Shown piece by piece: positions 1 through 64,000 of a stretch of DNA of 64,000 bases. Source of the stretch: Gammaproteobacteria bacterium (GTDB lineage Bacteria; Pseudomonadota; Gammaproteobacteria; JABABF01); contig OZ250153.1 of assembly GCA_965237805.1 (NCBI GenBank), positions 352,001 to 416,000 on the forward strand, in the 5' to 3' direction. The position numbers and the translations under genes were made by a program. Under the pieces are notes generated by a model. It saw only the letters and a program-made list of their open reading frames with translations, had not been told where the DNA came from and did no database searches. Position 1 is the stretch's first letter; the number at the start of each line of letters is the position of its first letter.

Positions 1-629
1 ACCGCATTTTCAATTTGACGGAAGCCGCAGCTTCGGTAGACTATTTCCTCTCGCTGTACCCCGATCACAACCAGCGCGATTACGCTCTCTATCTGCGCGG
101 GCTCAGCAGTTTCTCAGACCGCTCCGGACTGCTGTTGCGTTGGCTACCCATAGACCGCTCACAGCGCGATATGAAAGATGCACGCACTGCATTCGACTTC
201 TTCTCGACTCTGCTCAACGAATACCCAGAGAGCGAGCTGGCCGAGAACACTCGCGCCCGCACCCGCTCCTTGCGCAACCTGCTGGCACGCCACGAGATGC
301 AGGTGGCCAACTATTATTTGAAGCGACACGCTTGGCTGGCAGCTGCCAAACGCGGGCAGTTCATCATCGAGCACTACCCGCACAGCCCGGCCGTGGCCGA
401 TGCACTCGCCACCATCAGCTACGCCTACGACCGGCTCGGTCTGAACACCATGGCGCACGATGCGGCAAAGGGTTTGGCCTTGAACTATCCAGATTACCCC
501 GGCCTCAATAGTGATGATGGCCAAGTGCGTCCGTTGAAGAACAGGATGCAAGTATGGCTCTCCTATGTGGGCATCATGCCGCTGCCAGCACCGCGCTTTG
601 ACAGCCGGGGGCTGGCGGAGACACTGTGA
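1..629 (+). CDS. bamD: Outer membrane protein assembly factor BamD (5' end truncated by window edge)
   Basis: TPR-like BamD motifs: 'YALYLRGL', 'F..LL..YP.S', 'LARHEMQVANYYLKR.AW.AA..R...IIEHYP.SPA..DAL...YDRLG'. Confidence 0.9.
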   Translation, partial: RIFNLTEAAASVDYFLSLYPDHNQRDYALYLRGLSSFSDRSGLLLRWLPIDRSQRDMKDARTAFDFFSTLLNEYPESELAENTRARTRSLRNLLARHEMQVANYYLKRHAWLAAAKRGQFIIEHYPHSPAVADALATISYAYDRLGLNTMAHDAAKGLALNYPDYPGLNSDDGQVRPLKNRMQVWLSYVGIMPLPAPRFDSRGLAETL

Positions 630-1954
630 ACGACGAGAGTGGTAGCGACTGGCAAGTAGCGACGGCCACGGTTGATGCGCCGCCGCGCTGGAAGCGGCGG
701 CAAGTACTGCACGGTGCCGCCATCGGCACAGGCATCGGCGGTGTGCTCGGCCTGCTCAATGGCTGCGCTGTGGGCAGCAGCCTGCAAGGCCTGATCCAAG
801 CCGCGACAGGAAATGCGCAGTCGGCTCAAAAAAGCCAAGCTGCGATGGCTGTGCTCGCCGACAGCGTGGACGATATCTCGGTGCGCTATGTCAGCGCGGT
901 GGCACGCTCACCGGCAGAGATCGCAGAGGGTCTCCGCTATCTGACACAGCTGCTCGGTGCCGCTTTCGAGCGCTTCGTCGAAGGTGACCCGACACGCCCC
1001 TATTTAATCAGCGCCTCCGCGACGAGACGCAAGCTGCTCGGCGACAACCCAGACGGCATCTATTATTTCAGCCAACTCGATGGGAAGCGCGAACACATCA
1101 TCCGCGGCAGGCGCAACGGACGCGAGTACCTCGGCATCACCGTACACGGCGGTGCGGGGCCCATAGGGCAGTGGAACTTGGCCGGTACCGCCCATATCAA
1201 CCACCGGAAAATCAAATACAAAAATCGGCGCGGAGATTACGAGATCCACCTGGGGCCGACACGCGGCAAGGCACTCAACTGGCTCCAAACCGGCCCCGAG
1301 ACCCACTATGTCATCTGCCGCCACTACTACGAGAACACAGTGTCGGTCGGCAATGATCCAGACATCGACCCGAAGCCGACGATCGAGCCGGTGCAGCGGC
1401 CGCCAGCGCCCGGACGGCTGTCGGACCAAATATTGGCAGAGCGCCTGCTCGCCGTGGTCGCGTTCATGCGCGCCAGCACCATTGACTTCCCAGCGCAGCT
1501 GATGCCCTACGCCTCCTCGCAGCCGAACCAACTCGGCACACCCTTCAATTTTGCCACCATGGGGCGGGACAACCACATGGGTGCCATCGACAATACCTAC
1601 AGCACTGGTGCCTTTCTGCTTGAGCCACAGGAAGTGCTGTTGATGGAAGGGCGGCTCCCCACTTGCTATTTTGCCAATATCGTGCTCAGCAACCACTTCT
1701 TACAATCGGGAGACTTCCGCCATCGTACCATCTCACTGAATCGTCGCCAGCTGCGACTGGAGCCGGATGGCAGCTACCGCATCGCCATCTCTGCGCATAA
1801 CCCGCAGACGGGCAACTGGCTGGACACCGCAGGACGGCGTTCCGGACTGCTCCAATGGCGCTTCCTGTTGGCAGAGGGGAAAGTGCAACGCCCGCGCACA
1901 CGCGTGGTCTCTTACGCCGAAGCGCGGGGTTTGCCCTCCTCTGGGCGGCCATAG
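626..1954 (+). CDS. DUF1214-like protein, putative Tat-exported lipoprotein
   Basis: N-terminal 'KRRQVL'-hydrophobic-'LLNGC' signal; 'GDNPDGIY', 'PDGSYRIAIS', 'NWLDTAGR.SGLLQWRF' motifs; GTGA overlap with the bamD stop. Confidence 0.7.
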   Translation: MNDESGSDWQVATATVDAPPRWKRRQVLHGAAIGTGIGGVLGLLNGCAVGSSLQGLIQAATGNAQSAQKSQAAMAVLADSVDDISVRYVSAVARSPAEIAEGLRYLTQLLGAAFERFVEGDPTRPYLISASATRRKLLGDNPDGIYYFSQLDGKREHIIRGRRNGREYLGITVHGGAGPIGQWNLAGTAHINHRKIKYKNRRGDYEIHLGPTRGKALNWLQTGPETHYVICRHYYENTVSVGNDPDIDPKPTIEPVQRPPAPGRLSDQILAERLLAVVAFMRASTIDFPAQLMPYASSQPNQLGTPFNFATMGRDNHMGAIDNTYSTGAFLLEPQEVLLMEGRLPTCYFANIVLSNHFLQSGDFRHRTISLNRRQLRLEPDGSYRIAISAHNPQTGNWLDTAGRRSGLLQWRFLLAEGKVQRPRTRVVSYAEARGLPSSGRP

Positions 1955-1955
1955 C

Positions 1956-3355
1956 ATGAGCGAATATTCCGACAGCGGCGAGGGGACATTGCAGCGGCTC
2001 GCCAGCCCGCCAGCACCCACGACGCCACCGCGAGCAACGGCAGCACGCCGGGACGACGCCAATTCCTGCGCCGCGCCGGACTCGGTGCCGGTGTGCTGGC
2101 AGCGCTGGGAACAGCTGAGGCGGCGGCACAGCAAGCACCGAGCATTGCGCCCAACAGCGCCAGCTCGGCGATGCGCGCGCTGAACGCCACCATACGCGAG
2201 CTTTCGACCAACTACTTCAGCCCGGCCAACGGCTTCGTCTCGGCAGACGATATCGTCGAAGGGCAGCGCTACCTGACACATCTGCTCGGTGCCGCCTACG
2301 AGTTCTATCTGGAGGGCGATGCCCTGCGACCCCAGTTCGTGAATATGGTCTCGCCAGTGCGAAAATTCCTCGGCGACAACCCGGATGCCCGCTATCACTT
2401 CAGCCTGATTGATGGCCGCCGCGACTACCGCATCCGCGGACAGCGCATGGGAAGGGAATATATCGCCTACACCGTGCACGGTGGCGATGCGGCGGACGGC
2501 AATTGGAATGTGCCCGGTATCGCCCATATCAACCACCGCCAAATCAGCCCGTCCAATCGGCGTGGTGAATACGAACTCTATATCGGCCCGACACCGCAAC
2601 CCGGACACAACTGGCTCCAAATAGGCCGGGAAGCGCGCTATGTGATCTGCCGCCACTACTACGAGCACCTCCATGCGGCCGCAGCCGACCCGGCGGTGCG
2701 CCCCAAACTCAGCATCGAGCAGCTGCCGGCAGCGGCAGCTCCCAGCGATCCCTTGCCCGACGCAGAGATCGCTCGCCGCCTGCGCGCAGTCATTCAGTTT
2801 TTGCGTACCAGCACCGTGGAGATGACACGCACAGTGCCAGCGTGGTGGTCTCAGGTGCCGAACCAGCTGGGCATCGTCGAGCATTTCGGCAGCGATCAAA
2901 AAGATATCGGCCTCGGCGCGCTCGACAACAGCTACAGCGCTGGCCCCTACCTGCTGGCACCCGGCCAAGTGCTGATCATGACCGGCCGCATGCCAGCCTG
3001 CTTCTTTGCCAATGTCGTGCTGTGGAACCGCTTCCTACAAACCGACGACTACCGCTATCGGCAGATCTCGCTAAACCGCCGCCAGATGAAACTGGACAGC
3101 GAAGGGCGCTATCAAATCGCCATCGGCCCGCACAACCCAGACCCGGCACGCTGGGATTGGCTGGACACCGGCGATCGCGCCTTCGGCATCATCCAATGGC
3201 GCTTCCTGCTCGCCGAAGGCACGGTGGAAACGCCGCGCTTGCAGCTGAGCACCATCGGTGCCTTGGCGCAGGGCACCACATGGCCGCCACCGGATGCTGC
3301 CGCCGCAGCCCCAGCTCAGCCAGCGACGGCAACAGACCCTGCCGCGAGCCCCTGA
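1956..3355 (+). CDS. Second DUF1214-like paralogue with Tat signal; 5' end apparently frameshifted
   Basis: Clearly paralogous to the upstream ORF (GDNPD, HYYE, WLDTG, QWRFLLAEG). 'RRQFLRRAG' lies in frame at about 2054-2080, upstream of the first in-frame start (GTG 2093); the ATG at 1956 is in another frame. Confidence 0.65.
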
Positions 3356-3406
3356 GCGACACTCAGCAGCAGTGATCAGCGGTCGGAACCGGGCACCGCG
3401 GACACG

Positions 3407-3973
3407 CTACTCCCCGGATGCACCCTCTTGAGCCGAGACAATACCGGTCGGCGCACCATCCAAGCTGAGCTGGTTGTTGTCGCGCCAATAATCACGCACC
3501 CCCGCCTTGCCTTTTTTCACAGCCCAACGCTGCAACGCATCGCGTTCCCCGATGTACTCTAAAAACGGCACTCCCATGCCGCAGGAAGTGCTGACTAAGT
3601 CTAGGCGGACATCGAGCAGCTGACGTGCGCCGGGCTGTGGCTCAAAGTGTCCGTACAGGCTGTGCCATTCGGGATCGCCGGGATGGTAGACACTGGCCGC
3701 ACCGTAGAGCCTGAGAATGATCGGCGCGCCCTCGAAGGCGCAGAACATCAAGGTGATGCGGTTGCATTGCAGCAAATGGGCTGCCGTCTCGTTGCCGCTA
3801 CCGGTCAGGTTGAGCCACAGCACCCGCTGGTCGTCGAGTATGCGCAGGGTGTCCATGCCTTTGGGTGATATGTTAACGTGACCATCGGCGGCCGCGGTGG
3901 CGACAAAGAAAACATGTTGCTCGCCGATGAAAGTGCTGAGGCGCTCATTCAGCCGCTCGTATTTCTTGCCCAT
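3407..3973 (-). CDS. Pyridoxamine 5'-phosphate oxidase-like FMN-binding protein
   Basis: 'MGKKY...FI..Q.VFFVATA..DG.VN.SPKG', 'LTGSGNETAAH', 'SCGMGVP'. Confidence 0.85.
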   Translation of the reverse strand: MGKKYERLNERLSTFIGEQHVFFVATAAADGHVNISPKGMDTLRILDDQRVLWLNLTGSGNETAAHLLQCNRITLMFCAFEGAPIILRLYGAASVYHPGDPEWHSLYGHFEPQPGARQLLDVRLDLVSTSCGMGVPFLEYIGERDALQRWAVKKGKAGVRDYWRDNNQLSLDGAPTGIVSAQEGASGE

Positions 3974-4125
3974 TGGATGTGGTATCGCAACGCAGGAACA
4001 CGCTTCATATGATAGCGCATGGTCACTGTCACACGCATCATGCAAGAGTCTCAAGCAGTCATATCAAGATCGACAGATACGGGGGCATGATCCTCGGTTG
4101 CTGGCCATGGAACAACACCCCGAGC

Positions 4126-5223
4126 CTAAGACCATAGCGGCAATTGGGTCCACAATTGGTAAGCTGAGCAGAATGCGGCCAACGCTTGGCGATCTTGTGC
4201 CGAAAGCAGTGGGTTGTCCCGCAACTGTTCTTCAAGCTGTGGGCACAATTCCAACGCACAGTCGGCATAGTTATCCGCACTCAAGCTCGCTTGTTCTAAG
4301 GCGGTAATAAAAACATCCGTCAAACGCATGCCCATACGCTCCTGATCAAAATCATCGTACAGATCGTGCTCATTGCGGTCTTGTCTGACGATGGGCGCCC
4401 CAAAAGCGATGCCATGGCCCAGATGGTCGGCGATGCGTTTGACGACAAAACTGGCGAAGATGTCGTCGTAGCGCCCGACATCCGGGCTCAGAAAATAGGC
4501 GGGCAACAGCTCGCGTGCAAGCGCGGTATTCTGCGAATTGAAAGGTGTCCAAACCCCCCCCGCAACAAAGAAATGCTCGGGACCATCATAGGACCGGACA
4601 TCAATCGGAGCAGCGAGGCGGGTCACGCCATCGATGTCCGGATCGCCCAGCCACAATCCGGCGTTCACCACCACCCGCTTGCGCTCACGGCATTGGGGAA
4701 ATGCCGGGTCATCGGCGATACGGCGAGCGGCCATGCCGTAACCTCGAGGGAAAAAACGGCGCTGATCGGCATCGCGTAAAAAACGGCAAATGTTGAACCA
4801 GCCCCCGGCACGAGCTTGCCCCATGCTGTCCAACTCAACTTCCGTGCCAGTGATGGCATGGCTGCCAAAATAATCTGAGCCGACGATGAAATTGTCATCG
4901 TCCACGGTGACCACGGTTTCGGCACCGTCCATCGCTGCTTTGAGCACCGCAACATTGCGCCGTTGGATACTGTTCCACGGCAGTGTTGCAGCAAAGTCTG
5001 GCCATGGCCGCAACAATAGCTCTTGTTCCGACACCCCCAAGTATTCGCAGCTGATCCCCGTTTCACGCTCCACTGAGCGACAAAACTCCACGGCAGGCTC
5101 CGGGGTTTTTCGATCCCCCGCCACATAGATCTTCAACTCACGTCGATGAGCGACAGCATCTTTGGCATAGTCCAAGAGTAGTTCAGGCACATTGATGGTG
5201 GTGATGATCAACGCTGTCGTCAT
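4126..5223 (-). CDS. RGP/UDP-sugar mutase (GT75) or STELLO-like glycosyltransferase-fold protein
   Basis: 'VAGDRKTP', 'RRN...L.A', 'TVDDDN', 'GLWLGDPDID', 'NSQNTA', 'GRYDDIFAS..VKRIADHLG'. Confidence 0.7.
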   Translation of the reverse strand: MTTALIITTINVPELLLDYAKDAVAHRRELKIYVAGDRKTPEPAVEFCRSVERETGISCEYLGVSEQELLLRPWPDFAATLPWNSIQRRNVAVLKAAMDGAETVVTVDDDNFIVGSDYFGSHAITGTEVELDSMGQARAGGWFNICRFLRDADQRRFFPRGYGMAARRIADDPAFPQCRERKRVVVNAGLWLGDPDIDGVTRLAAPIDVRSYDGPEHFFVAGGVWTPFNSQNTALARELLPAYFLSPDVGRYDDIFASFVVKRIADHLGHGIAFGAPIVRQDRNEHDLYDDFDQERMGMRLTDVFITALEQASLSADNYADCALELCPQLEEQLRDNPLLSAQDRQALAAFCSAYQLWTQLPLWS

Positions 5224-5576
5224 GGTTCACTCCGAACGCAATTTAAATGAATGCCCGCTCAAGACAGTGGCAGAGCCAAAGATAGGATCCGACACGGCCT
5301 GGGGAGCGTGACGATGACCACCTCTGAGTGGACTTCGAGCAGACCGCGCCACCTTGAGCGGCAATCGGCCCAGGTTTTTCTGCGACAGTCAAAGGTGCCC
5401 AAAATAGCGACCCGCAGGATCACTCTCCACACCACTCACTTATCGCCGCATATCAGTATAGTAGCAATCATCGCCTGCATCGCGCAATGCTCCAGACATC
5501 TGGGACCTCAGCTGCCGCTGCGCCAAGCGACTGGATCGAGCTCGCGCAAATCGTCGATCTGCTCCAAGAACCAACG

Positions 5577-6486
5577 CTAAGTGGATGCCAACCCAGCGCG
5601 CAAGCCGATGGCTGGACACCAGCCCAAGGCGAGCAATTTGGAGCTGTCGAGCAGCTTGCGCGGTGTACCATCAGGCCGCGAAGCATCGTAGCGGAGCTCC
5701 CCGTCGAAACCGACTGCCGCTTGCAACTCGGTGGCGATCTCGGCGCTGCTGCACTCCTCGCCACTGCCGATATTCAGCACATCGGGCACCCCGCCATCAG
5801 CTTTCAACTGCGCTTCCAAGATGAATAGCAAAGCGCGCGCCAGATCGTCGACATGGAGACAGTCCCGCATGGCTCGCCCACTGCCTCAGACTTCGACCCA
5901 GTCGGCGCGGGCCAATTTCGCCAAGTGGAAGCTGCGCATCAGGCCGGGAATCACATGGGAGTGCGCCCAGCTAAAACTATCGCCCGGGCCATAGAGCTTG
6001 GTCGGCATCACACTGCAGATCTCGAGGCCGTGCTGCTGCCGATAGGCTCTCCCCAGCTCAAAGCCCAGCCAATTTCGCCATCGCGTAGGCTCGGTTGGTC
6101 TGCTCTAAGGACCCGGTCATCAGACACTCTTCGCGCATCGGCTGGGGGCAGTAGTCGCGGGAGATTGATACAGCTGCTGCCCAAGAACAGCGTCACCGGA
6201 CAGTCATAGCGCCGTGCCGCCTCGATCAAGTTGGTCTGTCATCAGATGCTGGGCGATGAAGTCGCCAGAGGGGCTGCTGTTGGCGACGATGCCGCGGCCA
6301 GTGCGGCACCGATGATCTGCGCCCGCGGTCGCTCGGCAGCGAAGAAATCAAAGACAGCGGCCTGCCGCGTCAAATCCAAATCCGTGCGCGGGGCGATCAA
6401 CAGCTCGTCATAACCGGCTATCACTCAAAGCGCGATGCTCTGCGCTACCCACCCATGCCACGGTGGCCGGAGCTAAAAATCTTCAT
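5577..6486 (-). pseudogene. fcl: GDP-L-fucose synthase pseudogene (multiple frameshifts)
   Basis: Fragments spread over several frames: 'MKIF..GHRGM', 'LDLTRQAAV..FF..ERP', 'LFLGSSCI', 'LYGPGD.F...SHVIPGL', 'LHVDDLA', 'NIGSG', 'DGTPRKLLDSSKL..LGW'. Confidence 0.9.
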
Positions 6487-6613
6487 GCTGTGGGCAATGC
6501 TGTCATGGGGCGATGGCACGCTATCGAGCTGCAATGTGCGTGCGAGCAGCAATATGCGCGGATGAACACCGCGTCGGTGTTCATTATAAAATGCTGCCAG
6601 CAATGATCAGCGA

Positions 6614-8152
6614 TCAGTTGGCGACGCGATCAGTACTGCGCTTGCCAGCTGGTGTGGCTCCTGCGCCAACACTCACTAATCGCTGCGCGGCGACGACCCC
6701 GCCGCCAATGCCATGCGCCAATGCGGTGGCAAAGGAACTCCCAGCAGCAGCTAAAAACCAAGTAAACAACGGGGGAAAGGCCACATAGAGTGAAAACAAT
6801 AGTACCTGAAAGACCAGCTGAAAAAATCCGTTATCCAACAAGCCGAAAGCCGAGTCTGGAAGAATCGCAGCGGTGAGTGCGGTGTCCAGCCAAAACACTA
6901 GGCGGAATAAAAAACTCCAAAACACAATCGAGCTAAATGCCAAGCTGAGGGAGATCAGTAGTTCGAGCTGGAACAAGCCCACCGCGAGCAATATCGGCAA
7001 GGTTGCCACCAGTAACAACAACAGTAGCGACTGAATAATCGGTGCTGTATCCCGCACCAGTTTCAGGGACACGGCCAGTTCCGGAGCCGAGCGCACCGCA
7101 CCGAATCCGGCACCGATGCTCAGTGCGCTGTCGGCGATGCTGGCAGCCCAGCCGGTGCGTACCAACTCCCCTTTCAGCACCCCTTGGGCAAGCGGCCTGT
7201 CCGTGTGCAAAACAGCACGCAACAAGCGGTCATCTTCGGCGTCACTACGGGAACGAAACAAGTGGCGCCAGCGCGCACGCAAGCCGTGATCCAAGCTTGT
7301 TAGCAGTCTCGCTCTCAGCCCTAAATCACTGTCGAGCCACCACTGGCGGCAGGATGGAAAACCGCCATCAGCACTGAATTCAGCAGCGGCAAAGGTGTCG
7401 TCGCGTTCGCTGTCATAGGGAAAAGAAGACACGGCCTCAGCTGGAAACAGCTGGTCGTAATAACCCGGAGACTGCAGGAAAAAGCTCGACCCCGCCCACG
7501 ACAAATCCTCTTCCAGTGAGCTGCCCTCTGGCAATGGCTCGGAAGACGCCGTGCCAACACGCAAAAAACGCCTATAGGCCACTTTCCAACAAGCCCGTTG
7601 AAAATGTAATAACTCCTCGCGCAAGCGCGGATCACGCACCGAGGCGGCGACAATATCTGCAGACAGCGTACGCAAATCCAAGCGGCACGGTAAGGCATTG
7701 ATCGCAGCAGCGGTCAGTCCCCGGCTCAGATTGTTGAGTAGCCACCACCACAGTGGCACCGACACCGGCTCCCCCCCCAGTTCGAGGAAATCGTAATCCG
7801 ACGACTCGGCGGCGTGCCGCAATGTCAATCTGCGACGCATATCGGAATCGCTCAGCAGACAATCGTTCTCTGCGAAGACAAAATCCTTGGGGTGTACCGT
7901 CACGCTGGGCACGACACCGAGAAAGACGACGAGAAAAGCGAGATAGAGACGTAATTCGGATACTTGCAGAGCCGCCACACCGCGCTGCGCCAGCGGGATG
8001 CCAACAGTGGCACTACGCAAGCCACCGATCAGAATCGCCGCAAAAGGCAAATATGCCAAGCCGGTGTCGATCAGCAGTCGCCACAATGTGTCGTAGATGC
8101 GCCAAGCAGCTGCAGCCGTGACCAATTCGAGGAAGCTGCCGACGCTGTACAC
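6614..8152 (-). CDS. Conjugal transfer TraG N-terminal domain protein (PFGI-1 type)
   Basis: 'LLIDTGLAYLPF', 'VPLWW', 'LSWAGS.FFL..PGYY', 'FPYD..RD', 'GGFPSCRQWW.D...GLR.RLL', C-terminal TM helices. Confidence 0.88.
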   Translation of the reverse strand: MYSVGSFLELVTAAAAWRIYDTLWRLLIDTGLAYLPFAAILIGGLRSATVGIPLAQRGVAALQVSELRLYLAFLVVFLGVVPSVTVHPKDFVFAENDCLLSDSDMRRRLTLRHAAESSDYDFLELGGEPVSVPLWWWLLNNLSRGLTAAAINALPCRLDLRTLSADIVAASVRDPRLREELLHFQRACWKVAYRRFLRVGTASSEPLPEGSSLEEDLSWAGSSFFLQSPGYYDQLFPAEAVSSFPYDSERDDTFAAAEFSADGGFPSCRQWWLDSDLGLRARLLTSLDHGLRARWRHLFRSRSDAEDDRLLRAVLHTDRPLAQGVLKGELVRTGWAASIADSALSIGAGFGAVRSAPELAVSLKLVRDTAPIIQSLLLLLLVATLPILLAVGLFQLELLISLSLAFSSIVFWSFLFRLVFWLDTALTAAILPDSAFGLLDNGFFQLVFQVLLFSLYVAFPPLFTWFLAAAGSSFATALAHGIGGGVVAAQRLVSVGAGATPAGKRSTDRVAN

Positions 8153-8161
8153 AGCACCAGC

Positions 8162-9523
8162 TCAACGGGCTTTTGCAGGAGTGCCAAAACGATCCAAGCG
8201 CGGTGGCGGAGTGGGTGGCACCAGCGCTTGTAGCGGCTCGTTATTACGCCGGTGCGAGCGTTCCAAAATTGCCAGCGCTGTGCCAGCCAAGGCCTCGCGC
8301 CGCACCCGTTGCTCAAAGAGAATATTGTCGATCTCCTCCTCCAGCCTGCTCAGCAAACGCGTCGCTGATAGTTGCGCCTGCAAGTTTGCTGCCACATTGG
8401 GCTCTTGGCGCCCGAGCCGCAGCAGCGACCGCAGCGTCAATGCCTTTTCCAGAGCCCGTGCAAGGGCAATCTCCGCAGCGAGGCGGGTGCCGAGAATGGC
8501 GCGATTGGCTCCGCTCTCCTCACGCAGTGCATAGATCAATTTGGCGTTGATCGCCAGCCCCATGCCAGCCACCGCCAAAGCTGACAAAGCGGCGGCAGAC
8601 GGCCGCTGCGCCGCCGCGATCAAAGGCTCTAGTTGCTCCAACACTCGCTCTGTTTCGGAACGCAGCTCCGCCTGCAGGCCATGACCTACACGCGTCGCCA
8701 AGCCCTCGCAGTCAGCGCACAGACGCAGCTCTGTCTCGCCCAATACCGCCACCGCCCAAGCTGCCGCCGCTGCTGGCGACGACCAGACCAGCTCGGAAGA
8801 ATGAGCGGCGAGCGGCGCATCCCCGGAGGCGGCCTGCCGCCCACTCAATAGCTGGTGACCCGCCCGCACCAAATCAGTTGTCAATGCGATCGGCGGCTGC
8901 CCACGCCCTCCGGCCATTTTCCCCGCCACCCACTGGATGCCATCATCGCCACCCGATTGGCGCACCATGCGGGCAGCAGCGCCGGCATCGTCTCCTCGCT
9001 GCTCGGCCTGAGCCCAGCCAACGCGACGACCGATGCGCTGCCATCCATCCAGCAGGCTGCCGCTATTGTTAGCACTGTGTAGTTGACGACAGTCGCGCAC
9101 CGAGGATTCGAATTCGATACGGCCAGCTGTCAGCCCTTGGCTCAGCAAGTCGTACAAACCGGGATTGGCCCGTTGCAACACAGACATGGCGCTGGTACGC
9201 AAGATGGCTCCCGCCTGATCCACCAAAGCGCGATTCAAACCGTAGATATTGCGTCTGAAGTCATTCAGGTAATTCGAGACCGAAGCTCCCGGATTGAAAT
9301 CGCAGCGCCCGCTGATCCATCCACCATGCCCTGCCCCCAGGCGGCTTGGATCCACCTGCAGACCCAAACTGAATAGCGGGCTGCCGCCGCCAATGCGGTA
9401 ATACCAACGGCCATCTCCAGTCGGTACTCGCTCCGCTGCCAGCCCTCCAGCTGGTACCGCGCTGCAACACAACAAGCCACACAGCAAGGCCGGGAACCAG
9501 CGCCAGATAGCGCGATACTTCAC
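8162..9523 (-). CDS. Integrating conjugative element protein, PFL_4711 family (TIGR03755-like)
   Basis: 'YYRIGGG', 'LQRANPGLYDLL', 'GI.WV.G..AGG.GQ.PI', 'VLGE...R.C..C', 'G..EPNV'. Confidence 0.88.
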   Translation of the reverse strand: MKYRAIWRWFPALLCGLLCCSAVPAGGLAAERVPTGDGRWYYRIGGGSPLFSLGLQVDPSRLGAGHGGWISGRCDFNPGASVSNYLNDFRRNIYGLNRALVDQAGAILRTSAMSVLQRANPGLYDLLSQGLTAGRIEFESSVRDCRQLHSANNSGSLLDGWQRIGRRVGWAQAEQRGDDAGAAARMVRQSGGDDGIQWVAGKMAGGRGQPPIALTTDLVRAGHQLLSGRQAASGDAPLAAHSSELVWSSPAAAAAWAVAVLGETELRLCADCEGLATRVGHGLQAELRSETERVLEQLEPLIAAAQRPSAAALSALAVAGMGLAINAKLIYALREESGANRAILGTRLAAEIALARALEKALTLRSLLRLGRQEPNVAANLQAQLSATRLLSRLEEEIDNILFEQRVRREALAGTALAILERSHRRNNEPLQALVPPTPPPRLDRFGTPAKAR

Positions 9524-10410
9524 GGTGCCATCCCGAAATCAATCACCGTGAGCAAGCGCTGTCCGCGCGGTCGACAACAGCGGTAGGGGCGCCACAGATG
9601 CCAAGCGTAGCCGCCATCTTCAGCCACCGGCCCGTCTGGCTCGCCACCAAAGACGCGACACTCGCCGCGCGTCGGTATCAGCTGCTGCCACAGGCCGCTG
9701 GTAGCGTCGTTTTCCCGCAGTGGCCCCGGCCCTTGGCAACCTCTACCACAACTGCCACCAGCGTGGCGATAGACCCTAGATTGGTCGCGTCGGGTGACGA
9801 TATCGGCGGCGCGCTGCGCGACGACGGCAGCCATCTTGCGATCATCGCTCTGCAAGGCGAAGCCATGCCGGGGATAGATCGCACCCCAACTGTCGGCATC
9901 GAGACCGATGCGCCGCCGCCCCGGCAATACAGCATCCGGGTGCCACTGCTCCGGTATGGCAAGACGCCAGCCCAGCCAATCGGCCCCGCTCAGATAATAA
10001 GGATGCCACGGCAAGGCCGTCGAGGGGCACAGTCCGGGCAGACGCAACGCAGTCGCCGGACTGCCAATCAACTCGACGCGCTTGAAACGCAATGTGCTCT
10101 GGGAGCCATCAAAACGCACGCGATGGCCGCCACCAGAGCTGGGCAATGCACGCGTCAGGCGCTCGGCATAGCGCCAAGGCGAGCGTCCGTTGTGCGCGGT
10201 CACGACCAGATCTGGGCGGTAATGCGACCATTGCAAAGAAGAGCGCAACTGGCAGCTGAACACGGTGCAATGCCACCACAGACATAGACCGCTGAGCCGT
10301 ACCCGCTGGCAGCCTGTGTCCCCGGCCGCCACCAGCAAATCCGGGACCGCGGGAGCAGCGGTGACCGGGGAGCAGAGCAGCAGCAAGCAGATCAGCGCCG
10401 CCACCCTCAC
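9520..10410 (-). CDS. ICE protein PFL_4710 family (TIGR03756, TraU-like)
   Basis: Signal peptide; 'G.C.W..C..F.C', 'HY.PD.VV', 'PYYLS..D...WR...PE', 'WG.IYPR.GF', 'AVVAQRAADIVTR', 'W.LWRPY.CC'; GTG start overlaps the ATPase stop. Confidence 0.88.
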   Translation of the reverse strand: MRVAALICLLLLCSPVTAAPAVPDLLVAAGDTGCQRVRLSGLCLWWHCTVFSCQLRSSLQWSHYRPDLVVTAHNGRSPWRYAERLTRALPSSGGGHRVRFDGSQSTLRFKRVELIGSPATALRLPGLCPSTALPWHPYYLSGADWLGWRLAIPEQWHPDAVLPGRRRIGLDADSWGAIYPRHGFALQSDDRKMAAVVAQRAADIVTRRDQSRVYRHAGGSCGRGCQGPGPLRENDATSGLWQQLIPTRGECRVFGGEPDGPVAEDGGYAWHLWRPYRCCRPRGQRLLTVIDFGMAP

Positions 10411-13064
10411 GGCGTGGGCTCGGCGCGGCGAGCGGCGAGAATGCACTCGGCGATATGGAAGACTGCCTCGAGCTCGGTACAACCGCGCTCTTCCATCACC
10501 CGCTGACGGTGACTCTTTTCCTCTTTTTCGGTCTGCGCCAAGGCGAGACACAGAGCGGGCAACACATTGCGAAAACGCGCCCGCACCGTATCGGCAAGGA
10601 TCACGCCTTCGGTATAGTTCCCCTGTGACTTGCGCACACTGAGCAACAGTGTGCGCTCGGCTACCGACAGCTGGCGAAAGCGCTCCATCTCGCGCAACTC
10701 ACCCTGCCCAAGCTGCAGGCACAGCCACCATTCGAACATGCTCAACATCTTTTCAGCATCGCCGGGAAAGTCGCGCAAATTCTGTGTCGCCAACCACAGC
10801 CACAGGCCGAGGCGGCGACCGAGCAATTTCGAAACCTTGACAATGTAGGAAGAGATCAGCGGATTGGTCGTCAGGACGTGGGCCTCATCAGTGAGCAAGA
10901 TCGTCGGCCTGCCATCGCGCCCACTGCGTTCGGCGAGCGATATCACCGCATTGAGTAAACCCAAATAGGCCACCGCCAACTGCTCTTGATAGCCCTCGCC
11001 AGCCAGCACAGCCATCTCAAAACGCAGATAGTCCACCTGCGGCCAATCGACACCGGGGCGGTCGAATAGCTCACCGGAAAAGCCCGTGGTAAACAAGCTG
11101 AGGGCAGCGGCCATCTCGCGCAGCCTAAAGGCGCGTCGTGCGTCGCCCTCGCTCGCTAATGTGCGCAGGACATCGCATAAGTCGGAAACCGACACCGTGC
11201 CACCAGCGGTGGCTGCCCGCCCGGCGGCATGCAATAAAGCCTGCTGCAGGGAGGCTTCGTCGGCGCGGGAAAAAGCCTGCTCCTCACGCTCTTGGCCACC
11301 GGTGATCATCAGGCGGGCGATCAAGCTCAGCTCGCCCAATAGATCGCGCCCCTCAGCCGATGTGCCACCGCGCTCGCCCAGCTGTTCAGCTCCCACAAAT
11401 GGCGGCAGGGAAGCGCCGCTACCGGGTCGCAACACCACCTCGTGGCTGCTCAGTCCACGCGCATCGAAGAAGCTCCGCAGCAGGGCAAAGGAATCGCCCG
11501 CCTCGACAGCGATGATGCGCGGGCGGTGAAATGCCATCAGCAGCATCTGTAGATAGACCAAAGTGGCTGATTTACCAGCTCCAGTGGGGCCGATGAGCAA
11601 CAAGTGGGCATTCTTGGCGCGGTCTGACAAACTCAGCGGATCACAGCTGAAAAGGTCACCACCACGATTGAAAAACAACAACCCTGGGCGGTCGCTGCCA
11701 GTGGAGCGACCGTAGAGCGGCAACAGGGCAGCAGCATCGTTGGCATAGATCAAGCGCCCTTGGCGCCGAGCGGGATCCAAATGGTGTCGATACGCCATTG
11801 GCAAGTGGCACAGATAGGCATCCAAAGCCGTCGGATCTAAATCGTGGCGCAGCAGCTGCAGACGGTTGGCCGACAACAGCGCGTCGACCTGCCGCTGCCG
11901 GCGAGCCAGCGACGGCGCGTCGACAGCGCGCAAAAAAATCGCCAAAGCAAACGGGTAAATCTTTGCTCCCCGCAACAGCAAGTGCCGTGAAGCCAGCGCG
12001 GCTTCGCGGCTGGCCACCACCTCGGCACCGCCACCGACAGCGGCCTGATCGATGCGATCCAAATGCGCTCGCAGTGCATCTTGAGGAGAAAATACCAGCG
12101 TCAGTGTCAGCACCGAGCCCTCGGGCAGCTGCTCCACCAAGCATTGCACTCTCTCGCCAGCCATGTGCTCGGCAGAGATCTGTCCGGGTACCGGGCAAGC
12201 GGCTAAGCGCTGCAAACGCATGACGCAGTGCGCCACGCCATCAAAGTGCCAAGTCTTCTGCGCGGCATCGGAACGGATGTCGCGGCTGCACACTTCATCG
12301 GCCAAGCTGTAGTCAGCTGGGTGCCCTCCAGCCAACGGCTCCAAGGGCACCGCATCGCCTCTCGGGCTGAGCCAGCCGCGCAACCATGCGCGTATTTCCT
12401 CCCCCTTCAAGCGCTGCCAGCGGACACCGGCGGATTGCAGCTGCGCTCCCAAGCGCTCTAATTGCTCGCTCAATTCCCGACAGCGATCGACGATGGCAGC
12501 TGGCGCGATACGATGCACATGGCGGCGATAAATGCAGACCAGCACCCGCGGGTGGCAACCGCGCCAAGCCCGCCCCGTCAACGGATCTTCAAAAAGCCCC
12601 CCCGGCTGTTGCACCATGGCCAAGTGCTCGCTAAAAAGATCCAGGAAATAGTCCCGGTAAGCACCTTCGGCACGCTGTTCGCCACAGGAGGATAGCCGCC
12701 GCCAACGGCGATCGAGACCACTGGCATCTTGGAGTGCATAGAGCTGCATGATCCACGGGGCGACGCGATGCTCCGGGAAAGCCTCGACGAGTACCCGCGT
12801 CAGTTCCACTCTCAGCTGTTGCAGAAAATCCGCAGCGTGACCCTCCACCGCCACCGGCGACAGTTCCAAGACAGCGGCGACGCTGTGGCCATCGTCCAGC
12901 AATACGCTGTCATCCTCCAGCAGCTCCAGCCACGGCAATAGCTGGCTAAAAGAGGGCGGACGACGGTAGCCGCGGCGCAGGTCATCCATGCGTGCGCGAC
13001 GCTGCGAGCGCGGTGCGCCGCGCAACAGGAGCTCGTGCAGACCCTGATACCAGTCTGCGCTCAC
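10407..13064 (-). CDS. Conjugative transfer ATPase, PFL_4706 family (VirB4/TraC-like)
   Basis: 'SF..LLPW.E', 'FFNRGG', Walker A 'GPTGAGKS', Walker B 'LLTDEAH', 'WLATQNL.DFP', 'LA.TEKEEK'. Confidence 0.92.
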   Translation of the reverse strand: MSADWYQGLHELLLRGAPRSQRRARMDDLRRGYRRPPSFSQLLPWLELLEDDSVLLDDGHSVAAVLELSPVAVEGHAADFLQQLRVELTRVLVEAFPEHRVAPWIMQLYALQDASGLDRRWRRLSSCGEQRAEGAYRDYFLDLFSEHLAMVQQPGGLFEDPLTGRAWRGCHPRVLVCIYRRHVHRIAPAAIVDRCRELSEQLERLGAQLQSAGVRWQRLKGEEIRAWLRGWLSPRGDAVPLEPLAGGHPADYSLADEVCSRDIRSDAAQKTWHFDGVAHCVMRLQRLAACPVPGQISAEHMAGERVQCLVEQLPEGSVLTLTLVFSPQDALRAHLDRIDQAAVGGGAEVVASREAALASRHLLLRGAKIYPFALAIFLRAVDAPSLARRQRQVDALLSANRLQLLRHDLDPTALDAYLCHLPMAYRHHLDPARRQGRLIYANDAAALLPLYGRSTGSDRPGLLFFNRGGDLFSCDPLSLSDRAKNAHLLLIGPTGAGKSATLVYLQMLLMAFHRPRIIAVEAGDSFALLRSFFDARGLSSHEVVLRPGSGASLPPFVGAEQLGERGGTSAEGRDLLGELSLIARLMITGGQEREEQAFSRADEASLQQALLHAAGRAATAGGTVSVSDLCDVLRTLASEGDARRAFRLREMAAALSLFTTGFSGELFDRPGVDWPQVDYLRFEMAVLAGEGYQEQLAVAYLGLLNAVISLAERSGRDGRPTILLTDEAHVLTTNPLISSYIVKVSKLLGRRLGLWLWLATQNLRDFPGDAEKMLSMFEWWLCLQLGQGELREMERFRQLSVAERTLLLSVRKSQGNYTEGVILADTVRARFRNVLPALCLALAQTEKEEKSHRQRVMEERGCTELEAVFHIAECILAARRAEPTP

Positions 13065-13420
13065 GGCAGTGCCGACTCGCCTGGCAGGGCAAAGTGGTCG
13101 CGCGCATAGAGTGGCAACGCCGTGACATAGCCCGGCACTGGCAAAGGCTCTGAGCCGCCGCTGAAATGCGGATGCACCCACAACAACAGCATCGGATTGT
13201 CCAATAGCGGGAAGGGGCTGACAACGCGGTCGACCGCACGCCTCGGCACCGCAACAGCTGGTTGTGATGCCGGCGCGTGGCGCTCGAAGATCTCCCGCAT
13301 CGAAGCGTCGTCACCGAGCGGTGACGGCAAACCCGTCCCACAGGCAGAGGCCAAGGCACAGACGGCGAGTAGCGCCGCCTCAATCCAATGCCGTCGCGCC
13401 ACGGCCAACTGCCTCGCCAT
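13061..13420 (-). CDS. Conjugative transfer region lipoprotein (TIGR03751-like)
   Basis: Lipobox-like 'ALASAC', 'F..L.NP.L...V.PH', 'PVPGY.T...Y....ALPGE'. Confidence 0.85.
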   Translation of the reverse strand: MARQLAVARRHWIEAALLAVCALASACGTGLPSPLGDDASMREIFERHAPASQPAVAVPRRAVDRVVSPFPLLDNPMLLLWVHPHFSGGSEPLPVPGYVTALPLYARDHFALPGESALP

Positions 13421-14564
13421 AGTCCAAACGCCGTCCCAAGGGCTCATAATCCAGATCGATACGCTTGGCGATGTGGACAGCGACCAGACTGCCTGGCGGC
13501 GCGTAAATGGCATCTAAGCCGTCGCTGTAGCGCTGTTCGACGAATTGCCGCAGCCGCCTCAGAGCACCCTGTAGCGCGCCAGCAGCCGCATAGCGCTGCG
13601 CATCACCAGACAGAGCGCTCAGCACAGAGCCCGAATCAGAGACGATTTCTTGAGTTTCGCCACGGGCGACGGCACCGGCATAGCCGTCGGCCACACCGAG
13701 CAACAATTCTCGCACCGCGCCACGAGCAGCCGTGGTGATACGGCGCCCCGGCAAACAGGGTGCCCCGCGCGGATCGCTGAGCCATGCCAAGCCCTGCTCG
13801 GCGACATGGCGAATGGTGCCATCTGCGAATAGGAAACTGATTTCGTCGAGCCGCACCGAAATGCAACCCAGCGTCCAATCACCATGCGCCACCCCCGATA
13901 ACAGCGCACCGCGCAAGCCCGGGATACGGTGGCCGTTGGCAGCCAAATTGTCGCGCCCCACCAACACTTTGACCGGGAGCGGCTCATACTGCCCAGCTGT
14001 TGCACTCACCCGGCCGATCAGTGCCGTCAATGCCACCGCATCGAAGAGAATTGCGTTGGCTGGAATGGTGTAGACAGGTCGGGGCAGCGTATGATCCTGC
14101 GCTGGCGGCACGGTGCTTGGCACGGCGGTGGGCAGCGGCGACAGCGGCGATAGACTGAGCCAGCGGGGCGGTGGCTGGGACGATGTCTCGGCGTTGCGAT
14201 GCCCCCTGCCCTGTTCCAATCTTCCCAGCTGTCGCTCAAGCCCCTGCACCCGCTCACGCAGCTGCCGCCGGGCCGCATCTGGCGCTGTCGATCGTTGTCT
14301 GCGCAATATCCGCAGCTCCTCGCGTTGGGCCTGCAACTGCTGCTCCAAACCATCTAATTGCGCCACCAGCGTGCGCAGTGTTTCGGCGGCCGTGTCCCCC
14401 TCTTCACCCAGTGCCTCATCCAGCTCTACCACCAGCTGGGGTGCGCCAGCAATGACCAAGGCGCGTCGCTCGCGACCCAGCACCAACACCAACACCGCCG
14501 CCGCGCAGGCCGCGAGCAACCACAGGCGCAACGGCCAGCCAAAGAATCGTTGCGAGGCATTCAC
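13380..14564 (-). CDS. ICE protein PFL_4705 family (TIGR03752, TraB/VirB10-like)
   Basis: N-terminal TM, 'T.AETLRTLVA', coiled coil, 'VYTIP.N.....A.TALIGRV', 'NLAANG', 'GDWTL.C', 'IDLDY...GR'. Confidence 0.88.
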   Translation of the reverse strand: MNASQRFFGWPLRLWLLAACAAAVLVLVLGRERRALVIAGAPQLVVELDEALGEEGDTAAETLRTLVAQLDGLEQQLQAQREELRILRRQRSTAPDAARRQLRERVQGLERQLGRLEQGRGHRNAETSSQPPPRWLSLSPLSPLPTAVPSTVPPAQDHTLPRPVYTIPANAILFDAVALTALIGRVSATAGQYEPLPVKVLVGRDNLAANGHRIPGLRGALLSGVAHGDWTLGCISVRLDEISFLFADGTIRHVAEQGLAWLSDPRGAPCLPGRRITTAARGAVRELLLGVADGYAGAVARGETQEIVSDSGSVLSALSGDAQRYAAAGALQGALRRLRQFVEQRYSDGLDAIYAPPGSLVAVHIAKRIDLDYEPLGRRLDYGEAVGRGATALD

Positions 14565-15352
14565 TGCGCACCCACCCCCAAGCTCTTTGCAAACGAACGC
14601 CGCGAGACGAGGTAGAGCACACTCTGGTCGTCGTGGCCAAGCGCACCGGCGGCGGCCAACGCACGATGATGGAAAGCACTGCTAAGCCAATGACCTCGGA
14701 TGCGCCCATGATCGAAGCGCGTCGGTGCCAATGGCAGCTGCCAACTATCCCGGTTCAGCACATGTAGCGCGGTGACATATAAGCCGTAACCCCGCCAAGC
14801 AGCGATGGGGGTGCAATCCAACAACGCCCCACGCACCAAGGGCACAGGCACGCGCTCTGCCAAAGGCACGGGCACTAGCTCTGGGTTGTGGGGACGCAGG
14901 CGCTCGGGCGCGTAGAGCTGCTGAGCCGCATAGCGGATTAGAGCCGCCGCAGGAGGCAAGCCCGACAGCGGTGACAGGGGGGCAGCTAGGGAGGAGCGGA
15001 TCACCAGCGGAGCCAGCGCACTTTCCCCCCCCAGCTCAACCGCCGACAGATCCAGCAAATAGAGCTGCTCATCGACGGTGTCAACCAACACGCGCTGGGC
15101 GGCGAAGGCACTGGCGGGACGCCAATGCACCACGTTGTGCAATATTTGTGAGCGCAGCGAGGGTTCCAGCGCAGGTGGGACCCGCAGTTCGCGCACGGCA
15201 GCGGGGAAAAAGACGGCGCGCTCTTCGCCAACCCGCAATACCACCGCCAACGGTAAACGCTGCCACAACAATTCGACCGGTGCGGGCGACACTGTGAGCG
15301 CTAGCGCCAGTGGCGGGTGAAGTGTCAGCACAGTGCCGAACATCAGCGCCAT
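14561..15352 (-). CDS. ICE protein PFL_4704 family (TIGR03749, DUF3438)
   Basis: 'W.RLPL.V.L.VG.ER.V', 'LIRYAAQQLYAP.R'; gene order. Confidence 0.85.
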   Translation of the reverse strand: MALMFGTVLTLHPPLALALTVSPAPVELLWQRLPLAVVLRVGEERAVFFPAAVRELRVPPALEPSLRSQILHNVVHWRPASAFAAQRVLVDTVDEQLYLLDLSAVELGGESALAPLVIRSSLAAPLSPLSGLPPAAALIRYAAQQLYAPERLRPHNPELVPVPLAERVPVPLVRGALLDCTPIAAWRGYGLYVTALHVLNRDSWQLPLAPTRFDHGRIRGHWLSSAFHHRALAAAGALGHDDQSVLYLVSRRSFAKSLGVGAQ

Positions 15353-15366
15353 CAAGCTCCCGACAC

Positions 15367-15999
15367 CTAGGGCGAATCGATGCCGTCCGGCGCGGCGGAG
15401 ATGCGCCGGGGCGGTGCCTCGTAACCGTCCAGCGCCAAGCCCCAAGGATTGCACTGCTTGGCGACATCGTGCCGTACCACCCGCAACTGGTAGTGCAGGC
15501 GGGTGTCTTTGACCACCCGGTCGCGCACCCACTCGCGCAGGCCCAAATCCATGCGCACCAGCCACAGCGAGGCCCCTTGGGGTCGCACGAACTCGGCGCG
15601 GTAATGCGCCAGCGGATAGACCCCACGAGCGCGTTGCAATTCGCCCCGCCGCATTTTGCTTTGCATCGCTCGCTGCAGGCTGTGACGAAAGCGCGGGGTC
15701 AAATAGCAACGGTACTCTTGGAGTAGCCGTGGCTGATCCACCACACCGTTGTCTGGCCAGTGATTGAGCGCTTGGAAGATGTGATGGGCAAAGGCATAGA
15801 CAGTGGATGGTGCCAGTTGCCCGACACGCACGCTGGCACCCTGACTCAGATCCGGCGGGATATGGACCGTGATCTGCTCGCGTGACTGGTGCCAAGCCAA
15901 TAGGCAACCGCATAGCAGTAGCGACAAAATGGCAATGACGAGGCGCAAAGTCCAGATATGAGAATCGCGCGCCGACAGGGCGTTGATCAGGCGGGACAC
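15367..15999 (-). CDS. ICE protein PFL_4703 family (TIGR03746, DUF2895)
   Basis: 'HI.TLR', 'VHIPPDL..G', 'VYAFA..IFQ.LN.W', 'YLTP', 'NPWGLALD.Y'. Confidence 0.9.
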   Translation of the reverse strand: MSRLINALSARDSHIWTLRLVIAILSLLLCGCLLAWHQSREQITVHIPPDLSQGASVRVGQLAPSTVYAFAHHIFQALNHWPDNGVVDQPRLLQEYRCYLTPRFRHSLQRAMQSKMRRGELQRARGVYPLAHYRAEFVRPQGASLWLVRMDLGLREWVRDRVVKDTRLHYQLRVVRHDVAKQCNPWGLALDGYEAPPRRISAAPDGIDSP

Positions 16000-16123
16000 G
16001 AATAGCCCTCGGCAGCTGGCTTCGCGCCCGCCTCAACCCATCGGGGGAAAAGGGTGGAGACGGACGCTTTGACATGTTGAGACGCTGAGGTCGAGCTGCT
16101 TTGCACACAGTGCAGAGCTGGCA

Positions 16124-16513
16124 TCAACGGCGCATTGGCTGGCGCCCGAGGCCCCAATAGCCACTGCGCGTCACCGGTCGACTGAGCAAGCCAGCGCGTG
16201 CCAAGGCCACGTCCAAGCACTGCTGGTAGTAGTGCTGCGGCTTGCCCTGCTTGATGCGACACAGCAGCTGCGCACCACCCCAAGCAGCTGCTAATGCACC
16301 GATCCCAACAGCTCCCAGTGCCGTGACCGCGCCGCCCAATAACCATCCGAGACCACCGCACAACGGCAGACTAAGCGCCACCGACAACAGGGTGACCGAG
16401 ATCAGCTCGGCCACTGTGCAACCGAGAAAAACCACCGGCTCAGCGTCGATCAGCTCGGCCAAGAGCACGGTATCTGCCGCACCATCCTCCATTGCTGAAC
16501 CGGCACCAGTCAT
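16124..16513 (-). CDS. Conjugative transfer region protein (TIGR03750, DUF3487)
   Basis: 'EPVVF.GC...EL', two TM segments, 'K.GKP..YY', 'RSG.W'. Confidence 0.8.
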   Translation of the reverse strand: MTGAGSAMEDGAADTVLLAELIDAEPVVFLGCTVAELISVTLLSVALSLPLCGGLGWLLGGAVTALGAVGIGALAAAWGGAQLLCRIKQGKPQHYYQQCLDVALARAGLLSRPVTRSGYWGLGRQPMRR

Positions 16514-16529
16514 GGCAAATAGCACCCGT

Positions 16530-16889
16530 TCATTCGATGATAGCAATGACATAGTTGGCCAAAAAGACAACGAATAAAGTGGTTCCCATGCCAACAAAAG
16601 CCGTCATCAGCACACGCCCGAAGTCACCCGTTTCCCGCCGCGCCTCGTTGAACTCGCCGATCACCCGCCGCCCCACCGAGAGCAGAATCCAAACAATGAA
16701 CAGTGCGGCAAACAAATAGACAAAATAGAGGACGATGCCCTCGAACACCGCCAACGGTCCCAACTCTGGATCCACCCCTTCGAGCTGCGGCAACTCCGGC
16801 ACCCTCAGGCGCGCCGATGCCAGCGGTGTGGCCAACGATGACAGGGCACCGCCGACGACGCTGAGCTGCCGACACAGTGTGGCGATCAT
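16530..16889 (-). CDS. ICE membrane protein PFL_4702 family (TIGR03745-like, putative pilin)
   Basis: Leader, two TM segments, 'F.E.R...G.FG' pattern; position in the operon. Confidence 0.7.
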   Translation of the reverse strand: MIATLCRQLSVVGGALSSLATPLASARLRVPELPQLEGVDPELGPLAVFEGIVLYFVYLFAALFIVWILLSVGRRVIGEFNEARRETGDFGRVLMTAFVGMGTTLFVVFLANYVIAIIE

Positions 16890-17131
16890 CGGAGGCGCTC
16901 CATATAGGCCATCACCGCACCGAGTAAAAACAACACCAACATGGCGCGGAGCATATGGCCGACCAAGTAGTGATCTCTCCCCTCCCCCCACATGCGGAAA
17001 GATGACAATGCGACCGCGAGGCTCAAAAACACCGCCATGGCGATAGCGAGGCGAGAGAAAAGCGCAGCACTGGCTGCAACCCCGATACCGGATACCCGCT
17101 CGAAGACCATGTGCAACTCAGTCATGTCCAT
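16886..17131 (-). CDS. ICE small membrane protein (TIGR03758, DUF3262-like)
   Basis: 'F...SG' N-terminus, hydrophobic helices, 'W..G'; position after RAQPRD. Confidence 0.7.
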   Translation of the reverse strand: MDMTELHMVFERVSGIGVAASAALFSRLAIAMAVFLSLAVALSSFRMWGEGRDHYLVGHMLRAMLVLFLLGAVMAYMERLR

Positions 17132-17447
17132 CGGCTTGGGGCCAGCTCGCTGAGTCTTGGATGGAGGAAGTCAACGAGCGCGGATAGCGACGACCAAATG
17201 ACAGATGGCGCTCAATGGCCCGACTGATCTGCCTCAAATCAGTACGCAGCACGACGTAGTCGAAGCGGCTCGGCAAGCCGGGCTCCGACTCCAGCTGCGC
17301 CCGCCGCACCAGCGCCTCGAAGTGGCTCAATTCCACGTGTAACTGCGCCAATAGCGCACGCTCCCGCGCCTCTGCAGCGAGCGCGACAGCTGCTGGCAAC
17401 AACGCCGCCACGCCGATGACCAGCGCCACGCAACGGGCGAACTTCAC
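17118..17447 (-). CDS. RAQPRD-family ICE protein
   Basis: Signal peptide, 'ER..LA....EL', 'RFDY..LR.DL..I...I..HL...R.YPR'. Confidence 0.82.
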   Translation of the reverse strand: MKFARCVALVIGVAALLPAAVALAAEARERALLAQLHVELSHFEALVRRAQLESEPGLPSRFDYVVLRTDLRQISRAIERHLSFGRRYPRSLTSSIQDSASWPQADGHD

Positions 17448-17872
17448 GGCTCTCGACCCGCAGGCAACAACAGGGCTGGGTAATGAGAAAATCCGAAATG
17501 CTCGGCGAGGGCATCGCCTACAGCCGGATTTAATTCCAAACCGGAAGCGAGTCGGCGCAGGACATCAAAGCGCTCTGCACTCTCCACCTCAACCACCAGC
17601 CCGACAGCACCACTGCGACGCAAGCGCTGTAATTGCTGGCTGAGCCAGCGCCTCGAGACAGCATCATCGCCGATCAAAAACAACGGTCGATCCAAAGCTG
17701 GCAGCTCCAACTGCAAGGCTTTGCGGGCGGGGAGCAACTTGAGGCTGTGGATCGGGAAAGGAAAGGAAAAACCGTCGTTTGGTGGGGTGGCGACGCTCGC
17801 TGCCCGGGCAGGCGATGGCATGCCGCCAGCGAGAGCCAGTGACAGCGACAGCAGGGACATATAGCGAGTCAT
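17444..17872 (-). CDS. ICE protein PFL_4695 family (TIGR03765, DUF2859)
   Basis: 'PLFLIGDD..S..WL.....L....AVGLVV.V.S', 'GD.LA......HYP.L'. Confidence 0.88.
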   Translation of the reverse strand: MTRYMSLLSLSLALAGGMPSPARAASVATPPNDGFSFPFPIHSLKLLPARKALQLELPALDRPLFLIGDDAVSRRWLSQQLQRLRRSGAVGLVVEVESAERFDVLRRLASGLELNPAVGDALAEHFGFSHYPALLLPAGREP

Positions 17873-18597
17873 CACGGCACAGCGACCGCCACCGGCACAT
17901 AGGCTTGACCGTGTGCTCGGCGACGCAACAGGCGCAGCGCCCTGCCGCCCTCTGCGCCATCGAGCCCCCGCCATGCGCCATCGCGCCACAGTCGAAAACG
18001 GGGATGCGGCGAGGCGATGCCAAAGTGCTTCGCCCAACGCGCCAAGCCACTGCCATCTTTGATACCAGCCAAGTAGATGTCGAGCCGGCCTGAGGGACGT
18101 GAGCGCACCATCGCCAAGGCGCGAGCTACCCATTGGCGGCAAGTCCCCTCGCAGATCGCAGGGCTGAACAGGGCCCACCGCTCGGCATCACCAGCGCCTG
18201 TGCCACTGGTCGCATGTAGCGGTGCGACGGACAGCGGGGCGTCACCATAGCGCTCGGCCACCACCGTATTGACCATATGTTGGAAGGCGAGTTCACCAGC
18301 GTTGCGCACATCTTCCAAGGCGACAAAGTGCATCGCATGGCGGTGCCGCTCAGCGTCGTCGCGAGCGTGCACCCCCAGCACCGTCACCGGATCTAAACCC
18401 GGGCTCCAAATGCCGCGCGGGCCGCGCTTAAGGCTCAAATAACGTTGCCAGTCCACCGCCGACAAACCCCAAGCCTCGCCCTCTGATGGTGCTGGCCCAT
18501 ACGCGGCGGACAGACTCGACGGGTGTGCGTGCACGACGCCGCACGGCAGTAGCACTGGTGTCACCACCGCCAAGGCTAGCAGCCACCACCCACTCAC
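17872..18597 (-). CDS. ICE protein PFL_4693 family (TIGR03759)
   Basis: 'WGL...DWQRY..L..GPRG.WSPGLDP.T.LG..AR.D.ER', 'ELAFQ', CxxxC, 'DIYL.G', 'WA....I'. Confidence 0.88.
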   Translation of the reverse strand: MSGWWLLALAVVTPVLLPCGVVHAHPSSLSAAYGPAPSEGEAWGLSAVDWQRYLSLKRGPRGIWSPGLDPVTVLGVHARDDAERHRHAMHFVALEDVRNAGELAFQHMVNTVVAERYGDAPLSVAPLHATSGTGAGDAERWALFSPAICEGTCRQWVARALAMVRSRPSGRLDIYLAGIKDGSGLARWAKHFGIASPHPRFRLWRDGAWRGLDGAEGGRALRLLRRRAHGQAYVPVAVAVP

Positions 18598-19496
18598 AGT
18601 GTCCTCACCCAGCGCTGGCCATTTGCATGGCGAAAAGTCACCCGGCGCGCCGTCAGGTCGGCCTCCACCAATTGCCAAGCGCCGTAATGGGCACCGAGGC
18701 GCAAGGTGTGGCGCCGCTGGGCGCTGTCTAACAAGCTGACATAGTGATAACCACCCAGCGTCCACAGTGCAGTGGGCAACAGCCCCGGGGTTGCAGGGCT
18801 CGGGGGCGGCGGCCCCAGCGCGACTACCGTGCGCGCGGGGGCAAGCTCAGCCTCAGAGCATGAGCCGTTCCGGGAAGCCACAGCAGAGCAGCCAGACGCG
18901 TTGCTCTGCTCGGTGTTGTGCGCGGCTGCCGATTGCGGGGTGCTCGGGTGCCCGGGCTCAGGCAGCGGGACAGCGCCCCGCGTATCGCCAGCACCGCCAC
19001 CCCATACGGCAGGCCGCATCGATAGCTCGCTGTCATCGCCAGTGGCACTGGCAAGGGATGTGGTAGCTGATGCCGGGTCGACATTGGCCACAGACGCACC
19101 CGCCAGCGACTGCGCCCCAGCCCCATACCGGCCACGGGAAGCACCCCGCGACGAGCCATCCCCAGCGAGCTGGCCGCTGGGGGCAGCTGCAATGCCGACG
19201 GCGACTTGGCTCCAACTGACCGGCCAGCTGATCACCACTGCGGCGAGAAGTCCGACTGCACAGCCACACAGGCTCGCGAGACACAGAGGCCAACGGGTGC
19301 CGTGTGGAGGGGAGCGCCTTTCCCCGCCGTCACAGCACACGTCACAGGATCCATCCTGTCGTTGCCTGCATCCTTGCTGGCCTTGACTCTGTGCCATCTC
19401 CGATTCCTGTGAGAGACCTGATGACCTCTGCTCCCGCCCCATCCTGATTTCGAATTCTCGATCTCGGGCATCGCCGCCGACACCGGCATGGGTCAT
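18594..19496 (-). CDS. Lead ICE-operon membrane-anchored hypothetical protein (start uncertain)
   Basis: TM segment, low-complexity linker, C-terminal 'GG..YVSL...LR.G...G.W.L...D......F' typical of the gene preceding TIGR03759; GTGA overlap. Confidence 0.55.
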   Translation of the reverse strand: MTHAGVGGDARDREFEIRMGREQRSSGLSQESEMAQSQGQQGCRQRQDGSCDVCCDGGERRSPPHGTRWPLCLASLCGCAVGLLAAVVISWPVSWSQVAVGIAAAPSGQLAGDGSSRGASRGRYGAGAQSLAGASVANVDPASATTSLASATGDDSELSMRPAVWGGGAGDTRGAVPLPEPGHPSTPQSAAAHNTEQSNASGCSAVASRNGSCSEAELAPARTVVALGPPPPSPATPGLLPTALWTLGGYHYVSLLDSAQRRHTLRLGAHYGAWQLVEADLTARRVTFRHANGQRWVRTL

Positions 19497-19660
19497 TCAC
19501 CATAAGCAAGACACAGCCCCATGTCAGCCATCAAATGACAGCGCAAAAAATGCAATTTGATGCCCCTCAGGCACAGGGCGACACCCAGCACGCTGGTGCT
19601 AAAATACCAGCATGCGCCGCTGGCTCGTCGGCTGGCACCCACCCATCGCCGAGACCCCTC

Positions 19661-20287
19661 ATGACCCACCCCACCCTCGAATGCTTCTTCGACTGCTCCA
19701 GCCCGTGGACCTACATGGCGTTCACACGACTCCAGCCGCTGGCGGCGCAATACCAGCTGCCAATTCAGTGGCGCCCAATCTTGGTCGGCGGCGTGTTCAA
19801 CGCGATCAACCCAGACATCTACCAGCTGCGCGAGGGCGCTCTGGGAAATCCCGAGTACCGCGCTCGGATGATGAAGGATATGGGCGACTGGGCGGCGCTC
19901 TGTGGCATCAAAATCAGCTGGCCTGAGTTCCATCCCGGCAGCAGCGTCAAAGTCATGCGCGGCTGTTTTGTCGCCGAGGAAGCCGGCAAATTACTGCCCT
20001 ATGCCGAGCGCGCATTCGCCACCTATTGGGGGGAGCTGCGCAACTTCTCAGAAGAGGATGTGTTGCGCGATATCGTCCGCGCCGTCGGCTTGGACGAAGC
20101 GGAGTTCTTCGACAAGATCACCCGACCAGAATACAAGCAGAAATTGCGCGACAACACCGACGAGCTGGTGCGACGCGGCGGCTATGGCTCGCCGACGATG
20201 TTCGTGGATGGCGACGATATGTATTTCGGCAACGACCGGCTGCCGGTGTTGGAGGCAGCGCTACAGCGCAAGGCTGGAACGGGATAA
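19661..20287 (+). CDS. 2-hydroxychromene-2-carboxylate isomerase / DsbA-like (kappa GST) family protein
   Basis: 'FFDCSSPWTY', 'WRPILVGGVF', 'G.YGSPTMFV', 'YFGNDRL'. Confidence 0.88.
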   Translation: MTHPTLECFFDCSSPWTYMAFTRLQPLAAQYQLPIQWRPILVGGVFNAINPDIYQLREGALGNPEYRARMMKDMGDWAALCGIKISWPEFHPGSSVKVMRGCFVAEEAGKLLPYAERAFATYWGELRNFSEEDVLRDIVRAVGLDEAEFFDKITRPEYKQKLRDNTDELVRRGGYGSPTMFVDGDDMYFGNDRLPVLEAALQRKAGTG

Positions 20288-20345
20288 GGATGCTTGCGCA
20301 CGCACAAGCCTGACAGCATCCCTCTATATCCTTGTCAGAAATATC

Positions 20346-20889
20346 ATGACTGATATCCAAGAATTGGAAAATGACCGCGAACGCCGCAACCTCATGCTCT
20401 GCGCAGTGGCGTTTAATGCATATTATTTTGCTGGGGGAGAAATATCTGCTGAAGGAGCAAGGCTGATGTGGATTGGCATCAATTTTACTAAGCCAGCAGT
20501 CTTGACATATATGGCATGGGGGATGTTGTTTTGGTTTACTTATAGGTTTTGGCAAACGACACCTAATCTTCTCGTTCAAAGACGCCTTGTTAAAGGATGA
20601 TATACAAGGCTTTAAGAAAAAAAATTATATTCGCGATTTTATAGAAAGCATCCCTGGGGAAGAGGGCGATAATGTGCATAGCATAAACTATGATGGATGG
20701 CGATTTACAATTACAAAAGCACACTCATTCGGAGGCGACCAGAACAATAATAGAGTGATCCCAGCACGTTTATGCTGCAGAATATGGTGCAGCCAGATAC
20801 TAAAGAACAGTTGGTTCTCATATCATATCGTGCCCTATGTGGTCTTAGCATTTGCTGTGGCATCACCCTGCCTATCCAGCTACATTTAA
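20346..20889 (+). pseudogene. AT-rich membrane protein gene split by one frameshift (near 20565-20590)
   Basis: 'ERRNL.....' plus two TM helices in frame to 20600, continuing in the 20587..20889 frame with a C-terminal TM; AT-rich relative to flanks. Confidence 0.5.
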
Positions 20890-20910
20890 TCTGCTCAATA
20901 CAGCTCCCTC

Positions 20911-22191
20911 TCAATCCAGCGAAGCCGCCCCCACACCCTGTAGCACTCCCCCCGCCCGCTCCAAGTCGGCACCGCTGGGACTTTGGTAGGCGCTGAGCCC
21001 GAATTCGGGTAGCACCGAGAGCAAGTGATCAAAAATATCGTTCTGGATGTCTTCGTAGCTGATCCAGGCGGTGTCGTTGGTGAACACATAGATTTCGATT
21101 GGCAAGCCGTTGGCGGTGGGCGCGAGTTGGCGCACCAGCAGGGTCATGCTTTGGTGGATCTTGGGGTGATTGCGCAAATAGGCAAGGCAGTAGGCTCGGA
21201 AAGTACCGACATTGGTCAGGCGGCGACCGTTGATCAGCTCTTTGAGATCGTCTCCCACCGAATCGTTATGTGCTTGGATCTCATCGAGCTTGGCGTTGAG
21301 ATAAGCATCCAAAAGGCGCATGCGCCGGAAGCGCCCGAGCAGCTCTTCATCGGCGAAGCGAATCGCACGCAGGTCGATGTGCACGGCGCGCTTGATGCGA
21401 CGCCCACCGGCATCGCTCATGCCGCGCCAGTTTTTGAAGGAGTCTGAAATCAGCGCGTAGGTCGGGATGGTGGTGATGGTCAAATCCCAGTTGCGCACCT
21501 TGACTGTGGTCAGCGAAACATCGATCACATCGCCGTCGGCCCCGCGATCCGGCATCTCCAGCCAATCGCCCTCCATGACCATGTTGTTGACGGCCAGCTG
21601 GTAGCCAGCCACGAAGCCGAGAATGGCATCCTTGAAGACCAGCAGCAGGACGGCGGTGAGGGCACCCAGTCCGGAGAGAAACACCAGCGGCGATTTGCCG
21701 AGGATCACCGAGAGGATGAAGACCAAGCCGACTAAGTTGATGCACAGTTTTGCCGCTTGGATGAAAGTCTTGGCGGGATAGCGCTTGCCGACCGGGTTGC
21801 GCTGCCAGATATCGCAGGAGAAGTTCAGAGCACCGTCGATAATGAGCAAGGCGATGACGATCAGATAAGTGTTGACGGCGACGCGCAACGCGGCGAGGAT
21901 CTCGTCGTGGCTGGCGAAAACCACTGGTGCCAGCCAGTGGATGACGAGTGCCGGGACGAGGTGGGAGAAGCGGGTGATGACTGCGTTCTGTACCAAGAGA
22001 TCGTCCCACTGGGTGGCACTGCTGCGGACCAGCGGATGGACGACACTGGCGATCAAGCGCTTGGCGAGGAAGTTGGCGAACAGCGCCAGCGCGAGCAGGC
22101 CGAGCCCAACCGAGGCAACGGCAATACTCTGGGCAGCGGTGGTACCGAGCGAGAGCTGGTGCAACCAAGCGGCGATGGTGTCGGCGGTCAT
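20911..22191 (-). CDS. Mechanosensitive ion channel, MscS family (YbdG/MscM-like)
   Basis: 'LSGLGALTAVLLLVFKD.ILGFVAG.Q', 'GDW.EM....ADGDV.D..LTTVKV.NWD', 'NWRGM...GGRRIKR', 'LTN.GTFRAY'. Confidence 0.92.
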   Translation of the reverse strand: MTADTIAAWLHQLSLGTTAAQSIAVASVGLGLLALALFANFLAKRLIASVVHPLVRSSATQWDDLLVQNAVITRFSHLVPALVIHWLAPVVFASHDEILAALRVAVNTYLIVIALLIIDGALNFSCDIWQRNPVGKRYPAKTFIQAAKLCINLVGLVFILSVILGKSPLVFLSGLGALTAVLLLVFKDAILGFVAGYQLAVNNMVMEGDWLEMPDRGADGDVIDVSLTTVKVRNWDLTITTIPTYALISDSFKNWRGMSDAGGRRIKRAVHIDLRAIRFADEELLGRFRRMRLLDAYLNAKLDEIQAHNDSVGDDLKELINGRRLTNVGTFRAYCLAYLRNHPKIHQSMTLLVRQLAPTANGLPIEIYVFTNDTAWISYEDIQNDIFDHLLSVLPEFGLSAYQSPSGADLERAGGVLQGVGAASLD

Positions 22192-22441
22192 GGCGAACTC
22201 GACTTCAAATCAACCACAGCATCCTGCCCAAACATCATGCTGTGCTGCGTTGCAAGTTCCGGTGCGACCATCGCTTGGCCACCGTAGAGGCCCGACCCAT
22301 GTCCGTCGGTAGGACGCGGCAAGCGCCTCTGATCGCAACTTTGCGCACATTGGACAGCGGCCAGAAATAGCGTGCTAGCGTGGCTGCCCCACGATCTGTC
22401 AACTGTCCGTTCTGTGCCATCACAAAAGCAAGCGAGCCATC

Positions 22442-24586
22442 TCATAGAGCCCGTTCAACAGTCGCCGCCTGCTCGTGGCCTTGGGCCGCGGCCTGCTGTA
22501 GCCACTGTTGTGCTTTTCTGTGATCGCGCGAGACACCAAACCCGTGCACGTAGGCGAGCCCGATGCCGTACTGGGCGACGGCCTCGTCCTGAGCCGCCGC
22601 CCGATGGAACCACCGCAATGCGGCGGTGGCATCGCGCGCCACCCCATCGCCATTGAAAAAGAACACGCCAAGGGCAACTTGGGCGCGGGCGTCTCCCCGC
22701 GCCGCCGCCTGCTCAAACCATGTCATCGCCATATTGGCATTGCGGTGCACACCATGGCCTTGGGTATAGGCGACACCGAGATTGTATTGCGCGGGAGGCA
22801 GCCCTTGATTCGCCGCCATCCGGAACCACCGCATCGCTTCTTCGAGATCGGTTTGCACGCCCTCTCCAGCCATGGCCGCAAGCCCGAGATGATATTGAGC
22901 ACAGGCATCTTCTTGCTCAGCTGCTTGCAGCCACCAATCCCGTGCGGCATCAGGATCAACCGCCATGCCGTCGCCATTGGCAGACATCAGTCCCAGCAAA
23001 AACTTCGCTCCGGCGTGATCTTGGCGCACTGCTTCATCCACCAATTTCCGCGCCTGTTGCGCATCGGGCTCGACCACCGCATCGGGCCGCACACCCCGCC
23101 CCATCAAATAGCAGCAGGCCAGCTCGTACTGTGCGCCAGCATGCCCTTGCTCGGTTGCCTGGCGCAAATAATGCACCGCTTTGACCGACTCGACAGGCAC
23201 CCCAAGGCCTGACAGATAGCACCGCCCCAAGTGATATTGCGCAACGACATGGCCCTGTGCCGCCGCATCGTGAAACAAACGTGCCGCTCCATCCAAGCGT
23301 ACCGGCGTGCCACGACCCTCGGCATACAGAATCCCCAAGCTGCTCTGAGCGGGAGCGTAGCCCCGCTCGGCAGCGTCACGCAAATAGTCAATCGCCCACA
23401 CCAAATCGCTCTCTTCCATGCCAATGCCGTCCAGATAGCAATATCCCAAAGCGAATTGGGCCGGGGGATGCAACTGTGCAGCGGCCTTTCGAAACCATTT
23501 CACCGCCTCGCCGGGATTCTCATCATGCACCCCATGACCTTCCAAATAATTCATGCCCAAATGGTATTGCGAAGCGGCATCCCCTTGGGCAGCCGCTTTG
23601 CGCAACCAACCGATGGCATGCGTCGGATCCGCTTGCACGCCAATGCCATTGAGATAGCACAACCCCAAGCTGGCCTGCGCCGTCACCAAGCCTTGGTGGG
23701 CAGCCGCGCTAAACAATTGCTTGGCTTGCTGGGGATCGACCTCGACCCCCTCACCATCCCGATAACAAGCCGCCAAGTTGTTTTGCGCAACGGCCGCGCC
23801 CTGATCGACAGCTCTGGCAAACCAGCTGGCTGCCTCTTGGCGATTCTCTGCCACACCCTTCGCTTCAAAATAGCAAATGCCGAGGTGGGTTTGCGCATCT
23901 GCATTGCCGTGCTCGGCTGCAGCTCTAAAGTAACTGACTGCTCGGTCAAAATCGGCCTTTACCCCGTGGCCATAAAAATAGTATCGCCCAAGATTATCTT
24001 GTGCACTGGCATCACCGGCATCAGCGCGCTGGCGAAGTAGTCCGCTCGTTTCCAGCAAACTGGCACCCCCCACTGCGAACGGCCACAAACGTAACAGCAA
24101 GGCCGCCAAGCGACGCCACGCACTCCGTGTATCTATTTGGATTCCCGCCGGGAGAGCCACGCGACAATAGCCGTTTTCGGAAGCCGCATAATCACTGGAA
24201 AACCCGATATATCTTTTGGACAAACGCAGCGTCTTATGTACTATAGAAATAATATTTTTCCTAGATGAGATAAGGATATACCCATATAAACTATTGGCAT
24301 GGTTTATGATATTTGCAATCGCCATGCGCCATACAGATACTGTTTCAAAATCAGATTTTTCGGTCTTCCGAATCCCCATGGAAAATTCCAAAAGATCAAA
24401 ATCAGAACGATTTTGATAGGTGAAATCCCGCTTCATTTTGGCATCTTTCGTCACTGTGCCAGATTGTTTGATTGCACTAAAACGCTGGATGAAATACAGC
24501 ACGGCGAGAACAGAAGAGGCCGACACCACTAACAAAAGTAACCAGGCCTGCACAGACACAGTAGCTAAATTTTCAAAGTTCAACAT
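22442..24586 (-). CDS. Membrane-anchored Sel1-like repeat protein (14 repeats)
   Basis: 14 repeats of about 36 aa 'AQ..LG..Y..G.GV..D...A..W...AA.QG'; hydrophobic N-terminus. Confidence 0.9.
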   Translation of the reverse strand: MLNFENLATVSVQAWLLLLVVSASSVLAVLYFIQRFSAIKQSGTVTKDAKMKRDFTYQNRSDFDLLEFSMGIRKTEKSDFETVSVWRMAIANIINHANSLYGYILISSRKNIISIVHKTLRLSKRYIGFSSDYAASENGYCRVALPAGIQIDTRSAWRRLAALLLRLWPFAVGGASLLETSGLLRQRADAGDASAQDNLGRYYFYGHGVKADFDRAVSYFRAAAEHGNADAQTHLGICYFEAKGVAENRQEAASWFARAVDQGAAVAQNNLAACYRDGEGVEVDPQQAKQLFSAAAHQGLVTAQASLGLCYLNGIGVQADPTHAIGWLRKAAAQGDAASQYHLGMNYLEGHGVHDENPGEAVKWFRKAAAQLHPPAQFALGYCYLDGIGMEESDLVWAIDYLRDAAERGYAPAQSSLGILYAEGRGTPVRLDGAARLFHDAAAQGHVVAQYHLGRCYLSGLGVPVESVKAVHYLRQATEQGHAGAQYELACCYLMGRGVRPDAVVEPDAQQARKLVDEAVRQDHAGAKFLLGLMSANGDGMAVDPDAARDWWLQAAEQEDACAQYHLGLAAMAGEGVQTDLEEAMRWFRMAANQGLPPAQYNLGVAYTQGHGVHRNANMAMTWFEQAAARGDARAQVALGVFFFNGDGVARDATAALRWFHRAAAQDEAVAQYGIGLAYVHGFGVSRDHRKAQQWLQQAAAQGHEQAATVERAL

Positions 24587-24692
24587 TTGATCAATGATCC
24601 GCGCTTATTTTCTGTAAAACCTGGTGGCATTGGCATCGCTCAACGAGAACACACGATGTCGCAATGCCCTCCTCCATCAACAGTGTGTCAAG

Positions 24693-25532
24693 CTACTCTT
24701 GCACGCTATAGGCAGATGAATCCTGCCCAAACATCACTTGCTTTTGTGCGTCGGTGAAAGTGGCTGTCTGGCCATCGGCCGGCCACATTTCTTTGCCAAC
24801 ATCCATGCCGGTTTGCACAGCGGGCCGGTCGTTGACAGCTTGATACCAGCGCATCAAATTCTGAAAGGGGCTCAGATCGGCACCGACACCAGGGTGCGCA
24901 CGCAACCAAGGGAAAGTTGCCATGTCGGCGATGCTGTAGTCATCGCCAGCCAAGTACTGCGCAGCGTCGAGATGGCGATCCATGACGCCGAGCAAACGGT
25001 CGTACTCGTTGAGATAGCGGGTCTGCGCATAGCTCAACGCCGCATCCTCGGGGCAGCCCAGCTCTTTGGCGTAAAACAGGAAATGGTTCAGCTGGCCGAG
25101 CATCGGCCCTTGGTTGGCCATCTGCCAAAATAGCCACTGCACGGTGCGCTGGCGCTCGACTGTGCCAGCTGGTGCCAAGAAACGGCCAAATTTCTCCGCC
25201 AGATAGAACAGGATGGCACCGGACTCAAACACATGCAATGGCTCGCCACCGGGGCCGTCGTGGTCGATCAAGGCCGGGATGCGCCCATTGGGATTGATCT
25301 GTAGGAAATCGTCGGAAAACTGCTGGCCGTGGGCAAGATCGATCCAAGTGATCCGATAGGATGCGTCCAACTCGGCCAACAGCACTGTCACCTTGCGCGC
25401 ATTCGGGGTCGGCCCAAAGCAGAGCTCGAGCGTGGCGTCTATGTGATCGCCAGCGTGCCCCGCCTCCGACAGCATGTCGGCGTTCAACTGCACTGGCTTG
25501 GATGCTGCGCCCTCTGCGCCCCGTGCCACCAT
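24693..25532 (-). CDS. Glutathione S-transferase, Nu class (YfcG-like); start uncertain
   Basis: 'PTPNARKV', 'INPNGRIPA', 'FESGAIL.YLAEK', 'WLFWQMANQGP', 'YSIADMA.FPW'. Confidence 0.88.
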   Translation of the reverse strand: MVARGAEGAASKPVQLNADMLSEAGHAGDHIDATLELCFGPTPNARKVTVLLAELDASYRITWIDLAHGQQFSDDFLQINPNGRIPALIDHDGPGGEPLHVFESGAILFYLAEKFGRFLAPAGTVERQRTVQWLFWQMANQGPMLGQLNHFLFYAKELGCPEDAALSYAQTRYLNEYDRLLGVMDRHLDAAQYLAGDDYSIADMATFPWLRAHPGVGADLSPFQNLMRWYQAVNDRPAVQTGMDVGKEMWPADGQTATFTDAQKQVMFGQDSSAYSVQE

Positions 25533-25620
25533 GGATTTACTGAAAATCTATCACTCTCAGACGACATTATAGAGGCAGAATGCGCAGTAGCGGCAATACG
25601 ACGGCGACGGGACGCTGAGA

Positions 25621-26364
25621 TCAGGCCTTATAGACTGATGAATCTTGGCCGAAAAGCGCACGCTTCTGCTCCTCGCTAAACTCGCCCGGCTGCGCGCCGA
25701 AAGCCTCCTGCTCTGCCTTGCCCACATCGATGCCAGCGCGCACGCCTGGGCGCGCTTTGAGAGCTTCGTACCAGCGGCTCAAATGGACGAATGGGGCCAG
25801 CTCTAGGCCGATATTGCGACGCGTCAACAGCCACGGAAAGGCCGCCATATCGGCGATGCTGTAGTCATCGCCAGCCAGGTATTGCGACTCGCCGAGCCGG
25901 CGGTCCATGACCCCCAACAGGCGGTCGGCCTCCTTGGCGAAGCGGGTGCGGGCGTAGGCCAGATCGCCATTGTCCGCCGCGCTGCCGCCGAGTCCTTCGG
26001 CGTAATTCATGAAATGGTTCAGATGGCCGAACACCGGCCCTTGGTTCGCCATCTGCCAGAACAGCCACTGGCTGACGCAGTGATAGCCCGCACTGCCGGG
26101 TGGCGGCAGAAAGCGGCCAGCCTTCTCGGCCAAGTAGAGCAGAATGGCGGCGGACTCGAAGAGGCTGATGCGCTCGCCACCGGGGCCGTCGGGGTCAACG
26201 ATGGCCGGAATGCGGTTGTTCGGGCTGAGGGCCAAGAAAGCCGCCTTGAATTGATCGCCAGCACCGATGTTCACCGGCACCATGCGGTAGGGAATCTGGG
26301 CCTCTTCCAGCAAGATCGACACCTTGCGCCCATTGGGCGTCGGCGCATAGTGCAGCTCGATCAT
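25621..26364 (-). CDS. Glutathione S-transferase, Nu class (YfcG-like)
   Basis: 'PTPNGRKV', 'SPNNRIPAI', 'FESAAILLYLAEK', 'YSIADMAAFPW'. Confidence 0.9.
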   Translation of the reverse strand: MIELHYAPTPNGRKVSILLEEAQIPYRMVPVNIGAGDQFKAAFLALSPNNRIPAIVDPDGPGGERISLFESAAILLYLAEKAGRFLPPPGSAGYHCVSQWLFWQMANQGPVFGHLNHFMNYAEGLGGSAADNGDLAYARTRFAKEADRLLGVMDRRLGESQYLAGDDYSIADMAAFPWLLTRRNIGLELAPFVHLSRWYEALKARPGVRAGIDVGKAEQEAFGAQPGEFSEEQKRALFGQDSSVYKA

Positions 26365-26392
26365 CGACGCCGCCACAGCCACTGCAATGCGC

Positions 26393-26824
26393 TCAGTCCG
26401 ACAGCGTGTGGAAGTTGGATGGCCCCCACACCGCCATGAACTGGGAGAATTTGCCATCCGCGTCGAAGACCACCACATCCAGCGACTGGGTGATCATCTT
26501 CTGCTCGACACCCTTGAGAGTGGCGATGATGGCGAAGGCGGCGACCCAACCGGCGACGCGCACAGCACCCTCCAGCTCGATCGTACACAGGCCTTTGTTC
26601 GCCTCGAAGAACTCGCGTATCTCGGCCTTCCCGCGCCGCAGCTGGGTGCCGACCGGGTCGGCGAACTGGGCATCCTCGGCGAATCGCTCCATGATGCCGT
26701 CGATATCGTCATTGCTCAGCGCCTTGCAATAGCTGGCAGCGGCCGCCACCATCTGCTCGGGGGCCGGTGGCGCGCCACCCACCGGCGGCACAATCGCTAT
26801 GGTCTGCGTCACTTGCTCGTCCAT
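26393..26824 (-). CDS. Steroid delta-isomerase (KSI)-like NTF2/SnoaL protein
   Basis: KSI-like Tyr ('SYCKAL'), 'FAEDA...DPVG....G...I..FF', 'D...FD.DGK......W...N'. Confidence 0.75.
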   Translation of the reverse strand: MDEQVTQTIAIVPPVGGAPPAPEQMVAAAASYCKALSNDDIDGIMERFAEDAQFADPVGTQLRRGKAEIREFFEANKGLCTIELEGAVRVAGWVAAFAIIATLKGVEQKMITQSLDVVVFDADGKFSQFMAVWGPSNFHTLSD

Positions 26825-26916
26825 GGTTCATCTTCTCCTTCGATTCAGGTGGCAGCTGGCAGCCACAGCTGCTTGACCAGCAGCCGAGGGCAACGGTCTT
26901 GGGACCAGTCTGGGGC

Positions 26917-27768
26917 CTAGCCCCCCGGATACGCTGCCTTGGCCAGCAGCTCCCGCGTCGCGCCAGCGCAGCGCTTGGCGGCCTCCACCGGCAGCAGCGC
27001 ACGCAGCTCCTCACTCAGCACCTCAACCGACACCGGTGCCACACAGCCGTCATCGCCCAGCAGCTGCAAGATCTCCACCAGTGGGATCTCACCCTCCCCC
27101 GGCAACAGGCGCTGCGCCATGGTCTCGTGCAGCAGCGGCAGCTCGCTGCTGGCTGGGGCATCGCTGAGCTGTAGCGCCCCCACCGCCGCGCCCAGCCCCG
27201 CCAGCTCGGCCAGCTCGCTGCCGCCGCGTTGGAAATGCCAAGAATCGAAGAGCAGGCGCACATTGGGCTGCCCCGCCTGCCGCAGCCACTGGCGAGCCAC
27301 CGCCACATCGGGGCAGCCGGTCCATGGTAGGAACTCCAGATTGACATCCAAGCCGCGTGCTGCCCAGCGCTGCCCCAAGCTCGCCAGCGCCGCCCCGGCG
27401 GCGGCGACACTTGGCGCACCCTCGGTCGGTAGGGCGCAGGTTAGTGCCGCGCCGCCCAATATCTCATACAGCTCGACAAAGTGCCGCTCCTCGATACCAG
27501 CAACCCATGGATGATCGGGTGGCGGGCCGCCATCGGCCTCAGGCAACCAGTCCATCAGCGCCTCCAGATCGGTCAATTGCACCTCGCAATCCTCCAACAG
27601 ACGGCGCGCCGAAGCGGCATCAAAACCCTCCTGCTGCGCTTGGATCCAATCGGCGGGGCGCAGAATCACACCGTTGAAGCCCGCCGCGCCAGCGGCTTCG
27701 ACGCGATCTCTAAAGCCATGCCCCGCCAAGCAGCTCAGGCAGAGGCTCAGGGTCTCAGCTGGCAACAT
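26917..27768 (-). CDS. Sugar phosphate isomerase/epimerase (xylose isomerase-like TIM barrel)
   Basis: 'LEFLPW', 'LFDSWHF.RG', 'LQLSDA', 'RLLPGEGEI', 'SVEV.S'. Confidence 0.85.
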   Translation of the reverse strand: MLPAETLSLCLSCLAGHGFRDRVEAAGAAGFNGVILRPADWIQAQQEGFDAASARRLLEDCEVQLTDLEALMDWLPEADGGPPPDHPWVAGIEERHFVELYEILGGAALTCALPTEGAPSVAAAGAALASLGQRWAARGLDVNLEFLPWTGCPDVAVARQWLRQAGQPNVRLLFDSWHFQRGGSELAELAGLGAAVGALQLSDAPASSELPLLHETMAQRLLPGEGEIPLVEILQLLGDDGCVAPVSVEVLSEELRALLPVEAAKRCAGATRELLAKAAYPGG

Positions 27769-27802
27769 GTCTCATTCTCCCAACAGTGCAGTCGGCTTGC
27801 GC

Positions 27803-29068
27803 TCAGTGCTGACTGTAGCGCTCGATTTCACCGTCCAACCAACGCAGCTGCCAGCGGTTGTCCGGCACGCAGTCGGCGCGCATCTGCTGCAGGGCAGCCA
27901 GCATGGCGGCACACGCGGCGGCATGCTCTGGGGTGGCGGCCAGCGCCACCTCGGCCAAATGCACGGCGCGCTCGAGCTCGCCGGCAACCAAGGCCGCAGC
28001 GGAGCGCTCGGCGAGCACATCGGCCCCGGCCAACTCGCCCAGCTCGGCGTAGATATCGCGCGCTGGCACCGAATACATCTCGGTGACCGAATCCAAGCGG
28101 AACCAGCCCAGATAGCCCTCATAGATGGAGCGTACCAGCCACGGCACCGTGGCGTAACTCTGCCCCACCTCCAGCGCATCGGGCAGCTCGATGCCGCGCA
28201 TCGCCTCGTACATGCCCTGCCCGGCGTTCATCGCCGCCACGGTCTGCTCGTGCACATAGCTGACGGCATCGCGCAGGCGACTCAGCTCGTCGCGGATGAG
28301 CGCACGCCCCTCGATGGGCTTGAAATGCCCGGTCAGCAGCAGCTCGGGCTCCAAGGCCAGCACCCGCTCGCAAATGTCCAGATAGGGCAAGACGAAGCGC
28401 ATGCGATCGCCACGCGGCGTGCACAGATTGGGCAAATGCGGGAACAGCGGGCCAAAGGCGTTGCCGGTGAACAGCACATCGCGCTGCGGCAAATGGATCA
28501 TGCTCGAATCCAAGGTCTCGCCACCGGGCAGCCATTCGATGCGACACTGCAGCCCGCCCAGTTCGAACTCGTAGTCGCGCTCGAAGTAGACATCGGGTTT
28601 GGCCACTGCCTGCACCTCGCTGTGACCCAATGCCTCGGCGCGTTTTTGAGCCTCAGTCATGGCCGCGATCATCTCGCCGTAGAAGCGAATCGAGCCGTGT
28701 ACTCGGGCCCCCATGGTCAGCGCATCGAAGCGCTGGTGCTCGTCGGTATTGTGGTTGGCCACCAAAATGGCATCGGGGTGAGCCGCCTTGAACAGCCCGC
28801 TGCCGCCGACATGATCGACATGGCCCTGAGTCAACAGGATGTAGCGAATCGGCCCTTGACTGAGCTGCTCGTAGCAGTGCTTGTGCACCGGCGATTCGAC
28901 ACCGAGACCGGTGTTGATCAGCACATCGCCGTCCGGCGTGGTGATCAGATAGCTGTTGCTCGCCCCCTCGGAAAGATAGATGCCATCGGCCACCTGCAGC
29001 GCTGTCTCCTGCGTGGCCAACGCGATGGAGAGCGAGCCGGGGCGACTGCGCGCCAAGTCAGTCAACAT
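27803..29068 (-). CDS. MBL-fold hydrolase, alkyl sulfatase-like
   Basis: 'LLTQGHVDHVGG', 'GGETLD', 'PNL.T.RGDR.R', 'LLTGH', 'YEGYLGWF', dimerisation-type C-terminus. Confidence 0.8.
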   Translation of the reverse strand: MLTDLARSRPGSLSIALATQETALQVADGIYLSEGASNSYLITTPDGDVLINTGLGVESPVHKHCYEQLSQGPIRYILLTQGHVDHVGGSGLFKAAHPDAILVANHNTDEHQRFDALTMGARVHGSIRFYGEMIAAMTEAQKRAEALGHSEVQAVAKPDVYFERDYEFELGGLQCRIEWLPGGETLDSSMIHLPQRDVLFTGNAFGPLFPHLPNLCTPRGDRMRFVLPYLDICERVLALEPELLLTGHFKPIEGRALIRDELSRLRDAVSYVHEQTVAAMNAGQGMYEAMRGIELPDALEVGQSYATVPWLVRSIYEGYLGWFRLDSVTEMYSVPARDIYAELGELAGADVLAERSAAALVAGELERAVHLAEVALAATPEHAAACAAMLAALQQMRADCVPDNRWQLRWLDGEIERYSQH

Positions 29069-29207
29069 GAACGCATCCTATAGTCTCTCTGGGATCGGGC
29101 AATAATAGTCTAAAGCCCACCGCTCATACGCGCATCGCGCACAGCTACCATGCCGCCCCCGCTTGCAACACAATAGGATGCGCCCGCGGCGCTGTGAAGG
29201 GACACCG

Positions 29208-29696
29208 ATGCTCTACTGCCATTCAATCGACACGCCGATCGGCGGACTGTGGCTGGTCGCCGATCGGCGACAACTGCGCTGCGTGCTGTTGCCTCGACAC
29301 GGCACAGCGCAGCCCATCTCCTCCAGCTGGCAATGCGAGCAGACCCCACTGCTGCGCCGAGCCGCGGCCCAATTCCGCGCCTGGTTCCGCGACCCCCGGC
29401 AGCGCTTCGAGCTGCCGCTGCCGCCACCACAGCAGCGCGGCACCCCATTCCAGTGCCAGGTGTGGGATGCGATCGCCGCCATCCCCTGCGGGGAGAGTGC
29501 CAGCTACGGCGAGCTGGCGCAGGGGATCGGCGCAGCGCGCGCCGCCCGCGCTGTCGGCAGCGCCTGCGGTGCCAATCCACTGCCGCTGATCGTGCCCTGC
29601 CACCGCGTGCTGCGCGCCGACGGCAGCCTAGGGGGCTTCAGTGGCGGCGATCTGGACACCAAAGCGGCACTGCTCGCCATGGAAGCTGAGCGATGA
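29208..29696 (+). CDS. ogt: Methylated-DNA--protein-cysteine methyltransferase
   Basis: 'GTPFQ..VW.....IP.G...SYGELA', 'RAVG.A...NP....VPCHRV'. Confidence 0.92.
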   Translation: MLYCHSIDTPIGGLWLVADRRQLRCVLLPRHGTAQPISSSWQCEQTPLLRRAAAQFRAWFRDPRQRFELPLPPPQQRGTPFQCQVWDAIAAIPCGESASYGELAQGIGAARAARAVGSACGANPLPLIVPCHRVLRADGSLGGFSGGDLDTKAALLAMEAER

Positions 29697-30379
29697 AGAC
29701 AGAGATCGACTGGGAGCGCGGCGACACGCTGCTCTTGGACATGGATGGCGTGCTGCTGGATCTGCACTTCGACAACCACTTCTGGCACCGCTACCTGCCA
29801 CGCCGCTACGGTCGCCGCCACGGCCTCAGCACTGCCACCGCACGGGCCGAGCTGGAGCGGCGCTACGCCGCCGTGCGCGACCAGCTGGACTGGTACTGCG
29901 TGGAGTACTGGAGCCGCGAGCTGGACATGGATGTGCTGGGCATGAAGCGCCATCTGCGCCGCCGCATCAAGCTGCGTCCTGGAGCGCGGCGCTTCCTCGC
30001 CGCCCTCAAGCAGCGGGGCGTGCGCCACCATCTGCTCAGCGATGCCCACCCCACCGTGATCGCGCTGAAGCTGGAACAGCTGGGGCTGGCCCATCAATTC
30101 GACTCGATTCACAGCTCGCACGACATCGGCAGCCCCAAGCAGACAGCTGCATTCTGGAGCGGATTAGCTGATCAGCTGACATTCGAGGCCGACCGCAGCG
30201 TGCTGATCGACGACACCGAGGCGGTGCTGGATGCCGCCGCCGATGTTGGCATCGGCCAGCTGTTCACCGTGCGGCGACCGGACAGCGCCAAGCCGCGCCG
30301 CCGCCACAGCCGCTTCCCGATGCTGGGACGCTTGGCACCGCCGCCGTCACGGACACTGACACCGCCATCTGCACCGTGA
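29693..30379 (+). CDS. yrfG: GMP/IMP nucleotidase (HAD family)
   Basis: 'IDW...DT.LLDMDG.LLDLHFDNHFW', 'LDWYC..YW...L', 'IDD...VL'. Confidence 0.85.
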   Translation: MKTEIDWERGDTLLLDMDGVLLDLHFDNHFWHRYLPRRYGRRHGLSTATARAELERRYAAVRDQLDWYCVEYWSRELDMDVLGMKRHLRRRIKLRPGARRFLAALKQRGVRHHLLSDAHPTVIALKLEQLGLAHQFDSIHSSHDIGSPKQTAAFWSGLADQLTFEADRSVLIDDTEAVLDAAADVGIGQLFTVRRPDSAKPRRRHSRFPMLGRLAPPPSRTLTPPSAP

Positions 30380-30490
30380 ACACGGTGAACACGGGCGCAG
30401 CATGACACTTGCACACGGTGACAGCGCCTCATACCATGAGCCTTGTCTCCGCAGACACCTTCAATTTTCGATCGCCACAGGCATCACATC

Positions 30491-31324
30491 ATGGATTTAG
30501 GGCTTCAAGACAAGACCGTCATCATCACTGGCGGCAGCGGCGGCATCGGCCGCGGCTTGGTGCTGGAGTTTGCCCGCGAAGGCTGCCATGTGATCAGCGC
30601 CTCGCGCGATACCAAGCAAGGTGGCTTGCTCATCGCTGAAGCGCTGGCACAAAAGCTGCCCGGCAAAGTGCTGGCGGTCGGAACCGATGTCACCGACAGG
30701 GCCTCTGTCGATGCGATGATCGAGCGCTGCCACAGCGAGTTTGGCAGCGTCGATGTGCTGGTCAATAATGCCGGTGGGGTGGCGCAGGCCTCCCCGATTG
30801 ACAGCTTGTCAGAGGAAAATCGCAACTGGGAGATCAAACTCAACATCGATGGCGTGGTGAACTGCTGCCAAGCGGTATCCAAAGACATGCTCGGCAGCCA
30901 ATCGGGCAGCATCATCAACATCTCTTCCAATTCATCGCTGCTGGGGGAAGCGGCGGCCAATGTCGCCCATTACGGCGGTGTCAAAGGCTTTGTCAATTCA
31001 TTCTCCAAGAGCTTGGCGTGGGAGTGGGCCAAATCCGGGGTGCGCGTCAACAACATCTGCCCCGGCTGGATCGTGCCTTATAAAGAAGAGGAAGTGGGCG
31101 AAGGCAGCTTTTGGAAGCGCTTTGGTTTTGAGCAGATCGGCCGACCAGACGACATGCAAAAGGCATTGGAGGAAGGCACCCTGTACAACATGAGCGGCCT
31201 GCCGATCCCGCGCTTGGGGCGACCCGAAGACATCGCCTACTTGACGATGTTTTTAGCCGCCGATGTCTCGAGTTATATCACCGGGCAGCTGATCAGTGTG
31301 AGTGGGGGGGCTTATATGCCTTGA
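30491..31324 (+). CDS. SDR family oxidoreductase
   Basis: 'TGGSGGIG', 'LVNNAG', YxxxK ('YGGVK'), 'VRVNNICPG', 'ITGQ.ISV.GG'. Confidence 0.92.
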   Translation: MDLGLQDKTVIITGGSGGIGRGLVLEFAREGCHVISASRDTKQGGLLIAEALAQKLPGKVLAVGTDVTDRASVDAMIERCHSEFGSVDVLVNNAGGVAQASPIDSLSEENRNWEIKLNIDGVVNCCQAVSKDMLGSQSGSIINISSNSSLLGEAAANVAHYGGVKGFVNSFSKSLAWEWAKSGVRVNNICPGWIVPYKEEEVGEGSFWKRFGFEQIGRPDDMQKALEEGTLYNMSGLPIPRLGRPEDIAYLTMFLAADVSSYITGQLISVSGGAYMP

Positions 31325-31397
31325 GGGGTGGGGGGGATGGTGATAGACTAGTCGCAAGGCTTTAGATTTCCGCACCTTATGGAGGACAGATTGAGAT

Positions 31398-32591
31398 ATG
31401 AGCGCTCGCCCGAAAGTTCCGAGAAATAGTGAACGCCAGCTATGGAGTGAATCCATGGGCTATTGCGCAAACCCCAAATGCAACACACGCCTGCTCCTTG
31501 AAAGTTCAACGAAATCCATTGCGCATATGGCGCATATTAAGCCGCATTCACAACATGGTGCTGACTCCCATGAAAACCTCATTTTGCTCTGCAGGAACTG
31601 TCACAAGCAACATGAACCTGCCGATTACCCCGAAGCAGAGACAACCCTAAGGGAGTGGAAAATAAATCTCCCCCAGAGAAACGCAAGCCATTTCGCAGTG
31701 AAGTTCAATACATTTGATGATTTAGCCGAACAGGTTCGCCCACTATTTTCAAGGAATTATCAGATTTTCAGGAATTACGGGCCACATACTAATGATCATG
31801 ATGCGCACAAAATTTGGAAGCGTTTTGAGGAGGAATTGATTGCAAACAATGCGATGCTCCAACTTCATCTCAGAGAGAACATTGATCTGTTCAACTCATC
31901 GGATAAAAATGTGATTAACAGCTTTATCATACATGTCGATGAATTCACCAATACCAGAGTGGGATTCAATGGTATGAGGAAGAAATTATTTCCCAATAAA
32001 ATATTGTCAATTCTTAATATTGAAGAAGAAGATATCAGCCCCCAGAGAAGCTCCACCAATGTATACTTGAAAGATATCCAATGCCTTCAGAGTGTCATAA
32101 AAAAACTCAAACAAGAAGAACGATTCATAGATTTAAAGATAGTTCCAGACACATATTTGACCTTCACTGAAAACGGAGAAAAGATAGTTCTACATATTGA
32201 TGGAGACAAAAGCATCCTCAGAAAAATGGTGAAGAAACTTTTCCCGACGATTCTGGTCGGAGACGAAGCCAAAACATATATAGAGCTGGATGGTTTGAAG
32301 TGCATCTTAAACGTGCTAAATAAAAATAGCGCAAAATGGGAGTTTGAAGATCTCACAGATCTAACCATAATCACTATTAAAGAAAGGTTTAGGATAAAAC
32401 TCTTCTATAATTATATCATCACAGATTTTGATTTGCAAAACACTGTCAATTTGAAATCGGTGCGCTATGTAGCAAATATGTATCATTGGAATGGTGGCAA
32501 GGCAGACGATGACGCGCTAGAATACGCACAAGGTATTGGAGTGAAAGTTATGAACTCAACAGAATTAATGAGATTTTGCGCTAATATTTGA
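31398..32591 (+). CDS. HNH endonuclease domain protein with unrecognised C-terminal domains
   Basis: 'LW..S.GYCANPKC....AHI.P.S..G....ENLILLC.NCH' zinc-binding HNH. Confidence 0.8.
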   Translation: MSARPKVPRNSERQLWSESMGYCANPKCNTRLLLESSTKSIAHMAHIKPHSQHGADSHENLILLCRNCHKQHEPADYPEAETTLREWKINLPQRNASHFAVKFNTFDDLAEQVRPLFSRNYQIFRNYGPHTNDHDAHKIWKRFEEELIANNAMLQLHLRENIDLFNSSDKNVINSFIIHVDEFTNTRVGFNGMRKKLFPNKILSILNIEEEDISPQRSSTNVYLKDIQCLQSVIKKLKQEERFIDLKIVPDTYLTFTENGEKIVLHIDGDKSILRKMVKKLFPTILVGDEAKTYIELDGLKCILNVLNKNSAKWEFEDLTDLTIITIKERFRIKLFYNYIITDFDLQNTVNLKSVRYVANMYHWNGGKADDDALEYAQGIGVKVMNSTELMRFCANI

Positions 32592-32881
32592 AGGTGAGCA
32601 TTGCTGAGGATAGATTTTGGTTGAATAGAGTGGAAATATTCCATGCTTTCAACGAAGTGTATTTATTTGGATCCTCTCTATCAGAAAATTGTCCTAAAGA
32701 CATTGATCTAATTTTAGTCTATGATTCAAGGGATATTGCAACGATTAAAGATTGCCACAATGCGATCAACCGAGAAATATTTGAGCATTTTTCTATAGAA
32801 GCGCATTTGCTCATCCTTACTGCAGCTGAAAAGCAACAAACCAAGTTCCTAAATATAGTGCGCAATAAAAGAATAAAATGA
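32588..32881 (+). CDS. Minimal (MNT-like) Pol-beta superfamily nucleotidyltransferase
   Basis: 'VYLFGSS......KDIDLILV' GS...DxD motif; 97 aa; 4-nt overlap with the HNH gene stop. Confidence 0.78.
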   Translation: MKVSIAEDRFWLNRVEIFHAFNEVYLFGSSLSENCPKDIDLILVYDSRDIATIKDCHNAINREIFEHFSIEAHLLILTAAEKQQTKFLNIVRNKRIK

Positions 32882-32939
32882 ATGCAATCATCGGGCGCTA
32901 CAAGATACCTCTTGCAGGGCGCACCTGCTGTCTTTCCTG

Positions 32940-33668
32940 CTAAGTATCACCACTCACCCGCCAACTCTCCGCCGACAGTGGCAGTTCGTTCAGCTCTGCC
33001 CTAGCCTCACGCCAACTCGGATAGTGCGTGCCCAGCAAGTCGAAGAAGCGCTCGCTGTGGGTCGGCTCAAGCAGGTGCAGCAGCTCGTGGAGGATCACAT
33101 AGTCCAATAGCTGTTTGGGTTTCTTCACCAGCTCCGTATTGAGGCGAATATTCCCCGCACGGTAATTGCATCCCCCCCACTTCGTTTTCATGCGCTGTAG
33201 GAAGTAGCTGGCAACGCTCACACCGAGCTTCTCTTCCCATTTTCTGATGAGCGGTGGCACAGCCTCATGCAGCAAGCCCTTGTGCCATGCATGCATGACT
33301 TCCCCCCGTTTGGCCTTGGTACTGCCGGGGCGCACGTTGAGCGTGATCCTGCGATGGCTGAGGTGAACACAGGGTTTGGCCTCCTGCTCGACGACCGACA
33401 GCAGATAACGCCGCCCCCAGAGGTAATGGCTCTCCCGCTCGATGAACTGACGGGGAGTCTCACGCGCCTGCTGGAGCAAACTGCCCTGATGGCGACGAAT
33501 CCAGGCGAGCCTAGAAATGGCATAGGCCCGCGCCACCTCTGGACGGGTGCCGATGGGCACGACCAGCGTGATACGCCCAGTTGGCGGGTGTACCGACAGA
33601 TGGACATGCTTGACGGCCTTGCGCGTCATCGCAATGGCGAGCTCACCGAGCTGGATCGTCTCGGCCAT
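32940..33668 (-). CDS. M48/YgjP (DUF45) zinc metallopeptidase-like protein associated with type I R-M
   Basis: 'MKTKWG.CN', 'IRLN.EL', 'YVILHELLHL.E..H...F'; coupled to hsdR. Confidence 0.88.
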   Translation of the reverse strand: MAETIQLGELAIAMTRKAVKHVHLSVHPPTGRITLVVPIGTRPEVARAYAISRLAWIRRHQGSLLQQARETPRQFIERESHYLWGRRYLLSVVEQEAKPCVHLSHRRITLNVRPGSTKAKRGEVMHAWHKGLLHEAVPPLIRKWEEKLGVSVASYFLQRMKTKWGGCNYRAGNIRLNTELVKKPKQLLDYVILHELLHLLEPTHSERFFDLLGTHYPSWREARAELNELPLSAESWRVSGDT

Positions 33669-36600
33669 CAGTACTCCGGCTGGTACTTGATGAGCTCAAA
33701 GAGCTCCTTCGTCGCCTGCCGGTTCCCCTCAAGCAACGGAAACAACGCATTCAACACCTGTGCCTCACGCGCTTGATCGCCTCTCCACCCCGCAGGTGCT
33801 TGCTCGCGTATAGCAAGGTCAATTTTCAAGGTCAGCTCGACCCGCTCATCCATATAGGCTAGGCCTATATCGGCCACCTTGCCCGCCCGCTCCCCTGCCG
33901 CAGCGAGAATATCTGGCAGGTTGCGGTAAATCACCTGAGCCGCATGGTTGCCATGTAGCGCCGCTGGCACACCCTCATTGGGTTGCTGCTCTACCAAGCG
34001 ATTGGCCAGTTCCTCCGCCTGCAGCAGCAACTCCTCGTAGTCCTTGGTGTCCGCACGGCTCTGCGCGATGAGGTCGTCGAGCAACTGCGACATCTGCTCG
34101 TAGAAGCGAGGGTCCGTGAGCTGCTCGCGAATGATGGTCTTGCGGATGTTGTTGATGATCCCTTCGGCGACGGCTTGCTTGGAAAGCTTGCCCTTGGCAT
34201 TGAGCTTCTTGGCAATGGCATCGTGAATACCGGTTTCAACGATCAGTTCGATCAGCGAGCGCTCGCTCAGCGCGCCCAGCTCTGCCGCTGCATCGGCCTG
34301 AATATAGGTATTGATGAGGTAGCGCATATCCGCCTCGTAGGGTTTGATATCGAGTTCCTCTCCCGAGTGCTTCTTGATGGCCGCACGGAGTTCCTCGTGG
34401 TGTGCGAGCTCCGCCCGCAACTCCCGCACTTCGGCATCGCTATAACCGGCTTCGCTGAGATCCCCGGCGATGGCCGCAAAGCTGCGGGCCAAGGTCGCCA
34501 CATCCTTGTAGAAGGATATCCGCAGCACTTCGCTCTCGCGTAGTGCATTCGAATCATTGGCGTCGCCGCAGAAATAGCACAAGAACTGTTCAAACTCTCG
34601 CGGTTGCGCCACTGGCTCGCACAGATAATGCAAGGCCTCCCGCGCCGCTTCCAGCTTCTGTTTGCCTTCTATCAGCCAATCCTTGAGCTCGACATTGTTG
34701 CCACCGCTGCCGCCCTCATCGGTGTCTAACTCGTCGGAGTTGTAGACGGCGATCGCCTCTTGCACATTGCCGAACAGCTGTTTGAAATCCACGATGTGGC
34801 CGTAGTCCTTGTCCTCGCCATCGAGCCGATTGGTGCGACAGATAGCTTGGAATAGATTGTGGTCACGCAATTCCTGGTCGAGGTAGATATAGGTACAGCT
34901 CGGCGCATCAAAGCCAGTCAGCAGCTTGCTGACGACAATCAGCAGCTTCATATTCGCTGGCTCTTCAATAAAACAGCGCTTGACCTCGTCCTCGTACTGC
35001 CTAGTAGTCTGGCCGTCTCTTAGAACATGCTTGGTATAGGTGTCAAACTTGAAACGCTCGTCGCTGTTGGCGGGTTCGCGCGAGATTGCATTGTGGTTCG
35101 GCTCGTAGGAGGTGATGATCCCGCACGGTGGGGCGAGCGCTGTGTTCTGAAACAGCCGGAAGTAATGACAGGCGTCATAGATTGAAGCGGATACGAGGAT
35201 CGCCGTGCCACGGTCGTTGCTCAGCCGTGGCTTGAAGTTGAAATCTTCAATGATGCTGGCAATGATGCGTTCCTTGCGATCTTCAGCACTCATCAACTCC
35301 TTCATCGTCGCCCAGTGCTTGCGCAGTACCGCCTGCTGGAAATTGTTGAGGCTCTGCGTCTTCTGCTCAAACCACCGGTCAATGGATTTTGCTGAAGTCA
35401 AGCGTTGCGGTACATCGCGGGCCTCGTATTTGAGATCGAGGATGATGCGGTCGGCCACTCCTTCGTGAAACTTGTAGGTATGGATGCAAGTACCGAAGAC
35501 CTCCCGCGTCATCTTTTTATCTCGACGCAGGAGCGGCGTCCCCGTGAAGCCGACAAAGATCGCGCCCGGTAGCCAGCGTTTCATCTGCTGGTTCATAGCT
35601 CCGCCCTGTGTACGGTGGCATTCGTCCACGAACACATAGAAGTGCCCGACCACAGGCGGGGGATCACCCCTGAGGTCGCTGGGTTCAAACTTGTGGATCA
35701 ACGCGCACAGGAGGCGCGGTGTGGGCGCTGCGATCTTCGCCACGAACTCCGCCCGCGAAGTGATGCGCGGCGCAGGGGAGTCGGCTGCGATGACCCCAGC
35801 ACTTTTCATCACCCCTTCGATCTGCTTGTCCAGCTCATCGCGATCGGTGATGATGAGGATGCGCGCCTCAGCGTCATGCTCCAACAGCCACTTGGCGAGC
35901 AATACCATCAGAATGCTCTTGCCACTGCCCTGCGTGTGCCAAATAACCCCGCCCTCTCGCTTGGCGATGCGCTCCTGAGCCACCTTCACACCGAAGAACT
36001 GGTGTGGCCTCGGCAGTTTCTTCTGACCCGCATCAAAGATGATGAAGTGGCGCAGCAAGTCGAGCAGCCGCTCCTTGTGGCACAGCTGCGCCAATGGCCG
36101 GTCGAGCTGTGAGCCAATGGTAGGTTCCGGCTCGGAGCTTGCTTCTTCGTCTTGCCATTGCACGAAGAACTGCTCCGGTGTGCCAGTGGTGCCGTAACGC
36201 AATCCTTGCGAGTCGCTGCCCGCCAGCAATAGTTGCACGGTGCTAAAGAAGCCCTGGTTGAAGATCTCCTCTTGGTTGGTGATGAGCTGGCGCACGCCGT
36301 CACCCACTTCCACCGAGCTGCGCTTGAGCTCGATCACCGCGATGGCGATGCCGTTGATGTAAAGCACCAGATCGGGTCGGCGTTCGTGGCCGCCTTTCAG
36401 CGTCACCTCCTCGGCGAGGGCGAAGTCGTTGTTTTCCGGATGCTTCCAGTCAATCAGGTGTACTGTCTCATGCGCCTGCCCTGCGGCAATCTGCACAGGG
36501 ACGCCATAGCGCATGAGCTGGTAGCTGCGCAGATTGGCTTGGTAGAGTGTGATGCCTGTTGAGTCGGCGGCGGTCTCTAGCTTTTGCCGGGCGGCAGAGA

Positions 36601-36790
36601 TGTGGGCATCCGTGTAGCCGCGAGACAGCAGATTATCGCGGAGGATCTCTGTTTCGATGTGGCGGTTGTTGTCGCGCTTGCTCCAGTCACCGAGGTAGCG
36701 ATAGCCGAGGCAGTCCTTTCGCGCTGGGTCGGTGAATAAGGCGATGACGCGATGCTGCGTCTGACGCTCGGAGCGGGGTTGTTGAGGCAT
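33668..36790 (-). CDS. hsdR: Type I restriction endonuclease subunit R
   Basis: '[18 protein letters not shown]', 'WHTQGSGKS', 'DECHR', 'GFTGTP', 'LLTGFDAP', 'QAICRTNR'. Confidence 0.95.
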
Positions 36791-36811
36791 GGGGTGAGCG
36801 GCAAAGAGCCT

Positions 36812-38071
36812 CTAGTTGGTAGCGTCCAATCCGCTCTGTGAACGCGCAGGCACCACCACCCGCAAGTAGTCGTCGGTCGGATCAAAGAGCGCTTCTTTCC
36901 CTGAGTATTGCTGCGTCAGCGGCACGATCTTAAGGCGCACCCCCATACCGCGCGCATCCACATAACCATAGTCGCGCATGACATCCACAATCATCGTATT
37001 GCGTGGTGAGCGCTGCCCAGCCAACATTTTCTCAACGGTCATCGCGTTTTGTAGTGCGCCGGGGCTGGTCACTTCCAGACGGTCGGAATAGTTGACCACC
37101 TCCACCTCTATCGCTCGCGTCCAGTCGCGGTGAACCAGTGCATTGAGCAACACCTCACGCATTGCTTCCCCTGGATAGCGATGGACCGATTCTCGGCGCA
37201 AGCCCGCATTGATTGTGCTGCCTTCCTCCGAGATGAACGGGCGCATGCGATCGATGAGATCTTCAATCAATCCACCCTTGACGATGTGTCGCCCAGCGCC
37301 GGGCTCGCCATCCCACAACGCCACCAACGGGCCATCCAGCACCGTGTCGTCCTGAGCCTGATACTCTTTGCTATCGCCAGCAAAAGACATCCACCGCACT
37401 CCCCCGCAACGCAGGCGACGGCGCGGACTATGCCCAAACAGTACCAAGCCAGCAATGCTGCACGCGACAGACTGATCGGGGCGGCGTACCATAAAACCCA
37501 AGCCGATCAAGCGCTCTTCCCAATCTGCATCAGCCTGTGGCACCATCGGGTCGCTGGCAAGATTGAGCAGATAATCACTGAGGCGTGCTCTATCGAGGTC
37601 ATTCAGGCTGCTGCCAGAAACCGGAAGACTCTCTGTGTGCAGTAATCCACCGCTGTCGAATAGCCGAGCTTGCTGCTCTCGTGATGCAAGGCGTGAAGTG
37701 CTGCCTACGCGCACATAAATCTCTTCGCGTCCTTTATGGCGCAACACATAGGGCTTATTGATGCCTTGGTCCAGTGAAATGACCGCCACCCGCTGGCCGT
37801 CGTTGCACACCACTTCCTCGTAAAACGGCGTGGCCTGCGGGTGGATGTATTGGCCAAACACCGTGTCCATCACCAAGGTTTCCAGGTCGGCACGTTGGAT
37901 GCCACTAATGGTGCCGTCATCTTCCACCCCCAACAGCAATTTCCCACCCCGAAAATTGAGCAACGCAACAATCGCTTTGCCCAGCTGCTCTGGGCGCAAG
38001 TCATCACGTTTGAATTCCACACCAGAGTTTTCACCATTGGCGATGATCTCCAGTAATTCAGATTTCAGCAT
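36812..38071 (-). CDS. Schlafen/AlbA_2 domain plus HATPase_c_4 (RecG-C-like) protein
   Basis: 'GENSGVEFK', 'A.LN..GG.LLLGVEDDG.I.G', 'RE.L.NALVHRDW', 'DRLEV.SPG', 'RN', 'GMG'. Confidence 0.88.
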   Translation of the reverse strand: MLKSELLEIIANGENSGVEFKRDDLRPEQLGKAIVALLNFRGGKLLLGVEDDGTISGIQRADLETLVMDTVFGQYIHPQATPFYEEVVCNDGQRVAVISLDQGINKPYVLRHKGREEIYVRVGSTSRLASREQQARLFDSGGLLHTESLPVSGSSLNDLDRARLSDYLLNLASDPMVPQADADWEERLIGLGFMVRRPDQSVACSIAGLVLFGHSPRRRLRCGGVRWMSFAGDSKEYQAQDDTVLDGPLVALWDGEPGAGRHIVKGGLIEDLIDRMRPFISEEGSTINAGLRRESVHRYPGEAMREVLLNALVHRDWTRAIEVEVVNYSDRLEVTSPGALQNAMTVEKMLAGQRSPRNTMIVDVMRDYGYVDARGMGVRLKIVPLTQQYSGKEALFDPTDDYLRVVVPARSQSGLDATN

Positions 38072-38202
38072 CAGAGCAACCTTTGGCAATCGTATTGTTG
38101 TTTTTCACTGAATACACGCATCGCGCCTACCTTCAAGGATATTCGCCATTTGCTTGCTCCAGATGTCGCACATCAGTGCCGAGTGAGTGATATACAGCAT
38201 AA

Positions 38203-39381
38203 TCATATTAAGCGGGTTTTGCCAGTGAGCAACTCCTGCATCATGGCCTGCTTGAGGTCGCGGGTTTTGTTGCGGCGGGCTTCGAGGGCAGCGAGTTCAG
38301 CATCCATATCGGCGAGGACAGTGGCGATGGCGGTTTGTTCTTCAAGATCCTCTGGTATTGTGATCATGTAGGTAATCAGTTGCTTCTTGCCAATTTCAAG
38401 GAATGTGCTGCCTCCGCAAAGGGCAACCAAGCCGTTCTTCTGCGTTGACATCAGGTAGTAGAGAAATTCAACATCAAACGCCTCGAATGGTACGATGTTC
38501 TTGAACCCTTGGTTGGTGGCCATGGGCACCAGATTGATCGCGCATATGCCTATCGTCGCACGCGATGTCATAGTGAGTGAGCGGGGTGGGATCACCTCGG
38601 CCGCACTGGATAGCAAACCCACCGCCGAGATAGTTCGAGCCGTATCCCTCATATACTTGTGACCCCGAAGCGCAGTGATATCTGTCGGCGTACACCAAGG
38701 AATCCCACCGTCCCAGAAATGCGTTTGCGACGTGAGCGGGGTTCCGCCACTCCTGATATCGCAAACTTCCTCCAACCGCTTCACCTCCCACTCGCCGTGG
38801 AAGCCGGGGAGGCGGGTCTGGCCGCTGAGGAGCTGCTGCATGGTGGCCTGTTTGAGGTCGCGCTTCTTGGCGATGAGCCGCTCTAGACTACCCAGCAAAT
38901 CATCCATGTCGGAGAGTACGGTGGCGATGGCAGTTTGTTCGTTCGCAGAGGGAACCTTAATTTTCAATTTTCGATATTCTGAAATCCAATGTCTTTTGTG
39001 TTCGCTCACTTGGAATTTGACTAGCTGCATCATATCGTAGATAAGTTTCAAGTTTGCGAATGGATGGCGTGGTTTCAAGAGCTTCATTGCAGACGACTTC
39101 GCCTTAAACGGAAACGGCACATATTGTATGGCGGTTGTGAAGTCATCAAAAATGATGACTGGAAGATCTCTGAAAACCCTTTCCTCTTCATCTGTATAAC
39201 CAAGAATGAAGGTCTTACCAGCGGTAAGTACCGGAACTGCATGTACGTCGCTGTATGCGCTACTACTGACAAGATATTTGGTTGGCTGTTCATAAGTCAA
39301 CAATTCTTCCAATCGCTTCACCCCCCAGTCTTCGGGGATAATACCAACCTCCGTCTGCTTGTATCCGGGCTTCACTTCCAT
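38203..39381 (-). CDS. hsdS: Type I restriction-modification specificity subunit
   Basis: 'GYKQTEVG.IPEDW', two TRDs each followed by 'EQTAIATVL.DMD' and 'LKQA.MQ.LL.G.TRL'. Confidence 0.93.
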   Translation of the reverse strand: MEVKPGYKQTEVGIIPEDWGVKRLEELLTYEQPTKYLVSSSAYSDVHAVPVLTAGKTFILGYTDEEERVFRDLPVIIFDDFTTAIQYVPFPFKAKSSAMKLLKPRHPFANLKLIYDMMQLVKFQVSEHKRHWISEYRKLKIKVPSANEQTAIATVLSDMDDLLGSLERLIAKKRDLKQATMQQLLSGQTRLPGFHGEWEVKRLEEVCDIRSGGTPLTSQTHFWDGGIPWCTPTDITALRGHKYMRDTARTISAVGLLSSAAEVIPPRSLTMTSRATIGICAINLVPMATNQGFKNIVPFEAFDVEFLYYLMSTQKNGLVALCGGSTFLEIGKKQLITYMITIPEDLEEQTAIATVLADMDAELAALEARRNKTRDLKQAMMQELLTGKTRLI

Positions 39382-41846
39382 ACCACCCCCATCTGCTTGA
39401 GGTGCTCATCGACCTTGGCGCCGAGCTTCTCCACGTCGTCGGCCAGCTTCGGCAACGGCGTGGCGTAACGCTCCGCCAACTCACGGATACGGCCAGTGAG
39501 CGTCTGCGAAACACGATCCAGCGCGCCCTGCACGGCGGCCAACAGACGAGCCATCCACTTATCATCCACTACCAGCGTCTTGATCTCGGCTGTGGTGAGC
39601 TTGGGGTACTTGGCGTCAATTTTCTGATCCAATTCTTTTTGCGCGGCCTTTTGCTTGGCCTTGGCCTTGGTCCGCTGCTTCAGCAAGTCGGCGTATACCT
39701 CAAGCACCGCCCGCTCATCTGCATAGAGGGGGTTCTCGCCGATCTCTTTCAGCCGAGCCTTCACGGATTTTTCGGTGATCTTCTGCTTGTCGCCTTTGCC
39801 CTCGATCACCTCGGCAAGCAACCCTTCCTCGCCGCTGTTCTCCTCTCGCAACTCGGCGAGTTGTTGCTCAAGCGTGACGAGCTCGCTGTCGAGTGCATCC
39901 TTCGCATCACGCTCGGCGACGAAGTACCGGGCGACCAGAATCGACGCAGGGACAAGATCTGACTTGAAGCGCCGCCTCCCTTTCAAGTAGTCATGCGACT
40001 CTGGCCAAACCAGCTTGTTGTTCTTGTCTTTGACCTGCACAATCTCCCGTGGCTGTGCGCTCTCTACCCAACCATCAGCAGCGATCAGATGGGTATCGTC
40101 CTGCATGGTCTCGGCCCAGTAGTCCAGCAGGTGCTGGTAAATATCGTAGGCATCGAGTAATGATGCCGTACGGAATTTAGCCAGCAGTTCCTCCGCAATG
40201 GCCTCAATCAGATCCTTGGGGTGGCCACCTTTCCGCAAGCCTGTGAGGTGTGGTATGGCAGCCCTGCACCACTTGGCAAAACGCCTTGAGATTGCTTTCT
40301 GCAAAGCAGTGAACTCGGTGTGGCCAAGAATAGCTGGCTTTAGCTCGGTCAGTGGCAGCTTCAGGCGAGTGTAGCCGAGGCGACCCGCAGATTCGAATAA
40401 GGCGGTGCGCAGGCTGGGGAGCACTTGCCAGTACGCGTCGAGCGCATCCAGATCACGCTCCGGGATACCACCGCGCAGATGACCGTCGATGTCTTGCAGG
40501 TCTTCGGGATCGGTGCTGTCGATGTAGCGTGGCAGGTTGAGATTGAAGTCGTTCTTCGCATCAGCAATCTCGTCCAGCAACACCATGCGGGCATAGCGTA
40601 GCACCTCAATCTGCTTGGTAAAGACATCGACGATTTTGTGGATATCCTGCTCGCGCAGACGGTTCTTGGCACCGTCCTTGATAAAGCCCTTGGAGGCATC
40701 AATTATGAAGACGCCCTTGCGGGCTTTGGCGTTCTCTTTGTCCAGCACCACGATACAGGCCGGGATGCTGGTGCCGTAGAAGAGATTGGCGGGCAGGCCG
40801 ATGATGCCCTTGAGGCAGCCGGAGCGGATCAGCTGCTCGCGGATCGTCGCCTCGGCATTGCCGCGAAAAAGTACGCCGTGGGGCAGGATACAGGCAGCTT
40901 TTCCAGCGCTCTTCATGGAGCGAATGATATGCAGCAGGTAAGCGTAGTCGCCTTGCTTGGCGGGCGGCTCCCCCCAAGCGAAGCGCTGGAAGGGGTCTGT
41001 CGAGGGAGTGAGTCCGGTACTCCAGCTCTTGTCGGAGAACGGTGGATTGGCAACGACATAGTCGTAGCAGCGCAGCCGCTCACCGTCCTTGAACTTGGGC
41101 TCGGCCAAGGTGTTGCCGGAGAGAATGTTGGCTGTAGGGAAATCGTGCAGGATCATGTTCATGCGCGCCAAGCCTGCGGTGCTCACATCCTTCTCTTGCC
41201 CTTCGAGCGTAATCCGCTTGCCCGCCTGAGTGGCAACCTTCAGCAGCAGTGACCCAGAACCGCAGGTGGGGTCGTAGGCGGTGGTGGATGCTTTGCTGTT
41301 TTTTGGCGAGATACCAATCACCTTGGCAATAACGCGGCTAACCTCTGCAGGGGTGTAAAACTGTCCTTTGCTCTTGCCGCTCTCAGTGGCGAAGTGACGC
41401 ATCAGGTACTCGTAGGCATCGCCGAGGATGTCATCGTGGTCGGCGCGGTTCTGCGAGAAGTCGAGCTCGGGTTTTTGGAAGATGCCAATGAGGTTACTCA
41501 GGCGCTCCACCATCGCCTGATCTGCACCGAGCTTGTTGGGGTCATTAAAGTCAGGGAAATCGCTGCGCGCTAGGCTATCGTTGTCGGCAATCAGCGGGGC
41601 AATGATCTGAGTGTTGATCTTGCAGCCGATGTCGCTCTTGCCCTTGAGCGCAATCATGTCCGTGAAACTCGCGCCCTCGGGGATTACGACTGGCGGAGCA
41701 TAGTCATTACTGTATTTATCGCTGATGTATTTGATGAACAGCATGAACAGGACATAGTCCTTGTACTGACTGGCATCCATACCGCCGCGCAGTTCATCGC
41801 ACGAGGCCCAGAGGGAGGAATAGAGATCAGATTTCTTTAGCGCCAT
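39372..41846 (-). CDS. hsdM: Type I restriction-modification methyltransferase subunit M
   Basis: 'LW.SCDELRGGMD', 'GQFYTP', 'YDPTCGSGSLL', 'VANPPF', 'PHGVLFRG'. Confidence 0.95.
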   Translation of the reverse strand: MALKKSDLYSSLWASCDELRGGMDASQYKDYVLFMLFIKYISDKYSNDYAPPVVIPEGASFTDMIALKGKSDIGCKINTQIIAPLIADNDSLARSDFPDFNDPNKLGADQAMVERLSNLIGIFQKPELDFSQNRADHDDILGDAYEYLMRHFATESGKSKGQFYTPAEVSRVIAKVIGISPKNSKASTTAYDPTCGSGSLLLKVATQAGKRITLEGQEKDVSTAGLARMNMILHDFPTANILSGNTLAEPKFKDGERLRCYDYVVANPPFSDKSWSTGLTPSTDPFQRFAWGEPPAKQGDYAYLLHIIRSMKSAGKAACILPHGVLFRGNAEATIREQLIRSGCLKGIIGLPANLFYGTSIPACIVVLDKENAKARKGVFIIDASKGFIKDGAKNRLREQDIHKIVDVFTKQIEVLRYARMVLLDEIADAKNDFNLNLPRYIDSTDPEDLQDIDGHLRGGIPERDLDALDAYWQVLPSLRTALFESAGRLGYTRLKLPLTELKPAILGHTEFTALQKAISRRFAKWCRAAIPHLTGLRKGGHPKDLIEAIAEELLAKFRTASLLDAYDIYQHLLDYWAETMQDDTHLIAADGWVESAQPREIVQVKDKNNKLVWPESHDYLKGRRRFKSDLVPASILVARYFVAERDAKDALDSELVTLEQQLAELREENSGEEGLLAEVIEGKGDKQKITEKSVKARLKEIGENPLYADERAVLEVYADLLKQRTKAKAKQKAAQKELDQKIDAKYPKLTTAEIKTLVVDDKWMARLLAAVQGALDRVSQTLTGRIRELAERYATPLPKLADDVEKLGAKVDEHLKQMGVVWK

Positions 41847-41906
41847 GGGTTTATGCTAGCTGCTGATTGCCACGTCGTTTTTCTGCTACTGCATTACCAT
41901 ACATTA

Positions 41907-42659
41907 TCAATCACCGTTCACTAAGCGACGAGCATTGTCAGCAATGCTCGCACATAGATCGTGAAATGGGATGTCTAAGAGTGTGGACATGTGTGAAACA
42001 ACAGCAGAAACATCGCCTGCACCAACAGGATGCCCATCGATTTTCAAGAAAGGTGCATCTGTCTCTGTAAGGAGTCTATTAATGGGTGCTCGATTCACCA
42101 GTAATTTCCCATTCGTAGAATCTATCAATTTCTGGTTAATTGAGAAGTAGCATCCTAGATTAATCGCTCTGTCCAGCTCCGTTTTCCCCGCAGAAAACCA
42201 ATGCAGGACCACATCGCATGACTTGGCAACGGAATGCTTTTCAATCGCATCAAGCACATGACGAGCACATCGCACACTATGCACACTAAGGACTTTCCCG
42301 CCTTCTCTAGCGCAAACATACAAAGCTCTATCGAAAAATTGTTTTTGCCTATCAAATGACGGATAGTGGCATTTACCAGCATCTAATCCGATTTCACCGA
42401 TAAATCGAGCTCTAAGAGCGAGATGTTCAAACAATTCAATTTCGTGACCATACTCTGCAACCAGTTGGGGATGCAACCCTAATGCGGCATGTACATGTTG
42501 CGTACTAGTGGCACACTCTAGATTCTGTAGGTAAACTCCAGGGGTTGTAGTCACTGACAACGTGGTACAACCGATCGCATCACAACGCTCATAGGCAGCA
42601 TATACATCAGGCATGAGGTCGAGATGACAGTGAAAATCGACAGGGCTCCGGATGTTCAT
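41907..42659 (-). CDS. qatD: Qat anti-phage system TatD-family nuclease
   Basis: 'DFHCHLDL', 'GLHP', 'GEIGLD', 'HWFS', 'LTETDAP'; last gene of the qat operon. Confidence 0.9.
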   Translation of the reverse strand: MNIRSPVDFHCHLDLMPDVYAAYERCDAIGCTTLSVTTTPGVYLQNLECATSTQHVHAALGLHPQLVAEYGHEIELFEHLALRARFIGEIGLDAGKCHYPSFDRQKQFFDRALYVCAREGGKVLSVHSVRCARHVLDAIEKHSVAKSCDVVLHWFSAGKTELDRAINLGCYFSINQKLIDSTNGKLLVNRAPINRLLTETDAPFLKIDGHPVGAGDVSAVVSHMSTLLDIPFHDLCASIADNARRLVNGD

Positions 42660-44026
42660 ATTATACGGGGTTTTAGCCGCACACCTTGGAGAAAGTTTGT
42701 CATTTCCGACATGCCCCGTGTATATAAATCGGCATACTCACCAACCAAAGATGCAGGGATCTTTCCTGGAATTTTGACCAAGAATCTTGCTTTCCTCGGA
42801 TCTGTGTTGAGTGTCTCGGCGGCGTACAAGAATGACCAAATATCTTTACCTTCAGCTTTAGTAGAAATTAGAGGGCGAGCATGAAGGTCGTCGAGCCAAT
42901 ATTTGGTTTTATCGTCAACTGGAAGACCAGCTGACAACGCTGCACGTCGAATCAGGCAAGGCACACAATAACCACAATGTTGTGGCCTCTCTCCCTTGCG
43001 TCTAATTTTTTCTGGAGCAGAGCAGGACATAGAACGGCAGGCTATTTTAGAAAGAAATTGGATATTTTGACACTCTCTCACCATCTCTCCTTTTGTCTTA
43101 AAGCAGTACGGATTTTCAAAGGTAATTTTCTGATCAAAAATAGATGTGAGCTCTGTCATACAGTCAAGAAAGAAAGGATGGGTAGTTCGCGTGCTAAGCG
43201 CACCTAAACGCAAAGGATCCAAAGGCACATTCAATGCGATCAAGCCATTCTCAGGAACGATTACTTTATTTAATGTTGGGAGTGCATTTGCTGCCAACGC
43301 AGCCATAGCATAGAACAAAAAACTTCGAGAACGTTGCGTCGGCTCAACGCCTTCGGTGCACAAACTCTGCTTATCAAATCCGATGCGAGAACGAATCGAA
43401 ATAAATGCTTCTTTACCATAATGCTGCTCCATTGATTGAAGCACACGCTGCTGTGCTGCAGATGCTGCCCCACTCCAGTAATGACTTATCAATATTGGAG
43501 TCTTGTATCTAGACAATAAATCTATAGCGCCAATCAGACTATCCAGCCCCCCTGAAAACAATGCCACTGCATCGGGAGATGACGGTGCCAAGCTTGCTGG
43601 TATACGCGCCAACAATCTACAAGAGTCCGGACGGGATCGAAAACAGAAAGTCCATGAATCACCCGTCAAAAATTTCAGCATCATAGAGAGATGCGTGCCC
43701 ATGCCACTCCAAGCAGATGGATCACTAACTGGAATATATAGTTTAATCTGACGAGTCCATCGATCCTCAGAATAAATTTTTCGCAATACACGAGTATCAG
43801 CCGCCCAAACTGTTGCGGCAATGATCAATAGATCAATAGACTTTTCACATGGATTTAGATCCCAACAGCATAACTTATCCAATAGACCAGAAAGGCCACA
43901 TTTCAGTTTAGATGTATTGTTGGAATCCACAAAATCAACTTGCAGAACACCTTCCAAATGAGACAAGGAAGATCTTCCAAGATAATCGTTTTTCCCCAAT
44001 TTTGCTATTAATTTCACATCCATCAT
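42656..44026 (-). CDS. qatC: Qat anti-phage system QueC-like protein
   Basis: 'AADT......W.R', 'LFSGGLDS', 'E..QRSRSFLF', 'PENG.I.LN.PL...R.G..STRTTHP', 'KTKGEM', 'CG.C.PC.IRRA'. Confidence 0.92.
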   Translation of the reverse strand: MMDVKLIAKLGKNDYLGRSSLSHLEGVLQVDFVDSNNTSKLKCGLSGLLDKLCCWDLNPCEKSIDLLIIAATVWAADTRVLRKIYSEDRWTRQIKLYIPVSDPSAWSGMGTHLSMMLKFLTGDSWTFCFRSRPDSCRLLARIPASLAPSSPDAVALFSGGLDSLIGAIDLLSRYKTPILISHYWSGAASAAQQRVLQSMEQHYGKEAFISIRSRIGFDKQSLCTEGVEPTQRSRSFLFYAMAALAANALPTLNKVIVPENGLIALNVPLDPLRLGALSTRTTHPFFLDCMTELTSIFDQKITFENPYCFKTKGEMVRECQNIQFLSKIACRSMSCSAPEKIRRKGERPQHCGYCVPCLIRRAALSAGLPVDDKTKYWLDDLHARPLISTKAEGKDIWSFLYAAETLNTDPRKARFLVKIPGKIPASLVGEYADLYTRGMSEMTNFLQGVRLKPRII

Positions 44027-44727
44027 CGGGCCTTTAGGCAAGCATCGAGAATCGTAAACGAATTGGCGAACACTCTAATCATTAGCGAATGTATTCTTCC
44101 TGGTATTAAATTCGGAGCCCATAATCGTTCAGATCTAATAGCATCACGAACAGAACGTAATGTGTAATCATGCAATGTTGCTTCAGCTTTTTGAAAATGT
44201 TCATTGCTCAAAGAACGATGGAGACTTTTTGTGGCAATTTCATTAATAACCTTTAATATAATGCATTGTGCTATAACATCAGCCACAAATTCTTCAAGCT
44301 GATCGGCATCAAGGTCTTCGAAATTAATGATATTGTCCGAATCAAACTTAGCAGCGGCCATCAACATGGCCGCGCGCGAAACTGGTGCATCAATGAAGCC
44401 GCTGCCAGGGCACAGCATATCTGTGAGCTCATCGAGAACTTCGGCTACGGGTCGACCGACCATTCCCTCTAATTGAAATATCTGTAATGCTTCCGTCGGA
44501 CCAGTTATGACAAACTGGTTCGCAAAGTGAACGAGGGAGGAAGCTAGTTGTGTAGATCCGGGCATGCGCCGAGCTGCTCCCGCACCGCCACCTGCACCCT
44601 CAAGATAGTCAGATATAGCATGCGAGAGATGTGAGAGCTGGGTCGCACCGCCATGAATAAATTTGGTGAAGTTTCTCCGAGCATTAGTAAATTCAGGCGA
44701 CCCGGAGCTGGTGCTAGATGTTCCCAT
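44023..44727 (-). CDS. qatB: Qat anti-phage system protein QatB
   Basis: 'MGTS' N-terminus, 'F..AR.NFTKF', 'GG..GAARRM', 'L...LCP..G..D....R.A'; between qatA and qatC. Confidence 0.85.
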   Translation of the reverse strand: MGTSSTSSGSPEFTNARRNFTKFIHGGATQLSHLSHAISDYLEGAGGGAGAARRMPGSTQLASSLVHFANQFVITGPTEALQIFQLEGMVGRPVAEVLDELTDMLCPGSGFIDAPVSRAAMLMAAAKFDSDNIINFEDLDADQLEEFVADVIAQCIILKVINEIATKSLHRSLSNEHFQKAEATLHDYTLRSVRDAIRSERLWAPNLIPGRIHSLMIRVFANSFTILDACLKAR

Positions 44728-44732
44728 TGATG

Positions 44733-46673
44733 CTATTCCGGCCTTTGCTTAATAGCAAGTATGGCGGCCATCTGAAGCGGCGTATTGGTATCTTGGTCAG
44801 CCCAATCATGAATGAGCCTGTCGAGATTGTTCTTCGGTTTTGTTTCAGTAATAGAATCATCCCAACCAATAACAGCCCAAGGACCTATTTTATCAGTTGG
44901 GAGTTCTGACAACATGGAGACAGTTCGGCTCTGAAGTGATGGATACACCTTACATAATTCGGCTAGACCGTCAATGCCACTAGGTTGCCTCTTGAAGTCG
45001 GGAGCTGACTGTATTGTTCGCACAACCGCGTTGAACACCTGCTCTATAACGGAATCAGGCTGTTTGCATATTTCCTTGGAAACAAATTTGGCACCCATTT
45101 TTGATCCACATAGCTTCTCAACCCATTCTTGAATCAACGACAATGTCGATGTCGCGGTAAACACAGATTTTCGATCACGAGAAATAAACAGATAGGGACG
45201 AATATCTTGAGAGCTAAGGGGTGGATCCAGTCTTGCCCAACGATTGGCCCATTCGTTTTTCTTCCATTCATCCTGGCTACTATCCTCTGTCTGATTAAGT
45301 TTTATAGCTTTTGTCCATCTATCTCCTTTACTCTTTTTTCCGGCACCTTTAACCATGTGATTGCCAGTGGGATGCGCATGTGTTTCCAGCATCTGTATTG
45401 TTGGCGATTTTCCGGTTGCAGTGGCTTCTCGCTCTACTTGCTCAAAAAATCGTGGCTCAAAGCGTTCGGCGAGCATGAGTTTGGCGAGTACCGCTTTATT
45501 AATCGCTGATTCGATACCGCGTTGCGACGCGATAGTGAGACGAAGGTGCATCGTATTGAGAAAACGCTTAATCTGACGAGGATTGCCTCTGGCACCGTCC
45601 GTCAACAATGGAGCGATCTGGTCAGCGAGTTGTAGTGCAGATTCAACCTCTGGCGGTATTTCCCCAAATTTCTCAACCAAGAGTGAACGATCGAAGCCCT
45701 CTCCTACCCACGGTTCTCGCAAGACGTCACGAGCGATCTCGATCAAATTTCTAAAAACAGGGTGATCCTCACCCAAATGCAGACTGGCATTAAGTAGCGT
45801 TATGTAGGTGCGAGTTTCCACGTACCCCAACGGGGGTAGCCTGAACGGCACCTGTATTAGCTTTTCCAAATAGTTTCGTGCATACGACATAGCCCCACTG
45901 TCAGCTGGTAGGTTAGGAAAATGCTGCGTCACTGCATACTCAATCATTGTTTCATCGGCAGCAATGACGAATGCTGCACCTGGCACAAATAGAAACAACC
46001 GAATGGCTTCGAGTGTCTCTAGTGCTGTCGATGGCAAGCAGCGGTCAAGGTCATCAACTACAACAACTAGCCACTTAATGTTCGCTGCTTCGAGGAGATC
46101 TCTGAACTCATCTCTAAAAGCGTGGATATGCGTGGGGATAGTATCGGGAGTGTCAGCTTTGAGCATCGACCCAGCGTCGGAAACAAAGCCAGCAAGCGCA
46201 CCCATGCTAAGTGCCCCCTCCTGCCCGCAGAGCCCCTTTGCAGCCGCTAAAATATCCTTAGCCTGTTCGACTGTCCGCATCCCCGTCGTGGCTGTCACTG
46301 TCAAGCCTCCCAACTGCCGTGCCAACTTCATCCAGTCAACGCGCTTCAGAACTTTAGCTGCTTTTTCTTTAAGCCCATCCGTTTGTGGTCGATTCCGTAG
46401 TAATTCATCAACGATGGTTTCAATCAATACCGCTTTAGTGTCTTCAAACCCTTGAAAGAGCCAACCATTAAAGCGGATACAGAGCGTATCATCTTCACCA
46501 GCAAATGCTTGCTCCAGCATCATTAGAATGCTTGATTTACCGGCACCCCAATCACCGTGAACCCCGACAGTTAGTGGCTTATCGCCAGACTGCTTGAGTA
46601 ACTCAACAATCGTCCCAGCAATAGCCTCGTAATAGAGCAGGTCGACAGCCGTCTCGTTGTCGGGGATAATCAT
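44733..46673 (-). CDS. qatA: Qat anti-phage system KAP-family P-loop NTPase
   Basis: 'DNET..DLL', 'GVHGDWGAGKSS', 'FNGW.F', 'VDDLDRC.P', 'YLEKLIQVPF', 'NPRQIKRFLN'. Confidence 0.92.
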   Translation of the reverse strand: MIIPDNETAVDLLYYEAIAGTIVELLKQSGDKPLTVGVHGDWGAGKSSILMMLEQAFAGEDDTLCIRFNGWLFQGFEDTKAVLIETIVDELLRNRPQTDGLKEKAAKVLKRVDWMKLARQLGGLTVTATTGMRTVEQAKDILAAAKGLCGQEGALSMGALAGFVSDAGSMLKADTPDTIPTHIHAFRDEFRDLLEAANIKWLVVVVDDLDRCLPSTALETLEAIRLFLFVPGAAFVIAADETMIEYAVTQHFPNLPADSGAMSYARNYLEKLIQVPFRLPPLGYVETRTYITLLNASLHLGEDHPVFRNLIEIARDVLREPWVGEGFDRSLLVEKFGEIPPEVESALQLADQIAPLLTDGARGNPRQIKRFLNTMHLRLTIASQRGIESAINKAVLAKLMLAERFEPRFFEQVEREATATGKSPTIQMLETHAHPTGNHMVKGAGKKSKGDRWTKAIKLNQTEDSSQDEWKKNEWANRWARLDPPLSSQDIRPYLFISRDRKSVFTATSTLSLIQEWVEKLCGSKMGAKFVSKEICKQPDSVIEQVFNAVVRTIQSAPDFKRQPSGIDGLAELCKVYPSLQSRTVSMLSELPTDKIGPWAVIGWDDSITETKPKNNLDRLIHDWADQDTNTPLQMAAILAIKQRPE

Positions 46674-46952
46674 TGACCGCATCTTACTCATGGCATCTTC
46701 CGATTTGGATGGCACAGGATACAAGCACACTAAGGAACGTCCGATTGATTATCCGCTCAGAAAAATGATAGGTCAATAGTCTCTTCTGCATCTACAACAC
46801 GAGGTGAAACCTTCAGCCTCTGGCAGCTAGAGAATAGACAGAGTACCTTATTCAGGCTTCACTTGAAAACCATAGCCCCCATCCAACCCTGAATCGGCCA
46901 TAATATCCACTGCCACACCGCCCACCCGCACCACTGCCCCACCCTTTGCGCC

Positions 46953-48494
46953 ATGAGCACCAAATACCTCAACTTGCCCGCCGCCAAACTGGTCGAGCTC
47001 GCCTTGCAACGGGGCGAGGGACGGCTGTCGGATACCGGTGCTCTCGTCGTCGAGACCGGCAAGCGCACCGGGCGCTCGCCGCTCGACCGCTATATCGTCC
47101 AGGAACCCGCCACCGAAAATGATATCGATTGGGGCAAGATCAACCGTCCCTTCGAGCGCGAGCGCTTCGATGCGCTGTGGAACCGCCTGCAGAGCTATCT
47201 CGGGCAGCGCGACCATTTCTGTGCCGAATTGCACTGCGGAGCCAATCCCGACCACTGCGTTCCGATCGAGGTGAAATCGGAAACCGCCTGGCACTGCCTG
47301 TTCGCACACAATATGTTCGTGCACCCAACGCGTTTCAACCCCAACCGGCAAGCCGTGTGGCAGGTGATCAACGCCGCCCACTTCGAGTGCGAGCCAAAAC
47401 GCGATGGCACCCACAGCGATGGTGCCGTGATCATCGATTTTGTCGGCCATCGGGTCTTGCTGGCCGGGATGCGCTATGCCGGCGAGATGAAAAAAGCCAT
47501 GTTCTCGGTGCAGAACTACCTGTTGGTCGAGCGCAATGTGCTGCCGATGCACTGTGCCGCCAATGTCGATGAGCAGGATCGGGTCTCGCTGCTGTTCGGC
47601 CTGTCCGGCACTGGCAAAACCACGCTGTCGGCAGATCCGGAATGCTATCTGATCGGCGATGACGAGCACGGCTGGGCCGAGGGCTCGGTCTTCAATCTGG
47701 AAGGCGGTTGCTATGCCAAGTGCATCAATCTGGATCAAACCCGTGAACCGGTGATCTGGAAGGCGATCCGCTTTGGTGCCATCCTCGAGAATGTGGCGCT
47801 GGACGAAAACAGCTTGGCGGTCGATTACAACGACAGTGGTCGCACCGAAAACACGCGCTGCTGCTATCCCTTAGAGCATGTGGAAAGGCGTGTGCCCGGC
47901 GGCAGTGCCGACGAGCCAGAAGCCGTGATATTCCTCACCTGCGATGTCAGCGGTGTGCTGCCGCCGGTGTCGATGCTGTCGCGAGCAGCCGCCGCCTACC
48001 ATTTCCTCAGCGGCTACACCGCCAAGGTCGGCGGCACCGAGCTGGGAGTCAAGGGCATCCAATCGACTTTTTCCACCTGCTTTGGCGCTCCCTTCTTCCC
48101 GCGCCCGGCGGGTGTCTACGCCGAGCTGCTGATGCAGCGCATGCGCAAATTCGATAGCTCCGCCTATCTGGTCAACACCGGCTGGACCGGCGGCCCCGGC
48201 ACCCCTGGGGGCACCGGCCAGCGCTTCGATATTCCGGTGACGCGCGCCATCATCACCGCCATCCAAACCGGTGGCTTGAAAGATGTTGGACGACATCAGC
48301 TCAAGCAGTTGAATTTGGATATTCCCAAAGCCGTGCCCGGTGTCGACAGCAAAATATTGCAACCGCGCCAGACCTGGCAGGACGGCAAAGAATACGATCG
48401 CTATGCGAAGGATTTGATCGGGCGTTTTGCCGAAAATTTCAAGCGCTTTGATGTGCCGGACGACATCATCGCCGCTGGCCCCCAAGCTGCCTGA
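46953..48494 (+). CDS. pckA: Phosphoenolpyruvate carboxykinase (ATP)
   Basis: 'TGRSP.D', 'YAGEMKK', 'LPMHC.AN', '[11 protein letters not shown]', 'IGDDEHGW', 'EGGCYAK'. Confidence 0.96.
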
Positions 48495-48504
48495 TGGCCT
48501 GAGC

Positions 48505-50349
48505 ATGCCCACCTATCGCTCCCATACCACGACACGCGGGCGCCACCAAGCGGGGGCTCGTGCGCTGTGGCGCGCCACCGGCATGGTCGATGAGGACTTC
48601 GACAAGCCGATTATCGCCATCGCCAATTCCTACACCCAATTCGTGCCCGGCCATGTGCATCTGCGCGATCTGGGCGAGCTGGTGGCCAGCGAAATCTCCC
48701 GCTGCGGCGGCGTGGGGCGGGAGTTTCACACCATCGCCGTCGACGACGGCATCGCCATGGGGCACGACGGCATGCTCTACAGCTTGCCCTCGCGCGAAAT
48801 CATCGCCGATTCGATCGAATATATGAGCAATGCGCACTGCGCCGATGCCTTGGTGTGTATCTCCAACTGCGACAAAATCACCCCCGGCATGTTGTTGGCC
48901 ACGCTGCGCTTGAATATCCCGACCATCTTTGTCTCTGGCGGCCCGATGGAAGCTGGCAAAACTCGCCTCGCCGACTCACGCCGACTCGATCTGATCGATG
49001 CCATGGTCATCGCTGCCGACCCCAATGCCAGCGACGAAGAAGCCGATGAGATCGAGCGCTCCGCCTGTCCGACTTGCGGCTCTTGCTCCGGCATGTTTAC
49101 CGCCAACTCGATGAATTGCCTGACCGAGGCGCTCGGGCTTGCGCTACCCGGAAACGGCAGTCTGCTGGCCACCCATGCCGACCGCCGTCAGCTCTTCCTC
49201 GAAGCTGGCCGACGCATCGTCGCGTTGACCAAGCGCTACTATGAGGACGGCGACGAAACGGCTCTGCCCCGCAACATCGCCTCATTTCAGGCCTTCGAAA
49301 ACGCCATTTCACTGGATATCGCCATGGGCGGATCGACCAACACCATCCTGCATCTGCTGGCCGCCGCCCGCGAGGGTGAAGTGCCCTTCTCCATCAACGA
49401 CATCGACCGCCTGTCCAAACAGGTGCCACATCTGTGCAAGGTGGCACCGAGCATCCCCGACTACCACATGGAAGATGTGCACCGGGCGGGGGGGGTCATG
49501 GCCATCCTGGGAGAATTGCAGCGCGCTGGCTTATTGCACGAGGAGTTGCCCACTGTGCACGAGCCGAGCATGGCGTCGGCACTGGCCAAATGGGACTTGC
49601 TGCAGACCGACAGCGAGGCGGTGCGCGAGTTCTACCGCGCCGGACCAGCCGGCATCAAGACGCAACAGGCATTCAGCCAGGACACCCGCTGGGATACGGT
49701 GGACACCGACCGCCAACAGGGCTGTATTCGCGACCCCGAGCACGCCTACAGCCAAGACGGTGGTCTCGCCATCTTGCGCGGCAATCTGGCTCTCGACAGC
49801 TGTGTGGTCAAAACCGCCGGGGTGGATGCCGATCTGCTGGTTTTCGAAGGTCCGGCACGCGTCACCGAGAGCCAAGACGCGGCGGTGGAACTGATCTTGG
49901 GTGGCACCCTGCAAGCCGGGGAAGTGCTGATCGTGCGCTACGAGGGGCCGCGCGGCGGCCCGGGAATGCAAGAAATGCTCTATCCCACCAGCTATCTGAA
50001 ATCGGTCGGCTTGGGTCGGGACTGCGCCTTGGTCACAGATGGTCGCTTCTCTGGCGGCAGCACCGGGCTGTGCCTCGGGCATGTCTCGCCCGAGGCTGCC
50101 AGCGGCGGCAATATCGCCCTCGTCGAAGACGGCGACCTGATCCGCATCGACATCCCTCAGCGGCGCTTGGAGCTGGTGTTGCCAGCAGAGCAGTTGGCCG
50201 AGCGCAGAGCGGCGATGGAGCGACGCGAGCGACCGTGGGAGCCGAGTGAAGCGCGGCCACGCCATGTGTCGACCGCTTTACGTGCCTATGCGGGCATGGC
50301 GACCAGCGCCGATCAGGGCGCGGTGAGAGAATTGGCGCAGACTGCCTAA
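48505..50349 (+). CDS. ilvD: Dihydroxy-acid dehydratase
   Basis: 'VPGHVHL', 'VDDGIAMGH', 'SNCDKITPG', '[18 protein letters not shown]', 'GGPGMQEM', 'TDGRFSG'. Confidence 0.97.
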
Positions 50350-50360
50350 GCGCTGCGCTG

Positions 50361-51875
50361 TCAGCCTTTTTTGGGTCGGCGGTGGCGGCCAGCAGCCAAA
50401 TCCTTCGCCAGCAACTCGCGGCGCTGCATTTCGTTGTCGATATATTGCAACCACTGCTCGGCAGAGTGTAACTCGGTGGCCAAATCGATGACGCTCTTGG
50501 CATCCTGTTCGCGTTTTGCTATGTAGATTGTCTGGGGCTTTGCCCGCAGCTGCTCCCCGCTATCCTCGCTGACTTCCTCTTCGCTCACCTCCACACCGAT
50601 CTTCTCTAAGGCCTCTATTGCGTTCTGCAATAGTTGCCTGATCTCGGTTTTGGCTGCTTCGACTTGGTCGCGTTGGAACAGCGACATGCCGAGCAATAGC
50701 CGCACCGTGCCGCGCCGCTTCAATTGCTCGTGTTCCAAAGCCTTGCGCGCAGCCCCGCCAGCCAATTCATATTCGTAGTTGCCGTAGTACAAGCGCGCCA
50801 ATTGGGCGGAGATTTCGCCATCCTCCGCCAGCAATGCGGCTCGCTCCAACGCCTCGATCGCCAAATCGTCTTCCCGCGCGCTGCGCCAAGCGCTACCGAG
50901 CAATTTGAGATGCTTGGCCGTGGTCTTAATGCTCTTATCCCTGAGGCCGCGGGCGACCACCAAGGCCGCGCTGTACGGCACATCGGCCGCCAACAGCATA
51001 TAGGCTAAATTCAACTGCATGGCACCCCGATCCAACATATCCTGCTGGTAGGCGGTCCGCATAATCTGTAACTGCTTCTGCTCTTGGCCGAGCTGCCCGA
51101 TCATCGCCCCCCACTGCACCCAATACTCGCGCTTGGGCCAGCGCAGTAGCAATTCGCGCAACACGGCTGCTGTCTCTTTGTATTCCTCGCGCTCATAATG
51201 CAGCGTGCGCAACAACAGATACCACGACTCCTTCGGCTGCTGGCCGCGCTCGCGGGCGAGCGCCATCGCTTGGCGCACATTGCTCAGCGCTGTTCGATAA
51301 GCGCGCAAACGGTAATTGCAGTGCCCCATCAACACATAGGCCTCGGAAGATGGCTCTTCGACAAAATCAAACCACTCCCGCAAATAGCTGCGTGCCCGAG
51401 TGAACTTGCCACGGGAAAACTCTAGCTGAGTCAAGGTGTACAGCGTGTTGAGCTGCATGCCGAGCGGGATGGCCGTCGGGTCGGAGATGACACGGTTGTA
51501 GGCGCGTATGGCATCGGCCTCGCGCTCTTGGGCGTAGTAGATGTAGCCGTAAATGTTGTAGATGCTGGCCAGCTCGTAGCCATTGAGCTTATCGGGGCGA
51601 GCCAAGACGGAATCGAGCACCGCGGCCGCGGCCCAATAGTCCCGATTTGCCTCGATATGTGCCTGCGCAGCCGCCATCTTCTTGTAGATGGCATTGCTCA
51701 TCGCGGGCGTGCGCACGGTCGCCCGTGGCTTTTTCCGCTCCGACGAGTCGCGATATTGCGCCTGCGCCACGATGGGTGCCAGCGCCACGGCCAAGCAAAG
51801 CGGGCTCAGCAGGACAGCCAGCCACCAAGCGGCGACGCGGCGCGATGCGGCGGGAGAGTTAGTCTTCCAATTCAT
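50361..51875 (-). CDS. TonB-cluster TPR repeat protein
   Basis: Signal peptide, multiple TPR helices, 'P..AA', 'A.QW..Y'; downstream of tonB. Confidence 0.8.
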   Translation of the reverse strand: MNWKTNSPAASRRVAAWWLAVLLSPLCLAVALAPIVAQAQYRDSSERKKPRATVRTPAMSNAIYKKMAAAQAHIEANRDYWAAAAVLDSVLARPDKLNGYELASIYNIYGYIYYAQEREADAIRAYNRVISDPTAIPLGMQLNTLYTLTQLEFSRGKFTRARSYLREWFDFVEEPSSEAYVLMGHCNYRLRAYRTALSNVRQAMALARERGQQPKESWYLLLRTLHYEREEYKETAAVLRELLLRWPKREYWVQWGAMIGQLGQEQKQLQIMRTAYQQDMLDRGAMQLNLAYMLLAADVPYSAALVVARGLRDKSIKTTAKHLKLLGSAWRSAREDDLAIEALERAALLAEDGEISAQLARLYYGNYEYELAGGAARKALEHEQLKRRGTVRLLLGMSLFQRDQVEAAKTEIRQLLQNAIEALEKIGVEVSEEEVSEDSGEQLRAKPQTIYIAKREQDAKSVIDLATELHSAEQWLQYIDNEMQRRELLAKDLAAGRHRRPKKG

Positions 51876-52476
51876 AAGTAAACATGTTTTGGACGCCGTT
51901 CACTTCGACCGGCTCGCCATCCACCACCCGCGGCTTATATTTGAATTTCAGCGAGGCGCGCAGCGAGCCGCGCTCGAAGAAGCGGTGGGAGCAGTCCACC
52001 ACCAACGGATCACGCACCGCCCCCGAGTAGGTGACCGTGTATTCAACGATGCAGTAGCCTTGAATGCCGCGACTGCGCGCCGCCGGCGGATACACCGGGG
52101 CAATCTTGACGATCGGCAGGTATTCCCCGTCGCCAGCAAAACCCGCCTGCAAGTTGACATTGGTGTTGAGCGCTGCCAAACCCATATGCAGCACGTTATC
52201 GTTCAGCTCGTGCTGCTGGTCCACAACGGGGTCTGGCGGTGCCAATAGCTCATCGGGCACTTCCTCCGGTCGATCCGGCAATTCGTCGTTGACATTCTCC
52301 GTGATATTGACATCTTCCATGATGATGTCGGCAATGCGCCGCTGTGGACCCAGATCCAAATCCACCGAATCGCGGTGGATCATCAGGTGCATGGCGATGA
52401 ATAGCCCGGCGGTGACCAGTGCCGCGCCAAGCCCAGCCAGCGAGAAGCGCACGATCCCCTTCAGCAAGGAGAGCAT
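51859..52476 (-). CDS. tonB: Energy transducer TonB
   Basis: N-terminal TM; C-terminal 'P.YP..A..RGIQG...V...V...G.V', 'KFKYKP'. Confidence 0.9.
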   Translation of the reverse strand: MLSLLKGIVRFSLAGLGAALVTAGLFIAMHLMIHRDSVDLDLGPQRRIADIIMEDVNITENVNDELPDRPEEVPDELLAPPDPVVDQQHELNDNVLHMGLAALNTNVNLQAGFAGDGEYLPIVKIAPVYPPAARSRGIQGYCIVEYTVTYSGAVRDPLVVDCSHRFFERGSLRASLKFKYKPRVVDGEPVEVNGVQNMFTYELED

Positions 52477-52494
52477 GCGGTGCCCCAGCTGTAC

Positions 52495-52905
52495 TCAATT
52501 ACCCACAGTGGAAAGAATGACATCGTAAATTCCGACAGCGCGTGCGGCATCGATGATGCCAACCACCATCTCTGTATCCGATTTGTTGTCGGCCTGCACC
52601 ACCACACCGCTACTCGGGTTCTCGGCACGCATACGCTCGATGTTGGCGCGCACCGAGCGCAGATCAATGCGCCGGCGGTCGATCCAAATCTCGTTATCGG
52701 CACTGACGGCGATCAAGATTTGCACTTGATCTTGGCGCTGGGCGGTTTCGGCTTCTGGGCGGTTGACATCAATGCCGGTCTCTTTGACAAAGGATGCCGT
52801 CACGATGAAAAAGATCAACATGATAAAAACGACATCGAGCATCGGCGTCAGATCGATCTCGGCATCTCCGGAGCCGGCCGCCCGACTGAGGGGCGAGCGC
52901 CTCAC
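52495..52905 (-). CDS. exbD: Biopolymer transport protein ExbD
   Basis: 'IDLTPMLDVVFIMLIFFIVT.SF', 'VQAD'. Confidence 0.93.
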   Translation of the reverse strand: MRRSPLSRAAGSGDAEIDLTPMLDVVFIMLIFFIVTASFVKETGIDVNRPEAETAQRQDQVQILIAVSADNEIWIDRRRIDLRSVRANIERMRAENPSSGVVVQADNKSDTEMVVGIIDAARAVGIYDVILSTVGN

Positions 52906-53477
52906 CGCGCCAGCTCCGGCGCAATGGCAGCATCCAAACTCAGTGCCGTCTCGGCTTGGGCTTGACGCTTGTCGGCCATGCTCTCTAAGAGCAACAGCAC
53001 AAAGACGCCGGACAGCGCCGCCACCATGCCGGCCATGGTCGGAATCGTGGCGTGAGAGACGCCGCCAGCCATCGCCCGCACATTGCCACCGCCGCTGACC
53101 GCCATCACATGAAACACCTCGATCATGCCGGTGACGGTGCCGAGCAGGCCGAGCAGCGGACACAGCGCCGTCAGCGTGCGGATCATCGGCAGACGAGCGC
53201 GTATGACCTCGCGCAAGCCAGCCAGCGCCGCCAAGCGGTACTGGCGGGCATACCACGAACCGCGCTCAGCGCGCTGCTGCCAATATTGGGCCTCGCTCGA
53301 CATCTGTAGACGCAGGCGGGTGCCACTATAGAAGAGAAAGCGTTCGATGGCCAAATACCACATGGCAAAAACCACGCCGACGATCAACCACAGCACTTGG
53401 CCACCGCGATCCATAAAAGCCCGCAAGGTTTCCAGCCACTCGACCAATTCGGCGAGGATGACGGCCATGGTGAGCAC
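52902..53477 (-). CDS. exbB: MotA/TolQ/ExbB proton channel protein
   Basis: 'CPLLGLLGTVTGMI.VF', 'MA.GVS.ATIPTMAG'. Confidence 0.9.
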   Translation of the reverse strand: MLTMAVILAELVEWLETLRAFMDRGGQVLWLIVGVVFAMWYLAIERFLFYSGTRLRLQMSSEAQYWQQRAERGSWYARQYRLAALAGLREVIRARLPMIRTLTALCPLLGLLGTVTGMIEVFHVMAVSGGGNVRAMAGGVSHATIPTMAGMVAALSGVFVLLLLESMADKRQAQAETALSLDAAIAPELAR

Positions 53478-53487
53478 TGCTGCGGCC

Positions 53488-54933
53488 CTACTCCCGCCCC
53501 GGCATCAATTGTGCCGCCTCGGCGCGCTGGGCGACGATGCCGGTGGCGCGCTCCTCCAGCAAGAACAACAAATAATTGCTACGACTCGACACCAGCGTGT
53601 GCAACAGCACCGTGGGAATGGCCACACACAGGCCGAGCACTGTGGTCACCAGCGCTTGGGAAATACCGCCAGCCATCGCCTTGGGATCGCCCGCGCCGAA
53701 GATGACGATGCCTTGGAAGGTCAAAATCATCCCGGTCACCGTGCCGAGCAAGCCCATCAACGGTGCCACAGCGGCGATGATTTTGAGGAAGCCATGGCCG
53801 GACTCCAGCGGACTGCGCTCGTGCAGAATGGCTTCCGCCAACTTCAGCTCCAACGCTTCTGTGTCCAGATTGCGGGCTTTATCGTAGACCGCCAACAGGC
53901 GTCCCAAGGGGTTGGTGATCATAATTTGATCGGACTTCAGCTGGCGCCGCACACCGCGCCGCACATGGCCCAAGTAGAACAGGCGCCACAGGGCGAGCAA
54001 CAGGGCAAAGCCACCCAGCGCAGTGATCAGGTAGCCGATGATGCCACCTTGGCTATGGCGCTCGCGCAGCGTCGGAGCATCGATCAGTGAGGCCAGCAGT
54101 GAGCCGCCAGTGGGGCCGGTGGGGTCCACAGCAAAAGCGCGAAACGCTCCTCGCTTCACCTTGCCATCAAATAGCGTCCTAGCCCAGTTACCAAAGGGAC
54201 CTGCTGGCTGGCGCGGCAACTCTTCCAGCGACTCACTGCCCGGTATGACGGCCAGGTATTTGCCCGACTCGTCCACCACATTGAACACGCCGACCCGAGC
54301 GACACTGCGCTTGTCCTTGGTGCCATCAGGTGCCGTCACCGTCGCTGAGAACAGCACCACTTGGCCAGCTGCAGTCATCTCGCGCTGCAACTCGAACCAC
54401 AAACGCTCCATCTCGTCGATACTGGGCAAGCGGTCGCCAGCATCGAGTTTGCTGACCCACTGATCCAAGAATGTCAAGCGCCCGGTGTACTGAGCGCTGG
54501 CTGGCGAGGTTTCAATATTGCCGCGCAAATCGCTGGCGGCGACTTGCAGATGCCCGAATAGCTCGGTCAGGGAGCCGAGTGCCTCGCGCAGTTGCAGCTG
54601 CTTTTCGCCAATTTTCTGGCGGTTGGCCTCGAAGACCTTCTCCAAGCGCAGGCTGCGCTCCTCCTCCAGCGCCAACTCGCGCTCGGTCTGACGCAACAGC
54701 GCCTCGCGCTGATCACGATTTTTGCGGAAGCGCGCTTCGCGTTGGCGGTTCAGACGAGATTCAGCTGTGAGCCCTTGCTGCATCTGGATCAACAGCTCTT
54801 CCAAGCTCTGCGCTTGCTGCTCTTGACCCTGCTGTTGTGCCTGCGCCATAGCGCTCGGCCCCAGCGTCGACAGGGCCATGCCCAATGCGAGCAGGACATA
54901 GAGGGCGGCACCCATGATGCTGCGCACTTTCAT
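53488..54933 (-). CDS. Long MotA/TolQ/ExbB-family protein (TtpC-like)
   Basis: Periplasmic coiled coil ('G.L.ELFG', 'RVG.FN') plus 'APLMGLLGTVTGMI.TF', 'GDPK.MAGGISQALVTT'. Confidence 0.88.
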   Translation of the reverse strand: MKVRSIMGAALYVLLALGMALSTLGPSAMAQAQQQGQEQQAQSLEELLIQMQQGLTAESRLNRQREARFRKNRDQREALLRQTERELALEEERSLRLEKVFEANRQKIGEKQLQLREALGSLTELFGHLQVAASDLRGNIETSPASAQYTGRLTFLDQWVSKLDAGDRLPSIDEMERLWFELQREMTAAGQVVLFSATVTAPDGTKDKRSVARVGVFNVVDESGKYLAVIPGSESLEELPRQPAGPFGNWARTLFDGKVKRGAFRAFAVDPTGPTGGSLLASLIDAPTLRERHSQGGIIGYLITALGGFALLLALWRLFYLGHVRRGVRRQLKSDQIMITNPLGRLLAVYDKARNLDTEALELKLAEAILHERSPLESGHGFLKIIAAVAPLMGLLGTVTGMILTFQGIVIFGAGDPKAMAGGISQALVTTVLGLCVAIPTVLLHTLVSSRSNYLLFLLEERATGIVAQRAEAAQLMPGRE

Positions 54934-55724
54934 CGCAGTCCCCTCGCCAACGGCACCTTCATCAACTCGATAGCCGCCTGTTTGCGCGCGATGCGCAAAC
55001 CGCGGCTCAAGGCACCGCGCCAGACCGGAATCGCCAGCGGCACCCACGCCTTGGTATCGGTATCCCAAGTGCCGACACGCTCGCCATCAGTAGTCTGGTA
55101 GAGCAAGGAAATACGACCGATGCGCAACACATTGATCTCGCGCGCAACCCCGTCTATCTGTGCTTCGGTGCGGTAGTTGTCGATCTTGCGGCCATATTCC
55201 AATTCGATGGAATATGCCTCGAGAATCTGGCGGAACTTCTCCGCCTCGCTGAGATCATCGCGGCCGAGGTTGTTGCGCAACAGCGTGATGCGCTGGCGGC
55301 GCTCATTGAGATGGAAAGGCAAGTCGAGCTCGATGAAGCGAGCCAAGCCTTCGACCATGCGTGTGCCAAGACCGGGAATTTGGCGCTGCACTGCCACCGC
55401 ATCGCGTATCGATTTTTCCAAGTCGATCAAGCGCTGCCGCTGGCGTTTGATCTGCTGCTCTAAGCGCCCGTTGTAGCTCCGCAAGCCCTCCAGTTCCTTG
55501 AGCATCCGGCGGTAGTCACGGAAGTGCTGTTGCGCGCTGTTGGCCAATTGGTCGACGCGCTTTTGCGAGCTTTGGCCGTTCTTGGTTTGCACTTGGGCAA
55601 CCCGCAACACATCGTCGAGGGTGTCGGCACGCGCCACTGGCGCAGCTGGCAAAGCCAGTAAAAATAACAACAGGAAAGTGCAGGCAGCACTGTGAGACTG
55701 CCAATCATTTCTGAAAAATCGCAC
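54930..55724 (-). CDS. DUF3450 family protein (TonB cluster); start approximate
   Basis: Signal peptide, 'SQ.RVD', 'FI.LDLPF...ER..R', 'EKFR..LEAY.IE..YGR', 'LR.GR..L.YQ'. Confidence 0.85.
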   Translation of the reverse strand: MRFFRNDWQSHSAACTFLLLFLLALPAAPVARADTLDDVLRVAQVQTKNGQSSQKRVDQLANSAQQHFRDYRRMLKELEGLRSYNGRLEQQIKRQRQRLIDLEKSIRDAVAVQRQIPGLGTRMVEGLARFIELDLPFHLNERRQRITLLRNNLGRDDLSEAEKFRQILEAYSIELEYGRKIDNYRTEAQIDGVAREINVLRIGRISLLYQTTDGERVGTWDTDTKAWVPLAIPVWRGALSRGLRIARKQAAIELMKVPLARGLR

Positions 55725-55808
55725 AGGGACAACCCCAGAGCTCACAGAAGACCACTCAATTGTAGCACTGGCGGACAAAGCCCTAAGCAGCGGGATAGAC
55801 CCGCTGGG

Positions 55809-56327
55809 CTAGGCCGCTCGCTCAAAGACACGGAAAAGGCTGGGATGATCATCGCCATCGCCCGCATCCTGCGCCGATCGTTCGACCTCGCACCACCGAT
55901 CGAAATCGATGTGCGGCATCCAGCGGTCGCCTGGCGGAGAACTCAATACTTCAGTCAGATAGATGCGATGGCTCAATGGCAGAGCCTCCTCGAACACCCG
56001 GGCACCGCCGATCACCGCGATCTCCAGCGCCGCGGAGCGCCGCGCGCTGTCGGTGGCCAACTCCAGTGCCTGCTCCAGCGACGGCGCGCAACGCACACCG
56101 CGCACCGCGCAGCGGCGACTGCAGATGACGATGTTGTCACGCCCCGGCAAGGCACGCCCGATGCTCTCGCAAGTGCCCCGCCCCATCACCAGCGGCTTCG
56201 CCATCGTCAGCCGACGGAAGCGGCGCAGGTCGGAGGCCAAATGCCAAGGCAATTTACCTCGATTGCCGATGACGCGGTTACTGGCCATCGCCGCCACCAG
56301 CGCGACGGGAATCGCGGGCAGGCTCAT
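55809..56327 (-). CDS. folA: Dihydrofolate reductase
   Basis: 'A...NRVIG..G.LPWHL..DL..F...T..KP.VMGR.T.ESIGR.LPGR.NIV', 'VIGG'. Confidence 0.93.
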   Translation of the reverse strand: MSLPAIPVALVAAMASNRVIGNRGKLPWHLASDLRRFRRLTMAKPLVMGRGTCESIGRALPGRDNIVICSRRCAVRGVRCAPSLEQALELATDSARRSAALEIAVIGGARVFEEALPLSHRIYLTEVLSSPPGDRWMPHIDFDRWCEVERSAQDAGDGDDHPSLFRVFERAA

Positions 56328-57292
56328 CAGACTGCCACCGGAGCGGCGATATGCGGGTGTGGCCGGTAGCGGCGCAGATTGATATGCCGATCCCACCAAG
56401 GCTGGCTGCCATAGGCGCGCCGCTTGGGCTGCCCATTGGGCTGCTCGATGCCCGCTAACGGCAGATCTAATTGCAGCTCCCGGCGCATGACGATCTTCTC
56501 CCCACGCCTGAGATCCTTGGGCGGTGGGATCGGGTCGGGCAGTTTGGGTTTGGCGCTTAGGGGGGCGAGGAAGTACGCGCAGATCTCATCGCTCAGCTGC
56601 AATTCTGGCAACGGACGCGGTTTGCGCCCCAGCTGAGTGCGGGCCTGCTCCACATGGTTGTCGTACAGATGTACATCCCCCAGCGAGATGACAAAATCGC
56701 CCGGTGCGAGACCGGTCAAACGCGCCATCATCATCGTCAGCAAGGAATAGGAAGCAATGTTGAAAGGCAGGCCGAGGAAGATGTCGGCACTGCGCTGGTA
56801 GAGCTGGCAGGACAAGCGCCCATCGGCGACATAGAACTGGAACAGCAGGTGGCATGGCGGCAGGGCCATGCGTGGCAGGTCACCGACATTCCAAGCGCTG
56901 ACGATCAGGCGCCGCGAACTGGGATCGTGGCGAATCGCTTCGAGTACCGACCAGATCTGATCGTGTGGGGCCGCCTCAGGATGGGTGCGCCAAGTGCGCC
57001 ATTGGGCACCGTAAACCGGCCCCAAATCGCCACCGTCATCGGCCCATTCATTCCAAATACGCACCCCATGCTGCTGCAAATAATGGACATTGGTTTCGCC
57101 GCGCAGGAACCATGCCAGTTCATAGACCACCGACCGGAAGTGCAGCTTCTTGGTGGTCAGCAACGGCAAGCCCTCGCTGAGGGAGAAGCGCAATTGACGC
57201 CCGAAGATGCTGCGCGTACCGGTGCCGGTGCGGTCGGCACGTGCCACACCACTCTCCAACACCTCACGCATCAGTTCCAGATATTGTCGCAA
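56327..57292 (-). CDS. thyA: Thymidylate synthase with C-terminal insertion
   Basis: 'DRTGTGT', 'PLLTTKK', 'LGPVYG.QWR', 'SRR.IVSAWN', 'MALPPCH', 'YQRSAD...GLPFNIASY', ends 'HP.I.APVAV'. Confidence 0.95.
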
Positions 57293-57301
57293 GATACCCC
57301 C

Positions 57302-58915
57302 TCAGGCACTCGGCAAACGCGGCCTGTGCAAACGCCACAGGACGGCGAGGCCGGCCGCCACCATCAGCATAGAGAGCAGCTGCCCCCGACTCATCCAGCC
57401 GAAGAAATCGAAGCCGATGTGGGCGTCGGGTTCACGGTAGAACTCCACCGCGAAACGCAAGCTGCCGTAGCCGATCATAAAGAGTGCTGTCACCGAGCCA
57501 GCAACCGGCCGCCGCGCTGCCCAGAAGCGCAACAGCACGAAAAGCAATAGCCCCTCCAGCAAGGCCTCGTAGAGCGGCGATGGATGGCGCGCCAAGCCCA
57601 GCGCGTCGCGCTCGAAGACCACCCCCCACGCCCCGCCGGTGGGCCGCCCCCACAGTTCTTGGTTGATGAAGTTGCCGATGCGGCCCAAAAACAACCCCAG
57701 CGGCGCAACTTGAGCCAAGATGTCCAACAGGCGCAAATAGTCGACTCCATGGCGGCGGCTGTAGAGGAAAGCACCGAGCACAACACCGATCAGACCGCCA
57801 TGAAAAGACATGCCGCCAGTGTGGATGGCGAATAGCCACAGCGGATCGCCCAAGAAATGCTCGAAGCCATAGAACAGCACATAGCCGACGCGACCGCCGA
57901 TGACAACACCACCGATGAGCCACAGTAAGGCGTCTTCGATCTGTCCAGGACGCAGCGGCGAGCCTGGCTGGCGACTGTAGTAACGCTCGATCAACCACCA
58001 AGCCAGCATGAAGGATAGGCCATACATCAGCCCGTACCAGTGCACTTGCAGCGGTCCTAAGCGCAAAGCCACCGGATCGATGATGCGGTAATACCACGGC
58101 CCCGGGGGCAACAGCTGCCACAGCTGCGCGCCGACTACGCCCAACAGCAACGAAGCGAATAACACGCGCAGCAACCAGCCGGGCAGGCGGTGCGCGAGCG
58201 CGACACCGAGCGGTGCGGCGATCAGGCCACCCAGCGCCAACCCCACCACCGCTGGCAGGTAGACAAAACCGATGCTGCCAGACGGCGGCGATGTTTGCAT
58301 TGTCCCCAGCCCGACCAGGCTGTAGCCGATGGTGCCGCCGATCGCGATGAACAGCCCGCAGGCGGCAGATGCGGCAACTGCGCGCTGCATCTCGTAGCGG
58401 CGCCAGTGCAGATAGGGCACCGTCAACGAGCCGCCGCCGATACCGGCAAAAGCCGCCAAAAAACCGATAGCTGCGCCGACGATGGGACGCTCAGCGCGGC
58501 GCGGCGCGGTGGCGGCGGCAGCGGCCTGACGGCGGTCGAGCAGCAAACTGCCAGCCAAGATGGCGAGCAGCAGCAAGGTGATGGTGCGCAAGGCTCCGGC
58601 ATCCAGTTGGGCGGCCACCACGCTGCCAGCCACCACGCCCACCGCCATCGCCGGACCCAGCTCGCGCACTGCACACCAATCCACCGCAGCGCGACGGTGA
58701 TGTGCCACGGTGGCTGCCAAAGCGCTGACGGCGATCGCCGTCAGTGAGGTGCCCAAGGCCATATGTGGCAACCACTCCTCGGGGAAATCCAGCACGGCAA
58801 AGTTGATCAACAGAAAGGGCACGATGATGATGCCGCCGCCGATACCGAACAGGCCGCCGCCCAGACCGGCCAGCGCCCCCACCACCGGGTACCACCAAAG
58901 TGCTAGCCAATCCAT
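57302..58915 (-). CDS. lgt: Fused TauE/SafE (TSUP) transporter - prolipoprotein diacylglyceryl transferase
   Basis: N-half 'GLFGIGGG.IIVP', 'GIGGG...VP.L'; C-half 'DPVA..LGPL.VHWYGLMY', 'GGMSFHGG', 'GRIGNFIN.ELWGR', 'RHPS.LYE'; no intervening stop. Confidence 0.88.
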   Translation of the reverse strand: MDWLALWWYPVVGALAGLGGGLFGIGGGIIIVPFLLINFAVLDFPEEWLPHMALGTSLTAIAVSALAATVAHHRRAAVDWCAVRELGPAMAVGVVAGSVVAAQLDAGALRTITLLLLAILAGSLLLDRRQAAAAATAPRRAERPIVGAAIGFLAAFAGIGGGSLTVPYLHWRRYEMQRAVAASAACGLFIAIGGTIGYSLVGLGTMQTSPPSGSIGFVYLPAVVGLALGGLIAAPLGVALAHRLPGWLLRVLFASLLLGVVGAQLWQLLPPGPWYYRIIDPVALRLGPLQVHWYGLMYGLSFMLAWWLIERYYSRQPGSPLRPGQIEDALLWLIGGVVIGGRVGYVLFYGFEHFLGDPLWLFAIHTGGMSFHGGLIGVVLGAFLYSRRHGVDYLRLLDILAQVAPLGLFLGRIGNFINQELWGRPTGGAWGVVFERDALGLARHPSPLYEALLEGLLLFVLLRFWAARRPVAGSVTALFMIGYGSLRFAVEFYREPDAHIGFDFFGWMSRGQLLSMLMVAAGLAVLWRLHRPRLPSA

Positions 58916-59466
58916 CAGCCGAGCGCCTCTGTGGCGCTCGGTAGAGAGCTGTGTCCGGTGCGGCACAGCGCATTGTGTGCCGGGCACAAATCGCTCAGTA
59001 CAGCGCGATAGACCGTGCGCTTGAAGTCGACAATGCAGTGCAGTGGATACCAGTAGCTAACCCAGCGCCAAGCATCGAACTCCGGCTTGGCCACCGCTGT
59101 GGGTCGCACCAAATGATCGCTGTCGCCACCGCCGCGCAACTGCAATAAAAACCAACGCTGACGCTGACCGCGAAAGGGGAGCAAGGGATTGCGCCGCCAC
59201 ACCGGCACCTCATAGCTGAACCATTCACTGGCGACGGCGACGAGGCGCAACATCTGGCGCTCCAACGCCAACTCCTCTGCCAACTCGCGCCACAAAGCTT
59301 GTTCTGGACTCTCAGCGCGGTCGATACCGCCCTGGGGAAACTGCCAGAGCTGCGCGCCATCACGATGCAGCGTACTGCGGCGGCGGCAGAGCAAGACCCG
59401 GCCGCCACCATCGGCGATCACCGCCGCCACATTGGGTCGTAAACCCCAGCGCTTGGCCTCACTCAT
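58915..59466 (-). CDS. rppH: RNA pyrophosphohydrolase
   Basis: 'RPNV', Nudix box 'WQFPQGGI...ESPEQAL.REL.EE', 'GQ.Q.WFLL', 'PEFD.WRWVSYWYP', 'V.FKR.VY'. Confidence 0.93.
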   Translation of the reverse strand: MSEAKRWGLRPNVAAVIADGGGRVLLCRRRSTLHRDGAQLWQFPQGGIDRAESPEQALWRELAEELALERQMLRLVAVASEWFSYEVPVWRRNPLLPFRGQRQRWFLLQLRGGGDSDHLVRPTAVAKPEFDAWRWVSYWYPLHCIVDFKRTVYRAVLSDLCPAHNALCRTGHSSLPSATEALG

Positions 59467-59546
59467 CCCAACCGTCTCGGTGCTGCGTGTCCAGCATGAC
59501 ATTACATTATGATTGTCGCCATTCTACGCCCCCGGCGACCACCCCT

Positions 59547-60209
59547 GTGCGCACCATCGCCATATTCGATCTGGACAACACGCTGCTGGCTGGCGACAGC
59601 GACTTTCTGTGGGGAGAGTTCTTGGCCGAGCACGGCTTGGTGGACGCTGCATGGCGTGAGCGCAATGCGTCATTCTTCGATGATTACCAAAAACACCGGC
59701 TCGACGAACAGGCCTATCTGCGCTTCAGCTTGGACACACTGCGCCAGCGCTCGATCAGCGCTTGGCAAGCTTGGCGCCAACGTTTTCTCAGCGAGCGCAT
59801 CCGGCCAATTATCGCGCCGGGTAGCCGGGACTTGATCGCATACCACCGCCGTTGTGGCCACCTGCTCGTCATCGCCACCAGCACCAACCGCTTTGTGACC
59901 GAGCCCATCGCCGCGCAGTTCGGCATCGACCATCTGATCGCCACCGAATTCACCGTGCACGGCGGCAAGTTCAGTGGGCTGTCGCGCAGCGGGGGCTGTA
60001 TCGGAGCGGCCAAATTACGCCAGCTGAATCGCTGGCTCAGACGGCGGCGACTGTTGCTGGCACGCAGCTTCGCCTATAGTGATTCAGCGGTCGACCTACC
60101 CTTGCTGGCGGCGGTCGATGTGCCGGTGGCGGTAGATCCAGAACCGCGGCTCGCACTTGCGGCGAGACGCCGCGGCTGGGCGGTGATCAGCTTGCGCGAT
60201 AGCTCCTGA
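59547..60209 (+). CDS. HAD-IB family hydrolase
   Basis: 'IFDLDNTLLAGDSD.LWG', 'AYSDS..DLPLL..V..PVAVDP'; divergent from rppH. Confidence 0.9.
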   Translation: MRTIAIFDLDNTLLAGDSDFLWGEFLAEHGLVDAAWRERNASFFDDYQKHRLDEQAYLRFSLDTLRQRSISAWQAWRQRFLSERIRPIIAPGSRDLIAYHRRCGHLLVIATSTNRFVTEPIAAQFGIDHLIATEFTVHGGKFSGLSRSGGCIGAAKLRQLNRWLRRRRLLLARSFAYSDSAVDLPLLAAVDVPVAVDPEPRLALAARRRGWAVISLRDSS

Positions 60210-60253
60210 CACAGTACCGAAGACAACAATCTCAATCGATATCAGGAGACGAT

Positions 60254-60913
60254 ATGGACATTCAGGCAACCCCTAGCGGCAAACAACTGGAAGCATTGGA
60301 AGCACTGTGCGAAGCGGTTGGCGCGCTGTGCGAAGAAGTGCGGCGCAGCACGGCACCGCCCGAGTTGATGGGGCGGGCGCGGCAGTTGACCGAGGAGGCC
60401 AGTGAGCTGCTGGCACCGCACCGCTTCACAGGACAATTGGCGCAATTCGCACTGGACGGCGGCCAGCTGCCACCACCCTTTGAACAGGCTCCAGTGGTGG
60501 CGGGTCAGGAACATAATATGGTGCGGAAAATGCCCTACAGTCCGATTCAAGGGCTCTGCAACCCGATGTCGCAGCGCTTCGTGATCAACTTGGCTCCGGG
60601 TGGTCGCGCACACGGCAGTGGCAGCTTTCCGGGCTGCAATGCCGGCCCACCCGGCTGCGCCCACGGCGGCCTGATCGCGGCGCTATTCGACGAGCTGTTG
60701 AGCGTGGCTGCGATAGCGGCCGGACGCAGCGGTTTCACGGCGCGGCTAGCGATCGATTATCTGGCTCCGACACCGCATGGGCGGGATGTGCAGTTCAGCT
60801 CAAAGCTGGCGCGCACCGAGGGGCGCAAAGCCTATGTCGAGGGCGAGATACGCGATGGCGACACTGTCACCGCCCGCGCCGAAGGGCTGTTCGTGCGCCC
60901 GCGCGGTAGCTGA
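60254..60913 (+). CDS. PaaI-family thioesterase (hotdog fold)
   Basis: 'SP..G..NP', 'GPPG.AHGG.IAALFDELL', 'T..L.I.Y..PTP', 'AEGLFV'. Confidence 0.85.
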   Translation: MDIQATPSGKQLEALEALCEAVGALCEEVRRSTAPPELMGRARQLTEEASELLAPHRFTGQLAQFALDGGQLPPPFEQAPVVAGQEHNMVRKMPYSPIQGLCNPMSQRFVINLAPGGRAHGSGSFPGCNAGPPGCAHGGLIAALFDELLSVAAIAAGRSGFTARLAIDYLAPTPHGRDVQFSSKLARTEGRKAYVEGEIRDGDTVTARAEGLFVRPRGS

Positions 60914-60940
60914 CAGCGTATGGGGAGAGGCCCCGACGCC

Positions 60941-61462
60941 CTAGCCCGCCAGCTCCTTGAGCAGGCCCGCCAAGTCGTCGGCGTGCTCTTCCTCCATCGC
61001 CAAGATCCCCTCCAACATGCGCCGCGTCGTCGGATCATCCGCGCCGAGGTAGCTGATCATCTCACGAGAGCTGTCGATGGCGATACGCTCGGCGACCAAA
61101 TCCTCTTTGATCATCTCGCGCAAGCTCGCGCCAGCCACATACTCGGCATGGCTGTGCGCAGACAAACCATCGGGGGAGAAATCGGGCTCACCACCCAGCT
61201 GGATGATGCGCGCCGCGATTTCATCGGCATGGGCCTGTTCTTCGTTGGCGTGCTCAAGGAACTCTTGGGCGATACTTTGGGCATTGATGCCAGCGGCCAT
61301 AAAGTGGTGTCGCCGATAGCGCAAGACACAGCTCAGCTCGGTGGCCAAGGACTCGTTGAGTAGGCGGATGACGGTGTCGCGATCGGCGTTGGAACCGGGC
61401 GTGACTGCGCCGCGCTCGATGTGTTCTCTGGCGCGGGCACGGAGGGTGGGAATATCACTCAA
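60941..61462 (-). CDS. Bacterioferritin-like / ferritin-like diiron protein
   Basis: 'LN..LATE..CVLRY', 'EE..HAD', 'RI.QLGG.P', 'EDLVAERIAI', 'EEEHAD'. Confidence 0.85.
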   Translation of the reverse strand: MSDIPTLRARAREHIERGAVTPGSNADRDTVIRLLNESLATELSCVLRYRRHHFMAAGINAQSIAQEFLEHANEEQAHADEIAARIIQLGGEPDFSPDGLSAHSHAEYVAGASLREMIKEDLVAERIAIDSSREMISYLGADDPTTRRMLEGILAMEEEHADDLAGLLKELAG

Positions 61463-61551
61463 TCAGCTGTGCTTGTCCATATCATGCAATGCGCAGTAGA
61501 CCGCTGACCGTGGCCTGTCATGATAGCTGCGGCAGGTCCTGCGGCAGCAGT

Positions 61552-62775
61552 CTAGGCTCCCATCGCCCGGTGGGCAAAAAAGCGTTTCAGTGCTGGCGAG
61601 CGATCGACCCAACGCAGGCCCTCGTTGCGCGCCAAACGCAGTAGTGGGTGGCGCGCAGCAAACAGCTGCTGCAGACCGGCCATTGATCCCAGCATGGCTA
61701 GATTGTGCTCGCGACACCGACGCTGGTAACGCAGCAAGGGCTGGAGCGCTCCCATCGCGCCACCCGACCGCCGCCAGCGCAGCAGCTCCTCGCCCAGCAC
61801 GGCGACATCTGTCAAGCCTAGATTGAGGCCCTGCCCAGCCAAGGGATGTACCGCACGCACCGCATCGCCGACCAAGACACAGCCGGGGCGGGCATAGTCT
61901 TCGGCGTGCCGCTGGCTGAGCGCGAAGGAGACGCGCGACCCGACCGCTCGCACCACCCCCAGACGGTGCTCAAAAGAGCGCGCCAAAGCGCGGCAGAATG
62001 CGCTGTCTTCCAGTGCCAGCAGAGCGGTGGCCACATCGCTGTCCGCCGACCACACCACCGAGCAGAAATGACCGCCACCACCGGCCAGCGGTAGAAATGC
62101 CAACGGGCCGTGCTCGGTGAAACGCTGCCAAGCCGTGTCCTGATGCACCCGCTCGGTCTGGGCCACCACCGCGATGGCGGTCTGGCGGCAATCCCAAACG
62201 CGGTGGTCGATGCCCGCCAACTTGCGCACCGCCGAGCGAGCACCGTCGGCACCGATGACCAAAGCTGCGCTGAGACGGCTGCCATCAGCCAAGGACAAGT
62301 GCGCCGGCTCGCCCTCCACCAGCGGCAACTGCAAGGCGCTGAGCCCGGTGCCGCGCAGCAGCTGCAGCCCATCTTGGGAGGCGACCAGCTGGCTCAGCGA
62401 GTGCTCGATGGCATCCTGCTCGACAATCCAACCCAGCGCGGTATCGGTCGCGCTCAGTTCGGCAGCGTCGAAGCAGACACCACCGCTGCCGTCGGCATCC
62501 CATACCCGCATCTGCGCGTAGGGACAGATGCGAGCTGGCGGCAACAGCTGCCACGCGCCAACACGCTCCAACAAAGTACGTGAAGCCGGGCTCAGCGCCG
62601 CTGTGCGGGCGGAAAAATCGCTTGGGGTGCCCGGCTCTGCCACCACCGCTGGCGGCGGTGCAGCGGTGTGCGCCTCGATCAAGCTGATACGCAGCGGCGT
62701 CTCGGCGAACAGGCGCGCCAAGCTGCAGCCGACGACGCCAGCGCCGACAATGGCGAGATCAAAATCCGGCGGCAC
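61552..62775 (-). CDS. ubiI: UbiH/UbiF/VisC-family FAD-dependent hydroxylase (probably UbiI)
   Basis: 'IVGAG.VG', 'GADGARS.VR', 'AWQRF...GPLAFLPL', 'GDA...HPLAGQG.NLG'; follows ubiH. Confidence 0.75.
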   Translation of the reverse strand: MPPDFDLAIVGAGVVGCSLARLFAETPLRISLIEAHTAAPPPAVVAEPGTPSDFSARTAALSPASRTLLERVGAWQLLPPARICPYAQMRVWDADGSGGVCFDAAELSATDTALGWIVEQDAIEHSLSQLVASQDGLQLLRGTGLSALQLPLVEGEPAHLSLADGSRLSAALVIGADGARSAVRKLAGIDHRVWDCRQTAIAVVAQTERVHQDTAWQRFTEHGPLAFLPLAGGGGHFCSVVWSADSDVATALLALEDSAFCRALARSFEHRLGVVRAVGSRVSFALSQRHAEDYARPGCVLVGDAVRAVHPLAGQGLNLGLTDVAVLGEELLRWRRSGGAMGALQPLLRYQRRCREHNLAMLGSMAGLQQLFAARHPLLRLARNEGLRWVDRSPALKRFFAHRAMGA

Positions 62776-63967
62776 GGGCTAAAAACCGAGCTTTCAGAGG
62801 CGCTGCCAAGTCCAAGGCGGCGAGGCCGACGCCGAGCAAGGCCGCGGGCAGGCGCGGGACGACCAAGCCGTGGTGCAATGCGCCGCTCAGCGCACTCACC
62901 CAACGCTGGTCGGCGCACCTGCCATCGACATAGTGCGACAGCACAGCCGCCGAAGCCGGGGCCTCGCCAGCGCCCAGTGCACGCTCTAAGTGCCGCGCCC
63001 ACGCCATCACCCCGCGCAGAGCAAGATTGAAACCTTGGGCGGCAACGGGATGCAAAACATGAGCCGCATCGCCCAACAACAGCAAGCCGGGACGCCATTG
63101 CTCGGCGGCGCTCGCCCCCCACAGCGGACGCTGACGGCGGGTGCCGACACGGTGCAGGCGCAGCTGGCGCACAGCCATCGCCCGCGCCAGCCATTGCTCC
63201 AAAGCACCGTCGTCCAGTGCCGCCAATTCAGTGCAGCGGGGCGTCGGCACCGCGGCGACCAACAGCATGCGCTGCGCTGCCTCAGGCATCGGTGCCGTCG
63301 GGGACAGCGGTAGCAGGGCCACCGAACCGTCCCCGCTAAAACGCTCCCAAGCCGTGCCACTCGGCAGGCCGGAGACGGCGATATTGCACAGCAATGCGCT
63401 GTGGCCATAATCGCGCCGCCGACGTGCGATGCCGAGCTGCGCAGCGAGCGGGGAATCGGCACCGTCGGCAACGATGACCAAGCTGGGCCGCAGCACTCGC
63501 TCCGCCGCGCCCGCCACCGCAACAGACAACTCGAAGCCACCGCGCCGTGGACGGCAAGTGTTGAGCTGCGTTGCATACAGCAGCTCCACCGGGGTATCGA
63601 CCAAGCGCTGCCACAAGCCGTGCCGCAGGCGCTGATGCTCGACCACCTGCCCCAAGGCCACCCGACCCACATCGCGGGCATCCATCAATACCGAGCCGGC
63701 CACGCCGCGCCGCGAAACATGTACCCGCTCGATGGCGGCGGCATCGTCGGCCAACGCCGGCCACAGACCCAGCTGGGTATAGCTGAGCACACTGCCCTGC
63801 GACAGCGCGATGGACGAAGCCTCGAAATCCGTCACTGGCGAGCTCGGTGGTGGACCGGGGGAGAGCAGCGCCACCCGTAGCGGCAATTCACGGCAGGCCA
63901 GGGCCAAAGCACAGCTGGCAGCGGACAGGCCACCACCGGCAACGGCGATGTCCACAGACTCAGCCAT
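62759..63967 (-). CDS. ubiH: 2-octaprenyl-6-methoxyphenol hydroxylase
   Basis: 'IALS.GS', 'I..VHVS.RG..G', 'LGQVVE', 'AWERF...G..ALLP', 'GDAAH.LHPVA.QGFNL.LR'. Confidence 0.85.
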   Translation of the reverse strand: MAESVDIAVAGGGLSAASCALALACRELPLRVALLSPGPPPSSPVTDFEASSIALSQGSVLSYTQLGLWPALADDAAAIERVHVSRRGVAGSVLMDARDVGRVALGQVVEHQRLRHGLWQRLVDTPVELLYATQLNTCRPRRGGFELSVAVAGAAERVLRPSLVIVADGADSPLAAQLGIARRRRDYGHSALLCNIAVSGLPSGTAWERFSGDGSVALLPLSPTAPMPEAAQRMLLVAAVPTPRCTELAALDDGALEQWLARAMAVRQLRLHRVGTRRQRPLWGASAAEQWRPGLLLLGDAAHVLHPVAAQGFNLALRGVMAWARHLERALGAGEAPASAAVLSHYVDGRCADQRWVSALSGALHHGLVVPRLPAALLGVGLAALDLAAPLKARFLARAAGF

Positions 63968-64000
63968 CGGCCGCGGCGGGCTCGGAGGCAGCCATGAAAT
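63960..64000 (-). CDS. 3' end of an upstream gene (possibly pepP, by synteny only)
   Basis: Open frame ending in TGA at 63962-63960 overlapping the ubiH start; pepP-ubiH-ubiI order is common. Confidence 0.3.
   Translation of the reverse strand, partial: FMAASEPAAADG

Follow-up and report, generated by a model that had tools for sequence, protein, structure and literature searches.

The closest described relatives in logic or domain content of the locus reported here are the type VII toxin-antitoxin (TA) system HepT/MntA, Hailong (HalA + HalB), CBASS with Cap5 effectors and the short-pAgo system SPARHA. In HepT/MntA, the nucleotidyltransferase (NTase) MntA, which carries the motif GSX10DXD, adds three AMPs to Tyr104 of HepT and thereby neutralises the toxin; an ATP analogue was bound between both proteins (PMC7641770). 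In Hailong, as described in a review (PMC13434031), the NTase is constitutively active and synthesises poly-dA primed on a tyrosine, and the effector is shut until a phage exonuclease removes the poly-dA. SPARHA uses an HNH domain as immune DNase effector (PMC12738770), and the accessible portion of a BREX survey mentions HNH and MNT-HEPN separately only (PMC12839542).

The gene pair described below lies in a window (the whole stretch of DNA analysed) of 64,000 nucleotides. Searches of the literature and of PADLOC v2, NCBIfam and Pfam yielded no named system or description covering the module, so that it remains unrecognised in these sources, as a preliminary description of the locus had put it. 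In NCBIfam, nothing scored over cutoff for the window pair and nine split and fused proteins of the family. It is very probable that the two proteins form a genuine, dedicated conflict module.

The gene pair and its nucleotidyltransferase

The following features define the pair:

31398..32591, forward strand: effector gene, 397 aa, with HNH nuclease, four-helix bundle and C-terminal two-lobed domain (ORF, ATG start)
32588..32881, forward strand: minimal Pol-beta nucleotidyltransferase (NTase), 97 aa (ORF, TTG start)
32669-32674, forward strand: G28-S29 of the NTase (motif)
32699-32701, forward strand: D38 of the NTase (motif)
32705-32707, forward strand: D40 of the NTase (motif)
32828-32830, forward strand: E81 of the NTase (motif)

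The start of the NTase gene and the TGA stop of the effector gene overlap by 4 nt. Both ORFs, their overlap and the AT-rich nature of the longer one had been noted in the preliminary description and were confirmed, and the motifs quoted there are present in the proteins. The database gene call for the effector (P0001) comprises 378 aa and begins at M20; because residues 1-19 are conserved among the relatives, the 397-aa start is taken as the correct one. The effector has 14 near-full-length relatives (identity 31-42%), with an alignment conserved along the entire length, and its AF2 model has a mean pLDDT of 81. The GC content of the pair is 33-39% (over 31700-32900) as compared to about 60% in the flanks and the genome, and the pair is, by all appearances of its sequence, horizontally acquired and of foreign origin. 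The module was absent from the 40 related genomes searched, and tblastn searches of phage genomes with the fused protein and with the middle protein of the split form (see below) gave no match. In a search of sequencing runs, two DNA runs carried the sequence, both from one study; no RNA run was listed.

The GS, DxD (D38, D40) and E81 residues of the NTase are invariant in 14/14 sequences, with the spacing GS-X8-DXD, and no tyrosine is invariant in the same 14-sequence alignment. With GS, DxD and a third carboxylate, the 97-aa protein has the sequence hallmarks of a minimal Pol-beta nucleotidyltransferase. In Pfam, the Polbeta model gave 19.1 bits with the window NTase, under the cutoff of 26.9, and 30.7 bits, over this cutoff, with an orthologue (L012). 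A profile of the NTase found the minimal NTases 2rff (E 2.6e-5) and 1ylq (E 0.0036) among PDB sequences; identity among the relatives is 27-37%. The initial assignment as a minimal Pol-beta NTase that is, at 97 aa, far too small for a CD-NTase was thus borne out. A word-indexed protein collection queried with the 97-aa ORF returned no candidates, the ORF itself included, which suggests that gene prediction for this collection had passed over the window NTase.

An NTase ORF lies directly downstream of the effector gene, overlapping or abutting it, in 14/14 full-length relatives, which by their record titles belong to Dehalococcoidia/Chloroflexota, Opitutales, Nitrospirales, Ca. Foliamicus, Ca. 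Poriferihabitaceae and Peptoniphilus. This co-occurrence is strict and far beyond chance; inconsistent pairing of homologues, which the preliminary description had named as an argument against a module, was not what was found. The two-gene form is the fused and rarer version of a commoner, split form with three genes, which encode an HNH-helical protein, a middle protein of about 215 aa and the NTase. Matches to an HMM of the NTase family were located right after the gene for the middle protein in 32/32 split-form loci (28 loci with E <= 3.2e-4, four weaker with 0.0016-0.13). In the natural fusion P0123 (331 aa) the middle protein and the NTase form one chain, in which the NTase HMM matches residues 257-324 (E 2.5e-13). 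The middle protein, the signature of the split form, comprises about 580 clusters at 50% identity, and on plasmids PGAP independently annotates the two-gene as well as the three-gene form.

These data also bear on the reading in which the small ORF is open merely by chance, owing to the AT-rich DNA, and the HNH gene has no partner. Its TTG start, the score below the Pfam cutoff and the lack of a word match in the protein collection would fit such a frame, but position and sequence are kept in all 14 relatives across phyla, the catalytic residues are invariant and PGAP annotates the NTase in relatives. Together with the HMM matches at the split-form loci, the downstream NTase and its invariant residues refute this reading, to which we give practically no credence.

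Domains of the effector

The effector is divided as follows:

31398..31694, forward strand: HNH (beta-beta-alpha-Me) domain, residues 1-99 (Pfam PF01844, PDB matches, VIA-align)
31533-31535, forward strand: codon of the catalytic H46 of the HNH domain (alignment)
31698..32018, forward strand: four-helix bundle, residues 101-207 (secondary structure of the model)
32064..32279, forward strand: small alpha/beta lobe of the C-terminal domain, residues 223-294 (model of the C-terminal domain; barely tested by fold lists)
32280..32588, forward strand: restriction-endonuclease-like lobe, residues 295-397 (VIA-align, conservation)
32412-32414, forward strand: codon of Tyr339 (alignment)

Pfam HNH (PF01844) matched the effector with 31.7 bits (cutoff 21.4, E 1.7e-7). 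The zinc ligands C23/C28/C65/C68 (a CxxC...CxxC site) and the catalytic residues H46, N60 and H69 are invariant in 15/15 members of the fused family and in 47/47 sequences when split relatives are included. The catalytic residues of both enzymes of the module are intact. By sequence, the 397-aa protein is assigned to the HNH (beta-beta-alpha-Me) nuclease superfamily. The best sequence match of the domain among solved structures is the HNH domain of SPARHA (9om4, E 1.2e-10, residues 10-107); another PDB sequence match is Cap5 (7rwm, E 6.6e-8), and VIA-align superimposed the domain on Cap5 (7rwk) with Z 10.1 and an rmsd of 2.7 over 91 residues. PADLOC profiles of Cap5-type effectors (E 1e-8) and the candidate model PDC-M68A (E 1.9e-11) match the HNH part only. 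The zinc-binding HNH domain of Cap5 effector type that had been proposed for the N-terminus is therefore supported by PADLOC, PDB sequence and VIA-align evidence. With the whole effector model, none of the Foldseek matches in the PDB reached E <= 0.001; its top ranks were matches of the HNH domain only.

The helical middle region recognised earlier in the sequence appears in the model as a four-helix bundle. Its residues N120, G128-P129, W140, N150, N161 and H179 are invariant in 47/47 fused and split relatives. No Pfam, NCBIfam or PADLOC family matched the bundle, and VIA-align gave generic four-helix bundles only (voltage-sensor domains, PsbQ, designed proteins; Z <= 9.5). HEPN was not among the VIA-align matches listed, which does not by itself exclude a HEPN relationship, and the 47-sequence alignment contains no conserved Rx4-6H motif in the bundle. 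A search of the ESM Atlas with residues 100-397 returned no usable match. Tyr127 of the 'YGP' motif, the other conserved tyrosine, was weighed as nucleotide acceptor but dropped, since it varies among the relatives.

The model of the C-terminal domain has a pLDDT of 86.7 and a pTM of 0.83. For residues 295-397, VIA-align listed 1y88 (Z 7.5, rmsd 3.6, 98 aa), NucS 2vld (Z 7.4), Cdn1 (Z 6.9), Can2 (Z 6.4) and XPF/Mus81/ERCC1-type domains (Z 5-6); the comparison of the C-terminal domain contained no match at Z >= 8 and no Foldseek match at E <= 0.001. The last ca. 100 residues of the modelled effector thus bear a modest resemblance to the restriction-endonuclease (PD-(D/E)xK) fold, and the C-terminus of this type suggested in the preliminary description holds up to the same modest degree. 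When residues 295-397 were inspected for PD-(D/E)xK catalytic residues, no invariant acidic residue and no invariant lysine was seen; full conservation in this lobe is limited to T323, Y339, N360 and W364.

Tyr339 is invariant in 15/15 fused proteins. Comparison by hhalign of the effector C-terminal domain with the middle protein of the split form gave 84%, and also 92.6% with E 4.5e-7; the two are homologous as judged from these profiles. Tyr161 of the middle protein aligns with Tyr339 of the fused effector and is the only 100%-conserved column among 131 aligned middle-protein representatives, in which the runners-up reach 0.95. The homology of fused and split forms and the single invariant tyrosine belong to what this analysis establishes directly. 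From the secondary structure and the usual layout of the fold, Tyr339 would sit in the former nuclease cleft. It could be a structural residue or a ligand binder instead of a nucleotide acceptor.

Genomic setting

The gene pair converges on a YgjP-like gene followed by hsdR, hsdS, hsdM and then QatDCBA, and its position beside a type I restriction-modification (R-M) and Qat block, noted at the outset, was confirmed. Between the convergent genes, one further feature was found:

32914..32928, forward strand: terminator-like hairpin between the NTase and YgjP-like genes (consensus scan)

This hairpin is weak evidence, because two such sites were found in the region and 1.5 are expected from shuffles. 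No tRNA genes were found in 20000-50000, and the only repeats that might mark insertion boundaries are short and possibly chance matches.

The setting in a defence island is directly established for the window and recurs elsewhere. At the fused-form loci, PADLOC matches with E <= 1e-8 occurred in 28/130 neighbouring ORFs (13/14 loci), and at the split-form loci matches with E <= 1e-20 occurred in 11/102 ORFs (8/20 scanned loci); these fractions are rough because the ORF sets were picked mechanically and include spurious ORFs. A recognisable defence neighbour was missing at one of the 14 fused loci and at 12/20 scanned split-form loci. The neighbouring systems vary and include type I, IIG and IV R-M, CBASS, DRT, HEC-01, AbiE and pAgo, and some loci are without any R-M.

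The absence of a defence neighbour at these 12 split-form loci, together with the copies of the module found on large plasmids and the placement of the pair inside a type I R-M operon at two loci (L003, L004) and next to one in the window, favours a non-immune reading, in which the module would be an addiction cassette stabilising its island or plasmid, or would assist the adjacent type I R-M system as an accessory nuclease. However, neighbours of many different kinds, and loci with no R-M, speak for a self-contained module rather than the accessory of one system, and addiction and defence roles can coexist. We regard the non-immune reading as quite unlikely.

Proposed mechanism and comparison with named systems

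Our preferred reading, held tentatively and with somewhat less than even confidence, is that of an abortive-infection-type anti-phage module with toxin-antitoxin logic, in which the NTase nucleotidylates Tyr339 and thereby holds the HNH nuclease off. The 397-aa protein would be the effector, its HNH domain being of the same class as that of the DNA-degrading Cap5 and SPARHA effectors, and the four-helix bundle and the fossil restriction-endonuclease-like domain would form its regulatory part. The translationally coupled 97-aa NTase would be the dedicated regulator, which presumably binds the effector, spends NTP and puts one or a few nucleotides on the invariant Tyr339. The bundle may aid NTP binding, like the helical partner of other minimal NTases. 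As long as the tyrosine is tagged, the HNH nuclease would be inactive; infection would halt the tagging or strip the tag, and the untagged protein would then cut DNA and confer the putative defence phenotype. Complex prediction with the HNH protein and the NTase gave an ipSAE of 0.00 in two runs, which, with no controls, is evidence neither way.

HepT/MntA shares with the module a minimal GS...DXD NTase encoded with a nuclease and a highly conserved tyrosine on the partner, and MNT-type minimal NTases are the nearest solved relatives of the module NTase. Unlike HepT, a HEPN RNase, the toxin candidate of the module is an HNH DNase and is without the Rx4HxY motif; its candidate tyrosine is situated in a restriction-endonuclease-like domain, the NTase gene is located downstream, and the motif spacing is X8 instead of X10. 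The NCBIfam MntA equivalog NF047752 reached 16 bits (cutoff 60) on the best orthologue, L012, and did not match the others. Because the bundle is without HEPN signature and has generic bundle matches only, the analogy to HepT/MntA is one of logic, not of homology.

Pol-beta-fold NTases commonly use nucleic-acid 3' ends as substrates, and toxins of the MenT/AbiEii type nucleotidylate tRNA. The module NTase might accordingly act on DNA or RNA ends, extending nicks made by the HNH domain or blocking the 3' ends of tRNAs or primers, with both proteins as co-effectors; a DNA end might be positioned beside the NTase by the fossil nuclease domain. However, the closest sequence relatives of the NTase are of the MNT type (2rff, 1ylq) and not the larger DUF1814 toxins, the 97-aa protein shows no obvious surface with which it could itself bind nucleic acids, and the invariant tyrosine is left without explanation. 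We consider such tailing very unlikely.

Like the module, CBASS systems with Cap5 are situated in defence islands and pair a Pol-beta-fold NTase with a protein that begins with an HNH domain of this subclass and continues with a regulatory domain. In contrast to Cap5, the Cap5/SAVED_HNH profiles (368-395 positions) align to residues ~3-110 of the effector only, after which the bundle follows, and Pfam SAVED had no match in the effector at E <= 1. Neither a SAVED nor a HEPN domain was reported for the pair by Pfam, NCBIfam or PADLOC, and the same absence stated in the preliminary description is upheld in these sequence libraries. The NTase of the module comprises 97 aa, whereas CBASS cyclases have about 300 aa or more, is encoded by the last, translationally coupled gene and was matched by no PADLOC cyclase model. 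On sequence grounds, the module does not match CBASS: neither a SAVED sensor nor a CD-NTase/SMODS cyclase was detected with these profiles. In SPARHA (HNH-APAZ), which provides the best solved match of the HNH domain, the remainder of the protein is unrelated (APAZ versus the bundle and the nuclease-like domain), and the partner is an Argonaute instead of an NTase.

Hailong, as the review describes it, likewise has two genes and a small NTase that negatively regulates a toxic effector via a tyrosine-linked nucleotide. According to the same review, HalA is a membrane channel, whereas the HNH protein of the module is soluble in the model, and the priming tyrosine is located on HalB itself, whereas the module NTase has no invariant tyrosine. 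HalB was absent from the PDB sequence matches of the NTase profile (E <= 10).

Cap5 and Hailong are the precedents for an alternative in which the product of the NTase is a nucleotide or a short oligonucleotide that diffuses and is read by the bundle or by the fossil nuclease domain, either as a constitutive guard ligand, which would restrain the nuclease for as long as no phage destroys or sequesters it (Hailong-like), or as an infection-induced activator (CBASS-like). Ligand-sensing domains switch on the same HNH class in Cap5, a nucleotide product holds the effector shut in Hailong (PMC13434031), and the fossil nuclease fold and the invariant polar residues of the bundle (N120, W140, N150, N161, H179) are plausible ligand or nucleic-acid pockets. 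The 97-aa NTase, however, has neither a sensor or regulatory domain nor the C-terminal half of CD-NTases, and a diffusible signal explains neither why translation of the two genes is so strictly coupled, nor why the NTase occurs fused to the protein with the tyrosine, nor why a tyrosine is the single invariant residue. This alternative appears unlikely to us.

No single PADLOC candidate system covers the module, because PDC-M68A aligns over positions 4-125 of 253 only (the HNH part; 9-127 of 253 with the split-form locus L017), the NTase matches stem from other candidates (small NTase models PDC-M63A and PDC-S09, weak, E 2.5e-5 to 1e-2) and the middle protein of the split form had no match among the PADLOC models in 3/3 proteins tested.

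To date, tyrosine-nucleotidyl switches are known from the HEPN RNase toxins of type VII TA alone. The broader proposition, that such a switch governs an HNH DNase of the Cap5/SPARHA class, with the acceptor in a fossil active site, the mark written by the 97-aa NTase and the whole forming a broad anti-phage family of two architectures, is rather doubtful in its entirety. The nucleotidylation hypothesis is directly testable because there is a single invariant tyrosine. Should the module protect cells against phages, the catalogue of defence systems would gain a compact new member of about 1.5 kb. If the proposed switch is true, the 'enzymatic antitoxin' logic of covalent toxin nucleotidylation would no longer be confined to RNases but would include an immune DNase, and a dead restriction-enzyme domain would have been reused as a regulatory handle. 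With the link between fused and split forms and the profiles built in this analysis, the family can be found in genomes.

The HNH-NTase pair and its locus

The module consists of a large HNH protein and a small nucleotidyltransferase (NTase), which are encoded in the window as follows.

Features of the window locus
31398..32591, + strand: HNH protein gene, 397 aa (ORF)
32588..32881, + strand: NTase gene, 97 aa (ORF)
Upstream of the pair: short-chain dehydrogenase gene
Downstream, convergent to the pair: YgjP-like metallopeptidase gene
33668-36790, downstream, convergent to the pair: hsdR (PADLOC)
36812-38089, - strand: SIR2/pAgo-associated-like gene, 425 aa, inserted between hsdR and hsdS (PADLOC)
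Beyond the inserted gene: hsdS and hsdM of the type I R-M operon (PADLOC)
41907-46730: complete QatDCBA (PADLOC)

The TTG start of the 97-aa ORF lies inside TTGA and gives a 4-nt overlap with the stop of the 397-aa ORF. In the database, the gene for the HNH protein is called from M20 (P0001, 378 aa), which leaves out window positions 31398-31454; because the 19 residues lost are conserved in relatives, the ATG at 31398, preceded by GGAGG, is to be preferred. The GC content is 33-39% over 31700-32900 vs about 60% on each side. The genome (a single 1.73-Mb contig) holds one copy of the module, and since a profile of the C-terminal domain had a match in none of 40 related genomes (same genus 1, family 2, order 1, class 36), the pair looks recently acquired.

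A perfect 12-nt inverted repeat, which may be due to chance, was found at 31328-31339 (in the gap just 5' of the HNH gene) and 33169-33180 (inside the YgjP-like gene). The inserted 425-aa gene is matched by PADLOC SIR2/pAgo-associated PNTD profiles (E 1.8e-16). A 296-aa ORF at 46848-47738 (- strand), with no PADLOC match at E <= 1e-5, adjoins QatA, and a low-GC island (about 42-51% GC) spans about 42000 to 47000 of the window.

Fused and split forms of the module

In a word-indexed search of 5.8 billion proteins the large protein had only 18 relatives, 14 of them near-full-length (31-42% identity). The locus scan, considering one genome per species, yielded 70 loci, and the whole large protein was matched in 14 (L001-L014, the fused form). 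The preliminary description had proposed a two-gene module, and its homologues are indeed consistently paired: in 14/14 loci the NTase ORF lies directly downstream, being 93-134 aa long, carrying the same GS/DxD motifs and beginning no more than a few bases from the HNH stop, in most cases with 4 nt of overlap. Going by record titles, the hosts belong to Dehalococcoidia and other Chloroflexota, Opitutales, Nitrospirales, Ca. Foliamicus, Ca. Poriferihabitaceae and Peptoniphilus. RefSeq lists the same pair on a megaplasmid of Clostridium under the names "HNH endonuclease signature motif containing protein" and "nucleotidyltransferase domain-containing protein". In L001 (5926-7176) and L014 (5797-7157) the HNH gene is broken into two ORFs beside an intact NTase, which reflects either decay/frameshift or long-read assembly error.

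A further 32 loci (L015-L046, the split form) match residues ~1-207 alone, i.e., the HNH domain and the helical bundle, in a protein of about 221-289 aa (one of 373 aa). Judged by ORF filter, a 210-238-aa gene comes next in 25 of the 32 loci, and the NTase-family HMM matches directly after this middle gene in all 32 (28 at E <= 3.2e-4, 4 weaker); elsewhere in the 70 loci it matches only in L052. The middle protein belongs to no Pfam, PADLOC or NCBIfam family. In profile-profile comparison its N-terminal half aligned to no part of the window's protein and its C-terminal half showed homology to the final ~100 residues of the 397-aa protein (84% probability, E 7e-6; up to 92.6%, E 4.5e-7, with a 131-sequence middle-protein alignment). 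On the strength of this homology, the window HNH gene is a fusion of the trio's first two genes.

Of 1.84 billion cluster representatives, 580 match the middle-protein profile at E <= 1e-3 (223 at E <= 1e-30). In one of the 580, P0123 (331 aa), middle protein and NTase are naturally fused. Another homologue, P0130 (292 aa), has the opposite order, its N-terminus apparently bearing the C-terminal portion of an NTase-like sequence; this protein may show a second way of fusing the two, or its gene call may be truncated. Annotated split trios occur on plasmids of Ensifer, Rhizobium, Vibrio, Phaeobacter and Polymorphobacter; neither form was found in phage genomes. On the Ensifer plasmid (L073, 17-8801) the trio is flanked by genes for a 1356-aa P-loop NTPase, DUF2971 and DUF4238 proteins and an integrase, an arrangement suggestive of a small, mobile islet of defence genes.

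Domains and invariant residues

The sole Pfam domain of the 397-aa protein is HNH (residues 40-72). The PADLOC profiles for Cap5-type CBASS effectors, SAVED_HNH and PDC-M68A all match, limited to residues ~3-110, and the nearest sequences of solved structure belong to the HNH effector of SPARHA (9om4, E 1.2e-10) and to Cap5 (7rwm, E 6.6e-8). An AlphaFold2 model (alignment of 15 family members, mean pLDDT 81) has three parts.

Parts of the AlphaFold2 model of the 397-aa protein
Residues 1-99: HNH domain (match to Cap5 7rwk, Z 10.1, rmsd 2.7)
Residues 101-207: four-helix bundle (structural matches to generic bundles only)
Residues 223-397: C-terminal domain

In 47 sequences of the fused and split forms, the catalytic and zinc residues of the HNH domain are invariant, as are N120, G128, P129, W140, N150, N161, H179 and P199 of the bundle. 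Tyr127 varies among them.

Folded by itself, the C-terminal domain reached pLDDT 86.7 and pTM 0.83. Its last ~100 residues gave consistent, modest matches to restriction-endonuclease-fold domains, none at Z 8: AF1548 1y88 (Z 7.5), NucS 2vld (Z 7.4), and the nuclease domains of Cdn1, Can2 and Card1 and XPF/Mus81/ERCC1-type domains (Z 5-7). Foldseek with this model returned nothing at E <= 0.001. In the family alignment this stretch has no invariant acidic residue or lysine, T323, Y339, N360 and W364 being invariant, and it is read as a fossil, non-catalytic nuclease domain.

Regarding the middle proteins, 131 of the 150 best representatives (195-235 aa kept, clusters at 50% identity) were aligned. 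Tyr161 is the sole 100% column (next best 95%) and falls exactly on Tyr339 of the window's protein in a common Y-x-L-[S/T] motif by profile alignment; Tyr339 is itself invariant in 15/15 fused-form sequences. In the model it closely follows strand three of the nuclease-like fold, a site inferred to be the former active-site cleft.

The window NTase scores 19.1 bits against Pfam Polbeta, under the 26.9-bit cutoff, and its orthologue in L012 30.7 bits. The family profile matches two minimal NTases of solved structure, 2rff (E 2.6e-5) and 1ylq (E 0.0036), and has a weak match to the antitoxin MntA, 5yep (E 0.36). F27, G28, S29, L31, D38, D40, L43 and E81 are invariant in 14/14 sequences, with no invariant tyrosine among them. 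Judged from these matches, membership of the minimal Pol-beta family is clear despite the below-cutoff window copy.

Defence setting and predicted function

Among mechanically chosen neighbouring ORFs of the fused-form loci, PADLOC models match 28/130 (E <= 1e-8) in 13/14 loci, with no match among those scanned in L002. They include type I, IIG and IV R-M, CBASS cyclase and phospholipase, DRT UG19, HEC-01, HEC-09 and PD-Lambda-2. For the split form, 102 of 162 candidate ORFs in 20 of 32 loci were scanned: 11 ORFs in 8 loci match at E <= 1e-20 (AbiE, type I and IV R-M, pAgo, methyltransferases, PDC candidates), and 12 of the 20 loci have no such neighbour. This enrichment is typical of defence islands and not uniform across loci. 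In L003 and L004 a type I R-M operon encloses the pair. A role in addiction or as an R-M accessory, with no immunity, is quite improbable.

L003 also holds a pAgo-like 583-aa gene (509-2257) adjoining hsdM that resembles the window's 36812-38089 gene, and this co-location with the HNH-NTase pair may recur. A separate small PDC-S09-type NTase (2838-3784, E 8e-34), whose partner gene looks HEPN-type, lies 3 kb upstream of the pair; the island therefore has two different mini-NTase modules.

The HNH domain is of the same class as Cap5, but the module has no detected SAVED domain and no CD-NTase, and does not qualify as CBASS. That the bundle or the fossil nuclease domain reads a diffusible signal is unlikely. 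With type VII TA the module shares a common logic, but it lacks HEPN, the MntA model scores 16 vs a cutoff of 60, and it does not qualify here either. PADLOC candidate systems match single domains only, and the literature searched for a named HNH + NTase system or the PDC labels does not describe the module.

According to PMC7641770, the GSX10DXD NTase of HepT/MntA puts three AMPs on Tyr104 of the HEPN toxin, neutralising it, and an ATP analogue sits between both proteins. In Hailong, as outlined in a review (PMC13434031), a constitutively active NTase makes tyrosine-primed poly-dA, and the effector stays shut until a phage nuclease removes it. In both precedents a small NTase is tied to a tyrosine and a toxic effector. 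Tailing of nucleic-acid ends by the NTase is very unlikely here. In P0123 the NTase is naturally joined to the protein bearing the single invariant tyrosine. Judging by its conserved motifs and gene order, the NTase has retained an intact catalytic site, and its coupling to the HNH protein is strict. By analogy, we tentatively favour a reading in which the NTase would nucleotidylate Tyr339, the modification would hold the Cap5/SPARHA-class HNH DNase off, and infection would relieve this hold. The HNH-NTase module is real and widespread; its function is a predicted one, and we rate it as a putative nuclease effector with an enzymatic regulator, the NTase, as its guard.
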